From the NCBI GenBank assembly GCA_022653215.1, contig JALCSJ010000001.1, forward strand, positions 1,021-65,020: DNA of 64,000 bases, read 5' to 3'. Position 1 is the stretch's first letter. Every line of letters begins with the position of its first letter. A model generated the notes under the pieces. The model saw only the letters and a list, made by a program, of their open reading frames with translations, ran no database searches and was not told where the DNA came from. Below, piece after piece: positions 1 through 64,000 of the stretch. Position numbers and translations under genes: made by a program. This DNA is from Acidaminococcaceae bacterium. Its GTDB lineage: Bacteria > Bacillota > Negativicutes > Acidaminococcales > Acidaminococcaceae.

Positions 1-485
1 ATCTTAGCTAAAAAACCGGTAAAAAGACCGGTAGGAATACCTAAAAGTAAAAGAAAAGGCAGATAACTGAAAATAGCTGCAGTACTCATTAAATAGGCTG
101 CTACCATAATCTGCCCGCAGTTGTGGCAGAAAGCACCTAAAAGGCCAATTCCCCAGGCTGAGAACCAGTTGTGTTTAACAGCCAAAGCCATAAAAATAAA
201 ACTGAACAAAGCTCCCCCTAAACCAATAGTAAAGCCGGGAGTCAGAAGACCGGTAAATAAAAGACCAACTAATAAAATGCGAGCCGTAAGGAAAAGAGCA
301 GCCTGCCCGGTAGTATACATATATAGCACAATAATCGTAACACAATTAGCCAGCCCCAGATGAGCACCGGGCAAAGGCAAAAGATAGGCGAAAGCACTTT
401 CTATCAATCTTAGGGCAATCGCTCCCGCCAAGAGGACACTTAAACGTGTCAAGGTCTGAAGAGAATATTTAGCGGATGATGGCAT
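1..485 (-). CDS. Gx transporter family / heptaprenyl diphosphate synthase component I-like integral membrane protein (3' end runs off the window)
   Basis: My own translation of the minus strand gives an ATG at 485-483 and a frame open to position 1. It is absent from the ORF track because there is no stop in the window. The protein is hydrophobic: MPSSAKYSLQTLTRLSVLLAGAIALRLIESAF...GAFCHNCGQIMVAAYLMSTAAIFSYLPFLLLLGIPTG. It overlaps the upstream NusG-II gene stop by 17 nt. NusG-II plus Gx transporter is a common Firmicutes pairing. Confidence 0.6.
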   Translation of the reverse strand, partial: MPSSAKYSLQTLTRLSVLLAGAIALRLIESAFAYLLPLPGAHLGLANCVTIIVLYMYTTGQAALFLTARILLVGLLFTGLLTPGFTIGLGGALFSFIFMALAVKHNWFSAWGIGLLGAFCHNCGQIMVAAYLMSTAAIFSYLPFLLLLGIPTGLFTGFLAK

Positions 486-846
486 CGAACTCGGCCTCCT
501 TTCCGGGAGTAGTTAAAGTCAAAAGAACCTTTTCCGGCAGACAGGCAATAGTTTGTCCGGCTCTGGTAATTTTTCCCTGATGGATACAAAGCTTTTCCGG
601 ACAGGGAGAGGACTCTACCCAGGCACCTTTTTTGTCATACATTAAAGTCAGGGTACCGTCCTGAACAGGCACATCCAGCCTTGTTTCTGCGGTAACCTTT
701 TCCAAATCGACCCGTTCTATGACTTTATTGTCATGTTGTATTATTAACAACTTTGCTGTTTTGTTATCTGTGCTATGAAAGAATAGATAGCCTGCTAAAG
801 CTACTAGGCAAATAACAACCAACAGCAAATAATCAGTTTTACGCAT
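469..846 (-). CDS. NusG domain II-containing protein (DUF1312-like), membrane anchored
   Basis: 125 aa with an N-terminal TM helix (YLLLVVICLVALAGYLFF). The C-terminal CPEKLCIHQGKITRAGQTIACLPEKVLL signature is typical of NusG_II proteins. Confidence 0.75.
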   Translation of the reverse strand: MRKTDYLLLVVICLVALAGYLFFHSTDNKTAKLLIIQHDNKVIERVDLEKVTAETRLDVPVQDGTLTLMYDKKGAWVESSPCPEKLCIHQGKITRAGQTIACLPEKVLLTLTTPGKEAEFDAIIR

Positions 847-891
847 ACGTACTCCTTAATGTTTAGCGTGACAAGGTATTTATTGTATTTC

Positions 892-1899
892 CTATTTTTC
901 TGCTTTGAAAATATTCTTTAGTCCCGGGGACACATATATTTGACCCTCAGGATTAATAATAATAGCTTCCAGACCTTCTGTAGATTCCACAATCTTTTCC
1001 GCTTCTTTGGTAGGCAGAATAAACAGTAGAGTAGAGTAATAATCTGCCAGAAAAGCCGAAGCATGAACAGCTGTGGTAGAGATGGCATTACGTGCCGGGT
1101 AACCGGTATCAGGATCAATAATATGGTGATAACGAACACCGTTTACCTCGTAATAACGCTGATAATCACCGGAAGTCGCCAGACTCATGCCGGGGGCTAT
1201 CTCCAGGGTACCAATCATTTTATCTTTATGACGAGGGTCTTGGATACCGATGCGCCAAGGCTTCCCATCTTGTTTTTTACCTAATATTTTAATATTGCCG
1301 CCGGCATTAATCAAGGCAGCTTTTATTGCCGGGTCTTTTTTGAGAGCGTCATAGGCTCTGTCAACAGCGTAGCCCTTAGCTACTGCTCCTAAATCCATGG
1401 CTGTATGGGCGGGAAGCGTAACGCTGCCGGCCGCTTCGTCTAAAGTATAGCTGTTATCGCCGCATTTGGCCAGAGCCGCTTTTACTGCCTCCTTGGAAGG
1501 AACTGTAGTAGTCTTACTGTTTTCGTGCCACAGATTAATTACAGGCCCCAGAGTAAGGTCGATTTTTCCGTAGGGGAGTTTCTTTGTTGCAGTTAATAAA
1601 GTAAACAGTTTTTTATCTACCACAAAAGGACCTTTTCCTGCCTGTTTATTTAAGGCAAAAAGGTCATTATCTTGATGTTGCTCATAGTTGTCCGTAACAT
1701 CGGCAATACCTTTAAAAGCGACAAAGCCTTCAGTAGAACCACTACGGAGCTTAGCTTCATCCTCACCGTAGACAGTAATCTCTACAATGGTATCCATGAG
1801 GAAGCGAGTATCTTTATAATTATAGGTCTTTTGTTGAAAAAAGCAGCCCGTTATTAGCAGGCTGCTTATAGTGATTACAAATAAAACTAATTTTCTCAT
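892..1899 (-). CDS. apbE: FAD:protein FMN transferase (ApbE family lipoprotein)
   Basis: Lipobox LLITGC and motifs DLGAVAKGYAVD and TSGDYQRY. It has a 4-nt overlap with the rnfB stop. ApbE flavinylates RnfG/RnfD. Confidence 0.9.
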   Translation of the reverse strand: MRKLVLFVITISSLLITGCFFQQKTYNYKDTRFLMDTIVEITVYGEDEAKLRSGSTEGFVAFKGIADVTDNYEQHQDNDLFALNKQAGKGPFVVDKKLFTLLTATKKLPYGKIDLTLGPVINLWHENSKTTTVPSKEAVKAALAKCGDNSYTLDEAAGSVTLPAHTAMDLGAVAKGYAVDRAYDALKKDPAIKAALINAGGNIKILGKKQDGKPWRIGIQDPRHKDKMIGTLEIAPGMSLATSGDYQRYYEVNGVRYHHIIDPDTGYPARNAISTTAVHASAFLADYYSTLLFILPTKEAEKIVESTEGLEAIIINPEGQIYVSPGLKNIFKAEK

Positions 1900-2792
1900 T
1901 GTGCGGTGGTTTGAGTTGCTTCCTGAGCCGGTGCTTTGGGAGCAGGAGCAGCAGGTTGAGCATTCACAACGGGGGCAGCCAGAGGATCAGCTTTAAGAAT
2001 GACGTGACGTGGGCACTTCATAGCGCACAAGCCGCAGCTGACACATTTTTCGTAATCGATAACGGGAATTGAACCGTTAGGAGTATCTTCCAATGTGATA
2101 GCTTGTTTAGGACAATTCTTAGCGCAGATACCGCAGCTAATGCAGGATACGTTGCAATTAGTCATGGCAGCTTTGCCCTTTTCACGATTGTTGCATTGTA
2201 CTAAAACTTTCTTTGAGGAATCAATTAATTCAATTAAGAATTGAGGACAAGCTTTGGTGCAGTTACCGCAGCCAACGCATTTGTCATAATCAAATACCGG
2301 CAAACCTTCTTTGCCAATCTTAATGGCTCCGAAAGAGCAGGCATCAACGCAGGCACCACAACCGAAGCAACCAAAGTTGCATTGGTTGGGACCACCATAG
2401 TTGTTAGCCAGCAGATAGCAGTTATTGATACCTTCATAATCTTTAATTTGTTTTCTGTTGGTGCAGCCACCGTTACAGTGCAGTCTGGCAATGTAACGAA
2501 CTTTGGGACCTTCATCATTTGTAGCATGTCCCATAATGGCGTTAATCTTTGCTCTGTTCCCATCGGCACAAGCAGCGCACCTGTTGGAATCAGGTACTTG
2601 GCCGGTAACAATGGCTTCTGCCATACTGGCACAGCCTGCAAAACCACAGCCGCCGCAATTGGCTCCGGGGAGCAAGGCAGCTATACTATCAATACGTGGG
2701 TCGACTTCTACCCGTAGTTTAATTCCGGCGATAGCAAGTATCAAACCGAAAATACCACCGATGGCAGCGACCATAATAACAGCTTCTATCAT
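1896..2792 (-). CDS. rnfB: Rnf electron transport complex subunit B (polyferredoxin)
   Basis: N-terminal TM helix, a CGGCGFAGC cluster and several CxxCxxCxxxCP ferredoxin motifs. It is the last gene of the rnf operon. Confidence 0.9.
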   Translation of the reverse strand: MIEAVIMVAAIGGIFGLILAIAGIKLRVEVDPRIDSIAALLPGANCGGCGFAGCASMAEAIVTGQVPDSNRCAACADGNRAKINAIMGHATNDEGPKVRYIARLHCNGGCTNRKQIKDYEGINNCYLLANNYGGPNQCNFGCFGCGACVDACSFGAIKIGKEGLPVFDYDKCVGCGNCTKACPQFLIELIDSSKKVLVQCNNREKGKAAMTNCNVSCISCGICAKNCPKQAITLEDTPNGSIPVIDYEKCVSCGLCAMKCPRHVILKADPLAAPVVNAQPAAPAPKAPAQEATQTTAQ

Positions 2793-2808
2793 AATTTTCA
2801 GCTCCTAA

Positions 2809-3384
2809 TCAATGTATGCCGCTCATACCCATCAAAGCGATGGACATGAAACTTGCGGTAATTAAGGCAATGGGAAGAACTCTCATGCAGGGAGGCATTT
2901 GATCCTCGTCTAGACGTTCTCTGATGCAGGAAAATAGCAAGATAGCCATGGTGTAACCCAAGGAAGTACCAATGGAATTGGCAATAGAATCAATCAAGCT
3001 ATAGTTCTTGGTTACGTTAATCAAAGCAATACCCAAGATAGCGCAGTTAGTGGTAATCAGAGGCAGATACACGCCCATGGCTTTATGCAAAGCAGGCATG
3101 CTCTTTTTCATGAACATTTCAACTAACTGTACCAAAGCGGCAATAGCCAGAATGAATACCAAAGTCTGTAAATATTCCAGATGATAAGGAACCAAAAGGC
3201 CGTGGTAAACACCGTAACATAAGATGGTTGCCAATAACATTACGAAAGATACAGCAGCACTCATACCAAAAGCATTCTTGAAGTTCTTGGATACACCCAG
3301 GAATGAGCACAAGCCCAAGAACTGAGCCAAAATAATATTGGAAATAAATACTGCACTGAAAATAATACCAAATGTACTATCCAT
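2809..3384 (-). CDS. rnfA: Rnf complex subunit A
   Basis: 191-aa polytopic membrane protein with the RnfA/NqrE signature (LGLCSFLGVS, PLITTNCAILG). Operon position follows rnfE. Confidence 0.92.
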   Translation of the reverse strand: MDSTFGIIFSAVFISNIILAQFLGLCSFLGVSKNFKNAFGMSAAVSFVMLLATILCYGVYHGLLVPYHLEYLQTLVFILAIAALVQLVEMFMKKSMPALHKAMGVYLPLITTNCAILGIALINVTKNYSLIDSIANSIGTSLGYTMAILLFSCIRERLDEDQMPPCMRVLPIALITASFMSIALMGMSGIH

Positions 3385-3979
3385 TATGAGCAGCTCCTCT
3401 CTGACGCAGGTAAGCTACCATAGCAAAAACGCAGCCCATGGTAATAAAAGCGCCGGCCGGCAGAATGAAAATCAGGGCAGGAGTAAAGGGAGCACCTAAA
3501 ATCTGATGACCTAATAACTTGCCGCTGCCTAATAATTCACGGAAGGAAGCAATAATGGTAAGAGCCAGAGTATAACCAATGCCCATGCCAATTGCATCCA
3601 GAATAGAAGCAACAACACCGTTCTTACAAGCAAAAGCTTCAGCTCTGCCCAGTACGATACAGTTTACAACGATTAAAGGAACGAAAACGCCCAGTGCTGC
3701 ATAAAGAGCAGGAACATATGCGTTCATAATCATTTCCACAACGGTAACCAAGGAAGCAATTACTACGATATAGCAGGGAATATGTACTTGGTCAGGAATA
3801 AGTTTTCTAATCAGGGAAATAACAATATTGGATCCGATTAATACGAAAGTAAAAGCTGCGCCCATACCTAAGGCATTCGTCAAAGAACTGGTAGTAGCCA
3901 AGGAAGGGCATGTACCTAAGAGCTGAACGAATAGAGGATTGTCTTTTATAATACCTTTAGTTAACTCGTTTATTAACAT
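3377..3979 (-). CDS. rnfE: Rnf complex subunit E
   Basis: 200 aa with RnfE/NqrD-type motifs (NPLFVQLLGTCPSLATT, PLIVVNCIVLGRAEAFA). Confidence 0.92.
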   Translation of the reverse strand: MLINELTKGIIKDNPLFVQLLGTCPSLATTSSLTNALGMGAAFTFVLIGSNIVISLIRKLIPDQVHIPCYIVVIASLVTVVEMIMNAYVPALYAALGVFVPLIVVNCIVLGRAEAFACKNGVVASILDAIGMGIGYTLALTIIASFRELLGSGKLLGHQILGAPFTPALIFILPAGAFITMGCVFAMVAYLRQRGAAHNG

Positions 3980-3984
3980 TTTTA

Positions 3985-4563
3985 TCAGCCCTTTCCATTA
4001 GCATAAGTCTTCATGTAGTGAGCACGCACTTCGTTCAGGCCTTTTACTACAGCCCGGCTTGTGATGGTCGCTGCCGTGATGGCTCTAACATCATTGTCTT
4101 TAGTGGGATCTTGCTTGGTTACGACTAATTCATCTTTCAAAGGCTTGCCTTTGAATTGTGCCTGCCAAGTAGGTTCGGTACTCTTCATACCTAAACCGGG
4201 GGTCTCACTGAGTTTCAGGATTTTAATACCGGTTAATTTATTCTTTTGGTCAATACCAACCATGATGGTCAGTTTTCCGCCGTAACCGGTGGGCTCTACA
4301 GTGTAAATGTAACCATTAGCTTTCCCGCCTTTTTTGGAGCACTGAATGTCAGTGATCAGGCCGCCGGGAGCTTTTTCTTTGGACAATTCTCCCAGTTCAG
4401 GGAAGACTTGTTTGTAAGCTGCTTTAACGTCTGCTGCAGCTCGTGCTGCAATAACGTCTTTGGTGGCAGAGTGTGCATAAGCAACCAGGCCAACGCAGAC
4501 AGCACAGATGATAAGAAGAGTAAGGGTTAATCTGGTAATGAAGCTTGAGTCTTCTTTACTCAT
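3985..4563 (-). CDS. rnfG: Rnf complex subunit G (FMN-binding)
   Basis: N-terminal anchor plus an FMN_bind domain with the flavinylation-type motif AITAATITSRAV. Confidence 0.9.
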   Translation of the reverse strand: MSKEDSSFITRLTLTLLIICAVCVGLVAYAHSATKDVIAARAAADVKAAYKQVFPELGELSKEKAPGGLITDIQCSKKGGKANGYIYTVEPTGYGGKLTIMVGIDQKNKLTGIKILKLSETPGLGMKSTEPTWQAQFKGKPLKDELVVTKQDPTKDNDVRAITAATITSRAVVKGLNEVRAHYMKTYANGKG

Positions 4564-5588
4564 TTCTTAGCACCTCCTCCAAATGTTACGGTGTGAACAT
4601 ACTTATCAATGAAAGGAGTTACCATGTTCATCATCAAGATGGAATAGCAAACGCCTTCAGTGTAGCTGCCACGTAAACGAATCAGAGAAGTTAATACGCC
4701 TAAACCAATAGCATAAATAATTTTGCCTTTTTTGGTAATAGGAGAAGTTACCCAGTCAGTTGCCATAAAGAAAGCACCAATCATCAAACCGCCTGCACAC
4801 AGATGGTACAGAGGGAAAGTGGAAGGATAACCGAAAATCGTACCGTAAATACCGGTTAGAACAGCAACAGTTGCCAGATAAAAAACAGGGATACGCCAAT
4901 CAATTAATTCTTTGTAAATCAGATAAATGCCGCCTAACACCAAAGCGGGAACACAGGTCTCGCCCAAAGAGCCACCTACATTACCTATGAACATATTCAT
5001 AAGAGAAGGAAGCTTGTCAGTAGTAGCAGCACCACCTGCCTGCCAAACAGCTTCGGTAGCACGCATAACAGCCAAAGGAGTTGCAGTAGAAACTGCATCA
5101 GCGCCTTTAGTTACAGCAGCAGTAGCGGGAAGCACCCAGGCAGTCATTTGTTGGGGGAAAGATGCCAGTAAAATGGCACGGCCAATATGAGCAGGGTTAA
5201 AAACATTGCAGCCTAAGCCGCCAAAAATTTGTTTTGCCAGTACAATAGCAAAGAAGGTGCCAACCATAGCCAGACCGGGAGAGAAAGAAGCCGGTAAACA
5301 CATTGCTAATAAAAGTCCGGTTAAAGCTGCACTATAATCACCAATGGTAATTGGTTTGCCCATCACTTTTTCTGCAGCGGCTTCAAAAACTACGGCAGAA
5401 ACAACACAAGTCACCATAACAATAACTGCATCCATACGGAAATAATAAATAGCCGCTAAAATTGCAGGTACCAAAGCAATGATAACATCCCGCATAGCAG
5501 AAGGAATGGTCATATCGCTATGCATATGTGGTGATGAGGACAGGAGAACCAAAGGTTTAGGTTCTTTAATAGGTTCCATAATATTCAT
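4560..5588 (-). CDS. rnfD: Rnf complex subunit D
   Basis: 342-aa polytopic RnfD/NqrB-type protein (FNPAHIGRAILL, MATDWVTSP). Confidence 0.92.
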   Translation of the reverse strand: MNIMEPIKEPKPLVLLSSSPHMHSDMTIPSAMRDVIIALVPAILAAIYYFRMDAVIVMVTCVVSAVVFEAAAEKVMGKPITIGDYSAALTGLLLAMCLPASFSPGLAMVGTFFAIVLAKQIFGGLGCNVFNPAHIGRAILLASFPQQMTAWVLPATAAVTKGADAVSTATPLAVMRATEAVWQAGGAATTDKLPSLMNMFIGNVGGSLGETCVPALVLGGIYLIYKELIDWRIPVFYLATVAVLTGIYGTIFGYPSTFPLYHLCAGGLMIGAFFMATDWVTSPITKKGKIIYAIGLGVLTSLIRLRGSYTEGVCYSILMMNMVTPFIDKYVHTVTFGGGAKK

Positions 5589-5607
5589 TTAGTCCTTTCA
5601 CTGTAAA

Positions 5608-6984
5608 TTATTTTTTAACCTGAGGAACTTGATAATAGGGGTTATGACCGCCGTTGCCCTTACCACGAATGAACAACTTACCCATACGGATATATTGTAC
5701 CAGTGGAATGTGAGCAGGGCATTGGAATGCACAGGAACCGCATTCAATGCAGGCATGACAGTAGTTTGCTTCAGCAGCATCCCAGTCTTGCTTTTTAATG
5801 GCAGTAACAATCACGGTAGGCTCCAGGTGCATAGGACATGCATCTACGCAGCGTGCGCAATGTACACAGTTATGAGGTTCAACATAATCAGAGAATTCGG
5901 ATTCGTGATTGAAGACCAGAACTGCGCCTGTGCCCTTAATAACAGGGTAATCAAGAGAGTTTACAGCAAAACCCATCATCATACCGCCGGATACAATCTT
6001 GCCAAGGTCGCCCTTGACTCCGCCGGCTGCTTTTTCGACAATATCTTTGTAGGAAGTACCGATGCGGGTAATGTAGTTGCCGGGTTTGTTAACACCATTG
6101 CCGCTGCAGGTAACTACTCTCTCATAAAGAGGAATACCATCACGTAAAGCGCGGCAGGCCGCTACAGCAGTGCCAACGTTATCAACGATAGCACCTACAT
6201 CACCGGGAAGTCCTCTGTCGGGAACTGTTCTACCGGTGCAGGCATAGATTAAATGTTTTTCAGAACCTTGCGGGTACTTCTCAGCACAAACCTGTACTTC
6301 AATGTTAGGCTCGTTAGCCACTTTCTTTTGCATCAAAGCAATAGCATCCGGTTTGTTGTCCTCAATGGCAATAATACCTTTGGGAGCATTGGAAGCACGG
6401 AGGAAGTACTTCAGACCTTGAATAATGTCATCAGCGCTTTCCAACAGGGTGCGATGATCGCACGTAACATAAGGCTCGCATTCGATACCATTTAAAATAA
6501 CAGTATCAATGGGGCGGGCCCCTTCTTTAGGAGGAGCATACTTTACGTGAGTGGGGAATGTAGCACCACCCATACCAACTATGCCCTTTTCTTGCAGTTC
6601 TGTCCGGATAAATTCCGGTGTCAGTTCTGCGTCTGTGTGTGGTTTTAAATCCTCACACATAGTATCCAACCCATCATTCTTAATGAGAATGCAGTTGGAA
6701 ATCATGCCGTTTGGCATGTAGCGTTTTTGCAGACCCATGACCATACCGCTGACGCTGGCATGAACATTGCTACTTACAAAACCGCCTGCCTTGCCGATAA
6801 CTTGACCGATTGTTACTTTGTCCCCGGGTTTTACAACCGCAGCAGCCGGCTTACCAATGTGCATACCTAGTGGTATACAAACGGTATCCGGAACCGGACA
6901 TCTTTCAATAGGCAACTTATCAGTTAGGCCTTTGCTAGGTGGTACATGAACGCCACCTATGAAACTTGCTTCTTGTGCAGACAT
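5608..6984 (-). CDS. rnfC: Rnf complex subunit C (NADH-binding, 2x[4Fe-4S])
   Basis: RnfC fold with GMGGATFPTHVK and two CxxCxxCxxxCP motifs. The ORF track starts at GTG 6993. I prefer ATG 6984 (MSAQEAS...) because AGAGGTG lies 6 nt upstream. Confidence 0.9.
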   Translation of the reverse strand: MSAQEASFIGGVHVPPSKGLTDKLPIERCPVPDTVCIPLGMHIGKPAAAVVKPGDKVTIGQVIGKAGGFVSSNVHASVSGMVMGLQKRYMPNGMISNCILIKNDGLDTMCEDLKPHTDAELTPEFIRTELQEKGIVGMGGATFPTHVKYAPPKEGARPIDTVILNGIECEPYVTCDHRTLLESADDIIQGLKYFLRASNAPKGIIAIEDNKPDAIALMQKKVANEPNIEVQVCAEKYPQGSEKHLIYACTGRTVPDRGLPGDVGAIVDNVGTAVAACRALRDGIPLYERVVTCSGNGVNKPGNYITRIGTSYKDIVEKAAGGVKGDLGKIVSGGMMMGFAVNSLDYPVIKGTGAVLVFNHESEFSDYVEPHNCVHCARCVDACPMHLEPTVIVTAIKKQDWDAAEANYCHACIECGSCAFQCPAHIPLVQYIRMGKLFIRGKGNGGHNPYYQVPQVKK

Positions 6985-7256
6985 TAAGTTCACCTCTAAA
7001 CCTAAAATGTGTCAACTTTCAACATATAGATTATATAATTGTAGAAATTAAAAAACAAGTGAAAAAGTTTCTAAAAACAGGAAATTGAAAAAGTTCACAC
7101 ATATTAGAGAAGAAAAAAGGGAAAAGGTTACAAAAAGTTTACAAAAATAGGTGTAAAATCACCAAAAATATATTATAATAAGCTCAGTAAACTGTTTTAA
7201 TAATTACTAAATTTGAAAAGAAAATGCAAAAACTGTAACTTAATATAGGAGGAATT

Positions 7257-8153
7257 ATGTTTTTTGACGATTACGATACACCGGTTTTTCGTCCACCCAG
7301 TGAAGCAAGGAGTTTTATCTTACGTTTAACCCGTGGCTGCGCACATAATCAGTGTACATTTTGTGCCATGTATAAGGGTGTGACTTTTAATGTCTGCACC
7401 GATGATGAAATCTCTCGGCAGATTGCTATGGCTGCTCAGTACGGCAAAGATTTTGTCAGACGTATTTTCTTGGCAGACGGAGATGCTTTGGTTCTGCCCA
7501 CGGAAAAACTTTTAAAAATTTTAGCAGTGTTATACAAAGTCTTTCCTAATTTACAGCGGGTTTCTTCTTATGCAGCTCCCAAAGATATTCTCAGGAAATC
7601 TCCCGAAGAATTAATCAAGCTGAGAGAAGCAGGTCTGAAACTGTTGTACTATGGCCTGGAAACAGGGGACGGAGAATTACTGAAAGAAATCAAAAAAGGC
7701 GTGACGGCTGAGGAAGCAGTAGAAGCCGGTCAGAAGGTCATTGCTGCAGGCATGAAATTATCTTTGATGGTGATTGCCGGTTTAGGCGGGGTGAAAGGCT
7801 CCCATCGTCATGCTATAGAAACAGCTAAGGCAATTAATCTTATTCAGCCTACTATGCTCAGCATTTTAACTTTGCGACTATATAAAGGAACGGAAATGCT
7901 GGCTAAATACGAAAATAATAAATTCGAACTTTTGTCACCGGCCGGGTTATGCCGGGAGGCCAGGGAATTCCTCAGCAATGTAGATATTAAGCCCGGTCAC
8001 ACTATTTTTCGCAGCAACCATGTGTCCAACTATGTACCTTTGGGGGGAACTTTGCCGCAGGATAAAGCAAAGCTCATTAAGGAGCTGGACGAATCAATTG
8101 AACAGTTATCTGATTTAACGGATTGGGAAGTTTACACAAACATGGAGTACTAA
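7257..8153 (+). CDS. radical SAM protein (Elp3/B12-less type, function unknown)
   Basis: 298 aa with an N-terminal Cys triad GCAHNQCTFCAMYKG and a TIM-barrel-like remainder (FLADGDAL, YYGLETGD). RBS is AGGAGG. Confidence 0.8.
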   Translation: MFFDDYDTPVFRPPSEARSFILRLTRGCAHNQCTFCAMYKGVTFNVCTDDEISRQIAMAAQYGKDFVRRIFLADGDALVLPTEKLLKILAVLYKVFPNLQRVSSYAAPKDILRKSPEELIKLREAGLKLLYYGLETGDGELLKEIKKGVTAEEAVEAGQKVIAAGMKLSLMVIAGLGGVKGSHRHAIETAKAINLIQPTMLSILTLRLYKGTEMLAKYENNKFELLSPAGLCREAREFLSNVDIKPGHTIFRSNHVSNYVPLGGTLPQDKAKLIKELDESIEQLSDLTDWEVYTNMEY

Positions 8154-8175
8154 GGCAGGAGGCAAGTTAAGAATC

Positions 8176-8850
8176 ATGAAATGGATTAGACACTTAATTG
8201 CACTATTTACTGTTAGTTTGTTGTTACTACCCTCGGCAGCTCTGGCCAAAAGTAAAACCCTGAAAGTGGGGGACAAAGGCTGGAAAGTAAAAACTGTCCA
8301 GATTAAACTTAACGATATCGGTTTCAAAACACCTACAACAGGTAAATACACCAAGGATTTGTCCAGACAGGTAAGAAGCTTCCAAAAGAAATATAAATTG
8401 CAGGCTACAGGTGCTGTTGACGACAAGACCTATTATGCCCTACTCCAGGAATCTTTTAAGAAGGAAGGCATCAGAGGTGTCAGAGGTCAGGATATCGTAA
8501 AAACTGCATCTTTGTACAAAGGCGTGCCATATGGATTTGGAGGTACCACCCCCAAATCTTTCGACTGTTCCGGTTATGTGCAGTATGTGTTCAAAAAGCA
8601 CAGAGCCATATTACCCAGAACGGCAGATTTGCAATATGAAAAAGGACTCTTCGTTACCCAGAGTCAGTTAAAACCGGGGGATTTAGTATTCTTTTCCACT
8701 TATGAACCGGGTGCATCCCATGTGGGTATTTACGCAGGCAACGGCAAATTCTGGAATGCCACCTCATCCAGGGGCGTTATGCTCTGCGGTCTTAAAGATG
8801 ATTATTGGCATAAGCATTACTATGGTGCCAAGAGAGTGTTAGTGTCATAA
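8176..8850 (+). CDS. secreted peptidoglycan-binding domain + NlpC/P60 (C40) cell-wall hydrolase
   Basis: Signal peptide ending AALA. PG_binding-like repeat (LKVGDKGWKVKTVQIKLNDIGF...RSFQKKYKLQATGAVD). Catalytic motifs FDCSGYVQYVF and SHVGIY. Confidence 0.85.
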   Translation: MKWIRHLIALFTVSLLLLPSAALAKSKTLKVGDKGWKVKTVQIKLNDIGFKTPTTGKYTKDLSRQVRSFQKKYKLQATGAVDDKTYYALLQESFKKEGIRGVRGQDIVKTASLYKGVPYGFGGTTPKSFDCSGYVQYVFKKHRAILPRTADLQYEKGLFVTQSQLKPGDLVFFSTYEPGASHVGIYAGNGKFWNATSSRGVMLCGLKDDYWHKHYYGAKRVLVS

Positions 8851-8964
8851 AGTCCCGAATTAAAGAGAAATGAGAGCAGAGATGCTTCCCGACGAGTGTC
8901 CCCAAGAAAGTATCTCTGTGACGCAGCAGTAATTACTATAGGAAATCGTTTAGGAGGGAATTCG

Positions 8965-10845
8965 ATGATTAGGGAAAAGCGCAATAAAGAAAAACTAACG
9001 GGTTATTACAACAAATTCATTGAAGAAGGAATCTTGGATCCCAATGTTCACCCTTGGATAGCAGAATCTTGGCAAAGATGCGCTGCCAGAAAACAACCTC
9101 ATGAAACTTTGCCTAAAGGCCATAAACTCACAAGAGAACAAGTGGCTGAACAACAAAAGCTCCATCAGGAAGTAATTAATTATACTGATGGTCTGTTTGA
9201 ACAAAACAAACAGCATTTTAACTCTCATAACCTTAGCATGCTGCTCATTGATGAAAATGGCTACGTAATCAAAAACTACGCCCTGCCTTTTTACCAAAGA
9301 AGTATCGACGATATTCAGGGTATGCGAGTTTTGGAAGAAGACGTAGGAACCAGCAGTATCAGCATTGCCAGGGGACATGATGTACCCTTCTTAATGTTCG
9401 GACCGGAAATGTGGATCAGAGAATGTCATTCAGGAGATGCCTGCAGTGCTCCTATTGATGTCAATGGGAAAATCCGTTATATTATTGCCTTTTTCTCTTT
9501 AGACCAAAATGACCTTCCTTATGATATGCTTTTGGCGATTTTGCTGACCATGAAATATTCCCTGGAACAATTTTTAACCATGCTGGAATATTGGACTGTC
9601 TTTGACGTAGTGGCGGCGGAGATGCCTGTTTCCATTTATTGGCTGAATAAAAACGGCACCATTCGTTATTGCAATCCCAACGGCAAAAAGCGTCTGGGGG
9701 GCAAGGACAAAATGGATGAAGTGTTTTTAAACTATGAACATTTACCTATTGATAAAGCCTTGGGCGGGAAAGCTACCCTGCGCAAAGAAATTACCTGGAT
9801 TACTCAGGACAGAACTTATGAGGACGTAACCAGCGTCATGCCCGTAAGAATTTCCGGGCAGGTGGACAGTGTGGTTATCCTCAGCATGGCAATAGAGGAT
9901 TTAAAGACTACCATAGCTCACGCTACCGGTTACAATTCACGATACAGTTTATATAGTATGGTAGGAAATTCTGCGGAATTTTTGGCTTTGCAGCACAAAG
10001 CGGCCAGAGTAGCACGCAGTGACAATAATATTTTGCTTCAGGGTGAACCGGGTACCGGCAAGCAACGGTTAGCTCATGGTATTCATCAGGCTAGTCCCAG
10101 AGCTGCCGCACCTCTTATCACAATTCGTTGTCAAGAAGGTCCTATGAGTGCCTTGGAAGATGAGTTCTTTGGTTCCGGGGACCCAGGTTCAGGTTCCGGC
10201 AATGGAAAACTGGCCTTGGCAAACGGTGGAACTTTGTTCCTGGACGAGATCGAAAAATTACCTGTAGCCATGGGGGACAAAGTAGCTGATGCTATAATTA
10301 ATGGCATAGTAGACAAAGATACAGGACGTAAGAGAAAACTTAATGTCCGTATTATTGCGGCCTGCGATTCCAACTTGAAGCGCTTAACGGACAAAGGCTT
10401 GTTCTCTGCCAATCTTTATGCGGTAGTTCTCGGCACCACCATGCGGGTTATACCTCTAAGAGAACGTAAAGAAGACGTAGAAATTATTGCTAATCATATC
10501 TTGACAGAAATGGCTGCCAGACATAATATGCCGGCTAAAAAACTGGCACAGTCTGCTTTGAATTTGCTGAACAACTGTACATGGCCAGGCAATATTAAAC
10601 AGCTCCAGGGTGTTATTGAGCAGGCATTTTTCCATACAGCCGGCGGTAATATTGAAGCAGAGAACATTAAGCTTCCCGGTGACAAGACTATGGAAAAATC
10701 CTGGAAACATGATAAGGAAGCCTTTATTGCCGTATGGAAACAGGCCGGCGGCAATATCAGCAAGCTGGCAACTATGTTAGACGTAAGTCGTGTTACTTTA
10801 TATCGTTATTTGAAAAAATATAATTTAGGACCGGAGAAAAAGTAA
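8965..10845 (+). CDS. AcoR/NtrC-family (bacterial enhancer-binding-protein-like) transcriptional regulator with a degenerate sigma54-interaction module
   Basis: Walker A GEPGTGKQ, Walker B GTLFLDEIEKL and a C-terminal Fis-type HTH (ATMLDVSRVTLYRYLKKY). N-terminal sensory region (IAESWQRC). Start moved from GTG 8896 to ATG 8965, which is preceded by AGGAGGG. Confidence 0.8.
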   Translation: MIREKRNKEKLTGYYNKFIEEGILDPNVHPWIAESWQRCAARKQPHETLPKGHKLTREQVAEQQKLHQEVINYTDGLFEQNKQHFNSHNLSMLLIDENGYVIKNYALPFYQRSIDDIQGMRVLEEDVGTSSISIARGHDVPFLMFGPEMWIRECHSGDACSAPIDVNGKIRYIIAFFSLDQNDLPYDMLLAILLTMKYSLEQFLTMLEYWTVFDVVAAEMPVSIYWLNKNGTIRYCNPNGKKRLGGKDKMDEVFLNYEHLPIDKALGGKATLRKEITWITQDRTYEDVTSVMPVRISGQVDSVVILSMAIEDLKTTIAHATGYNSRYSLYSMVGNSAEFLALQHKAARVARSDNNILLQGEPGTGKQRLAHGIHQASPRAAAPLITIRCQEGPMSALEDEFFGSGDPGSGSGNGKLALANGGTLFLDEIEKLPVAMGDKVADAIINGIVDKDTGRKRKLNVRIIAACDSNLKRLTDKGLFSANLYAVVLGTTMRVIPLRERKEDVEIIANHILTEMAARHNMPAKKLAQSALNLLNNCTWPGNIKQLQGVIEQAFFHTAGGNIEAENIKLPGDKTMEKSWKHDKEAFIAVWKQAGGNISKLATMLDVSRVTLYRYLKKYNLGPEKK

Positions 10846-10872
10846 GAGATATTATCAGAGGGGGATATTAGT

Positions 10873-11511
10873 TTGCGTCTGAGAACCAATCCTCGCAGGC
10901 TGGCAGCTCTTTCCGATTATGAAGGGAAAGAACTGCTTAGCGGTGAGATAGAAAAATATAAAGGTAAATGGCGGCACTTGTTGGGAGATAAACCTTTGGC
11001 CCTGGAAATCGGCTGTGGCAAAGGGGCGTTCATTACCGGCATGGCAGCTCTTCACCCGGAGATAAACTTTTTGGGGATAGAATCCCAAAAGGAAGTTTGT
11101 TATTATGCTGTGAAAAAAATTCGGGAGCAGAAACTTACCAATGTTAAAATAATTTTTGGCAATGCGGTAAATCTCTGTGACTGGTTTGACACAGCAGAAG
11201 TGGCGAAACTTTATTTAAATTTTAGCGACCCATGGCCTAAGGCCAGACATGCTAAACGCCGGTTGACCTATAGAACCTTTCTCAGTCAGTATAAAAGAGT
11301 CTTAGTACCTCAGGGACACCTGCGGTTTAAAACTGACAATGATGGATTATTTGCTTTTTCATTGGAAGAGTTTCAAGAATTTGGGCTGAAGTTTATTGCT
11401 CAAACTACAGATTTGCATCATTCTGCTTATGAAAATGAAGTCCAGACGGAATACGAAAAACGTTTCAGTGGTCTGGGTAAGAATATTAATTTTTGTGAAG
11501 TTGTTTTTTAA
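10873..11511 (+). CDS. trmB: tRNA (guanine46-N7)-methyltransferase
   Basis: Motifs LEIGCGKG and FSDPWPKARHAKRRL. TTG start with GAGGGGG upstream. Confidence 0.9.
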   Translation: MRLRTNPRRLAALSDYEGKELLSGEIEKYKGKWRHLLGDKPLALEIGCGKGAFITGMAALHPEINFLGIESQKEVCYYAVKKIREQKLTNVKIIFGNAVNLCDWFDTAEVAKLYLNFSDPWPKARHAKRRLTYRTFLSQYKRVLVPQGHLRFKTDNDGLFAFSLEEFQEFGLKFIAQTTDLHHSAYENEVQTEYEKRFSGLGKNINFCEVVF

Positions 11512-11525
11512 GGGAGTACAAATAA

Positions 11526-12725
11526 ATGCAGAAACGTTTTTTGTTCTGGGATAATCCCCGGGATGCAGTACTGACTATAGTTCCTTTGCTTATGCTGCTT
11601 GGTGCCGTGAATGTATTCAGCGCCAGTTTTGTGGTAGCTGAGGCTATGTTTGGCAGCGGCTATCATTATTTAGGACGTTATGTTGGTTACGGCTTGCTAG
11701 GCCTCATAGGTGTCTATTTTGTAGGCTGGAAAGTTAATTATCACAAGGTATTGGGACATGGACAAAAGCTTTTTTTCCTTATGTTTTTTTTGCTTTTGGC
11801 AGTTGATTTATTCGGCAAAGCCGCCAAAGGAGCACAGAGATGGCTGGTGTTTGGGGGCTTTTCCTTCCAGCCTTCCGAATTCGTTAAGCTGGCGGTAATT
11901 ATTTTAGGAGCACGTTATTTAGGAAATTTAATGGAGAGAAAAACTACTCCCCATTTATTCAAGCTGAATGTTAATATGGCTTTTATGGAAGCGGCAGTTT
12001 TGGCTGTGATGGTTCTGGTACAGCCGGATATGGGCACCGCTTCTATTATTATGGGTCTCATGATTGTTCTCTATATTATAGCCGGACTACCTATTAAAGA
12101 AGTTATTGTTTTGTTGGGAGGCTGCTTTTTATTTGCTATTGCTGCTATTATTAAGGCACCCTATCGCTTAAACAGAGTATTGATTTGGCTGAATCCTTGG
12201 GCCGACCCCCAAGGCAACGGTTATCAAGCTGTCCAGTCTTTTGTTTCCATTGGCAGCGGCGGCTGGTTTGGTAATTCTTTTGGTATGGGCACAGGAAAGT
12301 TTTTCTTTTTGCCGGAGGCTCATACAGATTTTGCTTTTGCCATTTTCTGCCAGGAATGGGGTTTCCTGGGAGCCGTAGGTCTTATTGTTATGTTCTTGAT
12401 TTTGGCCATGGCTATTTTTAGAATTGGCCAAAGCACTACCAGCAAAGAAGGTTTTTTACTGGTGGCCGGGCTCAACTTTTTAATCGTAGGACAGGCTTTT
12501 GCCAATATGGCTATGGTCTGTGGTATTTTGCCGGTTATAGGGGTACCTCTTTCTTTCATCAGTTACGGCGGTACTTCTTTGCTTGCTACTTTGGGAGCAG
12601 TAGGACTGGTGGTTGCTATTTATAACGACGAAGTTAAACTGGCTAAAAAGCGGGCAGCCAGTAATGAAATACCAAGCTGGAACAATATCCGCAGACCTTT
12701 CAGACCCGGGAGGTGGAACAAATGA
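11526..12725 (+). CDS. SEDS family peptidoglycan polymerase (FtsW/RodA/SpoVE)
   Basis: 399-aa polytopic protein with QPSEFVKLAVI, PEAHTDFAFA and LSFISYGGTS motifs. It is directly coupled to a class B PBP. Confidence 0.9.
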   Translation: MQKRFLFWDNPRDAVLTIVPLLMLLGAVNVFSASFVVAEAMFGSGYHYLGRYVGYGLLGLIGVYFVGWKVNYHKVLGHGQKLFFLMFFLLLAVDLFGKAAKGAQRWLVFGGFSFQPSEFVKLAVIILGARYLGNLMERKTTPHLFKLNVNMAFMEAAVLAVMVLVQPDMGTASIIMGLMIVLYIIAGLPIKEVIVLLGGCFLFAIAAIIKAPYRLNRVLIWLNPWADPQGNGYQAVQSFVSIGSGGWFGNSFGMGTGKFFFLPEAHTDFAFAIFCQEWGFLGAVGLIVMFLILAMAIFRIGQSTTSKEGFLLVAGLNFLIVGQAFANMAMVCGILPVIGVPLSFISYGGTSLLATLGAVGLVVAIYNDEVKLAKKRAASNEIPSWNNIRRPFRPGRWNK

Positions 12726-14794
12726 TCAGAAGACCATCTCATAGGGTTTTGAGTTTTAAAGAAACTTTGGCTAAGAAAAGAACAGGAAAAGACTTTACTC
12801 TGAATGACAGCAAAAAACGGACCGGAGTAATGGGCTATGTGATTCTTATAGTTGTTTTGGTTATTATGGGCAGATTGTTCTGGCTGCAGATTGTCAAAGG
12901 CGGGACTTTGGGAAGGGAAGCTATAGCCCAGATAATGGGTGAAAACGTAGAAATCTCACCCCGGGGCAGTATTGTGGACAGAGACGGAGAAGAACTGGCC
13001 GTAAGTATTATCAGCAAATCCCTCTATGTGGATCCTCAGGAAATGGATGATAATCCCGAGCAGTGGGGCAGAGGCAAGCAGCCGGTGAGAGATCCCAGAC
13101 AGGTTGCCGCAGAAAAACTGGCACCGGTTTTGGGCATAAAAGAAGAAGAATTGCATGAATGCTTTGCCAATCCGGACCGGCGGTTCGTCTGGGTAAAAAG
13201 AACTTTGGAGCCGGAGGTGGCTTCTCAGGTAGCAGAGGTCATTAAAGAAAATAAGCTTAGCGGTTTTCATTTTCAGGAAGAAAGCAAGCGTTATTACACG
13301 AAAAATAAACTGGCGGCTCAGGTATTGGGTTTCGTTGGTACTGATGATAAAGGATTGGAAGGCATTGAAGCCTCCATGGACAAATACATAAAAGGCAAAG
13401 CAATCAAGCAGGGCAATTTCTTTGATGCCAGAGGCAACCGTATGGGTCAGTCCGGCATGAATGAAGTGGAAACGCCTAAGATGAACACCGTGTATCTGAC
13501 TATTGATGCTAAAATGCAGTTTATATTGGAAAAGAGTTTGGACGAAGCTATTGCTAAAACCCATGCAGCCAGTGCTGCAGCCATACTTATGAATCCTAAA
13601 ACCGGTGAAATTCTCGGGATGGCCAACCGGCCGACTTTTGACCCTAACAAATTTTCCCAGGCTGCCCCTGAGGCTTTTATGAACAGGTCAGTAGCTATTA
13701 TTTATGAGCCCGGTTCAGTTTTTAAACCTATTATGGGTTGTGCAGGACTAATGGAGGGAGTTATTACTCCTACCACAAAATTCAATGATTTAGGTTCTAT
13801 CGACGTAGGTGGCCGCCGGATTCGCAACTGGGATGGTCAGGGCCTGGGGATGGTAACCTTTACGGATATTATTAAATATTCCCTGAATACAGGTATGGCC
13901 AGTCTGGGCTTGAAACTAGGCGGCAAGCGGGAAACAGAGTATGCGAAAAAATTTGGCTTTGGCTCTCCTACGGGCAGTGATATTCCCGGGGAAGAAGCAG
14001 GTATTCTCTACAATCCGGATGACATGGTTCCTTCTGATGTTGCTACCATGGGTATTGGTCAGGGTATTGCTGTATCTCCTCTGCAAATGCTTAGGGCTAT
14101 TTGCGCTATTGCCAATGGCGGAGAATTATTAAAGCCTTACATTGTTAAAAAGGTGGAAAGCCCTGACGGAAAAATTCTTCAGGAAGGGCAGAAACAAGTG
14201 GTACGCACGGTAATTACTCCGGAAGTTGCCGAGGAAATGCGCGGCATGATGGAGAAGGTTGTTTCCGAAGGGGGCGGTAAAACTGCTCAGATTAAAGGCT
14301 ATAAAATCGCCGGAAAAACAGGTACAGCCGAAAAATTATCTCCTAACGGCGGTTATATTCCGGGAGTGTATATTGCTTCTTTTGTAGGCTTTGTGCCCAG
14401 TGACGATCCCCAATATGCTATGCTTATTATGCTGGATTCACCTAAGGGGGCGTTTTACGGGTCACAAGTATCTGCACCTATTTTCCGTGATACCCTTCAG
14501 CAGATATTAGTTGCCAAGGGTATTCAGCCCAGTGATTCCAAGGGACTGCCTACAGTGGAATCTCTCCAGCGGAAGGATTCCGGCCCAACTACTTTGCCCC
14601 AGCTGACTATACTGGACGATGGCAAAGTTAAGTTGCCCAATTTGGCAGGTTATAGTATGCGCAGTATTGCAGAAGTATTACAGCAAGGGAAGCTTGCTTT
14701 AGTTCCCCGGGGCAGCGGTATTTCCTGGCAGCAAAAACCCGGACCCGGAGCGACCTTGTCAGAAGGCGACACCGTAGAAGTTTGGTTTAAATAG
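12722..14794 (+). CDS. class B penicillin-binding protein (FtsI/SpoVD-like) with a C-terminal PASTA domain
   Basis: SxxK (GSVFKP), SxN (SLNTG) and KTG (KTGTA) motifs. PASTA-like C-terminus. ATG 12722 with GGGAGGTGG upstream is preferred to GTG 12713. Confidence 0.9.
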   Translation: MIRRPSHRVLSFKETLAKKRTGKDFTLNDSKKRTGVMGYVILIVVLVIMGRLFWLQIVKGGTLGREAIAQIMGENVEISPRGSIVDRDGEELAVSIISKSLYVDPQEMDDNPEQWGRGKQPVRDPRQVAAEKLAPVLGIKEEELHECFANPDRRFVWVKRTLEPEVASQVAEVIKENKLSGFHFQEESKRYYTKNKLAAQVLGFVGTDDKGLEGIEASMDKYIKGKAIKQGNFFDARGNRMGQSGMNEVETPKMNTVYLTIDAKMQFILEKSLDEAIAKTHAASAAAILMNPKTGEILGMANRPTFDPNKFSQAAPEAFMNRSVAIIYEPGSVFKPIMGCAGLMEGVITPTTKFNDLGSIDVGGRRIRNWDGQGLGMVTFTDIIKYSLNTGMASLGLKLGGKRETEYAKKFGFGSPTGSDIPGEEAGILYNPDDMVPSDVATMGIGQGIAVSPLQMLRAICAIANGGELLKPYIVKKVESPDGKILQEGQKQVVRTVITPEVAEEMRGMMEKVVSEGGGKTAQIKGYKIAGKTGTAEKLSPNGGYIPGVYIASFVGFVPSDDPQYAMLIMLDSPKGAFYGSQVSAPIFRDTLQQILVAKGIQPSDSKGLPTVESLQRKDSGPTTLPQLTILDDGKVKLPNLAGYSMRSIAEVLQQGKLALVPRGSGISWQQKPGPGATLSEGDTVEVWFK

Positions 14795-14800
14795 TCCGTC

Positions 14801-14862
14801 CCCATTGGTGCCAGGCACTTTTGGTGACATTTGACCCATCGGTGCCAGGCACTTTTGGCGAC
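14801..14862. repeat. two tandem copies of a 28-nt unit CCCAT(T/C)GGTGCCAGGCACTTTTGG(T/C)GAC
   Basis: Copies lie at 14801-14828 and 14835-14862 and differ at 2 positions. Each contains the palindrome GTGCCAGGCAC. Confidence 0.7.
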
Positions 14863-14995
14863 GCGAATGAGATTCGGCAGAATTATTGCTTCCTAGAGAT
14901 TTTGGCTTTATTTGAGTTACTGGTCAAGAATACACAAAAGTAGTACAATAAGAATATTAGTGGCTTAACCACGTAAAATTAGAGAGAGGTGCAAT

Positions 14996-16666
14996 ATGTT
15001 ATCTGATATTGAAATAGCTCACAAAGCAAAGATGCTTCCCATTACGGAAATAGCGAAAAAATTGGGTATTGAAGAAAAAGATATTGAACTCTATGGTCGT
15101 TATAAGGCAAAATTGTCTTACGATTTAATCCGTAGGTTAGCAAAAAAGAAAAACGGTAAATTAGTTTTGGTTACTGCCATTACTCCTACACCTGCAGGAG
15201 AAGGCAAATCCACCACAACAGTAGGTCTGGCTGATGGCTTGGCAAAAATCGGTGAAGATGTTATTGTTGCTCTGAGAGAACCATCTTTGGGACCTGTATT
15301 TGGCATTAAGGGCGGTGCTGCCGGTGGCGGCTATGCTCAGGTTGTTCCCATGGAAGACATTAATCTCCATTTTACCGGTGATTTTCATGCCATTACTTCT
15401 GCGCATATGCTCTTGTCTGCTATGCTGGATAATCACATTCAGCAAGGCAACGAATTAAATATTGACCCCAGACGGATTGTCTGGAAACGGGTTGTAGATA
15501 TGAATGACCGTGAACTTCGTCAAATCGTAGTTGGGTTAGGGGGCAAAGCTCAAGGCGTTCCCAGACAAGATGGTTTTGACATTACTGTGGCATCAGAAAT
15601 TATGGCTATCCTGTGCTTAGCAGACAGCCTTCATGATTTGAAAGAACGTTTAAGCAAGATTATTGTGGCATATGATTTTAAGGGCAATCCTGTTACCGCC
15701 GGTCAGCTCCATGCTCAGGGCGCTATGGCAGCTCTCTTGAAAGATGCCATTAAACCTAATCTGGTTCAGACTTTAGGCAATGTACCTGCTATTATTCACG
15801 GAGGACCTTTTGCCAATATAGCTCATGGATGCAACAGCGTTATGGCTACCAAAGCTTGCTTGAAACTGGCTAAATACACTGTTACGGAAGCCGGATTCGG
15901 TGCTGACCTAGGTGCAGAAAAATTCTTCGATATTAAATGCCGTTTCGCCGGATTAAAACCTAATGCAGTTGTTTTAGTGGCAACAGTCCGTGCTTTAAAA
16001 ATGCACGGCGGTGTACCCAAAACTGACCTCAAGAAACCTAATGTAGCCGCTTTGAAAAAGGGCTTGGCTAATTTAGGCAAACATATTCAAAACTGCCAGA
16101 AATATAATGTGCCTGTAGTTGTGGCTATTAATATTTTTGCTGATGATACCAAGGAAGAATTGTCCACTGTTTATAAATACTGTGCCAAACACGGTGTTCA
16201 TGTTGCCCTTTCCGACGTATTCGCCAAAGGGGGCGAAGGCGGCGTAGAACTGGCTAAGGAAGTAGTTAAATTAGTCGAGAGCGGTAAAGCCAAATTCAAA
16301 CCTTTGTATGCTGACAAGCTGCCTTTAAAGAAAAAGATTGAAAAAATTGCCAAAGATATTTATGGCGCTGATGGGGTTAATTACGAAAAGAAAGCAGAAA
16401 AAGCTTTGGCTGAATTTGAAAAATTAGGTTATGGTCATATGCCTATCTGCATGGCTAAAACTCAGTATTCTTTATCTGATAATCCTGCTTTGCTGGGAGC
16501 ACCTAAAGGTTTTAAAATTACCGTTAAAGATGCCAGAATATCTGCCGGCGCAGGTTTCGTAGTCGTGCTTACCGGTGACATTATGACTATGCCCGGTCTG
16601 CCTAAACATCCTGCTGCAGAAAATATTGATGTGGACGATAACGGGGTAATTTCCGGATTGTTCTAA
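14996..16666 (+). CDS. fhs: formate--tetrahydrofolate ligase
   Basis: 556 aa with the hallmark [15 protein letters not shown] and full-length FTHFS similarity. Confidence 0.95.
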
Positions 16667-16685
16667 TTTAAGACACTGTTAAACA

Positions 16686-16725
16686 ACACGCCTAATTCAT
16701 GACTAAGGTCACGAGTTAGGCGTGT
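16686..16725 (+). terminator. long hairpin downstream of fhs (weak or no U-tract)
   Basis: ACACGCCTAA at 16686-16695 pairs with TTAGGCGTGT at 16716-16725, with additional inner pairing. It is followed by AGTATT rather than a U run. Confidence 0.45.
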
Positions 16726-16827
16726 AGTATTATACTGCCGAATAGTTTATAATATTAGATATAGAGAGGACCGACTTTTTGTGTTCCACCAGCCTTTTAA
16801 ATTTCAAGTAACCACGGAGGTCAAGTA

Positions 16828-17637
16828 ATGGACAATATTGTAATGTATGGTAAACCGGTTGCGGATAAAGTAAAAAATACTATTAAAGAAAAAATTGCCG
16901 GGAAAAAACTAACATTAGGCATTATGCTTATTGGTGATGACCAGCCTTCACATATATATATGGAGCGACTGGCGAAAAATGCCTTGGCTCTGGGAATTGC
17001 CGTCAAAAAGGTAATCTTGCCCGGTACTATTACCCAAGAAGCAGCAGAAAATGCTTTGGAAAAGTTAAACCAGGATCCTGCAATAACGGGGATTCTCCCG
17101 CTTATGCCCTTGCCTAAACATCTGAACACTAAAGCTTTCTGCGACAAGTTGGCTCCGACGAAAGATGTGGACTGTCTGTGTCCTTCCAATGCCGGAGAAG
17201 TTTTCTTGGGCACTAGCAGATGGGCATCCTGTACACCAAGGGCTTGCATGGCTATCCTGAAATTTTATGGCATAGAAATAGCCGGTAAAAAGGCCGTAGT
17301 TTTGGGCCGTAGTAATGTAGTCGGCAAACCTTTGGCGTTATTGCTTATGCAGCAAAATGCCACGGTAACTATTTGCCACTCTAAAACAAAAAATCTCCCG
17401 GCCATTGTGGCGGGAGCAGATATTATTATAGCGGCTATGGGAAAAGCCGGTTTTGTTATACCTGAAATGGTTAAACCCGGAGCTGTAATCGTGGATGTGG
17501 GTATTAATGTTGTAGACGGTAAACTACGGGGAGACGTAACACCGGAAGCTTATGCTAAATCTTCAGCCTATACTCCTGTTCCGGGCGGGGTAGGGGTTGT
17601 GAGTAACTCTATGGTTCTCGAATCCCTAGCAAGGTAA
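16828..17637 (+). CDS. folD: FolD-family methylenetetrahydrofolate dehydrogenase (divergent; cyclohydrolase residues substituted)
   Basis: Conserved GRSNVVGKPLALLL, ATVTICHSKT and PVPGGVG motifs. 269 aa, shorter than usual. RBS is GGAGG. Confidence 0.8.
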   Translation: MDNIVMYGKPVADKVKNTIKEKIAGKKLTLGIMLIGDDQPSHIYMERLAKNALALGIAVKKVILPGTITQEAAENALEKLNQDPAITGILPLMPLPKHLNTKAFCDKLAPTKDVDCLCPSNAGEVFLGTSRWASCTPRACMAILKFYGIEIAGKKAVVLGRSNVVGKPLALLLMQQNATVTICHSKTKNLPAIVAGADIIIAAMGKAGFVIPEMVKPGAVIVDVGINVVDGKLRGDVTPEAYAKSSAYTPVPGGVGVVSNSMVLESLAR

Positions 17638-17680
17638 AAACGTAAACAAATCTATGCTAACGGTCTGATATAGTATAAAC

Positions 17681-17726
17681 AGTGGCTGTAACATAATGAC
17701 AAATTAATCATTGTGTTACAGCCACT
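17681..17726. terminator. bidirectional hairpin between convergent folD and thioesterase genes (TAACATAATGA hairpin family, copy 1)
   Basis: AGTGGCTGTAACATAATGA / TCATTGTGTTACAGCCACT forms a 19-bp stem (one G-U pair) with an 8-nt loop. Confidence 0.6.
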
Positions 17727-17731
17727 AGTTC

Positions 17732-18130
17732 TTATTTACGATTCTTTAGTTTGGCCATGAACTTTTCTTTTTTGACCAGAAAACGTTCGTGAGTGCCTTG
17801 ACCTATGGTTCCGAAATCATCGGCAGCAATAACTTTAAATGTCAGTTTCCGGCCATCTACACCTGTTAAAACAGCTTTAGCCGTAATAGTTTCACCAACT
17901 AAACTGGCTGCATCATGGGAAATGCTCATGCTAACACCTACGGAAGTAGTATCAGCATCAATGCAGGGATTGACAATATCACAAGCAGCCTTTTCCATTA
18001 ACGCAATCATGGCAGGAGTAGCATAAACATCAAGAGAGCCGCTGCCCATTGCCGCAGCTGTATTAGTGTGAAGTACTTTTTCACTAGCTTCGGCCACCAG
18101 ACCTAAAGTAAATTCCTTCATCTTTTTCAC
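17732..18130 (-). CDS. hotdog-fold thioesterase (FlK-like family)
   Basis: 132 aa. The pattern TAAAMGSGSLDVYATPAMIALMEKAA ... SHDAASLVGETITAKAVL ... GTHERFLV is typical of this family. Confidence 0.7.
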   Translation of the reverse strand: MKKMKEFTLGLVAEASEKVLHTNTAAAMGSGSLDVYATPAMIALMEKAACDIVNPCIDADTTSVGVSMSISHDAASLVGETITAKAVLTGVDGRKLTFKVIAADDFGTIGQGTHERFLVKKEKFMAKLKNRK

Positions 18131-18330
18131 TTCTTTCTATAATAGTTATCATCTTAGTTAATATTACTAGGTTTCGGACTTTCCTGCAAGAGTTGAATGA
18201 GAATTTTCCTAAAAAACACCCACAGAAGCCATATAATCTTGTATAATATTAATATACTATGAGTAAAAGTTCTCTTTGGTGCAATCGTCATTGGGAATAC
18301 ATAAAAGCAGGCTAAAGTGAGGAGAAATTT

Positions 18331-19161
18331 ATGAAAAAGATATTTTTGCTTATTGCAATATTGGTAACTATCTTGGTCAGCGGCTGCGCCAAAGGGGAAA
18401 TAACCTTGGAAATCAGCCGTTGGGGTGCAGCGGACCTGTCCTGCCAAGTAGTGTCCGCACCGGTGGTTTCCGGAGTCTTGAATTCTTTTAAAGACGATTT
18501 CAAGCAAGACGGCTATATTATTACCGATGCTAAAGATGGTGATATGGTAGGATTCTTAGCCCAAAAACACTATAATCATCTCCAAGACATAAAAGATTCC
18601 AAGGTACTGGAAACTTTCCGTTTTTCTAAGATAAAAGATGCGGCTAAAGAAGCTCAAAAGCAAAAAGCCCAAGCTCCGACACCAAAAAAACAAGTTCCGG
18701 AAACTAAGGGGCAAGAACCTGAAACTAAGGAAAACAAAGAACAATCCCAGCCTTTGGTCAAAGTCCAGGGTGGCTGGCTTATGGATACAGTAACAATCCA
18801 TACAGGCCTTAATCTGGCTAATGACAAAGCTAAGAACCAGTCCTTTGATGAGCAATTTATCATGAGAAATATTCTGAAAAGCATTGGTCTGAAATTCAAC
18901 TTAAAACTTCCTGTAAAAACCAATTCCAATAATGCCACTACAGTATCTGAAGATGGCAAGACTTTGACCTGGGTCCTTCCTATGGGTGAGAATACTCCGA
19001 TAGATATGGACTTTACCTATGTAAATCCAATTAAAGCAATGTCCTGGCTGGCAGGAGCAGTAATTATCGTAGTAGCAGGAATTTGTGTTCATTCTTATAA
19101 AAAATCTCAAAAATTCAAAGAAAAAATGGCTAAAGAATATGAAAAAACAAACGGAAAATAA
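18331..19161 (+). CDS. lipoprotein of unknown function with a K/E/Q/P-rich linker and a C-terminal TM helix
   Basis: Lipobox LVSGC, low-complexity centre (KEAQKQKAQAPTPKKQVPETKGQEPETKENKEQ) and a C-terminal hydrophobic helix (WLAGAVIIVVAGICV). Confidence 0.6.
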   Translation: MKKIFLLIAILVTILVSGCAKGEITLEISRWGAADLSCQVVSAPVVSGVLNSFKDDFKQDGYIITDAKDGDMVGFLAQKHYNHLQDIKDSKVLETFRFSKIKDAAKEAQKQKAQAPTPKKQVPETKGQEPETKENKEQSQPLVKVQGGWLMDTVTIHTGLNLANDKAKNQSFDEQFIMRNILKSIGLKFNLKLPVKTNSNNATTVSEDGKTLTWVLPMGENTPIDMDFTYVNPIKAMSWLAGAVIIVVAGICVHSYKKSQKFKEKMAKEYEKTNGK

Positions 19162-20041
19162 CACATCAGAAGCAAAGCAGACAGCTTGCCCCAATAGTTC
19201 AGCAAAGCAGTCCGTAAATACTGATTATGAAACAGTATTGGAACATAAATATCAGATATTAACAGCGGAACTGCAAAAAATTCGTAGTGTGGTTATCGGG
19301 TTTTCCGGAGGAGTGGATTCCACGTTTCTGGTAACCGTAGCAGGGAAAATACTGGGAGACAAAGCAGTGGCGGTAATAGTAGCATCGCCTTTTTGCCCTC
19401 AAAGGGAAATGACCGAGGCCAAGGCCTTTGCCACTCAGGCCGGAGTTAATTTCCACATTATTCAAGAAAATCCCTTGGCAGAGGAAAAAATAGCGGCCAA
19501 TCCACCGGACAGATGTTACTATTGCAAAAAACTAATATTTGGTAATGTATTGAAATTCGCTTCAGAACAAGCTATAAAATATGTTGCAGATGGTTCTAAC
19601 GCAGACGATGAAAAAGACTACAGACCCGGGCTTAAGGCACTCAAAGAGCTTAAAATAATCAGCCCCTTGCAATTAGCCGGACTTACTAAAGCAGATATTC
19701 GTGCTTTATCCAGAAAAATGGGACTTCCCACCTGGCAAAAAGAATCAGCGGCCTGTCTTGCCTCCAGAATTCCTTACGGGGAAATAATTACCGGGGAAAA
19801 ACTGGTCAGAGTGGATAAGGCAGAAAACTATTTGCGGCAATTTGCTTTTAGCCACTTGCGGGTTCGCAGTCATGGTGACTTAGCCAGATTAGAAGTTGGT
19901 CAGCAGGACATGGCTTTTTTTGCTAATCCTGACCATCGAATTAAAGTAGCAGAAGAACTAAAAAAACTGGGATTTAATTATGTGGCTCTTGATTTGGAAG
20001 GCTATCGGACCGGAAGCTTAAATGAGGTCTTACCAAAATAA
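19139..20041 (+). CDS. larE: ATP-dependent sacrificial sulfur transferase LarE (PP-loop ATP pyrophosphatase)
   Basis: PP-loop GFSGGVDS and the LarE-type CLASRIPYG motif. The ORF-track start at 19085 lies inside the upstream gene, so ATG 19139 (MKKQTENN) was chosen. The exact start is uncertain. Confidence 0.75.
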   Translation: MKKQTENNTSEAKQTACPNSSAKQSVNTDYETVLEHKYQILTAELQKIRSVVIGFSGGVDSTFLVTVAGKILGDKAVAVIVASPFCPQREMTEAKAFATQAGVNFHIIQENPLAEEKIAANPPDRCYYCKKLIFGNVLKFASEQAIKYVADGSNADDEKDYRPGLKALKELKIISPLQLAGLTKADIRALSRKMGLPTWQKESAACLASRIPYGEIITGEKLVRVDKAENYLRQFAFSHLRVRSHGDLARLEVGQQDMAFFANPDHRIKVAEELKKLGFNYVALDLEGYRTGSLNEVLPK

Positions 20042-20094
20042 GAAAAACATGTTAAAATAATAACATACAAACTAAGTGGGAAGGGTGACGTAAT

Positions 20095-20490
20095 ATGGCG
20101 GAATTTTTGAAAATCAAAAAATTAACAGTTTATGTAGGCGAAGATGTGTTTTTGGGAGATATTCCCTTTTTCAAAGCATTAATGCTGGAAGCAGAAAAAA
20201 TGAAAATCGCCGGTTGTACTGCTTATAAGTGTATCGGTGGCTATGGCAGTGAAGTACGTGGCAAAGAACGCAGATTTTTGATTAATTTTTCTGATCCGAT
20301 TAATTTGCCCATTGTTTTGGAATTCGTAGATAGGGAACAACAGCTGGAAAAGTTGTATCCTTTTGTGGAGGAACATTTACGTCACGGCATGGCGGAAGTG
20401 TCAGATGTAAATGTCATGGTAACTGCTTATGTTAGAAAACAGATTGAAAAAGCAGCTGCCCAAAGAAAGAATCCTGACCCTAAAAATTAA
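20095..20490 (+). CDS. DUF190 (PII-like fold) domain protein
   Basis: 131 aa with the LTVYVGEDVF...AGCTAYKCIGGYG pattern characteristic of DUF190/UPF0166. Confidence 0.7.
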   Translation: MAEFLKIKKLTVYVGEDVFLGDIPFFKALMLEAEKMKIAGCTAYKCIGGYGSEVRGKERRFLINFSDPINLPIVLEFVDREQQLEKLYPFVEEHLRHGMAEVSDVNVMVTAYVRKQIEKAAAQRKNPDPKN

Positions 20491-20553
20491 TCTACAGTAG
20501 GAGAAAAGTGACTGAAAAACTCACATAATGCCTTATGGTCTGTAGAATATATA

Positions 20554-20602
20554 AAGAGCTATAACATAATGATGACAGAACATTGTGTTATAGCTCTTTT
20601 TT
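20554..20602 (+). terminator. rho-independent terminator (TAACATAATGA hairpin family, copy 2)
   Basis: AAGAGCTATAACATAATG / CATTGTGTTATAGCTCTT stem followed by TTTT. Confidence 0.75.
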
Positions 20603-20651
20603 CATTGTATAATACAAGAAGAGTACCGTATGGAAGAAAAGAGGATACATC

Positions 20652-21272
20652 ATGGCTAAAGAAACTGAAATGGAAATAAAACTTTTGGTAGCAAAAGAAG
20701 ACCTGTCCAAGCTGCTGGCCAGCTCTCTCTTTACAGGAACATATATAGCTGATAGTGAGAAAATTTTGCATTTAACCAACTGGTATTATGACACACCGAC
20801 TTTAAGTTTAAAAAACAATGGTTTAGCTTATCGCATCAGAAAAACAAACGAAGCATACGAAGCAACCGTAAAAACCAAAGGACAAAATAGAGGCGGGTTT
20901 TCTATACGGGGAGAATATACAGTGCCTTTGCAGGATAAAAAGGTTATTACAGAGGGTTTTGCTCCGGAAATAGATAGTCAGCTTAAAAAGCTTCTCAAAG
21001 GAACGGCCTTGGGCGAATGGTTTTATATAACAGTTACTCGCCAGGTCTATTTATTGCAGGTAACACCTGAAACTGTTTTAGAAATGTCCATCGATGAAGG
21101 AGAAATTAGGGCAAACCAAGAGCGGGAACTTGTTGCTGAGGTAGAGTTAGAAATAAAAAAAGGCACCAAAGAAGATTTGTTTGCCTTTTTGGGAGCATGC
21201 CAAAAACATTTTACCATTACGCCGGAAACAAGAAGCAAATGGCAAAGAGGCATGGCACTGGCAACAAAATAA
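20652..21272 (+). CDS. CYTH domain protein (triphosphate tunnel metalloenzyme)
   Basis: N-terminal EMEIKLLV (ExExK motif), later basic/acidic strands (AYRIRK, ELEIKKG), ~200 aa. Confidence 0.8.
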   Translation: MAKETEMEIKLLVAKEDLSKLLASSLFTGTYIADSEKILHLTNWYYDTPTLSLKNNGLAYRIRKTNEAYEATVKTKGQNRGGFSIRGEYTVPLQDKKVITEGFAPEIDSQLKKLLKGTALGEWFYITVTRQVYLLQVTPETVLEMSIDEGEIRANQERELVAEVELEIKKGTKEDLFAFLGACQKHFTITPETRSKWQRGMALATK

Positions 21273-21395
21273 AAAGATTCTGTAAGATTAAAAGGTCTGT
21301 AATTGCTGGAAAATAAGTCGGAATAATGAGGCCAAAAGGCAAAAGTCAAAAAAACAAAATAATGTTTGACTTTTTGACCTTTAAGGAGTAAAATA

Positions 21396-21431
21396 AACAA
21401 CAGGAAATGGAAAAGTCCACTTCCTGTTGTT
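21396..21431. terminator. hairpin terminator between convergent genes
   Basis: AACAACAGGAAATGG / CCACTTCCTGTTGTT forms a 15-bp stem with 1 mismatch. A U-rich run follows on the minus strand (TTTATTTTA). Confidence 0.6.
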
Positions 21432-21445
21432 AGTATTAACAGGTA

Positions 21446-22513
21446 TTAACGTATGAATGATGAGTAGATGAGAAGGAGAACGGCTATAACCAAAAGACTT
21501 ACACAGGAATAACCAATCTTGACGAACCTGTGCATAAGAACTTCTTCGTTAAGCAGGTTGTAGCATCTTTGAATAACACTGATTTTATTCTCAATATTCT
21601 CACGCCATACGGAAGTCTTTAGCAGCTGCATATAGCGGCTGTAAACACGGGCGTTAAAAATATCTTCAGTAACTTGCAAAGCATTATCAATGTTACTGGT
21701 AAGAACACTCATATCGGCCATAACTTCCATTAAGTTATTGCGAATGTGCCGATAAGAGGAAGCACGTTGGCTGCTGTCGCTCTTTTTGTTAGCAGCATCC
21801 AGCTCTCCGTAAGAATGGTCGATGGCTTTGTTCAAGGCATCGTCATAGTAGCGCAGTTCCAGGAACTGGGCATTGGCGAATTCCAAAAGGTCAGGCAAGT
21901 CCATACTGCCGGTTTTATCAAAGATAATAGCGGAATCCCAAGTGAGATATGTTTCATCATCGGAACCGTAGGAAAAGCGGTTAGAGAGACTGTCCTTAAT
22001 GGTTTCAGGACTAAGTGGTGATTTGTCTTTGTCCAGAATAGGAGCAAAATCCCAGGCAGGCAATGGATCATTAAAGTAATAAACTACGAAGTCTTCATCA
22101 AAATCAGAAATACGCATTCTGGTGCAGGCCGGTTTAATAGTTTCGGAAGTTGCTTGAATATATTCAAGAATAACATCTTCCGGCAATTTGCCGACAGCTA
22201 TAGCCAGGTCAACGTATTGTTCGTAAGTTATGTCTTCCGGGACTTCGAGTTTTATAATCAAGCTAACAACGCCCAAATCAAAAATACGGGCTTTGATTTC
22301 CGCTAAATAGGTAATCCCGGCAAAAGTCATTTCATGATTGCCCAGTTCAACAAGAACAGGGGGATCTTTAAAAGAAATGGAGTGAGGAGAAACTTTTTCC
22401 AGACGTAAGCGTGAAGCTATTTTGTTACGGCTGGTCCACAAAGCTTCAACCAGATCCAGGTTAATTTCGTCAGCAACATCAAACAGATGGTAAATATAAA
22501 TAGACGATTTCAT
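21446..22513 (-). CDS. conserved hypothetical protein with a C-terminal TM anchor (possibly RMD1/DUF155-like)
   Basis: 355-aa soluble domain plus a terminal hydrophobic helix (CVSLLVIAVLLLIYSSF). The family assignment is from memory only and is weak. Confidence 0.45.
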   Translation of the reverse strand: MKSSIYIYHLFDVADEINLDLVEALWTSRNKIASRLRLEKVSPHSISFKDPPVLVELGNHEMTFAGITYLAEIKARIFDLGVVSLIIKLEVPEDITYEQYVDLAIAVGKLPEDVILEYIQATSETIKPACTRMRISDFDEDFVVYYFNDPLPAWDFAPILDKDKSPLSPETIKDSLSNRFSYGSDDETYLTWDSAIIFDKTGSMDLPDLLEFANAQFLELRYYDDALNKAIDHSYGELDAANKKSDSSQRASSYRHIRNNLMEVMADMSVLTSNIDNALQVTEDIFNARVYSRYMQLLKTSVWRENIENKISVIQRCYNLLNEEVLMHRFVKIGYSCVSLLVIAVLLLIYSSFIR

Positions 22514-22636
22514 GGTAACCTCCTACGGATACTATTTGCTTAATCATACTATTTTGCGGGGAAAAGTGCAATTGTGTATTTTATTAAAATCACTATTTTT
22601 ATTTAGTTTTTCAGTTAATTTTCGGAGGTGTTAAAA

Positions 22637-25183
22637 ATGAATGCAGCACGTTATGATGAAGAAGTAAAAGGTTTATTGGAGGCAGCTCAGCAACAGGCTG
22701 TCATGAATTACAATCAAGAGGTATCTTCCAAGCATCTTTTGGCAGCTTTATGCGGCCAGAATGATGGGTTTTTCCCTTATGTTTTAAAAACTTTGCATAT
22801 TGATGCAGATGCTTTTATCAGAGAAGCAAAACATTTGGTTCAAGAAATACCACAAGTTAAAGGCACAGATGATTTGCGTATGAGCATGGGTTATGCCAGA
22901 GTTTTTGCCGTGGCTGAACAACAGGCCGGCCAGGGTAATGTTAATATTGGTCACCTGGTCAGTGCTTTGGTAGAAGACGGTGACACAGATGTTGTTGCTT
23001 TGTGCCGTAAATACGGTATCAGCCGTAAGCTTGTAAACGAGCTTTATGCTAAATACCAGGGGGGCCAGGACAATGATGAGAATAAAAAGACCTTGGAAAA
23101 ATTCGGTCAGGATTTAACTTTGAAAGCTAAAAAAGGTGCATTGGACCCGGTTATCGGTCGTGATGATGAAATCCGTCGTACCATTGAAATTTTGTCAAGA
23201 CGTAAGAAAAATAATCCTGTGCTGATTGGTGAACCGGGCGTAGGCAAAACTGCTATTGTAGAAGGATTGGCTCGCCGTATTGTAGCCGGTGATGTGCCGG
23301 AAATGTTAAAAAATAAAACTTTGTATGCTTTGGATCTGGCTTCTTTGGTAGCCGGAGCTAAATACAGAGGCGAATTCGAAGAACGTTTAAAGAAAATTTT
23401 AAAAATCGTTTCTGAGTCTTCAGGACAAATTATTATGTTCATCGATGAACTGCATACTGTGGTAGGTGCAGGGGCATCCGAAGGTTCCATGGATGCCGGC
23501 AATATTCTGAAACCTATGCTGGCAAGAGGTGAACTCCGTTGCATTGGTGCTACTACTATCAATGAGTATCGTAAATATATTGAAAAAGATAGTGCTTTGG
23601 AACGTAGATTCCAACCGGTTTTGGTCAAAGAACCCAGCGTAGAAGATACTGTATCAATTTTACGTGGTCTCCGTGAACGTTACGAAGTTCACCATGGTGT
23701 AAGAATTAAAGATGCTGCTTTAGTGGCAGCGGCAGTTCTTTCCAATCGCTATATTAATGACCGTTTCCTGCCGGATAAGGCTATTGACCTAGTAGATGAA
23801 GCAGCTGCCAGACTTCGTACCGAGATAGACTCCATGCCTGTGGAACTGGATGAAAGCAAACGGAGAATTTTGCAGCTGCAAATTGAAGAGCAGGCTTTGT
23901 CCAAAGAAACAGATGTTCAATCTAAAGCCCGTATGGAAAAAATCAAAGCAGAATTGCAGAAATTAAAGACAGACAATGATGCTTTAACCAAACAATGGGA
24001 TGCTGAAAAAGCAGCCATTGCCAAGGTTAGAGAAGTGAAAAAAGAAATTGATGCCGTTAATAAAGAAATGGAAAAAGCTGAACGGGAATATGATTTAAAC
24101 AAATTGGCAGAATTAAAATATGGTCGTATGCCCAGTCTCCAAAAACAACTGGAAGCTTTGGAAAAGGCTAACAACAGCGACAAGAGATTACTGAAAGAAG
24201 AAGTGGACGAAGACGATATTGCCAAAGTGGTCAGCACTTGGACAGGAGTTCCTGTGACTCGTCTGGTAGAGGGAGAGAAACAAAAACTCATTCACTTAGA
24301 CGAAATTTTGCATAAGAGAGTCGTTGGACAAGACGAAGCAGTTAAGGCTGTCAGTGAGGCTGTGATTCGTGCCAGAGCAGGTATTAAAGATCCTAACAGA
24401 CCTATTGGTTCCTTTATTTTCCTGGGACCTACCGGCGTTGGTAAAACCGAACTGGCTAAAGCCTTGGCAGAGGTTTTATTTAATGATGAGCGTAATATTA
24501 TTCGTATCGATATGAGCGAATATATGGAGAAACATACAGTTTCCCGTTTGATTGGCGCTCCTCCAGGCTATGTAGGCTATGAAGAAGGGGGCCAATTAAC
24601 TGAGGCTGTGCGTAGACATCCTTATTCTGTAGTACTCTTCGATGAAATCGAAAAAGCTCATGCCGACGTGTTTAATGTTCTGCTGCAGGTTTTGGATGAT
24701 GGTCGTTTAACGGATGGTCAAGGTCGTAATGTAGACTTTAAGAACACTTTGATTATCATGACCAGTAACATTGGTTCTCACGAAATCATGGAAAGAAAGG
24801 GCAAGATTTCTCACGAAGAAGTTCAGCAAATGCTGATGAAATTCTTCCGTCCTGAATTCTTGAACCGTGTTGATGATATTGTGGTATTCAAGGCTTTGGA
24901 GAAACCGCAGATTAAAGAAATTGTTAAACTCATTCTCCATGAATTGGGGGCTAGACTTCATAATCAAATGGAACTTACTCTTACCGCTTCTGACGGGGCA
25001 ATAGAGTATCTGGCCAATACCGGGTTTGACCCTGCTTTTGGTGCTCGTCCGTTAAAGAGATTGATTGTTCATACTGTAGAAACTGTAGTCAGCATGAAAA
25101 TCGTGGACGGTGAAATTAAAGCCGGTGACCATATTGAAATAGTTTATGAGAACAATAAGATTGACGTAAAAATAGTAAAATAG
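22637..25183 (+). CDS. clpB: ATP-dependent chaperone ClpB
   Basis: Two AAA+ modules (GEPGVGKT and GPTGVGKT) and a long coiled-coil middle domain. ATG 22637 with GGAGGTG upstream is preferred to GTG 22628. Confidence 0.95.
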
Positions 25184-25192
25184 AAAAGCAGA

Positions 25193-25224
25193 AAAATCCT
25201 CTCGTTAAGAGAGGATTTTTTTTT
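25193..25224 (+). terminator. clpB rho-independent terminator
   Basis: AAAATCCTCTC-GTTAA-GAGAGGATTTT followed by a T run. Confidence 0.85.
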
Positions 25225-25241
25225 CATCGTAATAAAAAAAG

Positions 25242-25270
25242 TTGAATATATGTAGCAGGCATTGTATAAT
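25242..25270 (+). promoter_or_regulatory. sigma70-type promoter for the transporter gene
   Basis: TTGAAT - 17 nt - TATAAT. Confidence 0.55.
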
Positions 25271-25336
25271 ATTAAAGTTACTACAAATGATAATAGTTTG
25301 CTATTATTATTACAACAACAAACTAGGAGGTTTTTC

Positions 25337-26524
25337 ATGAGTAAATTAAAAGATAATCTAATTGTAAGGCTTGTAATCGGGGTGGCACTAGGCGTAATAA
25401 TAGGATTAAACGCCAGTGAATCAGTAATCGGAATTGTCAATACCATAAAGTTTATTTTAGGTCAGATTATTTTCTTCACAGTTCCTTTAATCGTTTTTGG
25501 TTTCATTGCGCCATCTATAACGCAAATGAAAGCTAATGCCAGTAAAATGCTGGGAGTTATGCTGGGACTGGCTTATGCTTCATCCGTAGGAGCCGCACTG
25601 ATGTCCATGGTAGCAGGGTATCTTATTATTCCTCATTTAAATATTGTTACCAGTGTAGAAGGTTTGAAAAAAATTCCTGACTTGATTTTCAAAGTGGAAA
25701 TTCCCCCGCCTTTTTCTGTTATGACGGCTTTAGCTTTAGCACTTATGATAGGCCTGGCTGTTATTTGGAGCAAGTCAGAACTATGCGAAAAAGTTTTAAA
25801 TGAAGTTCAAAATATCATGTTAAGTATTGTTACTAACATTATTATTCCCATTTTACCTGTTTTCGTGGCAACAACTTTTGCCGGTTTGGCATACGAAGGT
25901 TCTATTACAAAACAGTTCCCTGTGTTCTTAAAGGTTATTGTTATCGTGCTGATTGGGCACTATATCTGGTTGGCTGTTTTGTATGGTTTAGGTGGAATTA
26001 TTTCCGGCAACAATCCCTGGGAAGTTTTGAGACATTATGGTCCGGCTTATTTAACTGCAGTTGGGACCATGTCTTCTGCAGCGACTTTACCAATTGCCTT
26101 GAATTGTGCCAGAAAGTCTAAGGTTTTGGATTTAGAAATAACCAACTTTGCTGTTCCCATGGGAGCCACAGTTCATCTGTGCGGATCCGTATTAACAGAA
26201 GTGTTTTTCTGTATGACTATTTCTAAAATTTTATATGGCCAGGTTCCACCCCTGGGCACCATGTTGCTTTTCATTTTCTTGTTAGGTATTTTTGCTATCG
26301 GGGCACCCGGCGTTCCCGGAGGAACAGTAATGGCATCTTTGGGGATTATTATTTCCGTTTTGGGTTTCAAAGAAAACGGCACAGCTTTAATGCTTACTGT
26401 TTTTGCTTTACAAGATAGCTTTGGTACGGCCTGCAATGTAACAGGGGATGGTGCTTTAGCTCTTATGCTCAATGGTATTTTCCGCAAAACATTAGCTAAA
26501 GAACAGGCTGCGCAAAATAATTAA
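25337..26524 (+). CDS. dicarboxylate/amino acid:cation symporter (DAACS family)
   Basis: Polytopic protein with DAACS-type motifs (SSAATLP, GAPGVPGG, TGDGALAL). ATG 25337 follows AGGAGG, so the ORF-track extension is rejected. Confidence 0.85.
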   Translation: MSKLKDNLIVRLVIGVALGVIIGLNASESVIGIVNTIKFILGQIIFFTVPLIVFGFIAPSITQMKANASKMLGVMLGLAYASSVGAALMSMVAGYLIIPHLNIVTSVEGLKKIPDLIFKVEIPPPFSVMTALALALMIGLAVIWSKSELCEKVLNEVQNIMLSIVTNIIIPILPVFVATTFAGLAYEGSITKQFPVFLKVIVIVLIGHYIWLAVLYGLGGIISGNNPWEVLRHYGPAYLTAVGTMSSAATLPIALNCARKSKVLDLEITNFAVPMGATVHLCGSVLTEVFFCMTISKILYGQVPPLGTMLLFIFLLGIFAIGAPGVPGGTVMASLGIIISVLGFKENGTALMLTVFALQDSFGTACNVTGDGALALMLNGIFRKTLAKEQAAQNN

Positions 26525-26705
26525 TAGAGTGACAGAAAGATAACACGCTTTTTTCGACCTAAGCTAAACAAAACATGTGAAATAGAATTTACATTTGCCG
26601 TCTCTTATATGTGCTATAATAAAATAGTAAATCGGCTTATAGCCGAGGAAAAAACTTTTACTGCCTTATTTGCATAAGGTAAATTTATATGAGGATGGCG
26701 AGAAT

Positions 26706-27653
26706 ATGAAAATTGTAGATTTGCATTGTGACACAATTACCGAGTTGGAAAAGCAGCACAAACAACTGCGTAAAAACGACATGAATCTTGATTTGCTCCG
26801 CATGAAAGAGCAAGGTATTACGCTCCAGGATTTCGCTATTTTTGTAAGAATGACTGAGTATAAGAATGTAGAAGAAGCTTGGCAGTACACTCTGAATATT
26901 TGCAAATTTTTTAAAGATCAAATGGCGGCTAATAAAGACTTAGTCAGCCAGGTGATTTCTTACAAAGATATAGAAGAAAATATGGCTAAAGGAAAAATTT
27001 CTGCTCTTTTATCAGTAGAAGAGGGCGGCGTTCTGGGAGAAAACATTGAACGGGTGGCTGAACTTTACAAGCAAGGTGTTCGCCTGATTACTATTTCCTG
27101 GAACTTCGAGAACTCTCTTGGTTATCCCCATTCTTTAACTGAATCTACAGAAGACAAGCATTTAAAACCCTTTGGCAGAGAAGTAGTTAAAACTATGGAT
27201 GAATTGCATATGATTGTAGATGTATCTCATTCCGGAGACGGAGATTTCTGGGATGTGGCAGATATTGTTAAAGGCCCCTTTGTTGCCTCCCACTCAGATG
27301 CCAGAGCTATCGAAGGTCATTCCAGAAACTTAACTGATCCTATGATTAAGACTCTAGCTGAACACGGCGGCGTAATGGGTATTAATTTCTTTAGCAAGTT
27401 CTTGGGCCATGACGGAACCGGCAGCATCGACCAAATGGTTACCCACATTAAACATATTAAACAAGTGGGTGGCATTGACGTTATTGGTTTAGGAAGTGAC
27501 TTTGACGGCTTCGGCGGTGCCAGCGGTGTGCGTACCTGTGAAGATTTCCCGAAACTGTTTGCTGCTTTGAGCAAAGCAGGTTTTACTGATGGTGAGTTAG
27601 AAAAAATATCTCATAAGAACGCTTTGCGGGTTATGCAGGATGTCTTAAAATAA
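26706..27653 (+). CDS. membrane-dipeptidase family (M19) dipeptidase
   Basis: MKIVDLHCDT (HxD metal site), DVSHSGD and GLGSDFDG motifs. Confidence 0.85.
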   Translation: MKIVDLHCDTITELEKQHKQLRKNDMNLDLLRMKEQGITLQDFAIFVRMTEYKNVEEAWQYTLNICKFFKDQMAANKDLVSQVISYKDIEENMAKGKISALLSVEEGGVLGENIERVAELYKQGVRLITISWNFENSLGYPHSLTESTEDKHLKPFGREVVKTMDELHMIVDVSHSGDGDFWDVADIVKGPFVASHSDARAIEGHSRNLTDPMIKTLAEHGGVMGINFFSKFLGHDGTGSIDQMVTHIKHIKQVGGIDVIGLGSDFDGFGGASGVRTCEDFPKLFAALSKAGFTDGELEKISHKNALRVMQDVLK

Positions 27654-27666
27654 TAGGGGAGAAACC

Positions 27667-28791
27667 ATGAACAAGGAACTGAAAATCAAAGTATTTTCCT
27701 ATGTAAAAAAGAATTTGCCTGAACTGGTACGACTGATTTACGATGTAACAAGCATACCTTCACCTACAGGTTCTGAGGGAAAAAAGGCTGCTTGGATTAT
27801 GGAAACCTTAAAGAGTTTCGGCGCTGAGGGAATGTATATTGACGCAGTTGGTAATGTTATTTATCCTTACCACATTGAAGGTAAAACTAAATTCCCTATG
27901 TACGGAGCTCATATTGATACCGTATTTGCCGGTTTGGATAATATTCAGCCGGAAATAGACGGAGTCATTATGCAAGGTGCTTCCTGCGGTGATAACAGTT
28001 CTAATGTGGCAGCCATGCTCTTTGCCATTAAGATGTTTTTACAACTTAACATCGTGACTAAAGAAGGCATGGTCTTTGTTTTTAACGTAGGCGAAGAAGG
28101 CTTGGGAAATTTAAAGGGCGCCAAATTCTTAATCAAAGAATGGGGCAGCAGGATTTCTTCTTATCTGGCAACAGATTGCTACAATGATGACTTTGTGAAT
28201 CTGGCAGTTGGTTCCACCCGCTATAAAGTAACTGTTCATGCAGAGGGTGGTCATAGCTGGTTTGCTTTCGGCAACACTAATGCTATTCATACGGCTTCAG
28301 ATATTATTCATGAGTTCTATCACATGACCGTGCCTGAAACACCCAGGACTACTTACAACATTGGTACTATTGCCGGCGGGACTACAGTTAATTCCATTGC
28401 AGAAACCGCAGAATTTACCGTGGATATGCGCTCGGAAAATCAAGTGGAACTGGATAAGTTAGAAGAGCAATTCAAAAACATTCTGGCCAAATTCCGTTCG
28501 AAAAAAGTTGCTGTTGAGGCAGAAATGATCGGCCAAAGACCCTGCAGCAACGGACTGATTCAAGACGAAATCTATGACAGGATTGTCAATATCAGAAAAG
28601 CCCATGATTTACCCACCGTATTTCAAGGTGCCAGTACCGATGCCAATGTGCCTTTGAGTGTAGGGATTCCTGCTCTGTCTTTTGGACTGGGAAAAGGCAC
28701 CGGCATGCATAAGGTTAATGAAACCTTGGATTTATCTACTATTGAATTCGGCATGAACCAATTCCTGGAATACATGCTGTATAATGATTAG
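27667..28791 (+). CDS. M20 family metallopeptidase (peptidase T / deacylase-like)
   Basis: GAHIDTVF, GDNSSNVA and VGEEGLGNLKG motifs. Dimerisation-domain-sized insert. Confidence 0.8.
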   Translation: MNKELKIKVFSYVKKNLPELVRLIYDVTSIPSPTGSEGKKAAWIMETLKSFGAEGMYIDAVGNVIYPYHIEGKTKFPMYGAHIDTVFAGLDNIQPEIDGVIMQGASCGDNSSNVAAMLFAIKMFLQLNIVTKEGMVFVFNVGEEGLGNLKGAKFLIKEWGSRISSYLATDCYNDDFVNLAVGSTRYKVTVHAEGGHSWFAFGNTNAIHTASDIIHEFYHMTVPETPRTTYNIGTIAGGTTVNSIAETAEFTVDMRSENQVELDKLEEQFKNILAKFRSKKVAVEAEMIGQRPCSNGLIQDEIYDRIVNIRKAHDLPTVFQGASTDANVPLSVGIPALSFGLGKGTGMHKVNETLDLSTIEFGMNQFLEYMLYND

Positions 28792-28834
28792 TAAAGCAGA
28801 AAATACATTTACAAATAGTCATGGATTTTTTTCC

Positions 28835-28863
28835 TTGACAATGGTTTTTCGTAGTGCTAGTAT
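28835..28863 (+). promoter_or_regulatory. sigma70-type promoter of the trp leader
   Basis: TTGACA - 17 nt - TAGTAT. Confidence 0.55.
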
Positions 28864-28869
28864 AAGTAC

Positions 28870-29150
28870 ATAATTTAATAAACCTATTCAAAACCATTGA
28901 GGTGGAGATAACGTCTGAAAATGTATTTACAGAGAGTCCGGGGTGCTGAAAACCGGGCATTGGCAGTCAGGCAAATGGACCACCGAGGGTGCAGTGAAAT
29001 CGTACAACCGAAATTACTCTGCAACGTCACAGCCGCGTTAAGGATGAGGAATGTGTTAGCATTCTGCTTAAGCGTATGAACCTGTGGGTTCATATAACAA
29101 GGTGGTACCGCAGACTTTTAAGCCTGTCCTTGACGAGGACAGGCTTTTTT
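28870..29150 (+). promoter_or_regulatory. T-box leader (tRNA-Trp specifier UGG) with terminator
   Basis: AGAGAGT element in stem I. Specifier-loop context AAA-UGG-A at 28975-28977. Conserved T-box AAGGTGGTACCGCAG at 29099-29113. Terminator AGCCTGTCCT..AGGACAGGCT + T6 at 29121-29150. Confidence 0.85.
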
Positions 29151-29160
29151 ATTTTTACAA

Positions 29161-29220
29161 ACGGCGGGTAGCTATTTTGTTGGCATATGCTAACGAAAAC
29201 TACCCGTCGTTTTTTATTTT
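29161..29220 (+). terminator. second terminator-like hairpin between the T-box terminator and the trpE RBS
   Basis: An 11-bp outer stem (ACGGCGGGTAG/CTACCCGTCGT, one G-U) plus a 6-bp inner stem, followed by TTTTTATTTT. It abuts AGGAGGA. Confidence 0.55.
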
Positions 29221-29232
29221 AGGAGGAGCACA

Positions 29233-30696
29233 ATGTTAAATCTTACTTTAGAAGAAGTAAAAAAATACGCAAAAGATTATACCGCAGTTCCGGTTACCCA
29301 AGAAATTTTTGCAGATACACTGACACCCATTGGTTTTATCAGCAATGTTAAAAACAGCAGCAGTAATTATTTCCTCCTGGAAAGCTTGGAAGGGGGAGAA
29401 AAATGGGGGAGATATTCCTTTATCGGCTATGACCCATTAGTACGGATTAAAGCAAAGAACAACAAAGTCGAAGTCATTAACACTGCAGCCGTGAAATTTG
29501 AAAGCAAAGAACCATTAAAGACGATTCGCGAAATCTTGGCAGAATATAAAGTGCCGGTATGTAAAGGCATTCCGCCTTTAACAGGAGGATTTGTTGGTTA
29601 CTTCTCTTACGATTTTATTCAGTACTGTGAGTCCAGCCTGCATTTTGACCAAAGTAAGTCAACAGAGTTTCCGGATTTTGATTTAATGCTCTTTGATAAA
29701 ATTATTGCTTTTGACCATTTGCAACATAAAATTTTTGTTACAGTAAATGTGAAGACAGATAATGTGGAAGTGAATTACCACAAAGCCGAAAGAGAAATTA
29801 AGGCTATGGAAGAATTAATCAATAAACCGGTGGTACCACCGAAATTCACACCGGCCCATATGGGTCAACTGGTAAGTAATCAGACACGAGAACTTTACAA
29901 CAGTAATTTAGAAAAAATAAAAGAACATATTAAGCAAGGTGATATTTTCCAAGCAGTTTATTCCCAAAGATTTTCCGCAACTTATGACCAAGGTTTATTC
30001 AACGTTTATCGTATTTTAAGAACTACCAATCCTTCTCAATATATGGTGCTTATAAAAAATGATGATGTAGAAATAGCCGGTTCTTCACCGGAAACTTTAA
30101 TAAAAGTAGCAGGTCGACAAATTACTTCCATGCCCATTGCAGGAACCAGAAAAAGAGGTAAGACGGAAGCAGAAGATTTAGCTTTGGAAAGGGAGTTAGT
30201 CAGCGACGAAAAAGAACAGGCCGAACACAATATGCTGGTTGACCTGGCTAGAAATGATGTGGGGAAAGTCAGTGAGTTTGGCAGCGTAAAAGTTTTGGAT
30301 TATATGAAAATTAAAAGATTTTCCCATGTTATGCATATTACTACCAGAGTAGTAGGAACCATGAAAAAACAGCAGGACAGCTTAGATACCTTATGTGCAG
30401 CTTTTCCGGCAGGCACTTTATCCGGAGCACCAAAAGTAAGAGCCTGTGAAATAATTAATGAATTGGAACCGGAAGGACGAGGTATCTACGGCGGTGGTAT
30501 GGGGTATTTGGATTTTGCCGGCAATATGGATATTTGCATTGGGATCAGGACAGCCTTCAAGTATGGCGGCAAGGTTTATGTGCAGGCAGGCGGTGGTATT
30601 GTGGCGGATTCCAAGCCGGATGATGAATTTCAGGAAACTTTGAACAAAGCAGGAGCAGTGCTGGATGCTCTTAAAGCAACCACGGAGGTGAGGTGA
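29233..30696 (+). CDS. trpE: anthranilate synthase component I
   Basis: 487 aa with chorismate-binding motifs (GGGMGYLDF, GIRTA, QAGGGIVADS). Confidence 0.95.
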   Translation: MLNLTLEEVKKYAKDYTAVPVTQEIFADTLTPIGFISNVKNSSSNYFLLESLEGGEKWGRYSFIGYDPLVRIKAKNNKVEVINTAAVKFESKEPLKTIREILAEYKVPVCKGIPPLTGGFVGYFSYDFIQYCESSLHFDQSKSTEFPDFDLMLFDKIIAFDHLQHKIFVTVNVKTDNVEVNYHKAEREIKAMEELINKPVVPPKFTPAHMGQLVSNQTRELYNSNLEKIKEHIKQGDIFQAVYSQRFSATYDQGLFNVYRILRTTNPSQYMVLIKNDDVEIAGSSPETLIKVAGRQITSMPIAGTRKRGKTEAEDLALERELVSDEKEQAEHNMLVDLARNDVGKVSEFGSVKVLDYMKIKRFSHVMHITTRVVGTMKKQQDSLDTLCAAFPAGTLSGAPKVRACEIINELEPEGRGIYGGGMGYLDFAGNMDICIGIRTAFKYGGKVYVQAGGGIVADSKPDDEFQETLNKAGAVLDALKATTEVR

Positions 30697-30699
30697 AGT

Positions 30700-31278
30700 A
30701 TGATACTCATTATTGATAATTTCGACAGCTTTACTTATAACCTTTACCAATACGTGGGCAGTATAAATGCTCAGGTAGCGGTTTACAGAAATAATGCCAT
30801 AACCTTGGAGGGGATTCGCAAGCTAAATCCTTCTCATATTATTATTTCACCGGGACCGGGACAACCTAAAGATGCAGGTGTTTGCGAAGCAGCGATTAAT
30901 AAATTAAAAGGTATGTATCCTATGCTGGGAGTTTGTTTAGGCCATCAAGCCATAGGAGAAGTTTTTGGCGGCAAAGTTGTTTTGGCACCCAAGCTGGTTC
31001 ATGGTAAAACAAGCAAAATTAAAATAGATACTACATGTAAATTATTCAGTAACATGCCAAAAGAAATTCAGGGAGCAAGATATCATTCCTTAATTGTGGC
31101 TAAGAAAAATTTACCTAAGGAACTGTTAATTACAGCTGAAACAGAGCAAGGAGAAATCATGGGACTTAAGCACAAAGACTACAATATTTACGGAGTGCAG
31201 TTTCATCCTGAATCAATTATGACACCGGATGGGAAAAAAATAATAGAAAATTTCTTGAAAATAACAGGGGGAAAATAA
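30700..31278 (+). CDS. trpG: anthranilate synthase component II (glutamine amidotransferase)
   Basis: Class I GATase triad context (GVCLGHQ, FHPES). Confidence 0.95.
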
Positions 31279-31279
31279 A

Positions 31280-32308
31280 ATGATTAGAGAAGCAATTGCC
31301 AAGATCGTGAATAAAGAAGATTTAACCTACAAAGAAGCCTATACGGTTATGAATGAAATAATGAGTGGTGAAACTACTGCCACCCAAAACGCTGCTTTTC
31401 TTGCAGCTCTTTCCACTAAAAGTACTAAAGCAGAAACCATTGTGGAAATTGCCGGCTGTGCTGCAGCTATGCGTGACCATGCCACAAAAGTAGAAACTAA
31501 GGATTTGCCTGTCATGGAAATAGTCGGTACCGGCGGAGACGGAGCTCACAGTTTTAATATCTCTACGACTTCAGCCATTATTGCTGCCGCCGGGGGCATA
31601 AAGATTGCTAAACATGGTAACAGAGCGGCATCTTCTCAGTGTGGCACAGCTGATTGCCTGGAGGCACTGGGGGTGAATATTCAGCAAAGTCCCAAAAAAT
31701 GTTTGGAACTTTTGCAAAAAGCCGGTATGTGTTTTCTCTTTGCTCAAAAGTATCATAGTTCCATGAAGTACGTTGGAGCAATTCGCAAGGAGCTAGGCTT
31801 TCGTACAGTGTTCAATATTTTAGGACCTTTAACTAATCCTGCCAATCCTAAAATGATGCTTCTGGGTGTTTACGATGAATATTTAGTAGCACCTTTAGCT
31901 CAGGTGCTTATGAGTTTGGGCGTAAAGAGAGGCATGGTAGTCTACGGCAAAGATAAACTGGATGAAATTTCTGCCAGCGCACCTACGGGCATATGCGAAT
32001 TTAAAGATGGCTGGTACAAAAATTATGTGATTAAACCGGAAGATTTTGGCTTTAACAGTTGTACAAAAGCAGATTTAGCAGGTGGCACACCTGAAGAAAA
32101 TGCCAAAATCCTGCGGAGTGTTTTAGCCGGTGAAAAAGGTCCCAGAAGAACAGCCGCTCTTATGAATGCGGGAGCAGCACTGTTCATAGGCGGTAAAGCA
32201 GAAACCATGAAAGCCGGCATTACTTTGGCGGCAGGACTTATTGATGCAGGTAAAGCCACAGAGACCTTGGAAAAACTAATTGAGGTAAGCAATAGCCCGG
32301 AGGAATAA
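31280..32308 (+). CDS. trpD: anthranilate phosphoribosyltransferase
   Basis: VGTGGDG, KHGNRA and GPLTNPA motifs. Confidence 0.95.
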
Positions 32309-32318
32309 GAGAAATAAA

Positions 32319-33107
32319 ATGAATATTTTAGATGAACTGGCAGCTTATGCTGCAGTGAGGGTAGCGAAAGCAAAAACCATTAAGAGTCTGAATCAAGTAC
32401 GACAGGAAGCGGAGCAGCTGCCCCAAGGAAATTTCCCTTTTGCACGGGCTTTGCAAAAAGAAGGATTAGCTTTTATCTGCGAATGCAAAAAAGCTTCTCC
32501 TTCCAAAGGCTTGATCGCCGAAAATTTCCCTTATCTGCAAATAGCTAAAGACTATGAACAAGCAGGAGCTGACTGCATTTCGGTTTTGACGGAGCCCAAG
32601 TGGTTCTTGGGCAGCAATAAATATTTGGCAGAGATTGCCTCAAAGGTAAAAATCCCCTGCTTGCGGAAAGATTTTACTGTTGATCCGTATATGATTTATG
32701 AAGCAAAACTTTTAGGTGCCAGTGCTGTTCTTCTCATTTGTGGAATTTCCACAGATACTCAAATAAAGGAGTATCTTAAAATCTGTGACAGCGTAGGTTT
32801 GTCTGCTCTTGTGGAAGCTCATGACGCAACAGAAATTAAAAGAGCAGTAGAAGACGGAGCAAAAATCATAGGTGTGAATAACAGAAATCTAAAAAACTTT
32901 TCCGTTGATGTTAACAATAGTGCCAAACTGCGCGCACTGGTTCCTAAAAACATTTTATATATTTCGGAAAGCGGCATCAAAACACCGGAGGATGTTAGAG
33001 CAGTGAAAAACATGGGGGCAGACGGAGTGCTGATTGGAGAGGCTCTTATGCGCAGTAAAAATATAACAGCAGCTTTACAAAGACTGAAAGGAGGAGCTGA
33101 TGACTAA
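32319..33107 (+). CDS. trpC: indole-3-glycerol phosphate synthase
   Basis: ECKKASPSKG, LRKDF and GVNNRNL motifs. Confidence 0.95.
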   Translation: MNILDELAAYAAVRVAKAKTIKSLNQVRQEAEQLPQGNFPFARALQKEGLAFICECKKASPSKGLIAENFPYLQIAKDYEQAGADCISVLTEPKWFLGSNKYLAEIASKVKIPCLRKDFTVDPYMIYEAKLLGASAVLLICGISTDTQIKEYLKICDSVGLSALVEAHDATEIKRAVEDGAKIIGVNNRNLKNFSVDVNNSAKLRALVPKNILYISESGIKTPEDVRAVKNMGADGVLIGEALMRSKNITAALQRLKGGADD

Positions 33108-33732
33108 AATTAAAATTTGCGGTTTGTCCCGGGTTGAAGATATTCAGGCAGCGAATGCATTAAAGCCTGATTACATTGGTTTTGTTTTTGCCAAAAGCCC
33201 GCGACAAGTAACTCTGCAACAGGCAATAGCTTTAAAGCACCTTTTGCATCCTTCTATTAAAGCCGTAGGAGTATTTGTTAAAGAAACAGTAGATAATATA
33301 GCTGACATAGCAGAAAAAGGCTGTATAGACCTTATTCAGCTCCACGGGGATGAATCCCGGGAGTTTTGCAGAAAACTTCGGAAGAGCACCGATAAACCGA
33401 TTATTAAAGCAATCAGAGTAAAAGATGCTGCTAGTTTAAAAGAGTTACAAACTTATGATTGCGATTATTTTCTTTTAGATGCTTTTTCTGCAAAGGCTTT
33501 TGGGGGGGTGGGAAAATCTTTTGATTATAATTTCCTCAAAGATGCTGAAATTCCTAAACCGTTTTTTATGGCAGGAGGCCTTGGAACAGATAATGTGCAA
33601 GCTGTGATTGCTAAAATCAATCCTTACGGAGTTGACATAAGCGGTGGTGTAGAGACTAATAAAAAAAAGGATCCCGGGAAGATGGCAAAAATTATACAAA
33701 TGGTGAGAAAAGGAGATAAGAACAATGACTAA
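33100..33732 (+). CDS. trpF: phosphoribosylanthranilate isomerase
   Basis: KICGL, QLHG and GGL motifs. 8-nt overlap with trpC. Confidence 0.93.
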
Positions 33733-34909
33733 AGGTAGATATGGAACACATGGTGGACAGTTTGTGCCGGAGACTTTGATGAATGCAGTTATTGAATTGG
33801 AAGGGGCTTACGAAAAATATAAAAAGGACCCGGAGTTTTTAAAGGAACTTCATACTCTTTATCGGGATTATGCTAACAGACCGTCTATGCTTTATTACGC
33901 TGAACGCATGACCAAAGATTTGGGCGGAGCAAAAATTTATTTAAAACGGGAAGATTTAAATCATACAGGTGCCCATAAAATTAATAATGTTTTAGGACAG
34001 TGTTTGCTGGCTAAGAAGATGGGGAAAAAACGTATTATTGCGGAAACAGGTGCAGGTCAGCATGGAGTAGCAGCCGCTACGGTAGCAGCACTTATGGGTA
34101 TGGAATGCAGAGTCTATATGGGAAAAGTTGACACCGAACGTCAAGCCTTGAATGTTTATCGGATGCAGCTTTTGGGAGCTGAAGTTGTGCCTGTAACCAG
34201 TGGCACCATGACCTTGAAAGATGCAGTAAATGAAGCTTTGAGAGAATGGACAGAACGAGTTTTAGATACCTTCTACGTTATTGGTTCTGTCATGGGACCT
34301 CATCCTTATCCGGAAATGGTAAGAGATTTTCAAAAAGTAATCGGGGAAGAGGTAAAAGGGCAGCTGCAGGAAAAAGAAGGCAAACTGCCTGATGCGGTGC
34401 TTGCCTGTGTAGGCGGCGGGTCCAATGCTATGGGACTCTTCTATGATTTTATTCCTGATAAAAGCGTTAAACTGATAGGGGTAGAAGCAGCGGGCCGGGG
34501 GGTAAATACAGACAGAACTGCAGCTACTATAGCCAGAGGTACTCCCGGTGTGTTCCATGGCATGGAGTCTTATTTCCTTCAAGATGGGGATGGACAAATA
34601 GCTCCGGTTTATTCTATTTCCGCCGGTTTGGATTACCCCGGCATAGGACCTGAACATGCTTATCTTCATGATATTGGCAGAGCTCAGTATGTTGCGGCTA
34701 CTGATGATGAATCCGTGGCAGCTTTTGAATATTTATCAAAAATGGAAGGCATAATTCCTGCCATCGAAAGTTCTCATGCAGTGGCTTATGCTATGAAACT
34801 GGCACCTACCATGAGAAAAGACCAAATTATAGTTATTAATATTTCCGGCCGGGGAGATAAAGACGTAGCGGCTATTGCCAGATATAAGGGGGTTGACATT
34901 CATGACTAA
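33725..34909 (+). CDS. trpB: tryptophan synthase beta chain
   Basis: HTGAHKINN (PLP lysine) and GGGSNAMG motifs. Confidence 0.96.
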
Positions 34910-35690
34910 GTCTATTAAAGAAGTATTTGCTGAAAAGAAAAAGGTGTTTATTCCGTTTATTACGGCAGGGGATCCGAATCTGGATATTACGGAGCAATTA
35001 ATTTATGCCATGGAAAAAGCCGGAGCAGGGATTATTGAAATAGGCATTCCCTTTTCTGACCCTATTGCGGAAGGACTGGTTATTCAAGCTGCTGATGCCA
35101 GGGCATTGCAAGCCGGGACAAAAATAGACGGGATTTTTGCCATGCTGAAAAAAGTGAGAAAAAATTCTCAGGTTCCTATTGTATTTTTGACTTATATTAA
35201 TCCTATTTACAGATATGGCAGGGATAAATTCTTTAAACATTGTCAAGAAACCCAAGTTAACGGAGTTATAGTTCCGGATGTGCCTTTTGAGGAAAAGGCA
35301 ATTATTGCTGATTACTGTACCAAATACGGAGTGGAGCCAATCTCCCTGATAGCACCAACCTCTGAGCAAAGAATAAAAATGCTGGCAAAAGAAGCCAAAG
35401 GTTATATCTATATTGTTTCTTCTTTGGGTGTTACCGGTGTGAGAAAGAACATTTCTACGAATATTAGTGCTATTGTTCAGCAAATAAAAGAAGTTACTGA
35501 TGTTCCTGCGGCAGTTGGTTTTGGTATTGCCACTCCGGAACAGGCTGGGTCAATGGCAAAAATTAGCGATGGAGCTATTGTAGGTAGTGCAATTGTAAAG
35601 ATTGTTGCACAATTTGGCGAAAATTGTATTCAACCAGTAGCTGAATATACTAAAAAGATGTGCGAAGCAGTTACAAAAACAATAAAATAG
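34902..35690 (+). CDS. trpA: tryptophan synthase alpha chain
   Basis: [14 protein letters not shown] motif. Start moved to ATG 34902 (MTKSIKEV), which overlaps the trpB stop. The ORF-track start at 34875 lies inside trpB. Confidence 0.93.
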
Positions 35691-35703
35691 CGCCAAAAAA
35701 CTA

Positions 35704-35732
35704 TTGCAATTGTAGCAAAAGTCGCTTATAAT
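35704..35732 (+). promoter_or_regulatory. sigma70-type promoter upstream of gltB
   Basis: TTGCAA - 17 nt - TATAAT. Confidence 0.6.
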
Positions 35733-35785
35733 AAAAAAGCGTTTTGCTTTACTAAAACATATTTTCCAGTGAAGGAAGTATGTCC

Positions 35786-35830
35786 GGCCAACAGCTGAGC
35801 GTAAGTTCAGAGGTTGGCCTTTATTTTTTT
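35786..35830 (+). terminator. intrinsic-terminator-like hairpin inside the gltB 5' leader
   Basis: GGCCAAC (35786-35792) pairs with GTTGGCC (35813-35819), with inner CTGA/TCAG pairing. It is followed by TTTATTTTTTT, about 10 nt before the RBS GAGGGG. Confidence 0.6.
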
Positions 35831-35848
35831 CGTTGAGGGGCGATAAAA

Positions 35849-38800
35849 ATGTACAAAAAAATGAGAGATTTACCTGCACCACAAGGACTGTATGATCCGT
35901 CCTTGGAACATGACGCTTGCGGTATTGGCTTTGTTGTTGATGTAAAAGGGAAGAAATCCTACGACATTATCGACAGTGCCCTGCACATTTTGGAGAATTT
36001 AAAACACCGCGGAGCTGAAGGAGCCGATGCCGGCAGCGGCGATGGAGCCGGAATTATGGTTCAGATTCCCCACAAGTTTTTTTCCAGGGAATGTGAGGTT
36101 CTTGGTTTTTCCCTGCCGAATGAGGGAGAGTATGGCGTCGGTATGATTTTTACCCATCGGTATGAGAATTTCCGTAAAAAGCAAGTAGCAGAGTTCGAAA
36201 AAATCGTTAAAGAAGAAGGACAGACTATTCTTGGCTGGCGGGAAGTACCAATTGATGAGAGTATCATAGGTAAAGTAGCCAGATCTACCCGTCCGCGTTT
36301 TTTACAGGTTTTTATTAAACGCAGCGAGGATTTGACTACCAGAATGGATTTTGAACGTAAGCTTTATGTAATTCGCCGCTTGGCGGAAAAACGTATTACA
36401 CCAATGAGCCAGGATATAGGTTCCGATTTTTACGTGGCCAGTTTATCATCTAAAACAGTTGTTTATAAAGGCATGCTGACTTCGGTTCAGCTGCGTCATT
36501 TTTATTTGGATTTATCAGATTTGGATTTTGTTACGGCTATGGCCATGGTCCATTCCCGGTTCAGCACTAATACATTTCCCAGCTGGGCCAGGGCACATCC
36601 TAACCGCTACATCATTCATAACGGGGAAATTAATACGATACAAGGGAATATTAATTGGCTGAATGCCAGAGAAAGCAAATCCAAATCCAGCAAATTTCCT
36701 GATTTGGAAAAAGTTTTTCCTGTGGTTGATGCCAGCGGCAGTGATTCTTCCATGTTTGATAACTGCTTGGAATATTTATATATGACAGGTCATTCCTTAC
36801 CCCATGCCATGATGATGATGATCCCTGAAGCTTGGGAGCATGATGCTTTGATGAGTAAGGAGAAAAAAGATTTTTACCGCTATCACAGTTTCATGATGGA
36901 ACCATGGGATGGACCGGCTGCTATTGGTTTTTGCGATGGTGAGGTTATCGGTGCTACCTTGGACAGAAACGGACTAAGACCGGCTCGCTATATCATTACC
37001 AACGATAACAAGGTTATCTTAAGCTCTGAAGTTGGTGTTGTTGATGTTGCCCAGAAGGATATTATCTGCAAGGGCCGTTTAGAGCCTGGAAAAATGCTCT
37101 TAGTTGATACTAAGAAAAAACGCATTATCAGCGATGAGGAAATCAAACATCAAATAGCATCTTCCCATCCTTACGGCGAGTGGTTTAAGGAACATGTAGT
37201 AGAATTAAAAGATTTAATGGAAAAACACAAGGACAGTGTTAACAATAACGTTATTCCTTATGATTTAAAAGAGCAGGAAAAGATTTTTGGCTATACTATA
37301 GAAGATTTAAATAAAGTTATTCTTCCTATGGCCAAGGACGGCAAACAGTCAATTTATGCAATGGGCATTGATGCGCCTCTGGCTGTGCTGTCAGATAAAC
37401 CCCAGCTCCTTTATAATTTCTTCAAGCAAAATTTTGCCCAGGTTACCAATCCTCCTATGGATGGTCTGAGAGAGGCAGTTGTTACCTCTGCCAATGTTAT
37501 CGTTGGCAATGTGGCAAATATCATGGACCCCAATGAAAAGGGTACTACTGCTTTGGCTATGGATAGACCGATTATTACCAACGAAGAAATGGCAGTCATC
37601 AAGACTATGTCCAATGACAAACTGCGGAGTGCATCTATTTCTATGCTTTATCCTGTCAATGGCGGCCCTGACGCTTTGGAAACGGCTATTGAATCTCTCT
37701 GTATAGATGCTTTAAAAGCTATTAAAAACGGGGCAAATCTTTTGGTGTTGACTGACAGGGGCGTTAATTCCCGTATGGCAGCGGTACCGGCACTGCTGGC
37801 TTCTTCCGCTTTGCATAATTATCTGATTAAAGCAACGGTCCGTCCTGATGTGGGCATTATCCTGGAATCAGGAGAACCAAGAGAAATTCACCATTTTTGC
37901 ACTTTAATCGGCTATGGAATTTCCGCAATAAATCCTTATATTGCTCTGGAAACGATTAAAGAATTAATTGCCAAAAAGCAATTGAACATATCTTACGAAG
38001 TCGCTAGGGATAACTATGTCAAAGCATCTGTGGCAGGCATTTTATCCGTTATGAGTAAGATGGGTATCTCTACAGTGCACAGTTACCATGGGGCACAGAT
38101 TTTTGAGGCAGTTGGTATTGGCAAGGAACTGATTGATAAATATTTTGTGAATACACCTTCCCATATTGGGGGCATTGGCATTAAAGAAATAGCTGAAGAC
38201 AATGCTAAACGTCATGCAGCCGCCTATGCTAATGATAACAATTTGCCTAACGGGGATTTTTATCTTCAGCGTAAAGGAGGAGACACTCCTCATATCTTAA
38301 ATAATGATACAGTCAAACTTTTGAGGAAAGCTTGCTGGGAAGAGGATTACCATGCGTATAAACAATATGCTAAAGAGGTTAATGACAGTGCTATCTTTAG
38401 ATTAAGAGATTTACTGGAATTTGTTTATCCGCCCAGCTGTAGCATTCCTATTGAAGAAGTAGAGCCTGTAGAAGAAATCATCAAACGGTTCCGGACCGGG
38501 GCTATGAGCTATGGGGCCTTAAGCAAAGAAGCGCATGAATGTATTGCTATTGCCATGAACAGAATCGGAGGTATGAGTAATACCGGTGAAGGGGGCGAAG
38601 ATTCTTCCCGTTTTGTACCTTTGGCTAACGGTGATGATTTAAGCGATAAAGTTAAACAAGTTTCTACGGCCCGCTTTGGGGTTACCAGTAATTATCTGGT
38701 ACATTCAGATGTGCTGCAAATTAAATTCGCCCAAGGGGCAAAACCCGGTGAAGGAGGAAGGCTACCGGGCAATAAGCTGTATCCTCCTATTGCCAAAACT

Positions 38801-40414
38801 CGTCACTCAACAACGGGTGTGGAATTAATTTCCCCGCCTCCGCATCACGATATTTATTCTATCGAAGATTTGGCTGAACTGGTTTATGATTTAAAAAATG
38901 CCAACAGAAAAGCTGATATTAGCGTGAAACTTTGCTCCTGTGTGGGAGTCGGTACTATTGCGGCAGGGGTTGTGAAAGCAAAGGCAGATTCTATTACTGT
39001 TTGCGGCTATGATGGGGGAACCGGAGCTGCAGCCAGAACCAGCTTGCGTCATGCGGGACTTCCCTGGGAAATCGGTTTATCGGAAATTCAGCAGACTTTG
39101 CTTTTGAACAGACTGCGTGACAGAGTGGAAATAGAAGTGGACAGCAAGATGCTTACCGGCAGAGACGTAGCTATAGCAGCACTTTTTGGGGCAGATGCTT
39201 TTGCTTTCTGCACAGGACCTATGATTGCCATGGGCTGTGTTATGGATAGAGTCTGCAATACTAACAGATGTCCTTGCGGAATTTGCACCCAGGATGAGAA
39301 ATTGCGGAAAAAATTCTGTGGGAAACCTGAATATGTTATAAACTTTATGCGGTTTGTAGCTCAAGATTTACGTGAGATTATGGCTAAACTGGGCTTTCAC
39401 ACTATTGATGAAATGGTGGGGCGGTGTGATAGGTTAAAACAAAGCAGCAAGGTGACAGGTACTAAAGCAGATACCGTGGACCTTAAGAATTTACTTTATA
39501 TTCCTTATACGGACACAACAGTAGGTACTCGTTATCTCCAACATCAGCAGCATAATCTAGAGGCTACTATGGATATGTCCAAGCTGGTTCGTATGTGTCG
39601 CCCGGCTTTGGTTAACAAAAAACATATTCTTTCCAGATTGAAGATTGCTAATACAGACCGGGTAACCGGAACCATGCTGGGCAGTGAAATTTCCCGCCGT
39701 TACGGAGAAGCAGGATTGGATGAAGATACCATAAAACTGGCCTTCGTGGGTTCGGCCGGACAAAGCTTCGGTGCCTTTATTCCCAAGGGATTGACTTTGG
39801 AATTAGAAGGCGATGCCAACGATTCTGTAGGCAAGGGCTTATCCGGTGGAAAAATCAGTATCTATCCTCCTAGAGAAGCAGGTTTTACGGCCAGTGAAAA
39901 TATTATTATCGGCAACGTAGGGTTATTTGGCGCAACCAGTGGTGAAGCCTATATCAGCGGCATTGCCGGAGAGCGCTTCTGCGTTCGTAATAGTGGCGCT
40001 GATGTAGTAGTAGAAGGAGTAGGCAATCATGGTTGTGAATATATGACAGGCGGCCGCGTATTAGTCTTAGGGAAGGTTGGACGTAATTTTGCCGCAGGTA
40101 TGTCAGGCGGAGTTGCCTATGTTATGGACCTAAACAAGGATTATTGTAATACACAGCTGGTCAATTTGGAAAAATTGACGGACCCCCATGAACAGGAAGA
40201 AGTTAAGCATCTTCTGGAAAAACATGTTATTAATACAGGCAGTAATTTAGGAGAAGTGTTCCTGAATAATTGGGAAACTAGCCTGAAACATATTACCAAG
40301 GTTATACCCAAGACCTATGAGGAAATGCAGGGCTATATCAAGCAAGCTTTAGCACAAGGTCATACTATGGAAGAAGCACAAATTATTGCTTATAATAGGA
40401 AATACGCTGTGTAA
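35849..40414 (+). CDS. gltB: glutamate synthase large subunit
   Basis: 1521 aa. Ntn amidotransferase Cys after a propeptide (LEHDACGIGFV), central FMN/3Fe-4S domains and a C-terminal GXGXG beta-helix domain. Confidence 0.95.
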   Translation: MYKKMRDLPAPQGLYDPSLEHDACGIGFVVDVKGKKSYDIIDSALHILENLKHRGAEGADAGSGDGAGIMVQIPHKFFSRECEVLGFSLPNEGEYGVGMIFTHRYENFRKKQVAEFEKIVKEEGQTILGWREVPIDESIIGKVARSTRPRFLQVFIKRSEDLTTRMDFERKLYVIRRLAEKRITPMSQDIGSDFYVASLSSKTVVYKGMLTSVQLRHFYLDLSDLDFVTAMAMVHSRFSTNTFPSWARAHPNRYIIHNGEINTIQGNINWLNARESKSKSSKFPDLEKVFPVVDASGSDSSMFDNCLEYLYMTGHSLPHAMMMMIPEAWEHDALMSKEKKDFYRYHSFMMEPWDGPAAIGFCDGEVIGATLDRNGLRPARYIITNDNKVILSSEVGVVDVAQKDIICKGRLEPGKMLLVDTKKKRIISDEEIKHQIASSHPYGEWFKEHVVELKDLMEKHKDSVNNNVIPYDLKEQEKIFGYTIEDLNKVILPMAKDGKQSIYAMGIDAPLAVLSDKPQLLYNFFKQNFAQVTNPPMDGLREAVVTSANVIVGNVANIMDPNEKGTTALAMDRPIITNEEMAVIKTMSNDKLRSASISMLYPVNGGPDALETAIESLCIDALKAIKNGANLLVLTDRGVNSRMAAVPALLASSALHNYLIKATVRPDVGIILESGEPREIHHFCTLIGYGISAINPYIALETIKELIAKKQLNISYEVARDNYVKASVAGILSVMSKMGISTVHSYHGAQIFEAVGIGKELIDKYFVNTPSHIGGIGIKEIAEDNAKRHAAAYANDNNLPNGDFYLQRKGGDTPHILNNDTVKLLRKACWEEDYHAYKQYAKEVNDSAIFRLRDLLEFVYPPSCSIPIEEVEPVEEIIKRFRTGAMSYGALSKEAHECIAIAMNRIGGMSNTGEGGEDSSRFVPLANGDDLSDKVKQVSTARFGVTSNYLVHSDVLQIKFAQGAKPGEGGRLPGNKLYPPIAKTRHSTTGVELISPPPHHDIYSIEDLAELVYDLKNANRKADISVKLCSCVGVGTIAAGVVKAKADSITVCGYDGGTGAAARTSLRHAGLPWEIGLSEIQQTLLLNRLRDRVEIEVDSKMLTGRDVAIAALFGADAFAFCTGPMIAMGCVMDRVCNTNRCPCGICTQDEKLRKKFCGKPEYVINFMRFVAQDLREIMAKLGFHTIDEMVGRCDRLKQSSKVTGTKADTVDLKNLLYIPYTDTTVGTRYLQHQQHNLEATMDMSKLVRMCRPALVNKKHILSRLKIANTDRVTGTMLGSEISRRYGEAGLDEDTIKLAFVGSAGQSFGAFIPKGLTLELEGDANDSVGKGLSGGKISIYPPREAGFTASENIIIGNVGLFGATSGEAYISGIAGERFCVRNSGADVVVEGVGNHGCEYMTGGRVLVLGKVGRNFAAGMSGGVAYVMDLNKDYCNTQLVNLEKLTDPHEQEEVKHLLEKHVINTGSNLGEVFLNNWETSLKHITKVIPKTYEEMQGYIKQALAQGHTMEEAQIIAYNRKYAV

Positions 40415-40474
40415 AAGGGCGATTTCTATATAGACACACACAACAAAAGAGGTTATAACACAAATGATTTTACT

Positions 40475-40558
40475 GACCGAGAAAAGGGTGTTGTCTTTTC
40501 TAAGGACGAGCTGCTACACGTCCCGAAAAGAAAAGCACACTTGTCTCGGTCTTTTGTT
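40475..40558 (+). terminator. long imperfect hairpin + U-tract downstream of gltB
   Basis: GACCGAGA (40475-40482) pairs with TCTCGGTC (40544-40551). Interrupted inner pairing and an apical GGACG/CGTCC stem. Followed by TTTTGTT. Confidence 0.45.
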
Positions 40559-40642
40559 CAATATTTTACAGCTCTTTTTGCTTTTTTATGAGTTAGGTGT
40601 ATAATAAGCTGCTGTTAATTTTTAAAGTTAGGAAGGAATGCA

Positions 40643-42037
40643 ATGAGTATTTTAAATAAGATTTTGGCTGTGATTATAGCTGCAACTTTAGGATTGGGAG
40701 CTTATACCTACAAAACTTTGTTTTATGATGATGGGGCCAAGGAAAAAACTGTGGATAAACTGGCCCTTAAAAAGAATATTTTAGTCCTTGGGGTAGATAA
40801 AAGAGAGGGGGATGTAGGCCGCTCCGATACTATGTTCGTAGTTATGTTAGACCCTAAAAACGAAAATATGTCTCTATTATCAATTCCCAGAGATACGATG
40901 GTCCGCATTCCCAACAATGGCTGGAACAAGATTAACCATGCCTATGCATATGGTGGACATAAGCTCAGCGAGCAAACGGTGGAAAATTTTCTGGGCATCA
41001 AAATTAATAACTATGTTTTGATTGATATCAAAGGTTTTGTAGAGCTGGTTGATGCCTTGGGCGGTATTGATATTGACGTAGAAAAAAATATGACCTATTC
41101 TGATCCATATGATGATGGAGCAAACGGACTGGTCATACACCTAAAAAAAGGACTTCAGCATCTTAGCGGTCAGCATGCCATGGAATATGTCCGTTATCGT
41201 GATGAAGAAGGCGATATTGGCAGAATCAAACGCCAGCAAAAGTTTATGAAAGCTGTGTACCAAAAAGCCTTGCAGCCGGAAACAATTTTAAAATTACCGG
41301 CTATCATTAAAAGTATCAGCAAAATGGTTACTACTGATGTGCCGGTAAGTGATATGTTGGCTGTGCTGAAAGCCTTGAAGGGCGGCAGTCAGACCATGGG
41401 AGACTTGAAAATGGCTATGGTACCGGGTCATCCTGCGGACATAGAAGAAATAAATTACTGGATTCCCGATATGGTGGCTTTGCGCTCTGAAATGGTAGCT
41501 ATGCAGGGTGCCACTATGAGCAACAGCTTCAGCTTGGCAGCAACAGCCAGCAAGAGTGAATATGATAGGCTTTTGGGTATGGGAGATAGTAATAAAAACG
41601 GTAAGCAGGTTATTAAAAATCCTAAGTCTAAAGAGCTCCAGGATGCTATCGCAAAAGCTAAAAAGGCCAATGCAGAGGAAATAGCTAAAGCCAAGGCTTT
41701 ACGGCAAAGTACCGCTGAAAATCAAACCGATGCAGATGAACAACCAAAAGCTTCTCAACCGCAGCGTATCAGCCGGGTAAGAGTAAAGGTTGTCAATTGC
41801 ACAGGTTCTCCGGCAGCTTTAAATAAAGCTATAGGCCAGATCAGCAATGCCGGTCTTGTGGTTGTAGGAACAGGAACAGGAGCTAAACGAACTTCTACCC
41901 TTATAGTGGCTACTACGGATAACAGCAGTGCCGTAGGTAAATTTTCTGCTCTATCTTTCCGCTATTTCCTGCGCAGGGATCCAGCGGCTGCCAGCGGTAT
42001 AGAAGGTATTATTTACTTGGGCGAAGACTATTTATAA
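40643..42037 (+). CDS. LCP (LytR-CpsA-Psr) family protein with a C-terminal LytR_C domain
   Basis: N-terminal TM helix, LCP core motifs (RSDTMFVV, LSIPRDT, INHAYAYGG) and a C-terminal VRVKVVNCTGSPAALNKA domain. Confidence 0.88.
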   Translation: MSILNKILAVIIAATLGLGAYTYKTLFYDDGAKEKTVDKLALKKNILVLGVDKREGDVGRSDTMFVVMLDPKNENMSLLSIPRDTMVRIPNNGWNKINHAYAYGGHKLSEQTVENFLGIKINNYVLIDIKGFVELVDALGGIDIDVEKNMTYSDPYDDGANGLVIHLKKGLQHLSGQHAMEYVRYRDEEGDIGRIKRQQKFMKAVYQKALQPETILKLPAIIKSISKMVTTDVPVSDMLAVLKALKGGSQTMGDLKMAMVPGHPADIEEINYWIPDMVALRSEMVAMQGATMSNSFSLAATASKSEYDRLLGMGDSNKNGKQVIKNPKSKELQDAIAKAKKANAEEIAKAKALRQSTAENQTDADEQPKASQPQRISRVRVKVVNCTGSPAALNKAIGQISNAGLVVVGTGTGAKRTSTLIVATTDNSSAVGKFSALSFRYFLRRDPAAASGIEGIIYLGEDYL

Positions 42038-42060
42038 GAAAACTTATTATAATATAAAAA

Positions 42061-42088
42061 ACTACTGCCAATATTTTAAGGCAGTAGT
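42061..42088 (+). terminator. hairpin after the LCP gene
   Basis: ACTACTGCC - 10 nt - GGCAGTAGT. The U run is not immediately adjacent. Confidence 0.5.
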
Positions 42089-42126
42089 AAGACTGTTTTT
42101 AGGATATTTGCGAATTTTCAAAAAAA

Positions 42127-42164
42127 TCTTGAAAATAAAACTTGCACATTGTATACAAAAGTGT
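42127..42164. repeat. attL core (direct repeat, left copy)
   Basis: TCTTGAAAATAAAACTTGCACATTGTATACAAAAGTGT, identical to 46586-46623. Confidence 0.85.
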
Positions 42165-42910
42165 CATAGGGCTTTTGGAGTTGTGATTATATGGTAAAGA
42201 GTGGCATAAACACTAGAAAGTCGAAAAGACATAGAGAGAAACAAAAAGATATAAATAGACAATAAGTTTACGCAAAAGTTGCACAAGAAAATAATTCAAT
42301 ATAGATGTAATCTATCCCCCCGTTAAAAATTGGGGGATATTTTTTATTGGGCGAAAGAGTAAGCAGGAACAATTATTGTTTGTGCGTGGTAGGATATATG
42401 GGTGTATTGATAAAACATACTTATAAGGGAAATATAGTTGTTGGATAAACTTGTTTTCGTAAAGTAAACAAAACATAGCACTCTACGAAACAAGTTTGTA
42501 AACATTGAAACACTTAATCATAAAAAATCCTTGTAATTGTAAAGTTTTGTGGTATACTTTATTTAGACAAGAAAAGAAATAATACATAATGAAAAGCAAA
42601 GAGCAAAACAATTAAGCAGTAACTATTAATTCCGTATGTTAGGTATTGGGTACTATCCAGTATTTAATGATACGGAAAATCTATTCTTAGGGGGTGAAAC
42701 GGAAACTTGTTTCAGATGTAGTAATTAATTGATGGGAAGTTTTGGCGGCAGTATGGAACACGGGCGGTCAGATAGTCGGATAGGGGGGGAGGGGGAAAAA
42801 ACACAAATGGTACTATCTAGACTATATATAAAGAATACTCTTATTTCTCCCGTGTCAGTAATCAAAATAAAAAGGTACTACATAGTATCTTTAGGAGGTG
42901 AAAATATTTT

Positions 42911-43360
42911 TTGGAAAATTTAGAACAAGGGCAAGAAACAATTGAAGTAAAAAAGGAAACACTAGAAGAACAGATTATTAGGAAAGACAAAGAGAGCGAT
43001 AACAAAGACAAAAGAATTAAGTCATTAGAAAAAGAAGTAATGACATTAAAACAAGGCGGTAAGACAGTAAGACCATTTACCAAAGTATTCATTGATACGG
43101 GGGTTGAATTGCTTGATACTCTTTCCTTGCGTGATAGGGGGTTGCTTTACTCTCTAGCGGTACTAGCAAGCCCAAAGGGGTATTTGCAGGACAAAGAAAC
43201 GGGTTGTCAAATAACGTCGTGGCGGCAATTAGGAAAGAATGTAGGTATTAAAGATGTAGGTCATGCCCGTAATATGTTTTTGGACTTTTTAAGTATGGAA
43301 ATAATGACAGAAGATTTTAAGTTAAATTCTAAGTATTTATCAAGAAAACGAAATGCGTAA
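42911..43360 (+). CDS. island protein, unknown family: N-terminal charged coiled-coil + C-terminal possible winged-helix-like domain
   Basis: 149 aa. TTG start 11 nt after AGGAGG. E/K-rich N-terminus, then RPFTKVFIDTGVELLDTLSLRDRGLLYSLAVLA... No motif I can name. Confidence 0.55.
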   Translation: MENLEQGQETIEVKKETLEEQIIRKDKESDNKDKRIKSLEKEVMTLKQGGKTVRPFTKVFIDTGVELLDTLSLRDRGLLYSLAVLASPKGYLQDKETGCQITSWRQLGKNVGIKDVGHARNMFLDFLSMEIMTEDFKLNSKYLSRKRNA

Positions 43361-43560
43361 AAATATACGCAAGTAACGTGTGATTTAAACACCACAAAAA
43401 CGTATTTAAAAGTTTGGTGATTTTTCACACATATCAAACAAGCATAGATGGGGCAAGGGGTTGCAGTAAAAAGGGTTGTTAGTGTTGTACTAGGAAAGAA
43501 TATTTATATAGACTACTCTTTCTATGCCGCCTTTCCCTATCATTATTATGGAGGTCATTG

Positions 43561-43809
43561 ATGGCAAGTAATTTATTAGTAGCAGGAGAATGGAAAAGTA
43601 TTTTACCCGAATGGAATAAGGGTACAGTAGACGTAAGAGTTTATCGCAAGCCTAAAACAACATTGACGGGCGAACGGTATTACCTAGGTATTAGGAACAA
43701 TGTTAGCAAGTCCAATACGGAGGAAATAACTATTCCCTTTGATATACTGGAGGATATTGCCCGTATAGGCAATAAGGAAATAGCCGCCTATCAACAAGGG
43801 CAAATTTAG
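43561..43809 (+). CDS. island protein, unknown function (82 aa)
   Basis: ATG 43561 lies 8 nt after GGAGG. A hairpin follows at ~43815-43855. Confidence 0.5.
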   Translation: MASNLLVAGEWKSILPEWNKGTVDVRVYRKPKTTLTGERYYLGIRNNVSKSNTEEITIPFDILEDIARIGNKEIAAYQQGQI

Positions 43810-43994
43810 GCAAAAAAAAATATCCTACCTGCTTAACACCCCTGTTAGCAGATAGGATAAATAAAAGAGTTTATACAGTTAGCGTGTAGAACACGGCAAG
43901 AAAGAAAACCCTCTCACTATATACAGGAAAACAAGTGCTTTTTATGCAAGGCTATTTTTTCCCTAATACTGTTAATAGCCTCAATTGGAGTTGC

Positions 43995-44186
43995 TTAGTC
44001 TTTTTTCCACAGTAGCCTCTCCCTGTGTCTTTGCAGGGTTTTCATTGAGAGCCATTCTTTTCCTGCTCCGTTCACCCATTCGTATACTTTCTCTATTGGT
44101 ATTTTCTTGTCTTTTAGTAGAAATCGAAGATTAAGTAACCATTCCATTCTGTTTGCTCTCCGTTCCTGTTTCCTTGGCAGTACCAT
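43995..44186 (-). CDS. island small basic protein (63 aa), candidate regulator, divergent from xis-int
   Basis: Basic and helical-looking (KTLQRHRERLLWKK). A 12-bp inverted repeat lies immediately upstream at 44210-44250. RBS is AAGGAG. Confidence 0.45.
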   Translation of the reverse strand: MVLPRKQERRANRMEWLLNLRFLLKDKKIPIEKVYEWVNGAGKEWLSMKTLQRHRERLLWKKD

Positions 44187-44523
44187 TTGTGTTCTCCTTT
44201 ACTAGTAGTTATCCGTGATAGTTCTGTTATTTCATTGTATCACAGATAATCAAGGTCGGATACAGTTAATTAGAATAAATGTTAAAATAGTATGGGGTAA
44301 AAAGTATGGCGGCACTTAAAAGATAGGCAAGGTAATAACTAGGGTGTAGGAATTGCCGTGTAATCACTTATGGTTGAGTTAGTGGCACTTTTTAGCGTGT
44401 TTACATAATGGGTGCAGGGAAACACTAGGGCAACGATAAATAAACATTCACAAGTGAAATTAAGAAGTCTATGAAAGAAGTTTACAGGATTAAATGGCTA
44501 TATAGAGCCGATAGGAGGTATTT

Positions 44524-44877
44524 ATGGTGGTTGGAATTGATAGCGTAATAAATATACATAGTATTGATAAAAACTTAATAAACGAATACAAAGGGATTAT
44601 TACCCAATGTTTTAATAAGGGAACGTATACGGAAAAGAAAGCAAAAAAGAAAAAAGCAGGGTATCAATATTACGATAGAGAGAAAGATTATCAAACTAAA
44701 AAGGGTGTAGCAGAGTATTTCGGAGTTAGCACGAAGACAGTAGAGCGAATGACAAAGCAGGGTTTTTTCAGACCTAGTAATTTCTTAGGCGGCAGAAAGA
44801 AGAGATATAAAACCATAGATATATTAAAACTAGGTAGGCAAAAAGGGGAAGAGTTTAAGCCAATATATAGTAATTAA
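44524..44877 (+). CDS. excisionase/MerR-type HTH domain protein (xis-like)
   Basis: Perfect AGGAGG RBS. The C-terminal KKGVAEYFGVSTKTVERMTKQGFFRP segment resembles an excisionase-family HTH. It lies immediately upstream of int. Confidence 0.6.
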   Translation: MVVGIDSVINIHSIDKNLINEYKGIITQCFNKGTYTEKKAKKKKAGYQYYDREKDYQTKKGVAEYFGVSTKTVERMTKQGFFRPSNFLGGRKKRYKTIDILKLGRQKGEEFKPIYSN

Positions 44878-44987
44878 GTATTATATACTAAATAATATTT
44901 AGCAGTAATAACAAAATTTGACTTTGTATAATAATAGAGGTATAGTATTTATAGCAGGACAAAACAAATAAGAAAGGGGTTTTGATT

Positions 44988-46199
44988 ATGGCAAAGAAAG
45001 CAAAAATTAAATTGTTAAAGAAAAGCGAATTGCCAAAGGGCATAAGACAGAGAAAGGATAGTGGGAAATTTTTCTTTAGATTTAATGCAGATAGGAAAAC
45101 TTATTACAAAGAGTTTGAAACAAAAGAAGAGGCTAGAAAGGGTTATCTTATCGCTAGGGCAGAAGTAGCAGAGGGCAAATATAATAATAGTAAAGTTACT
45201 CTAAACCAATTAATAGAACAAGTCTTAACAATAGATAAAGCAAACGGAACAAGGTGTATTAACTCACTTAAATTACACAACGGGTTTAAAAAGAGTTGTA
45301 TTGAAAATTCCGTAGCATTGAGATTTGGTAAAATCCCCGTAAAAGATATTGAAGTAAAAGAATGTAACAATTGGCTATTAGAACAGTTAAGGTATCACAA
45401 AACAAAGATAGTAAAAGGTAAGACAGTTGATAATGGTAAACTTAGCACCAACACTATTAATAGATATATTGATATGTTAAAGGGCTATCTTAGCAGAGCG
45501 GTTAAATTAGGGTACATACAATATAATCCAATGGAAAGGATAGACCGACCAAAAGCCCAAAAGGTAAACAAAGATAGAGAGGCTTTAACAGATGTAGAGT
45601 TAACAATGTTTCTATCAACTATTAAAGAAAGAAGTCCTAAAGGTTGGGTGATGGCTTTGGCTATGTTAGATACGGGGGCAAGGGTACACGAATGTTTAGG
45701 GCTACAATGGAAGAACATAGATAATGATAGCAGTAAAATAGCCATTGAGGGTCAGTATGACCCAATAACCAAAACGAAAAAAGATATTAAGAACGGAGTT
45801 AAAAGAACGTGGGTAGCAAAGACTAGCACAATAAGAGAATTAATAAATATAAAGCCCGTAAACGCCAATAAAGAGGATTATATATTCAAAGGGTACAAAG
45901 ATAATAGCCCATTAGGTGTAGGGCGTGTAGAGCAAATATTCCGTAGTGTATTTAAGATATGCGGTATTAAGAAAACACCTCACTCTTTAAGGCACACGGG
46001 GGCAACTCTATTGTGGAAAGCAACTGGAGATATTAGGCTAGTTCAGAAATTTCTAGGTCATAAGAATATAGCCACAACGCAAAAGTATATTAATGATAAC
46101 TTTACGGAAGTAAGCAAAGAAGAAACAGAGAGTATAAAGAACGCTTTACCCGATTTCGTGGAGAAGTCCAATCAACCTATTTTAAGAGTAGTAGCATAA
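44988..46199 (+). CDS. int: tyrosine-type site-specific recombinase (integrase)
   Basis: Catalytic signature DTGARVHE (Arg), HSLRHTGATLL (H-x-x-R) and LGHKNIATTQKYI (His/Tyr). N-terminal SAM-like domain. ATG 44988 chosen. Confidence 0.9.
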   Translation: MAKKAKIKLLKKSELPKGIRQRKDSGKFFFRFNADRKTYYKEFETKEEARKGYLIARAEVAEGKYNNSKVTLNQLIEQVLTIDKANGTRCINSLKLHNGFKKSCIENSVALRFGKIPVKDIEVKECNNWLLEQLRYHKTKIVKGKTVDNGKLSTNTINRYIDMLKGYLSRAVKLGYIQYNPMERIDRPKAQKVNKDREALTDVELTMFLSTIKERSPKGWVMALAMLDTGARVHECLGLQWKNIDNDSSKIAIEGQYDPITKTKKDIKNGVKRTWVAKTSTIRELINIKPVNANKEDYIFKGYKDNSPLGVGRVEQIFRSVFKICGIKKTPHSLRHTGATLLWKATGDIRLVQKFLGHKNIATTQKYINDNFTEVSKEETESIKNALPDFVEKSNQPILRVVA

Positions 46200-46213
46200 C
46201 AGGGGGGTGTATC

Positions 46214-46387
46214 GTGTCAAAGGAAATAAAGGTATATGTAAAAGGCGGTTATTATGTAGGGCATAGCGATAAACAAATAAGCAAGAAATTAGAAAAGCAG
46301 TACAGAAAAACAATGAAGAGAGTACACAACGGATTATTAAAGATTTATCAAATAGAAAAAGAAAAGGGGTATATCAAATGTATTTAA
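46214..46387 (+). CDS. island mini-ORF (57 aa), paralog of the next ORF
   Basis: My own translation. GTG start after GGGGGGTG. VSKEIKVYVKGGYYVGHSDKQISKKLEKQYRKTMKRVHNGLLKIYQIEKEKGYIKCI. It is below the ORF-track size cut-off. Confidence 0.4.
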   Translation: MSKEIKVYVKGGYYVGHSDKQISKKLEKQYRKTMKRVHNGLLKIYQIEKEKGYIKCI

Positions 46388-46542
46388 TCAAAACTAATGT
46401 TGATGGTTGTATCGTGGGTAATTATTACGGGGAGGGTTTTAATTCCCTTTTGGCGGCACAAAAGAAACTAAATGAAGTATTAAATGGAGATAGTAAAGCA
46501 AAGATTTACAAGGTAGTGGAGATAGAAAAAAGCGGTAAATAG
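46378..46542 (+). CDS. island mini-ORF (54 aa), paralog of the previous ORF
   Basis: My own translation. The ATG overlaps the previous stop region by 10 nt. MYLIKTNVDGCIVGNYYGEGFNSLLAAQKKLNEVLNGDSKAKIYKVVEIEKSGK. Confidence 0.4.
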   Translation: MYLIKTNVDGCIVGNYYGEGFNSLLAAQKKLNEVLNGDSKAKIYKVVEIEKSGK

Positions 46543-46585
46543 GGGGCAAAGTTACGCAGGAATTTACGCAGAAAAATCCAAAAAG

Positions 46586-46623
46586 TCTTGAAAATAAAAC
46601 TTGCACATTGTATACAAAAGTGT
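46586..46623. repeat. attR core (direct repeat, right copy)
   Basis: Identical to 42127-42164. Confidence 0.85.
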
Positions 46624-46635
46624 TATAATCACCTT

Positions 46636-46686
46636 GTAAGTTAAACAAGCCCCTCATTTGCCCTTTTAATTAAGGGCTTTTTTTTT
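46636..46686 (+). ncRNA. candidate ~50-nt promoter-to-terminator transcript (small RNA or abortive leader)
   Basis: Promoter TTGCAC (46601-46606) - 17 nt - TATAAT (46624-46629). Small hairpin CTTGT..ACAAG, then terminator GCCCTTTTAATTAAGGGC + T9 (46660-46686). The MATE gene has its own promoter downstream. Confidence 0.3.
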
Positions 46687-46703
46687 GCCTGTTTTTGTGG
46701 GGT

Positions 46704-46732
46704 TTGCCCATTAGTAACATATGTGGTAAAAT
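46704..46732 (+). promoter_or_regulatory. sigma70-type promoter of the MATE gene
   Basis: TTGCCC - 17 nt - TAAAAT with an extended -10 TG. Confidence 0.5.
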
Positions 46733-46763
46733 ATTGCAGCGTTTACGTAGAAGAGGTTAATAT

Positions 46764-48182
46764 ATGAAGAATATTAAAAGAACAGATGATAAAAACATTT
46801 TAGGCTATGCGCCTATTAACACACTACTGAAAATGTTTGCCGGCCCGGCAATTATTTCTATGGTGGCTAATGCCCTTTACAATATTGTGGACCAGATTTA
46901 CATTGGTAATTCTGTTGGTTATTTGGGTATAGCCGCTACTACAGTAGCTTTTCCTATTGTGACCATAGTTATGGCCTTGGGAACTTTATTGGGAGTAGGG
47001 GGCAGTGCTTTGGCCGCCATAAAGTTGGGAGAGGAAAAGAAAAAAGATGCAGAAGAAATATTAAACTCTGTGCTGCTGGTAGGCCTTATTTGCAGTACCT
47101 TGATGACTATTGTCGGAGAAATTTTTCTTACGGAGCTTATTACTGCTTTTGGTGCTACAAGCCAGACCTTATTATATAGCAAGCAATATGGTGGGGTTAT
47201 GATTGCTCTGGCACCTATTTCCACCATCATTGGTATTTTGTGCAATATGGCACGGACAGACGGCAGCCCCCAATTAGCTATGCGTGCTTTGGTCGGTGGA
47301 GTTTTGGCCAATGTGGTTTTAGACCCGATTTTCATCTTTGTCTTTCAGTGGGGAGTTTTGGGAGCGGCTTTAGCTACCGCAGCCTCTCAGATCTTTTCTG
47401 CTCTTGTTTTAACCTGGTATTTTAAGTACAGAGGTAAGATGCGTTTTGATTATGAGGATTTTACCAACCCTAATAAGCATTTGGTTAAGCGGGCTATGGC
47501 CATCGGGGCTTCTAGCTGTTTAGTGCAGCTCAGCTCCACGGTTCTGCAAATACTCATGAATAATTCTTTGTTATATTATGGTAATTTGTCTTCAGTAGGA
47601 GGGGATGTGGCTATTGGAGCCGTAGGCATTGTCATGAAAATAAATATGATCTTTATTTCTGTGGCTATTGGCATCGGCATTGGCGCTCAGCCTATTATTG
47701 GCTTTAATAAAGGGGCTGAACATTACGACAGAGTATTAGCTACATACAAGTTGGCGGCTAAATGTGCTACAACTGTCACAACTGTAGGATGGTTGTGCTG
47801 TATGCTGATGCCCCATCTTATTTTAAAAATTTTCGGCAGCAGCAGCGCTCCCGGTTTTCTTGATTTTGCTACTGATGCTATGCGCTGGTTCTTGGGAGCA
47901 GTATTTGTAGCAGGTTTCCAGATTATTTCTACAGGGTATTTCCAGGCTACAGGACAACCATTTAAAGCATCTGTTTTATCCATGATGCGTCAATTCATTC
48001 TTTTGGTTCCTTTGATTTTAATTTTGCCCATGTACTTTGGTTTATATGGCATTGTTTATGCAGGGGCAGTAGCTGATGTAATAGCTGCGGCAACAATTGC
48101 AATTTTTATGCATAAAGAAGTTCATAAATTAAAAGCTTTAATCGCTGCCGGAAAATCATCCCTGGCAGTTAAGGCAGAATAA
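46764..48182 (+). CDS. MATE family efflux transporter
   Basis: 472 aa, 12-TM architecture, MATE N-terminal signature (PAIISMVANALYNIVDQIYIG). Confidence 0.88.
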   Translation: MKNIKRTDDKNILGYAPINTLLKMFAGPAIISMVANALYNIVDQIYIGNSVGYLGIAATTVAFPIVTIVMALGTLLGVGGSALAAIKLGEEKKKDAEEILNSVLLVGLICSTLMTIVGEIFLTELITAFGATSQTLLYSKQYGGVMIALAPISTIIGILCNMARTDGSPQLAMRALVGGVLANVVLDPIFIFVFQWGVLGAALATAASQIFSALVLTWYFKYRGKMRFDYEDFTNPNKHLVKRAMAIGASSCLVQLSSTVLQILMNNSLLYYGNLSSVGGDVAIGAVGIVMKINMIFISVAIGIGIGAQPIIGFNKGAEHYDRVLATYKLAAKCATTVTTVGWLCCMLMPHLILKIFGSSSAPGFLDFATDAMRWFLGAVFVAGFQIISTGYFQATGQPFKASVLSMMRQFILLVPLILILPMYFGLYGIVYAGAVADVIAAATIAIFMHKEVHKLKALIAAGKSSLAVKAE

Positions 48183-48186
48183 AAAA

Positions 48187-48230
48187 AGAGGCTGTAACAT
48201 AATGATAAAAGTCATTTTGTTACAGCCTCT
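48187..48230. terminator. bidirectional terminator between MATE and tex (TAACATAATGA hairpin family, copy 3)
   Basis: AGAGGCTGTAACATAATGA / TCATTTTGTTACAGCCTCT, flanked by an A run upstream and a T run downstream. Confidence 0.75.
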
Positions 48231-48236
48231 TTTGTT

Positions 48237-50420
48237 TTATTGTTTTTTGGGTGCTTGGGCCTTCTTTAGACTTAAGCCAATCCGATTACGTTTCTCATCA
48301 ATGCTGATAATAATAGGCTCAATAATATCGCCTACTGATACTACATCCAGAGGATGCTTAAAATATTTATTGCTTAATTCCGATTTGTGAATAAGGCCGC
48401 TGACTTTCAGGCCAATATCCACAAACACACCGAAATCAACTACATTTTGCACTCTGCCTTTTACTTTGGTGCCAATGGTTAAATCAGACAACTTAGTTAC
48501 ATTTTTTCGGCTCAAAGGAGCAGGAGAATCTTCTCTGGGGTCTCTGCCCGGTTTGGCCAAGGCTTGAAGAATATCAGTTACAGTAGGCAGGCCTGCCTGC
48601 AGCTTATCTGCTAATTCTTTGGGATTGGCTTTGGCTGCGGCAATTTGCACAGCAGCGGTGCTTTGAGAGAATTGGGTCAAAGAAAAGCCTAATTCTTTTA
48701 AAATAGCTTCAGCCAAAGGATAACTTTCCGGATGGACGGAAGTATTGTCCAAAGGATTTGCACCATTTAAAATTCGCAGGAAACCGGCACACTGAGTGAA
48801 AGCAGCAGGCCCTAAACGAGATACTTTTAACAATTCTTTCCTGCTTTTAAAACAGCCTGTTTCTGTCCGATAAGTAATAATGTTTTTGGCTACAGGCTTG
48901 CTGATACCTGCTACATAGGTTAAAAGGGAAGCGGAAGCAGTGTTTAATTCCACGCCTACATGGTTAACACAGGATTCTACTACAGTACCCAGCGTTCCGG
49001 TAAGCTCTTTTTGATTAACGTCATGCTGGTATTGTCCGACACCGATGGCTTTAGGCTCAATTTTAACAAGTTCTGCCAGGGGATCCTGAACTCTGCGGGC
49101 AATAGAAACAGCTCCGCGCAAAGTCAGATCCAGATCAGGCATTTCTTCTCTGGCCAGTTTGGAAGCGGAGTACACAGAGGCACCTGCTTCACTGGTAATT
49201 ACATAGGACATATTCAATTTGTATTTTTCAATCATCTTGGCGGTAAATTCTTCTGTTTCATAAGAAGCAGTACCATTGCCAATGGAGGCTAACGTCACAT
49301 GATATTTAGTGACTAAGTCCACAAAAGTTTTTTCTGACAGTTCATACTGTCTTTCGCTGGTAGTTACATTGATGACAGCTGTTGCCAAAACGGTTCCCTG
49401 GGGATTAACTACAGCACATTTACAGCCGGTGCGGTAGCCCGGGTCCATACCAAGAACCGTATGACCGCCTAAAGGCTGTTGCAGAAGTAATTGTCTTAAA
49501 TTAACTGCAAAAACAGAAATGGCCTGTTTCTCGGCTTTTTCTGTTAATTCATTGCGGATTTCTCTTTCAATAGCAGGGAAAATTAACCGTTTATAGGAAT
49601 CTTCCAGAGCAGTTTTATACATTTCCGTAAAGGTGCCTACCGGTTTAATTCCTACTTTCCGTCCAATAATATTATATATAGCATCTCCGGGCAGAACTAA
49701 TTTTACCTTTAGCATATCCTTAGTTTCACCGCGGTTTAAAGCCAAAATACGATGGGGAGGGAGCTGTCTGATAGGTTCAGAATAATCTTTGTACATTAAG
49801 AAGTCTTGGCCTGTAGTTTCATCAGCAGTTAATTCACTGGCTAATTCTGCATTGCGCCACATTTCTTTTCTCACAAGATCTCTTATATCGGCGCGGTCAG
49901 AAAGATTTTCTGCTACTATATCCATAGCACCCTGCCAAGCTTCTTCTGTGGTTTTTACCTCTTTTTCTTCATTTAGGTAGTCTTGTGCTAATTCTTCCAG
50001 ACTAACTTTAGGTTCTTCTTGAGCCATAATAAATTGTGCTAAAGGTTCTAAACCTTTTTCCTTGGCAATAGTGGCTCTGGTACGTTTCTTTTGCTTGTAT
50101 GGAAGATATAAATCTTCAAGTTCTTGAAGCTTTGTGGTAGCATTTATAGCTGCGCTCAATTCCGGAGTAAGTTTTCCCTGACCGTCAATAGATGCCAGCA
50201 CTTCTGCCCGTCTTTGTGCTAAACTGCGCAAATATTGAGCTCTTTCGCTGACATTTCTTATTTGTTCTTCATCTAAAGAACCTGTTACTTCTTTTCTGTA
50301 ACGGGCTACAAAAGGAATAGTGTTGCCCTCGTCCAAAAGTGTCAGAGTAGCAGAAACTTTTCCTGCGGGTATCTGCAGTTCTTTAGCAATAATAGGGGAA
50401 ATAATATTAATGTCTTCCAT
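48237..50420 (-). CDS. tex: Tex-like RNA-binding transcription accessory protein (YqgF/HhH/S1 domains)
   Basis: Full-length Tex similarity with a C-terminal S1 domain (GTKVKGRVQNVVDFGVFVDIG). Start set at MEDINIISPI (50420). The 45-codon ORF-track extension runs through the fur promoter. Confidence 0.9.
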   Translation of the reverse strand: MEDINIISPIIAKELQIPAGKVSATLTLLDEGNTIPFVARYRKEVTGSLDEEQIRNVSERAQYLRSLAQRRAEVLASIDGQGKLTPELSAAINATTKLQELEDLYLPYKQKKRTRATIAKEKGLEPLAQFIMAQEEPKVSLEELAQDYLNEEKEVKTTEEAWQGAMDIVAENLSDRADIRDLVRKEMWRNAELASELTADETTGQDFLMYKDYSEPIRQLPPHRILALNRGETKDMLKVKLVLPGDAIYNIIGRKVGIKPVGTFTEMYKTALEDSYKRLIFPAIEREIRNELTEKAEKQAISVFAVNLRQLLLQQPLGGHTVLGMDPGYRTGCKCAVVNPQGTVLATAVINVTTSERQYELSEKTFVDLVTKYHVTLASIGNGTASYETEEFTAKMIEKYKLNMSYVITSEAGASVYSASKLAREEMPDLDLTLRGAVSIARRVQDPLAELVKIEPKAIGVGQYQHDVNQKELTGTLGTVVESCVNHVGVELNTASASLLTYVAGISKPVAKNIITYRTETGCFKSRKELLKVSRLGPAAFTQCAGFLRILNGANPLDNTSVHPESYPLAEAILKELGFSLTQFSQSTAAVQIAAAKANPKELADKLQAGLPTVTDILQALAKPGRDPREDSPAPLSRKNVTKLSDLTIGTKVKGRVQNVVDFGVFVDIGLKVSGLIHKSELSNKYFKHPLDVVSVGDIIEPIIISIDEKRNRIGLSLKKAQAPKKQ

Positions 50421-50518
50421 AAATTTGAACCTCTTTCTTAAAAATAAAGTTACATTGGCTATTATACTACCCTCGAGGGTTTTAAAGCAAGATTTTGTAT
50501 CCGGGCTAAAGTAGACTA

Positions 50519-50548
50519 TTGACATTAAGGATATTACAATAGTATAAT
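50519..50548 (+). promoter_or_regulatory. sigma70-type promoter of the fur-family gene
   Basis: TTGACA - 18 nt - TATAAT. Confidence 0.55.
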
Positions 50549-50550
50549 GT

Positions 50551-50570
50551 AACAAATAATTATTATTGTT
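50551..50570. promoter_or_regulatory. Fur-family 7-1-7-like operator
   Basis: AACAAATAATTATTATTGTT contains the perfect palindrome AATAAT-T-ATTATT (50555-50567), starting 3 nt after the -10. Confidence 0.5.
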
Positions 50571-50636
50571 TTCCGACGCTATGAGGCAAGAAATAATATT
50601 GTGAAAGTAGGCATGAAAGGTACGGAGGAAGAAATC

Positions 50637-51062
50637 ATGTATAATAATGTAGAGTTAGCGAAAATATTAAGAAGTAATGGCTGCAAAGTCACTCCTCAGC
50701 GGTTGGCTGTTTATGAAATGCTTTCCAACACTACGGAGCATCCCACAGCTGAGACAATTTACAAACAAGTGAAACCCTTGTATCCAACCATGAGTTTTGC
50801 TACGGTTTACAAGTCTCTGGAGATTTTAAGCAAACTAAATATTATCCAAGTGTTGAATACAGGAGAAGACAGCTATCGTTATGATGCCAACATTGAGGAA
50901 CATGCTCATATTGTTTGCACCAAATGCGGTAAGGTAGCAGATGTGAAACCTTTGCCCAGCAGAGAGATTGTTGATGCTGTAGAAGAGGACACAAAGTTCC
51001 AGGTTCAAGGCAAACAATTCTATTTTTATGGGATTTGCCCAGAGTGCCAGAAACTTCATTAA
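50637..51062 (+). CDS. Fur family transcriptional regulator (Fur/PerR/Zur type not resolved)
   Basis: Winged helix (KVTPQRLAVYEML), HAHIVCTKCGKV and CPEC zinc motifs. ATG 50637 follows GGAGGAAG. Confidence 0.88.
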   Translation: MYNNVELAKILRSNGCKVTPQRLAVYEMLSNTTEHPTAETIYKQVKPLYPTMSFATVYKSLEILSKLNIIQVLNTGEDSYRYDANIEEHAHIVCTKCGKVADVKPLPSREIVDAVEEDTKFQVQGKQFYFYGICPECQKLH

Positions 51063-51080
51063 GCTTAAAAAATTCAAATA

Positions 51081-51116
51081 AAAAACACTGAATTGTCAAA
51101 TCCAGTGTTTTTTTTC
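51081..51116 (+). terminator. rho-independent terminator after fur
   Basis: AAAAACACTG - 12 nt - CAGTGTTTTTTTT. Confidence 0.75.
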
Positions 51117-51169
51117 GTATAATTTAGTATTATAATATTTAGGAAACTACGATAATTAGGGGAGACGAG

Positions 51170-51823
51170 ATGACTATACAAAATTACATAGAACATACTT
51201 TATTAAAACCTGAAGCAACAGCCCAAGCAATTATCAACCTATGCAAGGAAGCACAAGAGGCGGAACTCTTTGCTGTTTGTGTTAATCCTTGTTATGTGGA
51301 ATTAGCCAAAGAAACTTTAAAAAATTCTTTTGTTAAAGTTGTAACTGTGGTGGGTTTTCCTTTGGGTGCTACTTTTTCCCGTATCAAAGCTTTAGAAGCA
51401 GAACTGGCGATTAAGGACGGTGCTGATGAAATCGATATGGTAATGAATATCGGTGCTTTGAAAAGCGGCGCATATCATGCTGTAATAGAAGATATCAAAA
51501 AAGTTGTAGAAGCAGCTGATAAACATCCTGTTAAGGTAATTATTGAAACCTGCCTTTTAACAGATGAAGAAAAAATTCAAGCTGTGAGCCTTATTGCCAG
51601 GGGAGGCGCTCAATTCGTTAAAACCAGTACAGGTTTTAATAAAGCAGGTGCAACTGTAGCAGATGTAAAACTGCTAAGAAAAGAAGCTGACAAATATGGA
51701 CTTGGGGTTAAGGCCGCCGGCGGAATCAGAGATGCAGCTACTGCCAAAGCTATGCTGGCAGCAGGAGCAGATAGGCTGGGGACCAGCGCCGGCAAAGCGC
51801 TTGCCGAGGCTTACCATGACTAA
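51170..51823 (+). CDS. deoC: deoxyribose-phosphate aldolase
   Basis: IEHTLLKPEAT, the Schiff-base lysine context FVKTSTGF, and KAAGGIR. Confidence 0.93.
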   Translation: MTIQNYIEHTLLKPEATAQAIINLCKEAQEAELFAVCVNPCYVELAKETLKNSFVKVVTVVGFPLGATFSRIKALEAELAIKDGADEIDMVMNIGALKSGAYHAVIEDIKKVVEAADKHPVKVIIETCLLTDEEKIQAVSLIARGGAQFVKTSTGFNKAGATVADVKLLRKEADKYGLGVKAAGGIRDAATAKAMLAAGADRLGTSAGKALAEAYHD

Positions 51824-52598
51824 TAATTTTGAAGTAGATGTTTTAGCAAGTGGCAGTAAGGGAAATTCTACTCTTATTAGAGCAGGAAATACGGCTATTT
51901 TAATAGATGCGGGTATTTCTTGCCGTAGAATCATGAAAGGGTTACAATCCTGTGGGTTGGAACCTCAGGATTTGAGCGGCATTCTTATTACTCATGAACA
52001 TACAGACCATGTGATGGGGCTTGCAGTTTTGTGCAAAAATATTCCTCATGTGCCCATTTTTGCTAATGAAAAAACCTGGGGACGTTTGGCCGTTAGACGC
52101 AGCCTTTCTAATGAACAAAGAAGAGTTTTCCCCCGGGGTTGTGTTTTGGGAAATATTAGAGTGGAATCTTTTAAGGTTCCCCATGATGCAGCAGATACAG
52201 TTGGTTATAAGCTCTTTTATAAGAACGATAAATGTACTTATCTGACTGATTGCGGGTATATAACTAAAGAATGTGAACAGGCAGTGGAAGGCAGCAACAC
52301 CTTGATTTTAGAAGCTAATCACGATGAAACTCTATTGCGGAACGGACCTTACCCAAAATCCTTGCAGGAGAGAATTGCCGGACACTGGGGGCATTTATCC
52401 AATGCTACGGCAGGAAAGTTCCTTACGGAATTAGCTAACAGACCGGAAGAAGTAATTCTTGCTCATTTAAGCGAGCAAAACAACACAGAAGCAATTGCTT
52501 TTAATACAGTTCATGAAATCTTGGCAAATGCCAACGAAGCTAAAAATATTAGAATTTATGTTGCCCATCAACGGCAATTAGTAAGCAATAGGGAATAG
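51816..52598 (+). CDS. MBL-fold metallo-hydrolase (YycJ/WalJ-like)
   Basis: HEHTDH motif. Starts MTNNFEVDVLASGSKGNS at ATG 51816, overlapping the deoC stop. The ORF-track extension lies inside deoC. Confidence 0.85.
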   Translation: MTNNFEVDVLASGSKGNSTLIRAGNTAILIDAGISCRRIMKGLQSCGLEPQDLSGILITHEHTDHVMGLAVLCKNIPHVPIFANEKTWGRLAVRRSLSNEQRRVFPRGCVLGNIRVESFKVPHDAADTVGYKLFYKNDKCTYLTDCGYITKECEQAVEGSNTLILEANHDETLLRNGPYPKSLQERIAGHWGHLSNATAGKFLTELANRPEEVILAHLSEQNNTEAIAFNTVHEILANANEAKNIRIYVAHQRQLVSNRE

Positions 52599-52609
52599 GA
52601 GAGAAGAAT

Positions 52610-53734
52610 ATGACTAAGAAAATTTTCACAAAAACAATTACGGTGCTTTGCTCGATTTTAATGACGATGGCATTTTTGACCAGCGGCTGTTCTGTGGCTA
52701 GCAAAAAGGATAAGCCTGCTGCTGCCACTGAAGAGAAAAAGCCTATTACGGTAGAAGAAAGAGCCAAAAAAACAGAGGCTAATATGAGCACAGGCAGAAA
52801 TACTGCTATTGTTCAAGCAGCTAAAAAAGTCGGCCCGGCCGTAGTTGGTATTACTAATAAAGCTTTGGTAACGGATTTCTTCAATCGTACTCAGATGATG
52901 GAACGGGGTACAGGGTCCGGAGTTATTTATGACAAAAGCGGTCTTATTGCTACCAACAATCACGTAGTGGCAGGAGCTCAGGAAATTGTGGTAAGCCTTC
53001 CTAATGGGAAAACTTATCCCGGCAAGGTTCTGGGAACAGATGCCACAACGGATTTAGCTGTAGTAAAGATTGATGCGAAAGAACCTCTGACTGTAGCTGA
53101 ATTTGGCAATTCAGATGATATTATGGTAGGAGAACCTGCCATTGCTATTGGTAACCCTCTTGGGTTGGAATTCCGCGGAACCGTAACAGCAGGTGTTATC
53201 AGTGCTTTGAATCGTTCTATTAATTTGGGAGAACGTAAATTCAAATTAATTCAAACTGACGCCGCTATTAATCCCGGTAATTCCGGTGGTGCTTTAGTGA
53301 ATGCTGATGGCCAAGTTATAGGCATCAATAGTGCTAAGGTAGCAGTATCCGGAGTAGAGGGTATTGGGTTCGCCATCCCTATTAACGAAGCTAAGCCCAT
53401 ACTAAAAGAATTGGCCAACAAAGGCAAAGTAGCAAGACCTTTTATAGGTGCCAGTTTAATTGATAAAGATGTGGCTGAAAAATATGGCATAAACATTGAT
53501 TTACGGGGCGGTATTTTTGTAGCTAAGCTTTATCAGGGAGGACCTGCTTGGAAAGGTGGGGTTCGTCCTAATGATATTATTACTAAATACAATGGCAAGA
53601 AAGTCGGCAATGTTTCTGATTTACGGGACATGATTAACAGCAGCGGCATTGGCACCAGTGTTACGATTACTGTTTTACGGGGCGATGAAGAAGTTGACCT
53701 GAAAGTTGTTTTAGGTGAAATGCCTAAACAATAA
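52610..53734 (+). CDS. htrA: HtrA/DegP-family serine protease with a PDZ domain
   Basis: Catalytic triad contexts TNNHVV, DLAVVKI and GNSGGAL. C-terminal PDZ and an N-terminal anchor. Confidence 0.92.
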   Translation: MTKKIFTKTITVLCSILMTMAFLTSGCSVASKKDKPAAATEEKKPITVEERAKKTEANMSTGRNTAIVQAAKKVGPAVVGITNKALVTDFFNRTQMMERGTGSGVIYDKSGLIATNNHVVAGAQEIVVSLPNGKTYPGKVLGTDATTDLAVVKIDAKEPLTVAEFGNSDDIMVGEPAIAIGNPLGLEFRGTVTAGVISALNRSINLGERKFKLIQTDAAINPGNSGGALVNADGQVIGINSAKVAVSGVEGIGFAIPINEAKPILKELANKGKVARPFIGASLIDKDVAEKYGINIDLRGGIFVAKLYQGGPAWKGGVRPNDIITKYNGKKVGNVSDLRDMINSSGIGTSVTITVLRGDEEVDLKVVLGEMPKQ

Positions 53735-54213
53735 TGCAGATAACCATTGCTTGCGTAGGTAAGCTCAAAGAAAAATATTTAACGGCAGCTGTAGAGGAGT
53801 TTGTCAAAAGACTTACTCCTTTCTGCCGGGTTAACATTAAAAGTATTAATGAAGAAAAAATGCCGGATAATCCTTCTGAAGCAACCAAGCAGCAAGTGCT
53901 GGAGAAGGAAACCAAAAGGCTGCTTGCTATTATTCCTGCTAATTCCTATGTGATTGCCTTGGATGTTGCAGGGAAGATGATTAGTTCTCCTGAACTGTCT
54001 GAAAAGATCAGTAAACTGGCATTAGAAGGCAAAAGTCATATTACCTTTGTTATTGGCGGCGCTTTTGGCTACACAGACGAATTGCGCAAGAGAGCAGATT
54101 TTCTCTGGTCTTTTTCGGCCTTAACCTTTACTCATCAGATGATTCGGGTATTGCTTTTAGAACAAATTTATCGGGCCTTCAAAATTATGCGGCATGAAAA
54201 GTATCACCATTGA
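53734..54213 (+). CDS. rlmH: 23S rRNA (pseudouridine1915-N3)-methyltransferase
   Basis: 159-aa SPOUT fold (FVIGGAFG, MRHEKYH). TAATG overlap with htrA. Same order as B. subtilis yycJ-yycK-yydA. Confidence 0.92.
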   Translation: MQITIACVGKLKEKYLTAAVEEFVKRLTPFCRVNIKSINEEKMPDNPSEATKQQVLEKETKRLLAIIPANSYVIALDVAGKMISSPELSEKISKLALEGKSHITFVIGGAFGYTDELRKRADFLWSFSALTFTHQMIRVLLLEQIYRAFKIMRHEKYHH

Positions 54214-54226
54214 AAGCAGGAAGCTT

Positions 54227-55042
54227 ATGACATTAAGACGGGTTGATTTACATTTACATACAGTGGCTTCGGATGGTACATGGACACCGGAAGAAGCAGT
54301 AGAAGCAGCACAAAAAGCCGGACTGGGCATTATGGCCATTACTGATCATGACAGCGTGAAAAGCGTGGCTGCAGCCCAAAAGGCAGCACAGGCTGCAGGC
54401 ATAGCTTTCCATACGGGAACAGAAATTTGCAGTACTTATGAAAACCATTGTTTTCATATTCTGGGTTATGACATTGATATTGCTAATAAAGCGCTTTTAG
54501 AGCATTTGGCATATAACGAATATCTTTTATTAAAAAAAGATGAGGACAGCATTATGCTTTTGCAGGAGGAAGGCTGGCCGGTATCTTTAGAGGAATACAG
54601 GGCTTATCAATATGATAAAAAAAGAGGTGGTTTTAAATCACTGATTTATCTGGTAGACAAAGGATTATGCAAAGATGTTAAAGATTTTTTTGCCAGAATT
54701 TTTACCAAAGACAAGGGCTTGGAATTTCCGATTTTCCCCAGTATTGAAGATACAATTAATATTATTCACACCGCAGGGGGAAAAGCTTTCCTGGCTCACA
54801 GTGCCAGTGATTTTCACGGACCGGGGCTGGATGCCACCTTACATGCTTTAGGCAATAAACCCTTTGACGGGTTTGAATGTTATCATACTGGACATAGCTT
54901 GGAAGATACAGCGACTTTAGTGAGATATTGTCATGAGCATCACAAGTTAATAAGCGGAGGCAGCGACTGCCACGGAAAATTTGTAGATGGTAGAATTATC
55001 GGAAAACCGGTAATTTACGAAAATGAGATAAGGATGGGATAA
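54227..55042 (+). CDS. PHP domain phosphoesterase
   Basis: VDLHLHTVASDGT, ITDHD and GGSDCHG motifs. ATG 54227 preferred. ATG 54194 would overlap rlmH. Confidence 0.8.
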   Translation: MTLRRVDLHLHTVASDGTWTPEEAVEAAQKAGLGIMAITDHDSVKSVAAAQKAAQAAGIAFHTGTEICSTYENHCFHILGYDIDIANKALLEHLAYNEYLLLKKDEDSIMLLQEEGWPVSLEEYRAYQYDKKRGGFKSLIYLVDKGLCKDVKDFFARIFTKDKGLEFPIFPSIEDTINIIHTAGGKAFLAHSASDFHGPGLDATLHALGNKPFDGFECYHTGHSLEDTATLVRYCHEHHKLISGGSDCHGKFVDGRIIGKPVIYENEIRMG

Positions 55043-55043
55043 A

Positions 55044-56168
55044 ATGAAAAAAGCAAAAGTATATTTTACGGATTTTCGCACTCCTTACGGAGGACCGAAC
55101 ATGCTGGAGAAATTACGGGCTTTGTGCATTAAGGCCGGCATGAAAAAAATTGATTTTAAAAACAAGTTTGTTGCTATTAAATTGCATTTCGGCGAACCGG
55201 GTAATCTGGCATATCTTCGTCCCAACTATGCTAAAGTTGTAGCTGATTTAGTTAAGGAATTAGGTGGAAGACCTTTCCTTACTGACTGCAATACTTTGTA
55301 TGTAGGCAGAAGAAAACAAGCTTTGGAACATATGGACAGTGCCTATGAAAATGGTTTTAATCCTTTTGCTACAGGTTGTCATGTGATTATTGCCGATGGC
55401 TTGAAAGGTACTGATGAAGAATATGTTCCCGTTCCCAACGGAGAATATGTCAAAGAGGCAAAAATCGGCAAAGCTCTCATGGATGCCGATATTGTTATTT
55501 CTCTTACTCACTTTAAAGGTCATGAATCAACAGGCTTTGGGGGCGCTTTGAAAAACCTGGGTATGGGCGGCGGTTCCAGAGCAGGAAAAATGGAAATGCA
55601 TAATGATGGCAAACCTCATGTTAACCACAAAAAATGCATTGGCTGCGGTGCTTGTGTAAAGATTTGTGCTCACGGTGGACCGACTATTAAAAACAAGAAG
55701 TCTACCATTGATGAAAACAAATGCGTAGGCTGCGGTCGCTGCATAGGAGCTTGCCCTGTGGATGCAGTTGAAGTCGACTATGATTCCACTGTGAAAAAAT
55801 TAGACTGCAAAATCGCCGAATATGCCTGGGCTGTTATTCATGACAGACCGAGCTTTCATATCAGCTTAATTGTGGATGTTTCTCCTAACTGTGATTGTCA
55901 CAGCGAAAATGATGCGCCCATTGTGGCAGATATTGGCATGCTGGCATCTACAGATCCGGTAGCATTGGATCAGGCTTGCGCTGATTTAGTTAATGCTGCG
56001 CCACCTATCAGGAATTCTCAATTAGGAGAAAACCTGGCTAAAGACCCTGAAGGATGCAAAGGCCATGATAATTTCCATAACTCCACACCGGAATCCGGCT
56101 GGGAAGATTGTCTGGAACATGGTGAAAAAATCGGCATGGGAACCAGACAGTATGAATTAGTAAAATAA
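55044..56168 (+). CDS. DUF362 domain protein with a 2x[4Fe-4S] ferredoxin insert
   Basis: DUF362-type N-terminus (AIKLHFGEPGN, FLTDCNTLY) and two CxxCxxCxxxC(P) motifs (CIGCGACVKICAHG, CVGCGRCIGACP). Confidence 0.8.
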   Translation: MKKAKVYFTDFRTPYGGPNMLEKLRALCIKAGMKKIDFKNKFVAIKLHFGEPGNLAYLRPNYAKVVADLVKELGGRPFLTDCNTLYVGRRKQALEHMDSAYENGFNPFATGCHVIIADGLKGTDEEYVPVPNGEYVKEAKIGKALMDADIVISLTHFKGHESTGFGGALKNLGMGGGSRAGKMEMHNDGKPHVNHKKCIGCGACVKICAHGGPTIKNKKSTIDENKCVGCGRCIGACPVDAVEVDYDSTVKKLDCKIAEYAWAVIHDRPSFHISLIVDVSPNCDCHSENDAPIVADIGMLASTDPVALDQACADLVNAAPPIRNSQLGENLAKDPEGCKGHDNFHNSTPESGWEDCLEHGEKIGMGTRQYELVK

Positions 56169-56222
56169 AAGAAATTTGGGAAGATAAGGACTGACAGAAC
56201 AGTTCTTTTTGGAGGCAGAATA

Positions 56223-57137
56223 GTGCTTAACTTTTTACGTAGTGAAGGAATAGATGAAAAATTAATAAAGGGTATTGAGGAATTCAGGAAAGAGTATCCC
56301 TTGGATTCCGAAGATGAAGTCCGTTTGGTTAAACCAAGATACCACTTCTATGGTAAAGAGGTTTGGAACGAGGCTTTAAGCGCTTTACTCTGCGGAGAAA
56401 ACATTCTGCTGGTTGGCTCAAAAGCAACAGGGAAAAATGTGCTGGCAGAAAATTTGGCAGCAACTTTTTCTCGTCCCAATTGGAATGTGTCTTTCCATAT
56501 TAATATGGATGCGTCTTTTATGTTAGGGGCAGACACCTTTTCCAATGGTAAAGTTGTTTTTAGACCGGGTCCTATTTATCAATGTGCTGTACGAGGCGGT
56601 TTTGGCATATTAGATGAAATAAATATGGCGAGAAACGAAGCATTGGCTGTACTACATTCCTTATTGGATTATAGACGTATCATGGATATCCCCGGTTATG
56701 ACATTATTAAATTGAATCCGGCCACAAGATTTATTGCAACTATGAACTATGGTTATGCCGGCACTAAAGAACTGAATGAAGCTCTGACTTCCCGCTTTGC
56801 TGTTATTAAATTGCCCTTTATTAGTACGGAAAATTTAAAGAAGCTTTTAATGGCGGAATTTCCCACCATGCGTTCTGAAGCAGTAGAACAATTTTCCGGC
56901 ATTTTCTTGGATTTACAGAAAAAATGCGAAGAAGCAGAAATTTCCAGCAAAGCAGTAGACTTAAGAGGACTTCTTGATTCCATCAGGCTGATGCATATGG
57001 GCTTGGATCCACATCTGGCCATGGAAATGGGTATTACCAATAAATCTTTTGATGAATATGAACCTGCTTTGATTAATGATGTTATCGGGTTGCACATTCC
57101 TCAAGAATTTGGCAGAAAAGATATTTTTACAGATTGA
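56223..57137 (+). CDS. MoxR/CbbQ/NorQ-type AAA+ ATPase (AAA_5)
   Basis: P-loop GSKATGKN, Walker B FGILDEINMA, sensor ATMN. GTG start after GGAGG. Confidence 0.8.
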   Translation: MLNFLRSEGIDEKLIKGIEEFRKEYPLDSEDEVRLVKPRYHFYGKEVWNEALSALLCGENILLVGSKATGKNVLAENLAATFSRPNWNVSFHINMDASFMLGADTFSNGKVVFRPGPIYQCAVRGGFGILDEINMARNEALAVLHSLLDYRRIMDIPGYDIIKLNPATRFIATMNYGYAGTKELNEALTSRFAVIKLPFISTENLKKLLMAEFPTMRSEAVEQFSGIFLDLQKKCEEAEISSKAVDLRGLLDSIRLMHMGLDPHLAMEMGITNKSFDEYEPALINDVIGLHIPQEFGRKDIFTD

Positions 57138-57147
57138 GTGATTAATT

Positions 57148-58875
57148 ATGGCTAGAAGAAAATATGATGCTAAAAGGCGTCGTGCCTTAAACATTGTTTG
57201 GACAGCTTCAGATGATTATAAATACAGTCCGGATTTCTTGTCCTTCCAGGATAATGGAAAACCGGACTTGTATTTAAATGCCATGGTGGGGTTTGTAGAC
57301 AAATGGTACGATGCGGAAAAACTAAATAAATTCTTTGACGAAATGCAGGGTTCTGCCTTGCAGCAGACTTTTGACGATCTTTTATGGCTGGGGTTGGAAG
57401 GAGTGGCTTATGCCAAAGAACTTCCTACTCGTCCGGTACTTGCTTCTTTGCGTAAGGAGCATGCCAGGGCGTATTTTCAGTCCCGTCTCATGGGGCGCAG
57501 GGGCGTAGCTCATGATATGCAGGCGGCCAGATGGCATGAAGTTCTGGGCGAAAAGTCAGAGCTGGCTACACCTTGGGATAAAAAGCTTTATAAAGAACTG
57601 GCCTTCGATCCTAATTGGACTACTGATGAAATTATTACCAAGTATCGCTCCATAATAAAAAGATATTTCGTATCACGGTTTATGGTAAGAGAAAGTTTGG
57701 AAAAAGTAATTATCACCGGACGGTTAGGGAAAATACTGGACTATTTGGTGCCAAGACATTCTTATCGTCAGGAATCCAAGCTGAATCTTCGTTATGGAAA
57801 AAATGAGGCAGAGGCTAAAATCCGTGGCATTAATGAAATTAATTCTCCCATGGATATTATTACCGGCAACACAGCTCAGGAAAATTATGCCTACATTTTA
57901 AAATGTTTTGGTAAACCTTTATATAGTGCTGGCCGGATGCTGGAAGTAGAACGTGAACTATGTACAGGTCCCCATCGTTACAGTCATTTATATTTTACTC
58001 GCGGGGGTATAAGCGGCGGCAAAGGTACTAAGGAAGCAACACTTATGGCTCAGGCTTCCCTGAAGCAAAAACTGAAAAACATTGCTTTCTATAAAGAGCA
58101 CAGTGAACTTTACAGAAAGAGCATCAACAAATTAACGGGACAGATAAAAAACAGCATGCAGTTGTCCAACCAGCCTTTGGCAGTGCCTTCCAAGAGCGGA
58201 ACCTTTGTAGCCGGCAGAGTTTGGCGAGCTTTATATCTCAATGACAACAGAGTATTCTATGCTAAAGAAGAAACAACTTCACCGGATTTTACGGTGGATT
58301 TAATGCTGGATGCATCTGCCTCGCGGGGCGGCTCCCAAAAAGTTATTGCAGCGCAGGCCTATGTCATTAGTGAAAGCCTGAGAATGTGCGGCATACCATC
58401 GCAAATTTATTCTTTCTGTACTTTACGCGGTTACACTGTTTTAAATATTTTTAAGACTTACAAAGAAAATAAACGCTGTGCCAATGTGTTTAATTATTGT
58501 GCAGCAGGCTGGAACAGAGATGGTTTGGCTTTTCGCGGGGCAAGAGAGCTAATGGGCGACGAGTTTGGTGCTAAAAAGATTCTCATTGTATTGACCGATG
58601 CTCAACCCAATGATGACCGGAGTATTGTCAACGAAAGCAATCCTTTTATCCGTCATGACTACAGCAACGAAAGAGCTGTAGCTGATACTGCGGGAGAAGT
58701 TGCTTCTCTGCGCAGGGAAAACATTAGAGTCATAGGACTTATCAACGATGAAATAAAAGGTGGGATGGGCGATGCCAAAGAAATCTACGGACAGGATTTC
58801 GTTCATGTCCGGAATCTGGAAAAAATGGCAGAAAATGTAGGAACCCTTTTAGGTCGCCAAATAGCCTCGTTATAA
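57148..58875 (+). CDS. VWA domain protein (CbbO/NorD/CobT-like partner of the AAA+ ATPase)
   Basis: 575 aa. C-terminal VWA with the MIDAS motif DASAS (D388-S392) and a later LTDAQPND. Confidence 0.8.
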   Translation: MARRKYDAKRRRALNIVWTASDDYKYSPDFLSFQDNGKPDLYLNAMVGFVDKWYDAEKLNKFFDEMQGSALQQTFDDLLWLGLEGVAYAKELPTRPVLASLRKEHARAYFQSRLMGRRGVAHDMQAARWHEVLGEKSELATPWDKKLYKELAFDPNWTTDEIITKYRSIIKRYFVSRFMVRESLEKVIITGRLGKILDYLVPRHSYRQESKLNLRYGKNEAEAKIRGINEINSPMDIITGNTAQENYAYILKCFGKPLYSAGRMLEVERELCTGPHRYSHLYFTRGGISGGKGTKEATLMAQASLKQKLKNIAFYKEHSELYRKSINKLTGQIKNSMQLSNQPLAVPSKSGTFVAGRVWRALYLNDNRVFYAKEETTSPDFTVDLMLDASASRGGSQKVIAAQAYVISESLRMCGIPSQIYSFCTLRGYTVLNIFKTYKENKRCANVFNYCAAGWNRDGLAFRGARELMGDEFGAKKILIVLTDAQPNDDRSIVNESNPFIRHDYSNERAVADTAGEVASLRRENIRVIGLINDEIKGGMGDAKEIYGQDFVHVRNLEKMAENVGTLLGRQIASL

Positions 58876-58879
58876 AAAT

Positions 58880-58908
58880 TTGACTTTTACAGTTACAATT
58901 GATAGAAT
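58880..58908 (+). promoter_or_regulatory. sigma70-type promoter of the valS leader
   Basis: TTGACT - 17 nt - TAGAAT. Confidence 0.6.
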
Positions 58909-58914
58909 TAGCAA

Positions 58915-59146
58915 TGTACATTTAAATAATGAAGCGATGAACGGAAGTAGTATTACTGAAAAATTCTCAGAGAGAATGCGGTTGGTGCAAGCATTTGAAT
59001 CATAGGTAAGAAGTCGTCCGGGAGCTGACAAGGTGAAGATAGTAGTCTTGTCCGTTTGGCACGTTAAGCCAAGAGGTGCTCAAGCAATTGAGAATTTAGG
59101 TGGTACCGCGATTCTACTCGTCCTATTTATTTAGGACGAGTTTTTA
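58915..59146 (+). promoter_or_regulatory. T-box leader (tRNA-Val specifier GUC) with terminator
   Basis: AGAGAGA stem I element. Specifier context GAA-GUC-G at 59023-59025. T-box TTAGGTGGTACCGCG at 59096-59110. Terminator CTCGTCCTA..TAGGACGAG + T5. Confidence 0.88.
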
Positions 59147-59176
59147 TTTTTTATTTATTTTAGGAGGCTGAAAATT

Positions 59177-61828
59177 ATGTCAGAAGAAAACAATATACCA
59201 AAGGTTTATGACCCTGTGGCAGTAGAAAAGAAATGGTATGAATATTGGGAAAAAAATGGTTGCTTTCATGTAGAGGCTGACCCTAGCAAAAAACCCTTCT
59301 GTATTGTTATGCCACCACCTAATATTACAGGCAAACTTCATATGGGCCATGCTTTGGATAATACCCTCCAGGATATTTTAATACGCTGGCATCGTATGAT
59401 GGGTGACAACACTCTCTGGATGCCGGGTTATGACCATGCAGGTCTTGCTACCCAAATTAAAGTTGAAGAAGAAATTAAAAAAAATGAAGGTTTGACTCGT
59501 TATGATTTAGGCCGGGAAGAATTCCTGAAACGTGTTTGGCAGTGGAAAGAACAGTATGGAGAAAGAATTTTTACCCAGCTGAAGAGTCTGGGTGTTTCCT
59601 GTGACTGGGATAGAAAACGTTTTACTTTGGATGAAGGCTGCAGTAAAGCTGTCAGGGAAGTATTTGTTTCCCTATATGAAAAAGGCCTGATTTACAAGGG
59701 CACCAGAATTATTAATTGGTGCGTTCATTGCAATACAGCTTTAAGTGATGTAGAAGTTGAGCATAAAGATGATACAGGACATTTATGGTATATTAAATAT
59801 CCTCTGGCAGGAGAAAAAGATCAATATTTAACTATTGCTACCACCAGACCGGAAACTATTCCCGGTGATACGGCTGTGGCTGTTAATCCTAAAGATGAGC
59901 GCTATGGTAAATTGGTAGGCAAGAAAATTTTGCTGCCGGGTACGGACAGAGAAATTCCTATTATTGCCGATGACTATGTAGACTTGCAGTTTGGTACAGG
60001 TGCCGTAAAGATTACTCCTGCTCACGATCCTAACGACTATGAAATGGGTATACGCCATCATTTGGAGAACATTAACGTTATCGGACTAGATGGCAAAATG
60101 ACCAAGGAATCAGGAAAATATGTTGGCCAGGACAGATACGAATGCAGAAAAAATATTATTGCCGATTTGGATGCAGCAGGTCTCTTAGTAAAGATTGAAG
60201 ACTGCCCTCATGCCGTTGGACATTGCCAACGGTGCGGCAATGTTGTGGAACCTTTGATTTCCACCCAATGGTTCGTAAAAATGGGGCCTTTGGTGAAAGC
60301 TGCCGTTGACTGTGTAGAAAACGGACAGACACAATTTGTACCACCTCGTTTTACTAAAACATATACTAACTGGATGGCTAATATTCATGATTGGTGTATT
60401 TCCCGTCAGATTTGGTGGGGTCATAGAATCCCTGTTTGGTACTGCGATGACTGCGGTGCAGTTGTAGCTTCTCGTACTGATATAGATAAATGCCCAAAGT
60501 GCGGCGGTCATGTTCATCAAGATGAAGATGCTTTGGATACTTGGTTCAGCAGCGCTCTGTGGCCATTTTCTACTTTAGGCTGGCCGGAAAATACGGACCT
60601 GTTAAAACAATTCTATCCTACCAGCGTTCTGGTTACCGGTTACGATATTATTTTCTTCTGGGTAGCAAGAATGTTGGTTATGGGCGAAGAATTTATGAAG
60701 AAAGTGCCTTTTGAAAAAGTATTTATTCATGGCTTGGTTCGTGATGAGCAGGGCAGAAAGATGAGCAAATCTTTAGGCAATGGTATTGACCCCTTGGAAG
60801 TAGTCAATAAATATGGCGCTGATACTTTGCGTTTCATGCTTATTACCGGCAATACTCCCGGTAACGACATGCGTTTTTATTGGAGCAGAATTGAATCTAC
60901 CCGTAATTTTGCCAATAAGATTTGGAATGCTTCCCGTTTTGCTTTAATGAATCTGGATGGTTACGATGCTAAGGCCAAACGTGCTCCTTATACTTTGGCT
61001 GATAAATGGATCCTGTCACGCTTGCAGCATACAACTAAAGACGTTACTGATTTGCTGGGACGTTTTGAATTGGGAGAAGCCGGCAGAGTGATTTACGAAT
61101 TTATCTGGGGTGAAATCTGCGACTGGTACATTGAACTTATTAAACCTAGACTTTACAACAAGGATAATGCTGAAGAAAGAGCTACTGCTCAATATGTGCT
61201 CTGTGAAGTTTTAGGCAGCGCCATGAAACTTTTACATCCTTATATGCCTTTTATCACAGAAGAAATTTGGCAGCATCTGCCTCATGAAGGCAAGAGCATT
61301 ATGCTGGCCCAATGGCCCGAATACAAAGAAAGCTTGGTTAATGCTGATGTAGAAGCAGGTATGACTGCTATTATGGAAACCATTAAGGCTATCCGTAATA
61401 TGAGAGCAGAAGTTAATGCTGCTCCCGGCCACAAGGCTCCTGCCATTCTTCTGGTTAGCGATGCTTTGAAAAATGTTATGGAAGAAAACAAGGGGTATAT
61501 CCAGTTATTGGGTACTGTTGATAATCTTACTATCGACAAGCTTTCTGCTGCTAAACCTAAAAATGCTATGACAGCTGTAGTGAGCGGTGTAGAAGTTTAT
61601 CTGCCGTTAAAAGGACTTATTGATGTAGAGAAAGAAACAGCTCGTTTGCAAAAAGAAATAGATGATATGCACAAAGAAATCAAGAGAAGCGAAGGCAAGC
61701 TGAACAACAAAGGATTCCTGGCCAAAGCTCCTGCTGAAGTTGTGGCAAAAGAGCAGGCTAAAGAAGATGAGTACAAGAAAAAGCTGGTAGCTTTACAGGA
61801 ACGTCAGGCCTATTTGCAGACCTTGTAA
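59177..61828 (+). CDS. valS: valine--tRNA ligase
   Basis: 883 aa with HIGH (PNITGKLHMGH) and KMSKS motifs and a C-terminal coiled coil. Confidence 0.96.
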   Translation: MSEENNIPKVYDPVAVEKKWYEYWEKNGCFHVEADPSKKPFCIVMPPPNITGKLHMGHALDNTLQDILIRWHRMMGDNTLWMPGYDHAGLATQIKVEEEIKKNEGLTRYDLGREEFLKRVWQWKEQYGERIFTQLKSLGVSCDWDRKRFTLDEGCSKAVREVFVSLYEKGLIYKGTRIINWCVHCNTALSDVEVEHKDDTGHLWYIKYPLAGEKDQYLTIATTRPETIPGDTAVAVNPKDERYGKLVGKKILLPGTDREIPIIADDYVDLQFGTGAVKITPAHDPNDYEMGIRHHLENINVIGLDGKMTKESGKYVGQDRYECRKNIIADLDAAGLLVKIEDCPHAVGHCQRCGNVVEPLISTQWFVKMGPLVKAAVDCVENGQTQFVPPRFTKTYTNWMANIHDWCISRQIWWGHRIPVWYCDDCGAVVASRTDIDKCPKCGGHVHQDEDALDTWFSSALWPFSTLGWPENTDLLKQFYPTSVLVTGYDIIFFWVARMLVMGEEFMKKVPFEKVFIHGLVRDEQGRKMSKSLGNGIDPLEVVNKYGADTLRFMLITGNTPGNDMRFYWSRIESTRNFANKIWNASRFALMNLDGYDAKAKRAPYTLADKWILSRLQHTTKDVTDLLGRFELGEAGRVIYEFIWGEICDWYIELIKPRLYNKDNAEERATAQYVLCEVLGSAMKLLHPYMPFITEEIWQHLPHEGKSIMLAQWPEYKESLVNADVEAGMTAIMETIKAIRNMRAEVNAAPGHKAPAILLVSDALKNVMEENKGYIQLLGTVDNLTIDKLSAAKPKNAMTAVVSGVEVYLPLKGLIDVEKETARLQKEIDDMHKEIKRSEGKLNNKGFLAKAPAEVVAKEQAKEDEYKKKLVALQERQAYLQTL

Positions 61829-61847
61829 TAACTGAAGGAGGTGGACT

Positions 61848-63128
61848 ATGGACTACCGGGAAACATTAGAGTATTTAACAACCTTAGGCAAATTTGGCAT
61901 TCATTTGGGTCTGGAGCGTATAGAAGGAATTTTGGCAATTTTGGGCAATCCCCAACAGCAGTTCAAAACCGTCCACATTACAGGAACTAACGGTAAGGGC
62001 AGTGTCAGTGAATTCGTGACCGGCTCTCTTGCAGATATGGGACTAAAGGTGGGGTGTTTTACATCTCCTCATTTTGTTAAATACAACGAAAGAATTGCTA
62101 TTAATGGTCAAGACATTAGTGACGAAGATTTTGCTGCTTTAGCGACTATTGTTGCAGCGGCAGAAAAAGAGTTTAAAGAACAAGGTGGAGAACAGCCTAC
62201 TCAGTTCGAAATACTGACGGCCATGTGTTTTGTTTATTTTGCCAAAGAAAAAGTTGACTATGGTGTTGTAGAAGTTGGTATGGGAGGTCTGTGGGACTCT
62301 ACTAATGTAATTGTGCCACAGGTTTCCGTTATTACCAATGTAGCTATGGATCATATGGCAAGATTAGGAAACACTATCCGGGAAATTGCGGCGCAAAAAG
62401 CCGGAATTATTAAAGAAGGGGTACCGGTAGTAACCGGAGCAACAGGGCAGGCTTTAAAAGTCATTCTTGGCACTGCCTCAGAAAAACATGCACCTATACG
62501 TGTATATGGTAATGATTTCACCGGTGTTTCTTTGGAATCTAATATGGATAAGCAGATTTTTGCTTACCGCTCGCTTTTAGAAAAACGGGAAATCGCTATA
62601 ACTCTAGCCGGAGATCATCAGATAATAAATTGCTCGGTGGCTATTGCCACTTTGGAAGTATTGGCCAAACAGGATAAAAAGGTTAATTTGACTGGCTTAG
62701 AAGCCAGCCTGTTCAAGGTAAAATGGCCGGGGCGCCTGGAAAGAATCAGGCGCAACCCTGATGTGCTTTTGGACGGAGCCCATAATCCAGCCGGTATTAC
62801 GGTCCTAAGAAAAACATTGGACGAGCATTATTATGATGTGCAAAGATGTTTTGTCTTTGGCATGATGAAAGACAAAGACCTTAAAGATGCAACAGAAATT
62901 TTGTTTAGACCAAAGGATATAATTTTTACAGTTCGTGCAGATGACGGACCCAGAGCAGCTTCGGCTGAGTATCTGGCAGAGAACATAGGCAGGGGAGCCA
63001 AAGCTTGTTCTACATTAACCCAGGCCTATCAAAATGCTCTGGAGGCAGCCGGAGACAGCGGTGTTGTCTGTGTCTGCGGTTCTTTATATTTAGTTGGAAC
63101 TTTTAAAGAAACTTTGCAGAAAGGTTAG
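61848..63128 (+). CDS. folC: bifunctional folylpolyglutamate synthase / dihydrofolate synthase
   Basis: Mur-ligase P-loop GTNGKGS and a typical valS-folC linkage. Confidence 0.92.
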   Translation: MDYRETLEYLTTLGKFGIHLGLERIEGILAILGNPQQQFKTVHITGTNGKGSVSEFVTGSLADMGLKVGCFTSPHFVKYNERIAINGQDISDEDFAALATIVAAAEKEFKEQGGEQPTQFEILTAMCFVYFAKEKVDYGVVEVGMGGLWDSTNVIVPQVSVITNVAMDHMARLGNTIREIAAQKAGIIKEGVPVVTGATGQALKVILGTASEKHAPIRVYGNDFTGVSLESNMDKQIFAYRSLLEKREIAITLAGDHQIINCSVAIATLEVLAKQDKKVNLTGLEASLFKVKWPGRLERIRRNPDVLLDGAHNPAGITVLRKTLDEHYYDVQRCFVFGMMKDKDLKDATEILFRPKDIIFTVRADDGPRAASAEYLAENIGRGAKACSTLTQAYQNALEAAGDSGVVCVCGSLYLVGTFKETLQKG

Positions 63129-63131
63129 TTT

Positions 63132-64000
63132 ATGACTATCCAAAAACCTAGTCTGAAAAATTTGCAATTAGAACAAATTGTTTACGGACTTTTAGTTCTC
63201 CTGATTTTTGTTCTGCCCTTTTCAGCCATTGCGGGGGGTGTCGTTTTTGTCCTTTGTTTTTTGGCAGCTATTATTAATGGCATTAAGACCAAAAATTTTC
63301 GACCGGAATGCACCATACCTAAGCAAATAAAATATCCTTTGTGGGCTCTGTTTATTCTCAGCGGTCTTAGTGTTTTTCTTTCTTGGGATATAAAAGCATC
63401 GGCTTTTAATTGGTTGTGGGTGGTAGGACAAGAAGCAGGAGTTTTCTATCTTGTCCTTAAATATGCGGCTAAACGCCATCGGTGTCTTTTACTCATGAAG
63501 GTGTTCCTGCTTTCAGCAGGCATTGTGGCTCTTTATGGAATTTGGCAATATGCTTACGGCAGTATTTTTCTTCAGGATAAAGAATGGGTTGACCAAGATG
63601 CTTTTCCTACTATTACTAAAAGGGCTTTCTCCACTTTGGAGAATCCGAATATTTTAGGTACATTTTTGGTTATGACGATTGCCTATTGCGCCGGAATTTT
63701 TGCTCCTCTAAGAGGAGGAAAAACACGTATAGGATTGATTCTGATTTTTCTTCTGTCAGCAGGCTGTCTGCTTTTGACTTTTTCCCGGGGCAACTGGCTG
63801 GCTGTTTTCTGGGTATTAGTGGTTTTTGCCGCTTTCTTTTATCATAAGGCGATTTTGCCCTTGGTAGGAGGGGGGGCTACCGTTTTGTATTTTGGCTGGA
63901 ATATTTTGTCAAAAAGGATTCTTTCGATTTTTGAGACCCAGGATACTTCAGCGGAATTACGATTCTCCTATATAGAAAGTGCCCTGGCCATGATTAAGGA
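63132..64000 (+). CDS. O-antigen ligase (Wzy_C) family membrane protein, 3' end off the window
   Basis: My own translation: MTIQKPSLKNLQLEQIVYGLLVLLIFVLPFS..., polytopic, with the Wzy_C-like segment LLLTFSRGNWLAVFW. Open to the window end, so it is missing from the ORF track. Confidence 0.7.
   Translation, partial: MTIQKPSLKNLQLEQIVYGLLVLLIFVLPFSAIAGGVVFVLCFLAAIINGIKTKNFRPECTIPKQIKYPLWALFILSGLSVFLSWDIKASAFNWLWVVGQEAGVFYLVLKYAAKRHRCLLLMKVFLLSAGIVALYGIWQYAYGSIFLQDKEWVDQDAFPTITKRAFSTLENPNILGTFLVMTIAYCAGIFAPLRGGKTRIGLILIFLLSAGCLLLTFSRGNWLAVFWVLVVFAAFFYHKAILPLVGGGATVLYFGWNILSKRILSIFETQDTSAELRFSYIESALAMIK

Follow-up and report, generated by a model that had tools for sequence, protein, structure and literature searches.

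A 4.46-kb integrative element with a conserved three-gene core in a promoter spacer of an Acidaminococcaceae species

Gene content of the element

In some strains of an Acidaminococcaceae species (a gut-type bacterium), and not in others, the LCP and MATE genes are separated by an element of 4,459 bp, its length being counted between the first positions of the two att copies. It lies in a 64-kb stretch of DNA, referred to here as the window, and its features are listed in Table 1. The G+C content is 0.30–0.38 within the element and 0.39–0.47 in the flanks, in agreement with the higher A+T content noted in the original prediction. All ORFs of the element are intact and all genes but one have the same orientation.

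Table 1. Features of the element and its junctions (positions in the window).
Feature	Position	Strand	Description
attL	42127–42164	+	Host-type left part 42127–42147, then 17-nt identity segment ATTGTATACAAAAGTGT 42148–42164
Candidate arm-type Int site TTTACGCA	42267–42274	+	P' arm; degenerate second copy AAGTTGCACAA after
Terminator-like hairpin	42317–42345	+	CCCCCG...TGGGGG, then T-run
Palindrome AAACwwGTTT, two copies	42447–42497 (42447–42456, 42488–42497)		Just 5' of promoter P1
Promoter-like P1	42531–42558	+	TTGTAA, 16 nt, TATACT, TG extension
Palindrome, third copy AAACTTGTTT	42703–42712		In leader
Conserved non-coding block (~190-nt leader)	42718–42910	+	Directly upstream of ORF149
ORF149	42911–43360	+	Core gene; N-terminal coiled coil, C-terminal helical domain
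ORF82	43561–43809	+	Core gene; predicted three β-strands, then helix
Structured block	43810–43960	-	Two hairpins and U-run
ORF63 (basic, 63 aa)	43995–44186	-	Divergent from xis/int; variable slot
HTH_17/excisionase-type protein, 117 aa	44524–44877	+	PF12728, 2.3e-6; directly upstream of int
Promoter-like site before int	44918–44946	+	TTGACT, 17 nt, TATAGT; 10/12 matches
Tyrosine integrase, 403 aa	44988–46199	+	PF00589, 3.7e-26; phrog_1, 2.4e-54
ORF57 (small, basic)	46214–46387	+	Absent from L011
ORF54	46378–46542	+	Core gene; 74% identical in L011
Candidate arm-type Int sites	46552–46570	+	P arm; two direct TTACGCAG repeats, 11 nt apart
attR	46586–46623	+	Perfect copy of the attL 38-mer in this window
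Host side of target	46624–46686	+	-10 TATAAT 46624–46629, short hairpin, intrinsic terminator 46660–46686

The PF00589 match in the integrase spans profile positions 26–170 of 172 and the translation shows ARV, HSLRH, GH and QKY motifs, which bears out the predicted full-length tyrosine recombinase with an intact signature. The best match among GenBank phage integrases is 27% identical. The excisionase-like HTH gene predicted upstream of int is likewise recovered by its Pfam match, and the PHROG MerR-like and excisionase families match its product at 1e-5. Judged from these profiles, the HTH_17 protein is a candidate recombination directionality factor; the integrase would perform integration and the HTH_17 protein would act as the excision factor. 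The block 44887–45004 is conserved in a related element (L011, see below) despite different int genes.

The divergent 63-aa protein and the ORFs of 149, 82, 57 and 54 aa, which had been described as belonging to no assignable family, are all present and have no match in Pfam, PHROGs, NCBIfam, PADLOC, PDB, phage and plasmid collections or IMG/VR; none of them matches a phage module. ORF63 has a strong ribosome-binding site (AAGGAG, 8 nt before ATG) and, like ORF54, no family match. ORF57 is possibly a sigma-region-4 or LuxR-like HTH protein, the pointers being solely the JGI name "sigma24 family" on one member of its cluster and a PADLOC match that is weak (0.0026). As originally predicted, no gene for replication, transfer, packaging or lysis is recognised in the element by searches of Pfam, PHROGs, NCBIfam and PADLOC.

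Attachment sites and strand exchange

The 38-mer that bounds the element occurs exactly twice in the window, where none is expected by chance. No further copy is found elsewhere in the window with up to three mismatches allowed, so that the 38-mer is not a dispersed repeat. Ungapped similarity around it comprises 51 nt at 94% identity (42118–42168 and 46577–46627). The weaker similarity said to extend about 25 nt further left holds for about 9 nt and is marginal beyond (11/25 by eye). The perfect 38-bp repeat itself is genuine here, but its length is peculiar to the source assembly. In eight other samples, in which the element is at least 99.8% identical, and in a contig carrying an attP junction, the element-side att copy is ...GTCTGAAAACGTAGGCTACAAGCCAACCGCAAATAAAACTTGCATATTGTATACAAAAGTGT and the repeat comprises 30 nt with one C/T mismatch and 17 nt perfect.

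Empty and occupied sites were located by searching for exact copies of the MATE and LCP proteins. The LCP-MATE site is empty, with one att copy, in 11 samples of the same species and occupied in 8, and alignment of the two forms shows a clean insertion. The empty site has the predicted order of LCP terminator, single repeat copy, TATAAT and MATE. The left flank of attL and the stretch 46624–46686 are identical to the empty sites. Across more than ten samples the copies of the element are at least 99.8% identical.

Public assemblies contain each of the four junctions (attB, attL, attR and attP). The junction table contains BB, BP and PB together with one PP contig (L055), and the C/T difference segregates perfectly: all attL and attB copies have the host (attB) allele, C, at 42147. 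The attP evidence comes from one run, as one contig of 1.7 kb, which shows that the element occurs either as an excised circle or in tandem; the junction fits both. Furthermore, contigs end exactly at att branch points in L065, L052, L014 and L054, indicating mixed attB/attL and attL/attP populations within samples. The prediction of an att-bounded integrative element is thus supported by precise empty sites as well as by an attP junction.

Strand exchange takes place within the 17-nt ATTGTATACAAAAGTGT, since the host/element C/T difference always keeps to its own side and copies outside the source assembly share just 30 nt with one mismatch. A candidate recombination core is CACATT-GTATACA-AAAGTG. 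The octamer TTTACGCA is present in six copies in 64 kb (2.9 expected), of which those at 42267 and 46563 adjoin att. In the P arm, the copy at 46563 is preceded by GTTACGCAG from 46552 (a GTTACGCA variant, read from the sequence). L011 and another related element, L049, have their own triplicated repeats where the element has the arm site at 42267. The TTACGCA repeats flanking attP may serve as arm-type sites for the integrase.

Integration target

The segment ATTGTATACAAAAGTGT is the exact spacer of a host promoter, TTGCAC-17-TATAAT. The integration target is a promoter spacer, a point beyond the original prediction. The host-type part of attL ends in the -35 hexamer TTGCAC, and the element-specific sequence CATAGGG... 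follows attL. In attR the -35 hexamer is located at 46601–46606 and the exchange segment, which doubles as the promoter spacer, at 46607–46623. Elsewhere, every attR and attP copy carries 23 additional nt at this point and TTGCAT in place of TTGCAC. Most likely, the element supplies its own -35 hexamer (TTGCAT) and upstream DNA and would so rebuild the host promoter at attR, at little cost to the host. The MATE gene has its own promoter-like site (46704–46732) 3' of the intrinsic terminator.

Conserved core and exchangeable parts

ORF149, ORF82 and ORF54 recur in the same gene order in the related element L011. Its integrase and xis products are only 29% and 22% identical to those of the element, and it occupies another site, adjoining an ABC transporter. 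ORF63 is missing from L011, where unrelated 79-aa and 249-aa genes occupy its slot. In L049, the position of ORF149 is taken by a 209-aa analogue with a coiled coil and an HTH-like region (weak HTH_36 and Crp-type HTH matches); hhalign of ORF149 with this analogue gave a probability of 1.7%, which is not significant. In a further variant, L050, ORF82 is swapped cassette-wise for a 28%-identical homologue. The swaps in L049 and L050 sit in otherwise near-identical backbones. Both the int/xis pair and the slot that separates ORF82 from xis are exchangeable. Kept across the variants are the promoter, the 190-nt leader, ORF149, ORF82, the minus-strand RNA-like block and ORF54.

The three core genes are under purifying selection, with dN/dS of 0.27 for ORF149, 0.12–0.13 for ORF82 (85–88% identical in L011 and L049) and 0.16 for ORF54, and this core matches nothing known. 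In about 15 billion proteins (including sets of 5.8e9 and 1.84e9), ORF149 has just two non-identical relatives, P0002 (73–78% identical, depending on the alignment method) and P0003 (43%). Its C-terminal domain is likely winged-helix-like, a reading taken only from the pattern of the sequence and the helices predicted in it. AF2 gave poor models for both ORF149 and ORF82 (pLDDT 52 and 44, respectively).

Non-coding blocks

The left arm (42165–42910, 746 nt) contains no conserved ORF, consistent with the 750-bp non-coding arm described before; "repeat-rich" is too strong a term for it. Its clearest repeat is the 10-bp palindrome AAACwwGTTT, which occurs three times (3/5 of the perfect copies in the window). 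L011 and L049 keep both the positions and the spacing of its copies. The hairpin at the left of the arm is kept in both relatives with stem and loop bases changed, and would shield the element from transcription entering across att. P1 is also kept in L011 (TTGCAA...TGTGGTAGAAT) and L049.

The leader is 80% identical to L011, compared with 44–63% at synonymous sites of the neighbouring genes. A 64-aa ORF within it is not kept in L011 or L049, and the fold z-score of the leader is only -1.2. This block may act as an RNA leader or, alternatively, in cis as a DNA site (an ori, pac or oriT candidate). The structured block downstream of ORF82 has a fold z-score of -3.4, five compensatory pairs across three sequences, 75–81% identity to L011 and L049, again above the level at synonymous sites, and no match in Rfam. 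It is predicted to be the terminator and 3' region of the leftward transcript, or a small RNA.

Route of spread

The best explanation is a living, non-autonomous integrative mobile element (probability about 0.75). After excision, the conserved core would let the circle be copied and carried by a helper. Of the three options offered originally, helper dependence is thereby favoured; the choice between a satellite and another helper route is left undecided, and the decaying remnant is dropped.

The leading candidate for the route, put forward tentatively, is a phage satellite that would be packaged as concatemers in full-size helper capsids, by analogy with PICMIs and marine VEIMEs. In that case, ORF149 and ORF82 would be regulators or specificity factors coupling the element to its helper. 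Several observations count against a satellite. No gene of the element resembles a phage or satellite gene, and there is no primase or Rep, unlike in PICMIs and most satellites. The element family is absent from IMG/VR (protein and DNA searches) and from 50,697 phage records, no prophage is present in the window and nothing in the element can be designated a pac or cos site.

Absence from viral collections would be expected of a mobilizable element of the iOriT type, a recognised class (PMC11389934), although this reading is rather unlikely. After Int/Xis excision, a co-resident ICE or plasmid would supply the relaxase that nicks the circle at a mimic oriT in the conserved arm, and the circle would be conjugated, with ORF149 or ORF82 as relaxosome accessory or regulatory proteins. 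The absence of relaxase, coupling protein and phage genes is compatible with this, as are the nearly uniform gene orientation and the ~750 nt of non-coding DNA, which is constrained in part and has palindromes and inverted repeats that are conserved. On the other hand, comparison with plasmid DNA and proteins gave no similarity, no motif in the element can be designated a nic site and the window holds no conjugative element. Cassette swapping of ORF149 and ORF82 is also more typical of phage-satellite arms races, which is a weak argument.

Somewhat less probable again is an integrative mini-replicon, in which ORF149 would bind arm sites and initiate replication of the excised circle in the manner of a plasmid, and the structured RNA of the minus strand would act as antisense regulator of copy number. 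Spread would be passive (transformation, vesicles or generalised transduction), and this reading can be combined with either helper route. A coiled coil followed by a winged helix is found in small plasmid initiators, and ORF149 is preceded by the constrained block and a conserved promoter. The weak HTH matches of the L049 analogue and the conserved terminator-ended RNA-like element point the same way, and the L055 contig reads through attP without a break, which an abundant free form would be expected to give. However, the palindromes are unchanged in L049, where the analogue replaces ORF149, and are therefore unlikely to be ORF149 iterons. Furthermore, 149 aa is shorter than known initiators, no Rep family matches and the structural model is poor.

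A decaying prophage or ICE remnant, fixed in place and immobile, would account for the very small size, the lack of cargo and int/xis as the sole module, but it is highly improbable and was rejected because of purifying selection on intact ORFs (dN/dS 0.13–0.27), presence/absence polymorphism with precise empty sites among strains with identical MATE and LCP proteins, and the attP junction, in addition to which near-identical copies occur in many samples and a relative with a different integrase, at a different site, has the same compact layout.

Comparison with known systems

The helper-dependent reading places the element beside several small mobile elements, among which it is best read as a rare, new family of helper-dependent minimal integrative elements. 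PICMIs, the phage-inducible chromosomal minimalist islands of Vibrionaceae, are about 6 kb in size, are packaged as 8-mers and are defined by int, alpA and primase (PMC10803314). Like the 4.46-kb element, they are very small, with about six genes, and combine a tyrosine integrase and a small HTH excision factor (a candidate in the element) with large non-coding stretches, variable small uncharacterised genes and no capsid or packaging genes. The element differs in having neither a primase nor an AlpA-family match, in its target site and in its host, a diderm Firmicute (Negativicutes), and there is no sequence similarity.

VEIME monomers are between <5 kb and 16.8 kb in length; they have no capsid genes and are packaged in concatemeric form (PMC9618062). 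They resemble the element in overlapping size, the integrase, the lack of capsid genes and the presumed helper dependence. The generic integrase is the sole common gene, and the marine VEIMEs are defined as concatemers inside virions (PMC9618062), whereas the family of the element is absent from IMG/VR. With iOriT elements (PMC11389934) it shares an integration/excision module, the lack of transfer genes and helper-dependent transfer, but no oriT was identified in the element and no sequence similarity to plasmids or ICEs was found.

The recombination module is comparable to those of Lambda and Tn916 in its xis-int order, an Int of ~400 aa with an N-terminal extension, arm-like repeats flanking attP and a crossover in a short identity segment. 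In contrast to these, the element targets the spacer between the -35 and -10 hexamers of a promoter instead of a tRNA gene or the 3' end of a gene, and it replaces the -35 and upstream half of that promoter.

Empty sites, occupied sites and the excision product

What lies between the LCP and MATE genes is a 4.46-kb integrative element that is active, site-specific and equipped with its own tyrosine integrase, and its target and exchange segment is known to within 17 nt. For comparison, contigs were chosen whose MATE and LCP proteins are identical to those of the window. In 11 samples these two genes are adjacent and separated by a single att copy, which represents the empty site (attB) of the integrative element proposed in the original prediction. 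In other samples the site is occupied by a 4.46-kb insert that is at least 99.8% identical. When aligned, the two states differ by a clean insertion, and the empty site has the left flank of attL and the right flank of attR.

The attP junction is present in contig L055 (Logan SRR35550244_11695, 1,743 nt). The order in this contig is ORF57'-ORF54, then ...CCGCAAATAAAACTTGCATATTGTATACAAAAGTGT/CATAGGGCTTTTGG... (attP), followed by the arm, i.e. the non-coding stretch that separates attL from ORF149 in the integrated form, and ORF149. The junction belongs to an excised circle or to a tandem copy, and the two are indistinguishable from this contig.

Attachment sites and strand exchange

The perfect 38-bp direct repeat on which the original prediction was based (TCTTGAAAATAAAACTTGCACATTGTATACAAAAGTGT) occurs exactly twice in the window (see table). 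It is found nowhere else in the window even at three mismatches, with no occurrence expected by chance. Ungapped similarity of the two copies reaches 51 nt at 94%. The host-side copy (attB and left of attL) invariably reads ...TCTTGAAAATAAAACTTGCAC, the element-side copy (attP and left of attR in 8 samples) invariably ...GTCTGAAAACGTAGGCTACAAGCCAACCGCAAATAAAACTTGCAT. The true identity between attP and attB comprises 30 nt with one mismatch; its perfect part is 17 nt long (ATTGTATACAAAAGTGT). Since the C/T base never changes sides, strand exchange takes place inside these 17 nt. A plausible exchange core is CACATT / GTATACA / AAAGTG, in which imperfect inverted arms would flank a 7-bp overlap.

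The attR of the window is unique among the copies. It carries 21 nt of host type, and the 23 element-specific nt (CGTAGGCTACAAGCCAACCGCAA-type) that occur in attP and in the attR of 8 other samples are missing; hence the repeat becomes a perfect 38-mer in the window. The cause may be a true conversion or deletion, or else a consensus artefact from a population with both empty and occupied sites.

Several short-read assemblies (contigs L065, L052, L014 and L054) break exactly at att branch points. L065 stops at the final base of the shared segment, the first base of both L052 and L014 lies 13 nt ahead of that point, and L054 starts just past the C/T position. A de Bruijn graph is expected to break in this way if a sample contains attB together with attL, or attL together with attP, and the breaks suggest such mixtures within single samples. 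L014 (4,525 nt) was considered as a circular contig and rejected; with its start inside attL and its end in the attR flank, it represents the integrated form.

Candidate arm-type sites flank attP and would be bound by the integrase. At the equivalent place, triplicated repeats of their own are found in L011, a relative element with another integrase at another site, and in L049, a variant with an exchanged ORF149. In L049, three tandem AAATTGCAAGT repeats take the place of TTTACGCA in the window. The L011 element has three AGTCCCACrG repeats close to its left end (2513–2591 of that contig), likely the arm-type sites for its different integrase. The L011 contig includes neither the att site nor the right junction of its element.

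Features of the element and its right flank (window coordinates)
Feature	Position	Strand	Remarks
38-bp repeat, attL	42127–42164		
Candidate arm-type Int site	42267		TTTACGCA
Terminator-like hairpin	42317–42345		Arm; conserved
Promoter-like site	42531–42558		Arm; conserved
Conserved non-coding block	42718–42910		190 nt before ORF149; 80% identical to L011
15-nt inverted repeat, first copy	42800–42814		AACACAAATGGTACT
ORF149	42911–43360		Core gene
ORF82	43561–43809		Core gene
Conserved block	43810–43960	minus (fold)	150 nt after ORF82; 75–81% identical
ORF63	43995–44186	minus	
15-nt inverted repeat, second copy	44179–44193		AACACAAATGGTACT
HTH_17 protein, 117 aa	44524–44877		Directly upstream of int
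Tyrosine integrase, 403 aa	44988–46199		
ORF57	46214–46387		
ORF54	46378–46542		Core gene
Candidate arm-type Int sites	46552–46570		TTACGCAG, two copies
Divergent part of window attR	46577–46606		Host-type
38-bp repeat, attR	46586–46623		
attB promoter region	46601–46732		
Promoter listing	46602–46629		TGCACA-16-TATAAT
Intrinsic terminator, after a small hairpin	46660–46686		Downstream of TATAAT
Promoter-like site of the MATE gene	46704–46732		After the terminator

A predicted host promoter as target

In the empty site, TTGCAC stands before and TATAAT behind the 17-nt segment, so that the exchange segment is exactly the spacer of a predicted promoter. This TTGCAC-17 register was read by eye and is shifted by one base relative to the promoter listing. 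At attR, TTGCAT of the element takes the place of the -35 box next to the retained host -10 box, and a promoter would thereby be rebuilt. At attL, the host -35 box now faces CATAGG and is presumably dead. The spacer of the attB promoter holds a perfect palindrome (TTGTATACAA), which could be an operator.

A transcript from the attB promoter would be only ~50 nt long and would comprise the hairpin CTTGTAAGTTAAACAAG and the intrinsic terminator; downstream of it lie a second promoter-like site and the MATE gene. Such a transcript could serve as a small RNA or as a leader of the attenuator type; the region has no Rfam match. A tRNA gene was not found in the window. Targeting of a promoter spacer with repair by the element's own -35 box would be a clean example of a low-cost insertion, unlike the usual tRNA targets.

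Gene content

All ORFs of the original prediction are present, and the insert is indeed more A+T-rich than its surroundings (G+C 0.30–0.38 inside versus 0.39–0.47 outside). Only the integrase exceeds 150 aa. It is the full-length tyrosine recombinase that had been proposed, with a complete catalytic domain (PF00589, 3.7e-26, profile positions 26–170 of 172) and the R/HxxR/H/Y signature visible in the translation; among the PHROGs it matches phrog_1 (2.4e-54). The 117-aa protein matches HTH_17 (2.3e-6) and PHROG excisionase / MerR-like families, and TIGR01764 'excise' with a value of only 0.012. Its match is to HTH_17, not to Phage_AlpA, and the fold class is the same as that of AlpA. This protein is the candidate excision factor.

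A cluster member of ORF57 carries the JGI name 'RNA polymerase sigma24 family protein', and the pattern of ORF57 resembles sigma region 4 / LuxR HTH, with no significant Pfam model. Additionally, a 15-nt perfect inverted repeat (AACACAAATGGTACT) duplicates the translation-initiation region of ORF63 within the ORF149 leader, which would place the same 15 nt around an AUG on both mRNAs. This repeat is not kept in L011 or L049; it may be a regulatory site common to both genes or the scar of a recombination event.

As originally proposed, the small ORFs resist assignment. In Pfam, PHROGs, NCBIfam and PADLOC the integrase and the HTH_17 protein gave the only matches, variants included, and PDB sequence searches gave no match for the small ORFs. 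The reported absence of replication, conjugation, packaging and lysis genes holds as well, for no ORF of the element or its variants matches a replication, relaxase, coupling, capsid, terminase, lysis or defence family.

The conserved core

Relatives of the core genes are few. ORF149 has one close relative, P0002, among 5.8e9 clustered proteins (78% identical in the alignment, 73% by BLASTP), and an exhaustive HMMER scan of 1.84e9 representatives yielded one further, distant relative (P0003, 43%). ORF82 has one relative cluster (P0005, 88%). Among metagenome contigs there was no match to the ORF82 profile or to the attL/attP DNA pattern, and the single match of the integrase among genome contigs was an unrelated integrase of a Kapaibacterium (26% identical).

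P0002 is encoded on L011, a 7.6-kb contig in which the element adjoins an ABC-transporter operon. The layout is that of the window: arm, ORF149-like, ORF82-like, leftward genes, HTH_17, int and ORF54-like. ORF149, ORF82 and ORF54 are 73%, 85% and 74% identical between the two elements, the integrase only 29% and the HTH_17 protein 22%. The dN/dS values of 0.27 (ORF149), 0.13 (ORF82) and 0.16 (ORF54) identify the three as real genes under purifying selection. A decaying remnant, one of the originally proposed alternatives, is essentially excluded by this selection together with the empty sites and the attP junction.

Two non-coding blocks (see table) lie well above the synonymous-site identity of 44–63% between the window and L011. 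The minus strand of the block after ORF82 folds into two hairpins followed by a U-run (z = -3.4), with five compensatory pairs among three sequences. This candidate small RNA is retained by three variants although the upstream leftward gene differs. Rfam contains no family matching either strand of 41900–46900. In the arm, three copies of the palindrome AAACwwGTTT are conserved in position in all three variants. An RNA structure in the leader upstream of ORF149 was unsupported (z = -1.2, pairs invariant), and a 64-aa ORF at 42729–42923 was rejected as a gene, being preserved neither in L011 nor in L049.

AF2 models of ORF149 and ORF82 have low confidence (pLDDT of 52 and 44, respectively), and Foldseek gave no usable result. 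ORF149 is predicted to form a long helix followed by a helix, short strands and two helices, which fits a coiled coil with a winged-helix-like domain.

Mosaicism among variants

In L049 (Logan ERR13731072) the att core is shared with the window, the arm is 69% and ORF82 88% identical. At 828–1497 of this contig ORF149 breaks off after five codons (MENLE*), and next comes an unrelated gene for a 209-aa coiled-coil protein with weak HTH matches; similarity of this protein to ORF149 is not significant. L050 (Logan SRR34068992) is 99.6–99.9% identical to the window element except for ORF82, which at 4229–4570 is precisely replaced by a homologue (28% identical) whose N-terminus has an additional coiled coil. 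L011 (Logan SRR32022294) lacks ORF63 and ORF57 and has unrelated 79-aa and 249-aa genes instead. Taken together, these swaps indicate cassette exchange at int/xis, ORF149, ORF82 and a leftward slot around a conserved non-coding scaffold.

The variable slot of L011 (4404–5438) encodes two proteins without family assignment, one of 249 aa with only a faint match to the FEKKY domain (E = 0.026) and one of 79 aa that is acidic and forms a coiled coil; the two genes may be cargo or accessory genes.

Transfer route and significance

Many genomic islands have no known transfer route, and small helper-dependent 'hitchers' are thought to be heavily under-counted. The present element would likewise depend on a helper for transfer. 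No helper prophage or ICE was found in the window and the 10-kb flanks, where housekeeping genes make up the neighbourhood and the ten ORFs sampled. A Tex-like gene (48237–50555, minus strand) is a 772-aa ORF when read from a TTG start, and gene callers give it 727 aa on other contigs; in contig L002 it is split into three ORFs, which suggests frameshifts or assembly errors in that contig.

By analogy, the leading candidate is a phage satellite packaged as concatemers, with a probability of roughly 0.4 and with PICMI and VEIME as precedents. PICMI are about 6 kb long and packaged as 8-mers (PMC10803314), and VEIME monomers start from under 5 kb and lack capsid genes (PMC9618062). VEIME and phage satellites in general are defined by element DNA that is encapsidated in helper virions and induced by a helper phage; as a proxy for this, relatives in IMG/VR and among GenBank phages were looked for and not found. 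Searches of 50,697 phage records (including tblastn) and 72,556 plasmid records gave no DNA or protein match, and IMG/VR contained no relative by the integrase, the ORF149 or ORF82 profile, or the 22-nt conserved pattern. An IMG/VR scan with a conserved 16-mer gave 27 matches, all of them chance according to blastn/tblastn.

An IME that carries only an oriT, a described class (iOriT; PMC11389934), is an unlikely second choice. This class is defined by an oriT for a helper relaxase; the element offers conserved non-coding DNA without plasmid similarity, and none of its ORFs matches a relaxase, MOB or T4CP family. More doubtful still is an integrative mini-replicon with ORF149 as initiator, which could be combined with either helper route; no element ORF matches a primase or Rep.

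ORF149, ORF82 and ORF54 with the constrained leader and the minus-strand RNA might form a complete, undescribed 'hitching' module, a tentative proposal with the odds against it. Three proteins of 54–149 aa would then suffice to replicate a 4.5-kb circle, to load it into the transfer machinery of a helper in Negativicutes, or both. If true, no smaller protein-coding family of integrative satellites or hitchers would be known in Firmicutes, and this one would consist of all-new protein families with exchangeable integrases.

The element is unusually tractable, with 4.46 kb, seven genes, attB, attL, attR and attP all in public data, and natural swaps of ORF149 and ORF82. It could therefore show how little an element needs in addition to int/xis in order to persist and spread. 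Rarity limits its wider importance, for three or four variants were all that turned up among about 15 billion proteins, and the functions of its core are only proposed. Its interest is moderate, and its attraction is that of a minimal experimental system.

Comparison with known systems

The element belongs to none of several established groups. The primase core gene of PICMI is missing, and HTH_17 is found instead of an AlpA match. Compared to PICI/SaPI there is no master repressor, pri-rep, terS, cpm or ppi, and the size is 4.46 kb versus 10–15 kb. It lacks the relaxase and coupling protein of an iMOB IME, and the capsid or coat, packaging and morphogenesis genes and the replication initiator of a prophage, ssDNA and filamentous ones included. 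IMEX have no integrase and use dif, whereas this element has its own integrase and uses a promoter spacer between LCP and MATE.

The size has precedent, and a small helper-dependent integrative element is a known kind. It works like an int-xis module of the lambda/Tn916 type attached to a minimalist hitcher. New are the gene set, consisting of three orphan families under selection together with constrained non-coding elements, the Negativicutes as host clade, and the promoter-spacer target with presumed promoter repair.
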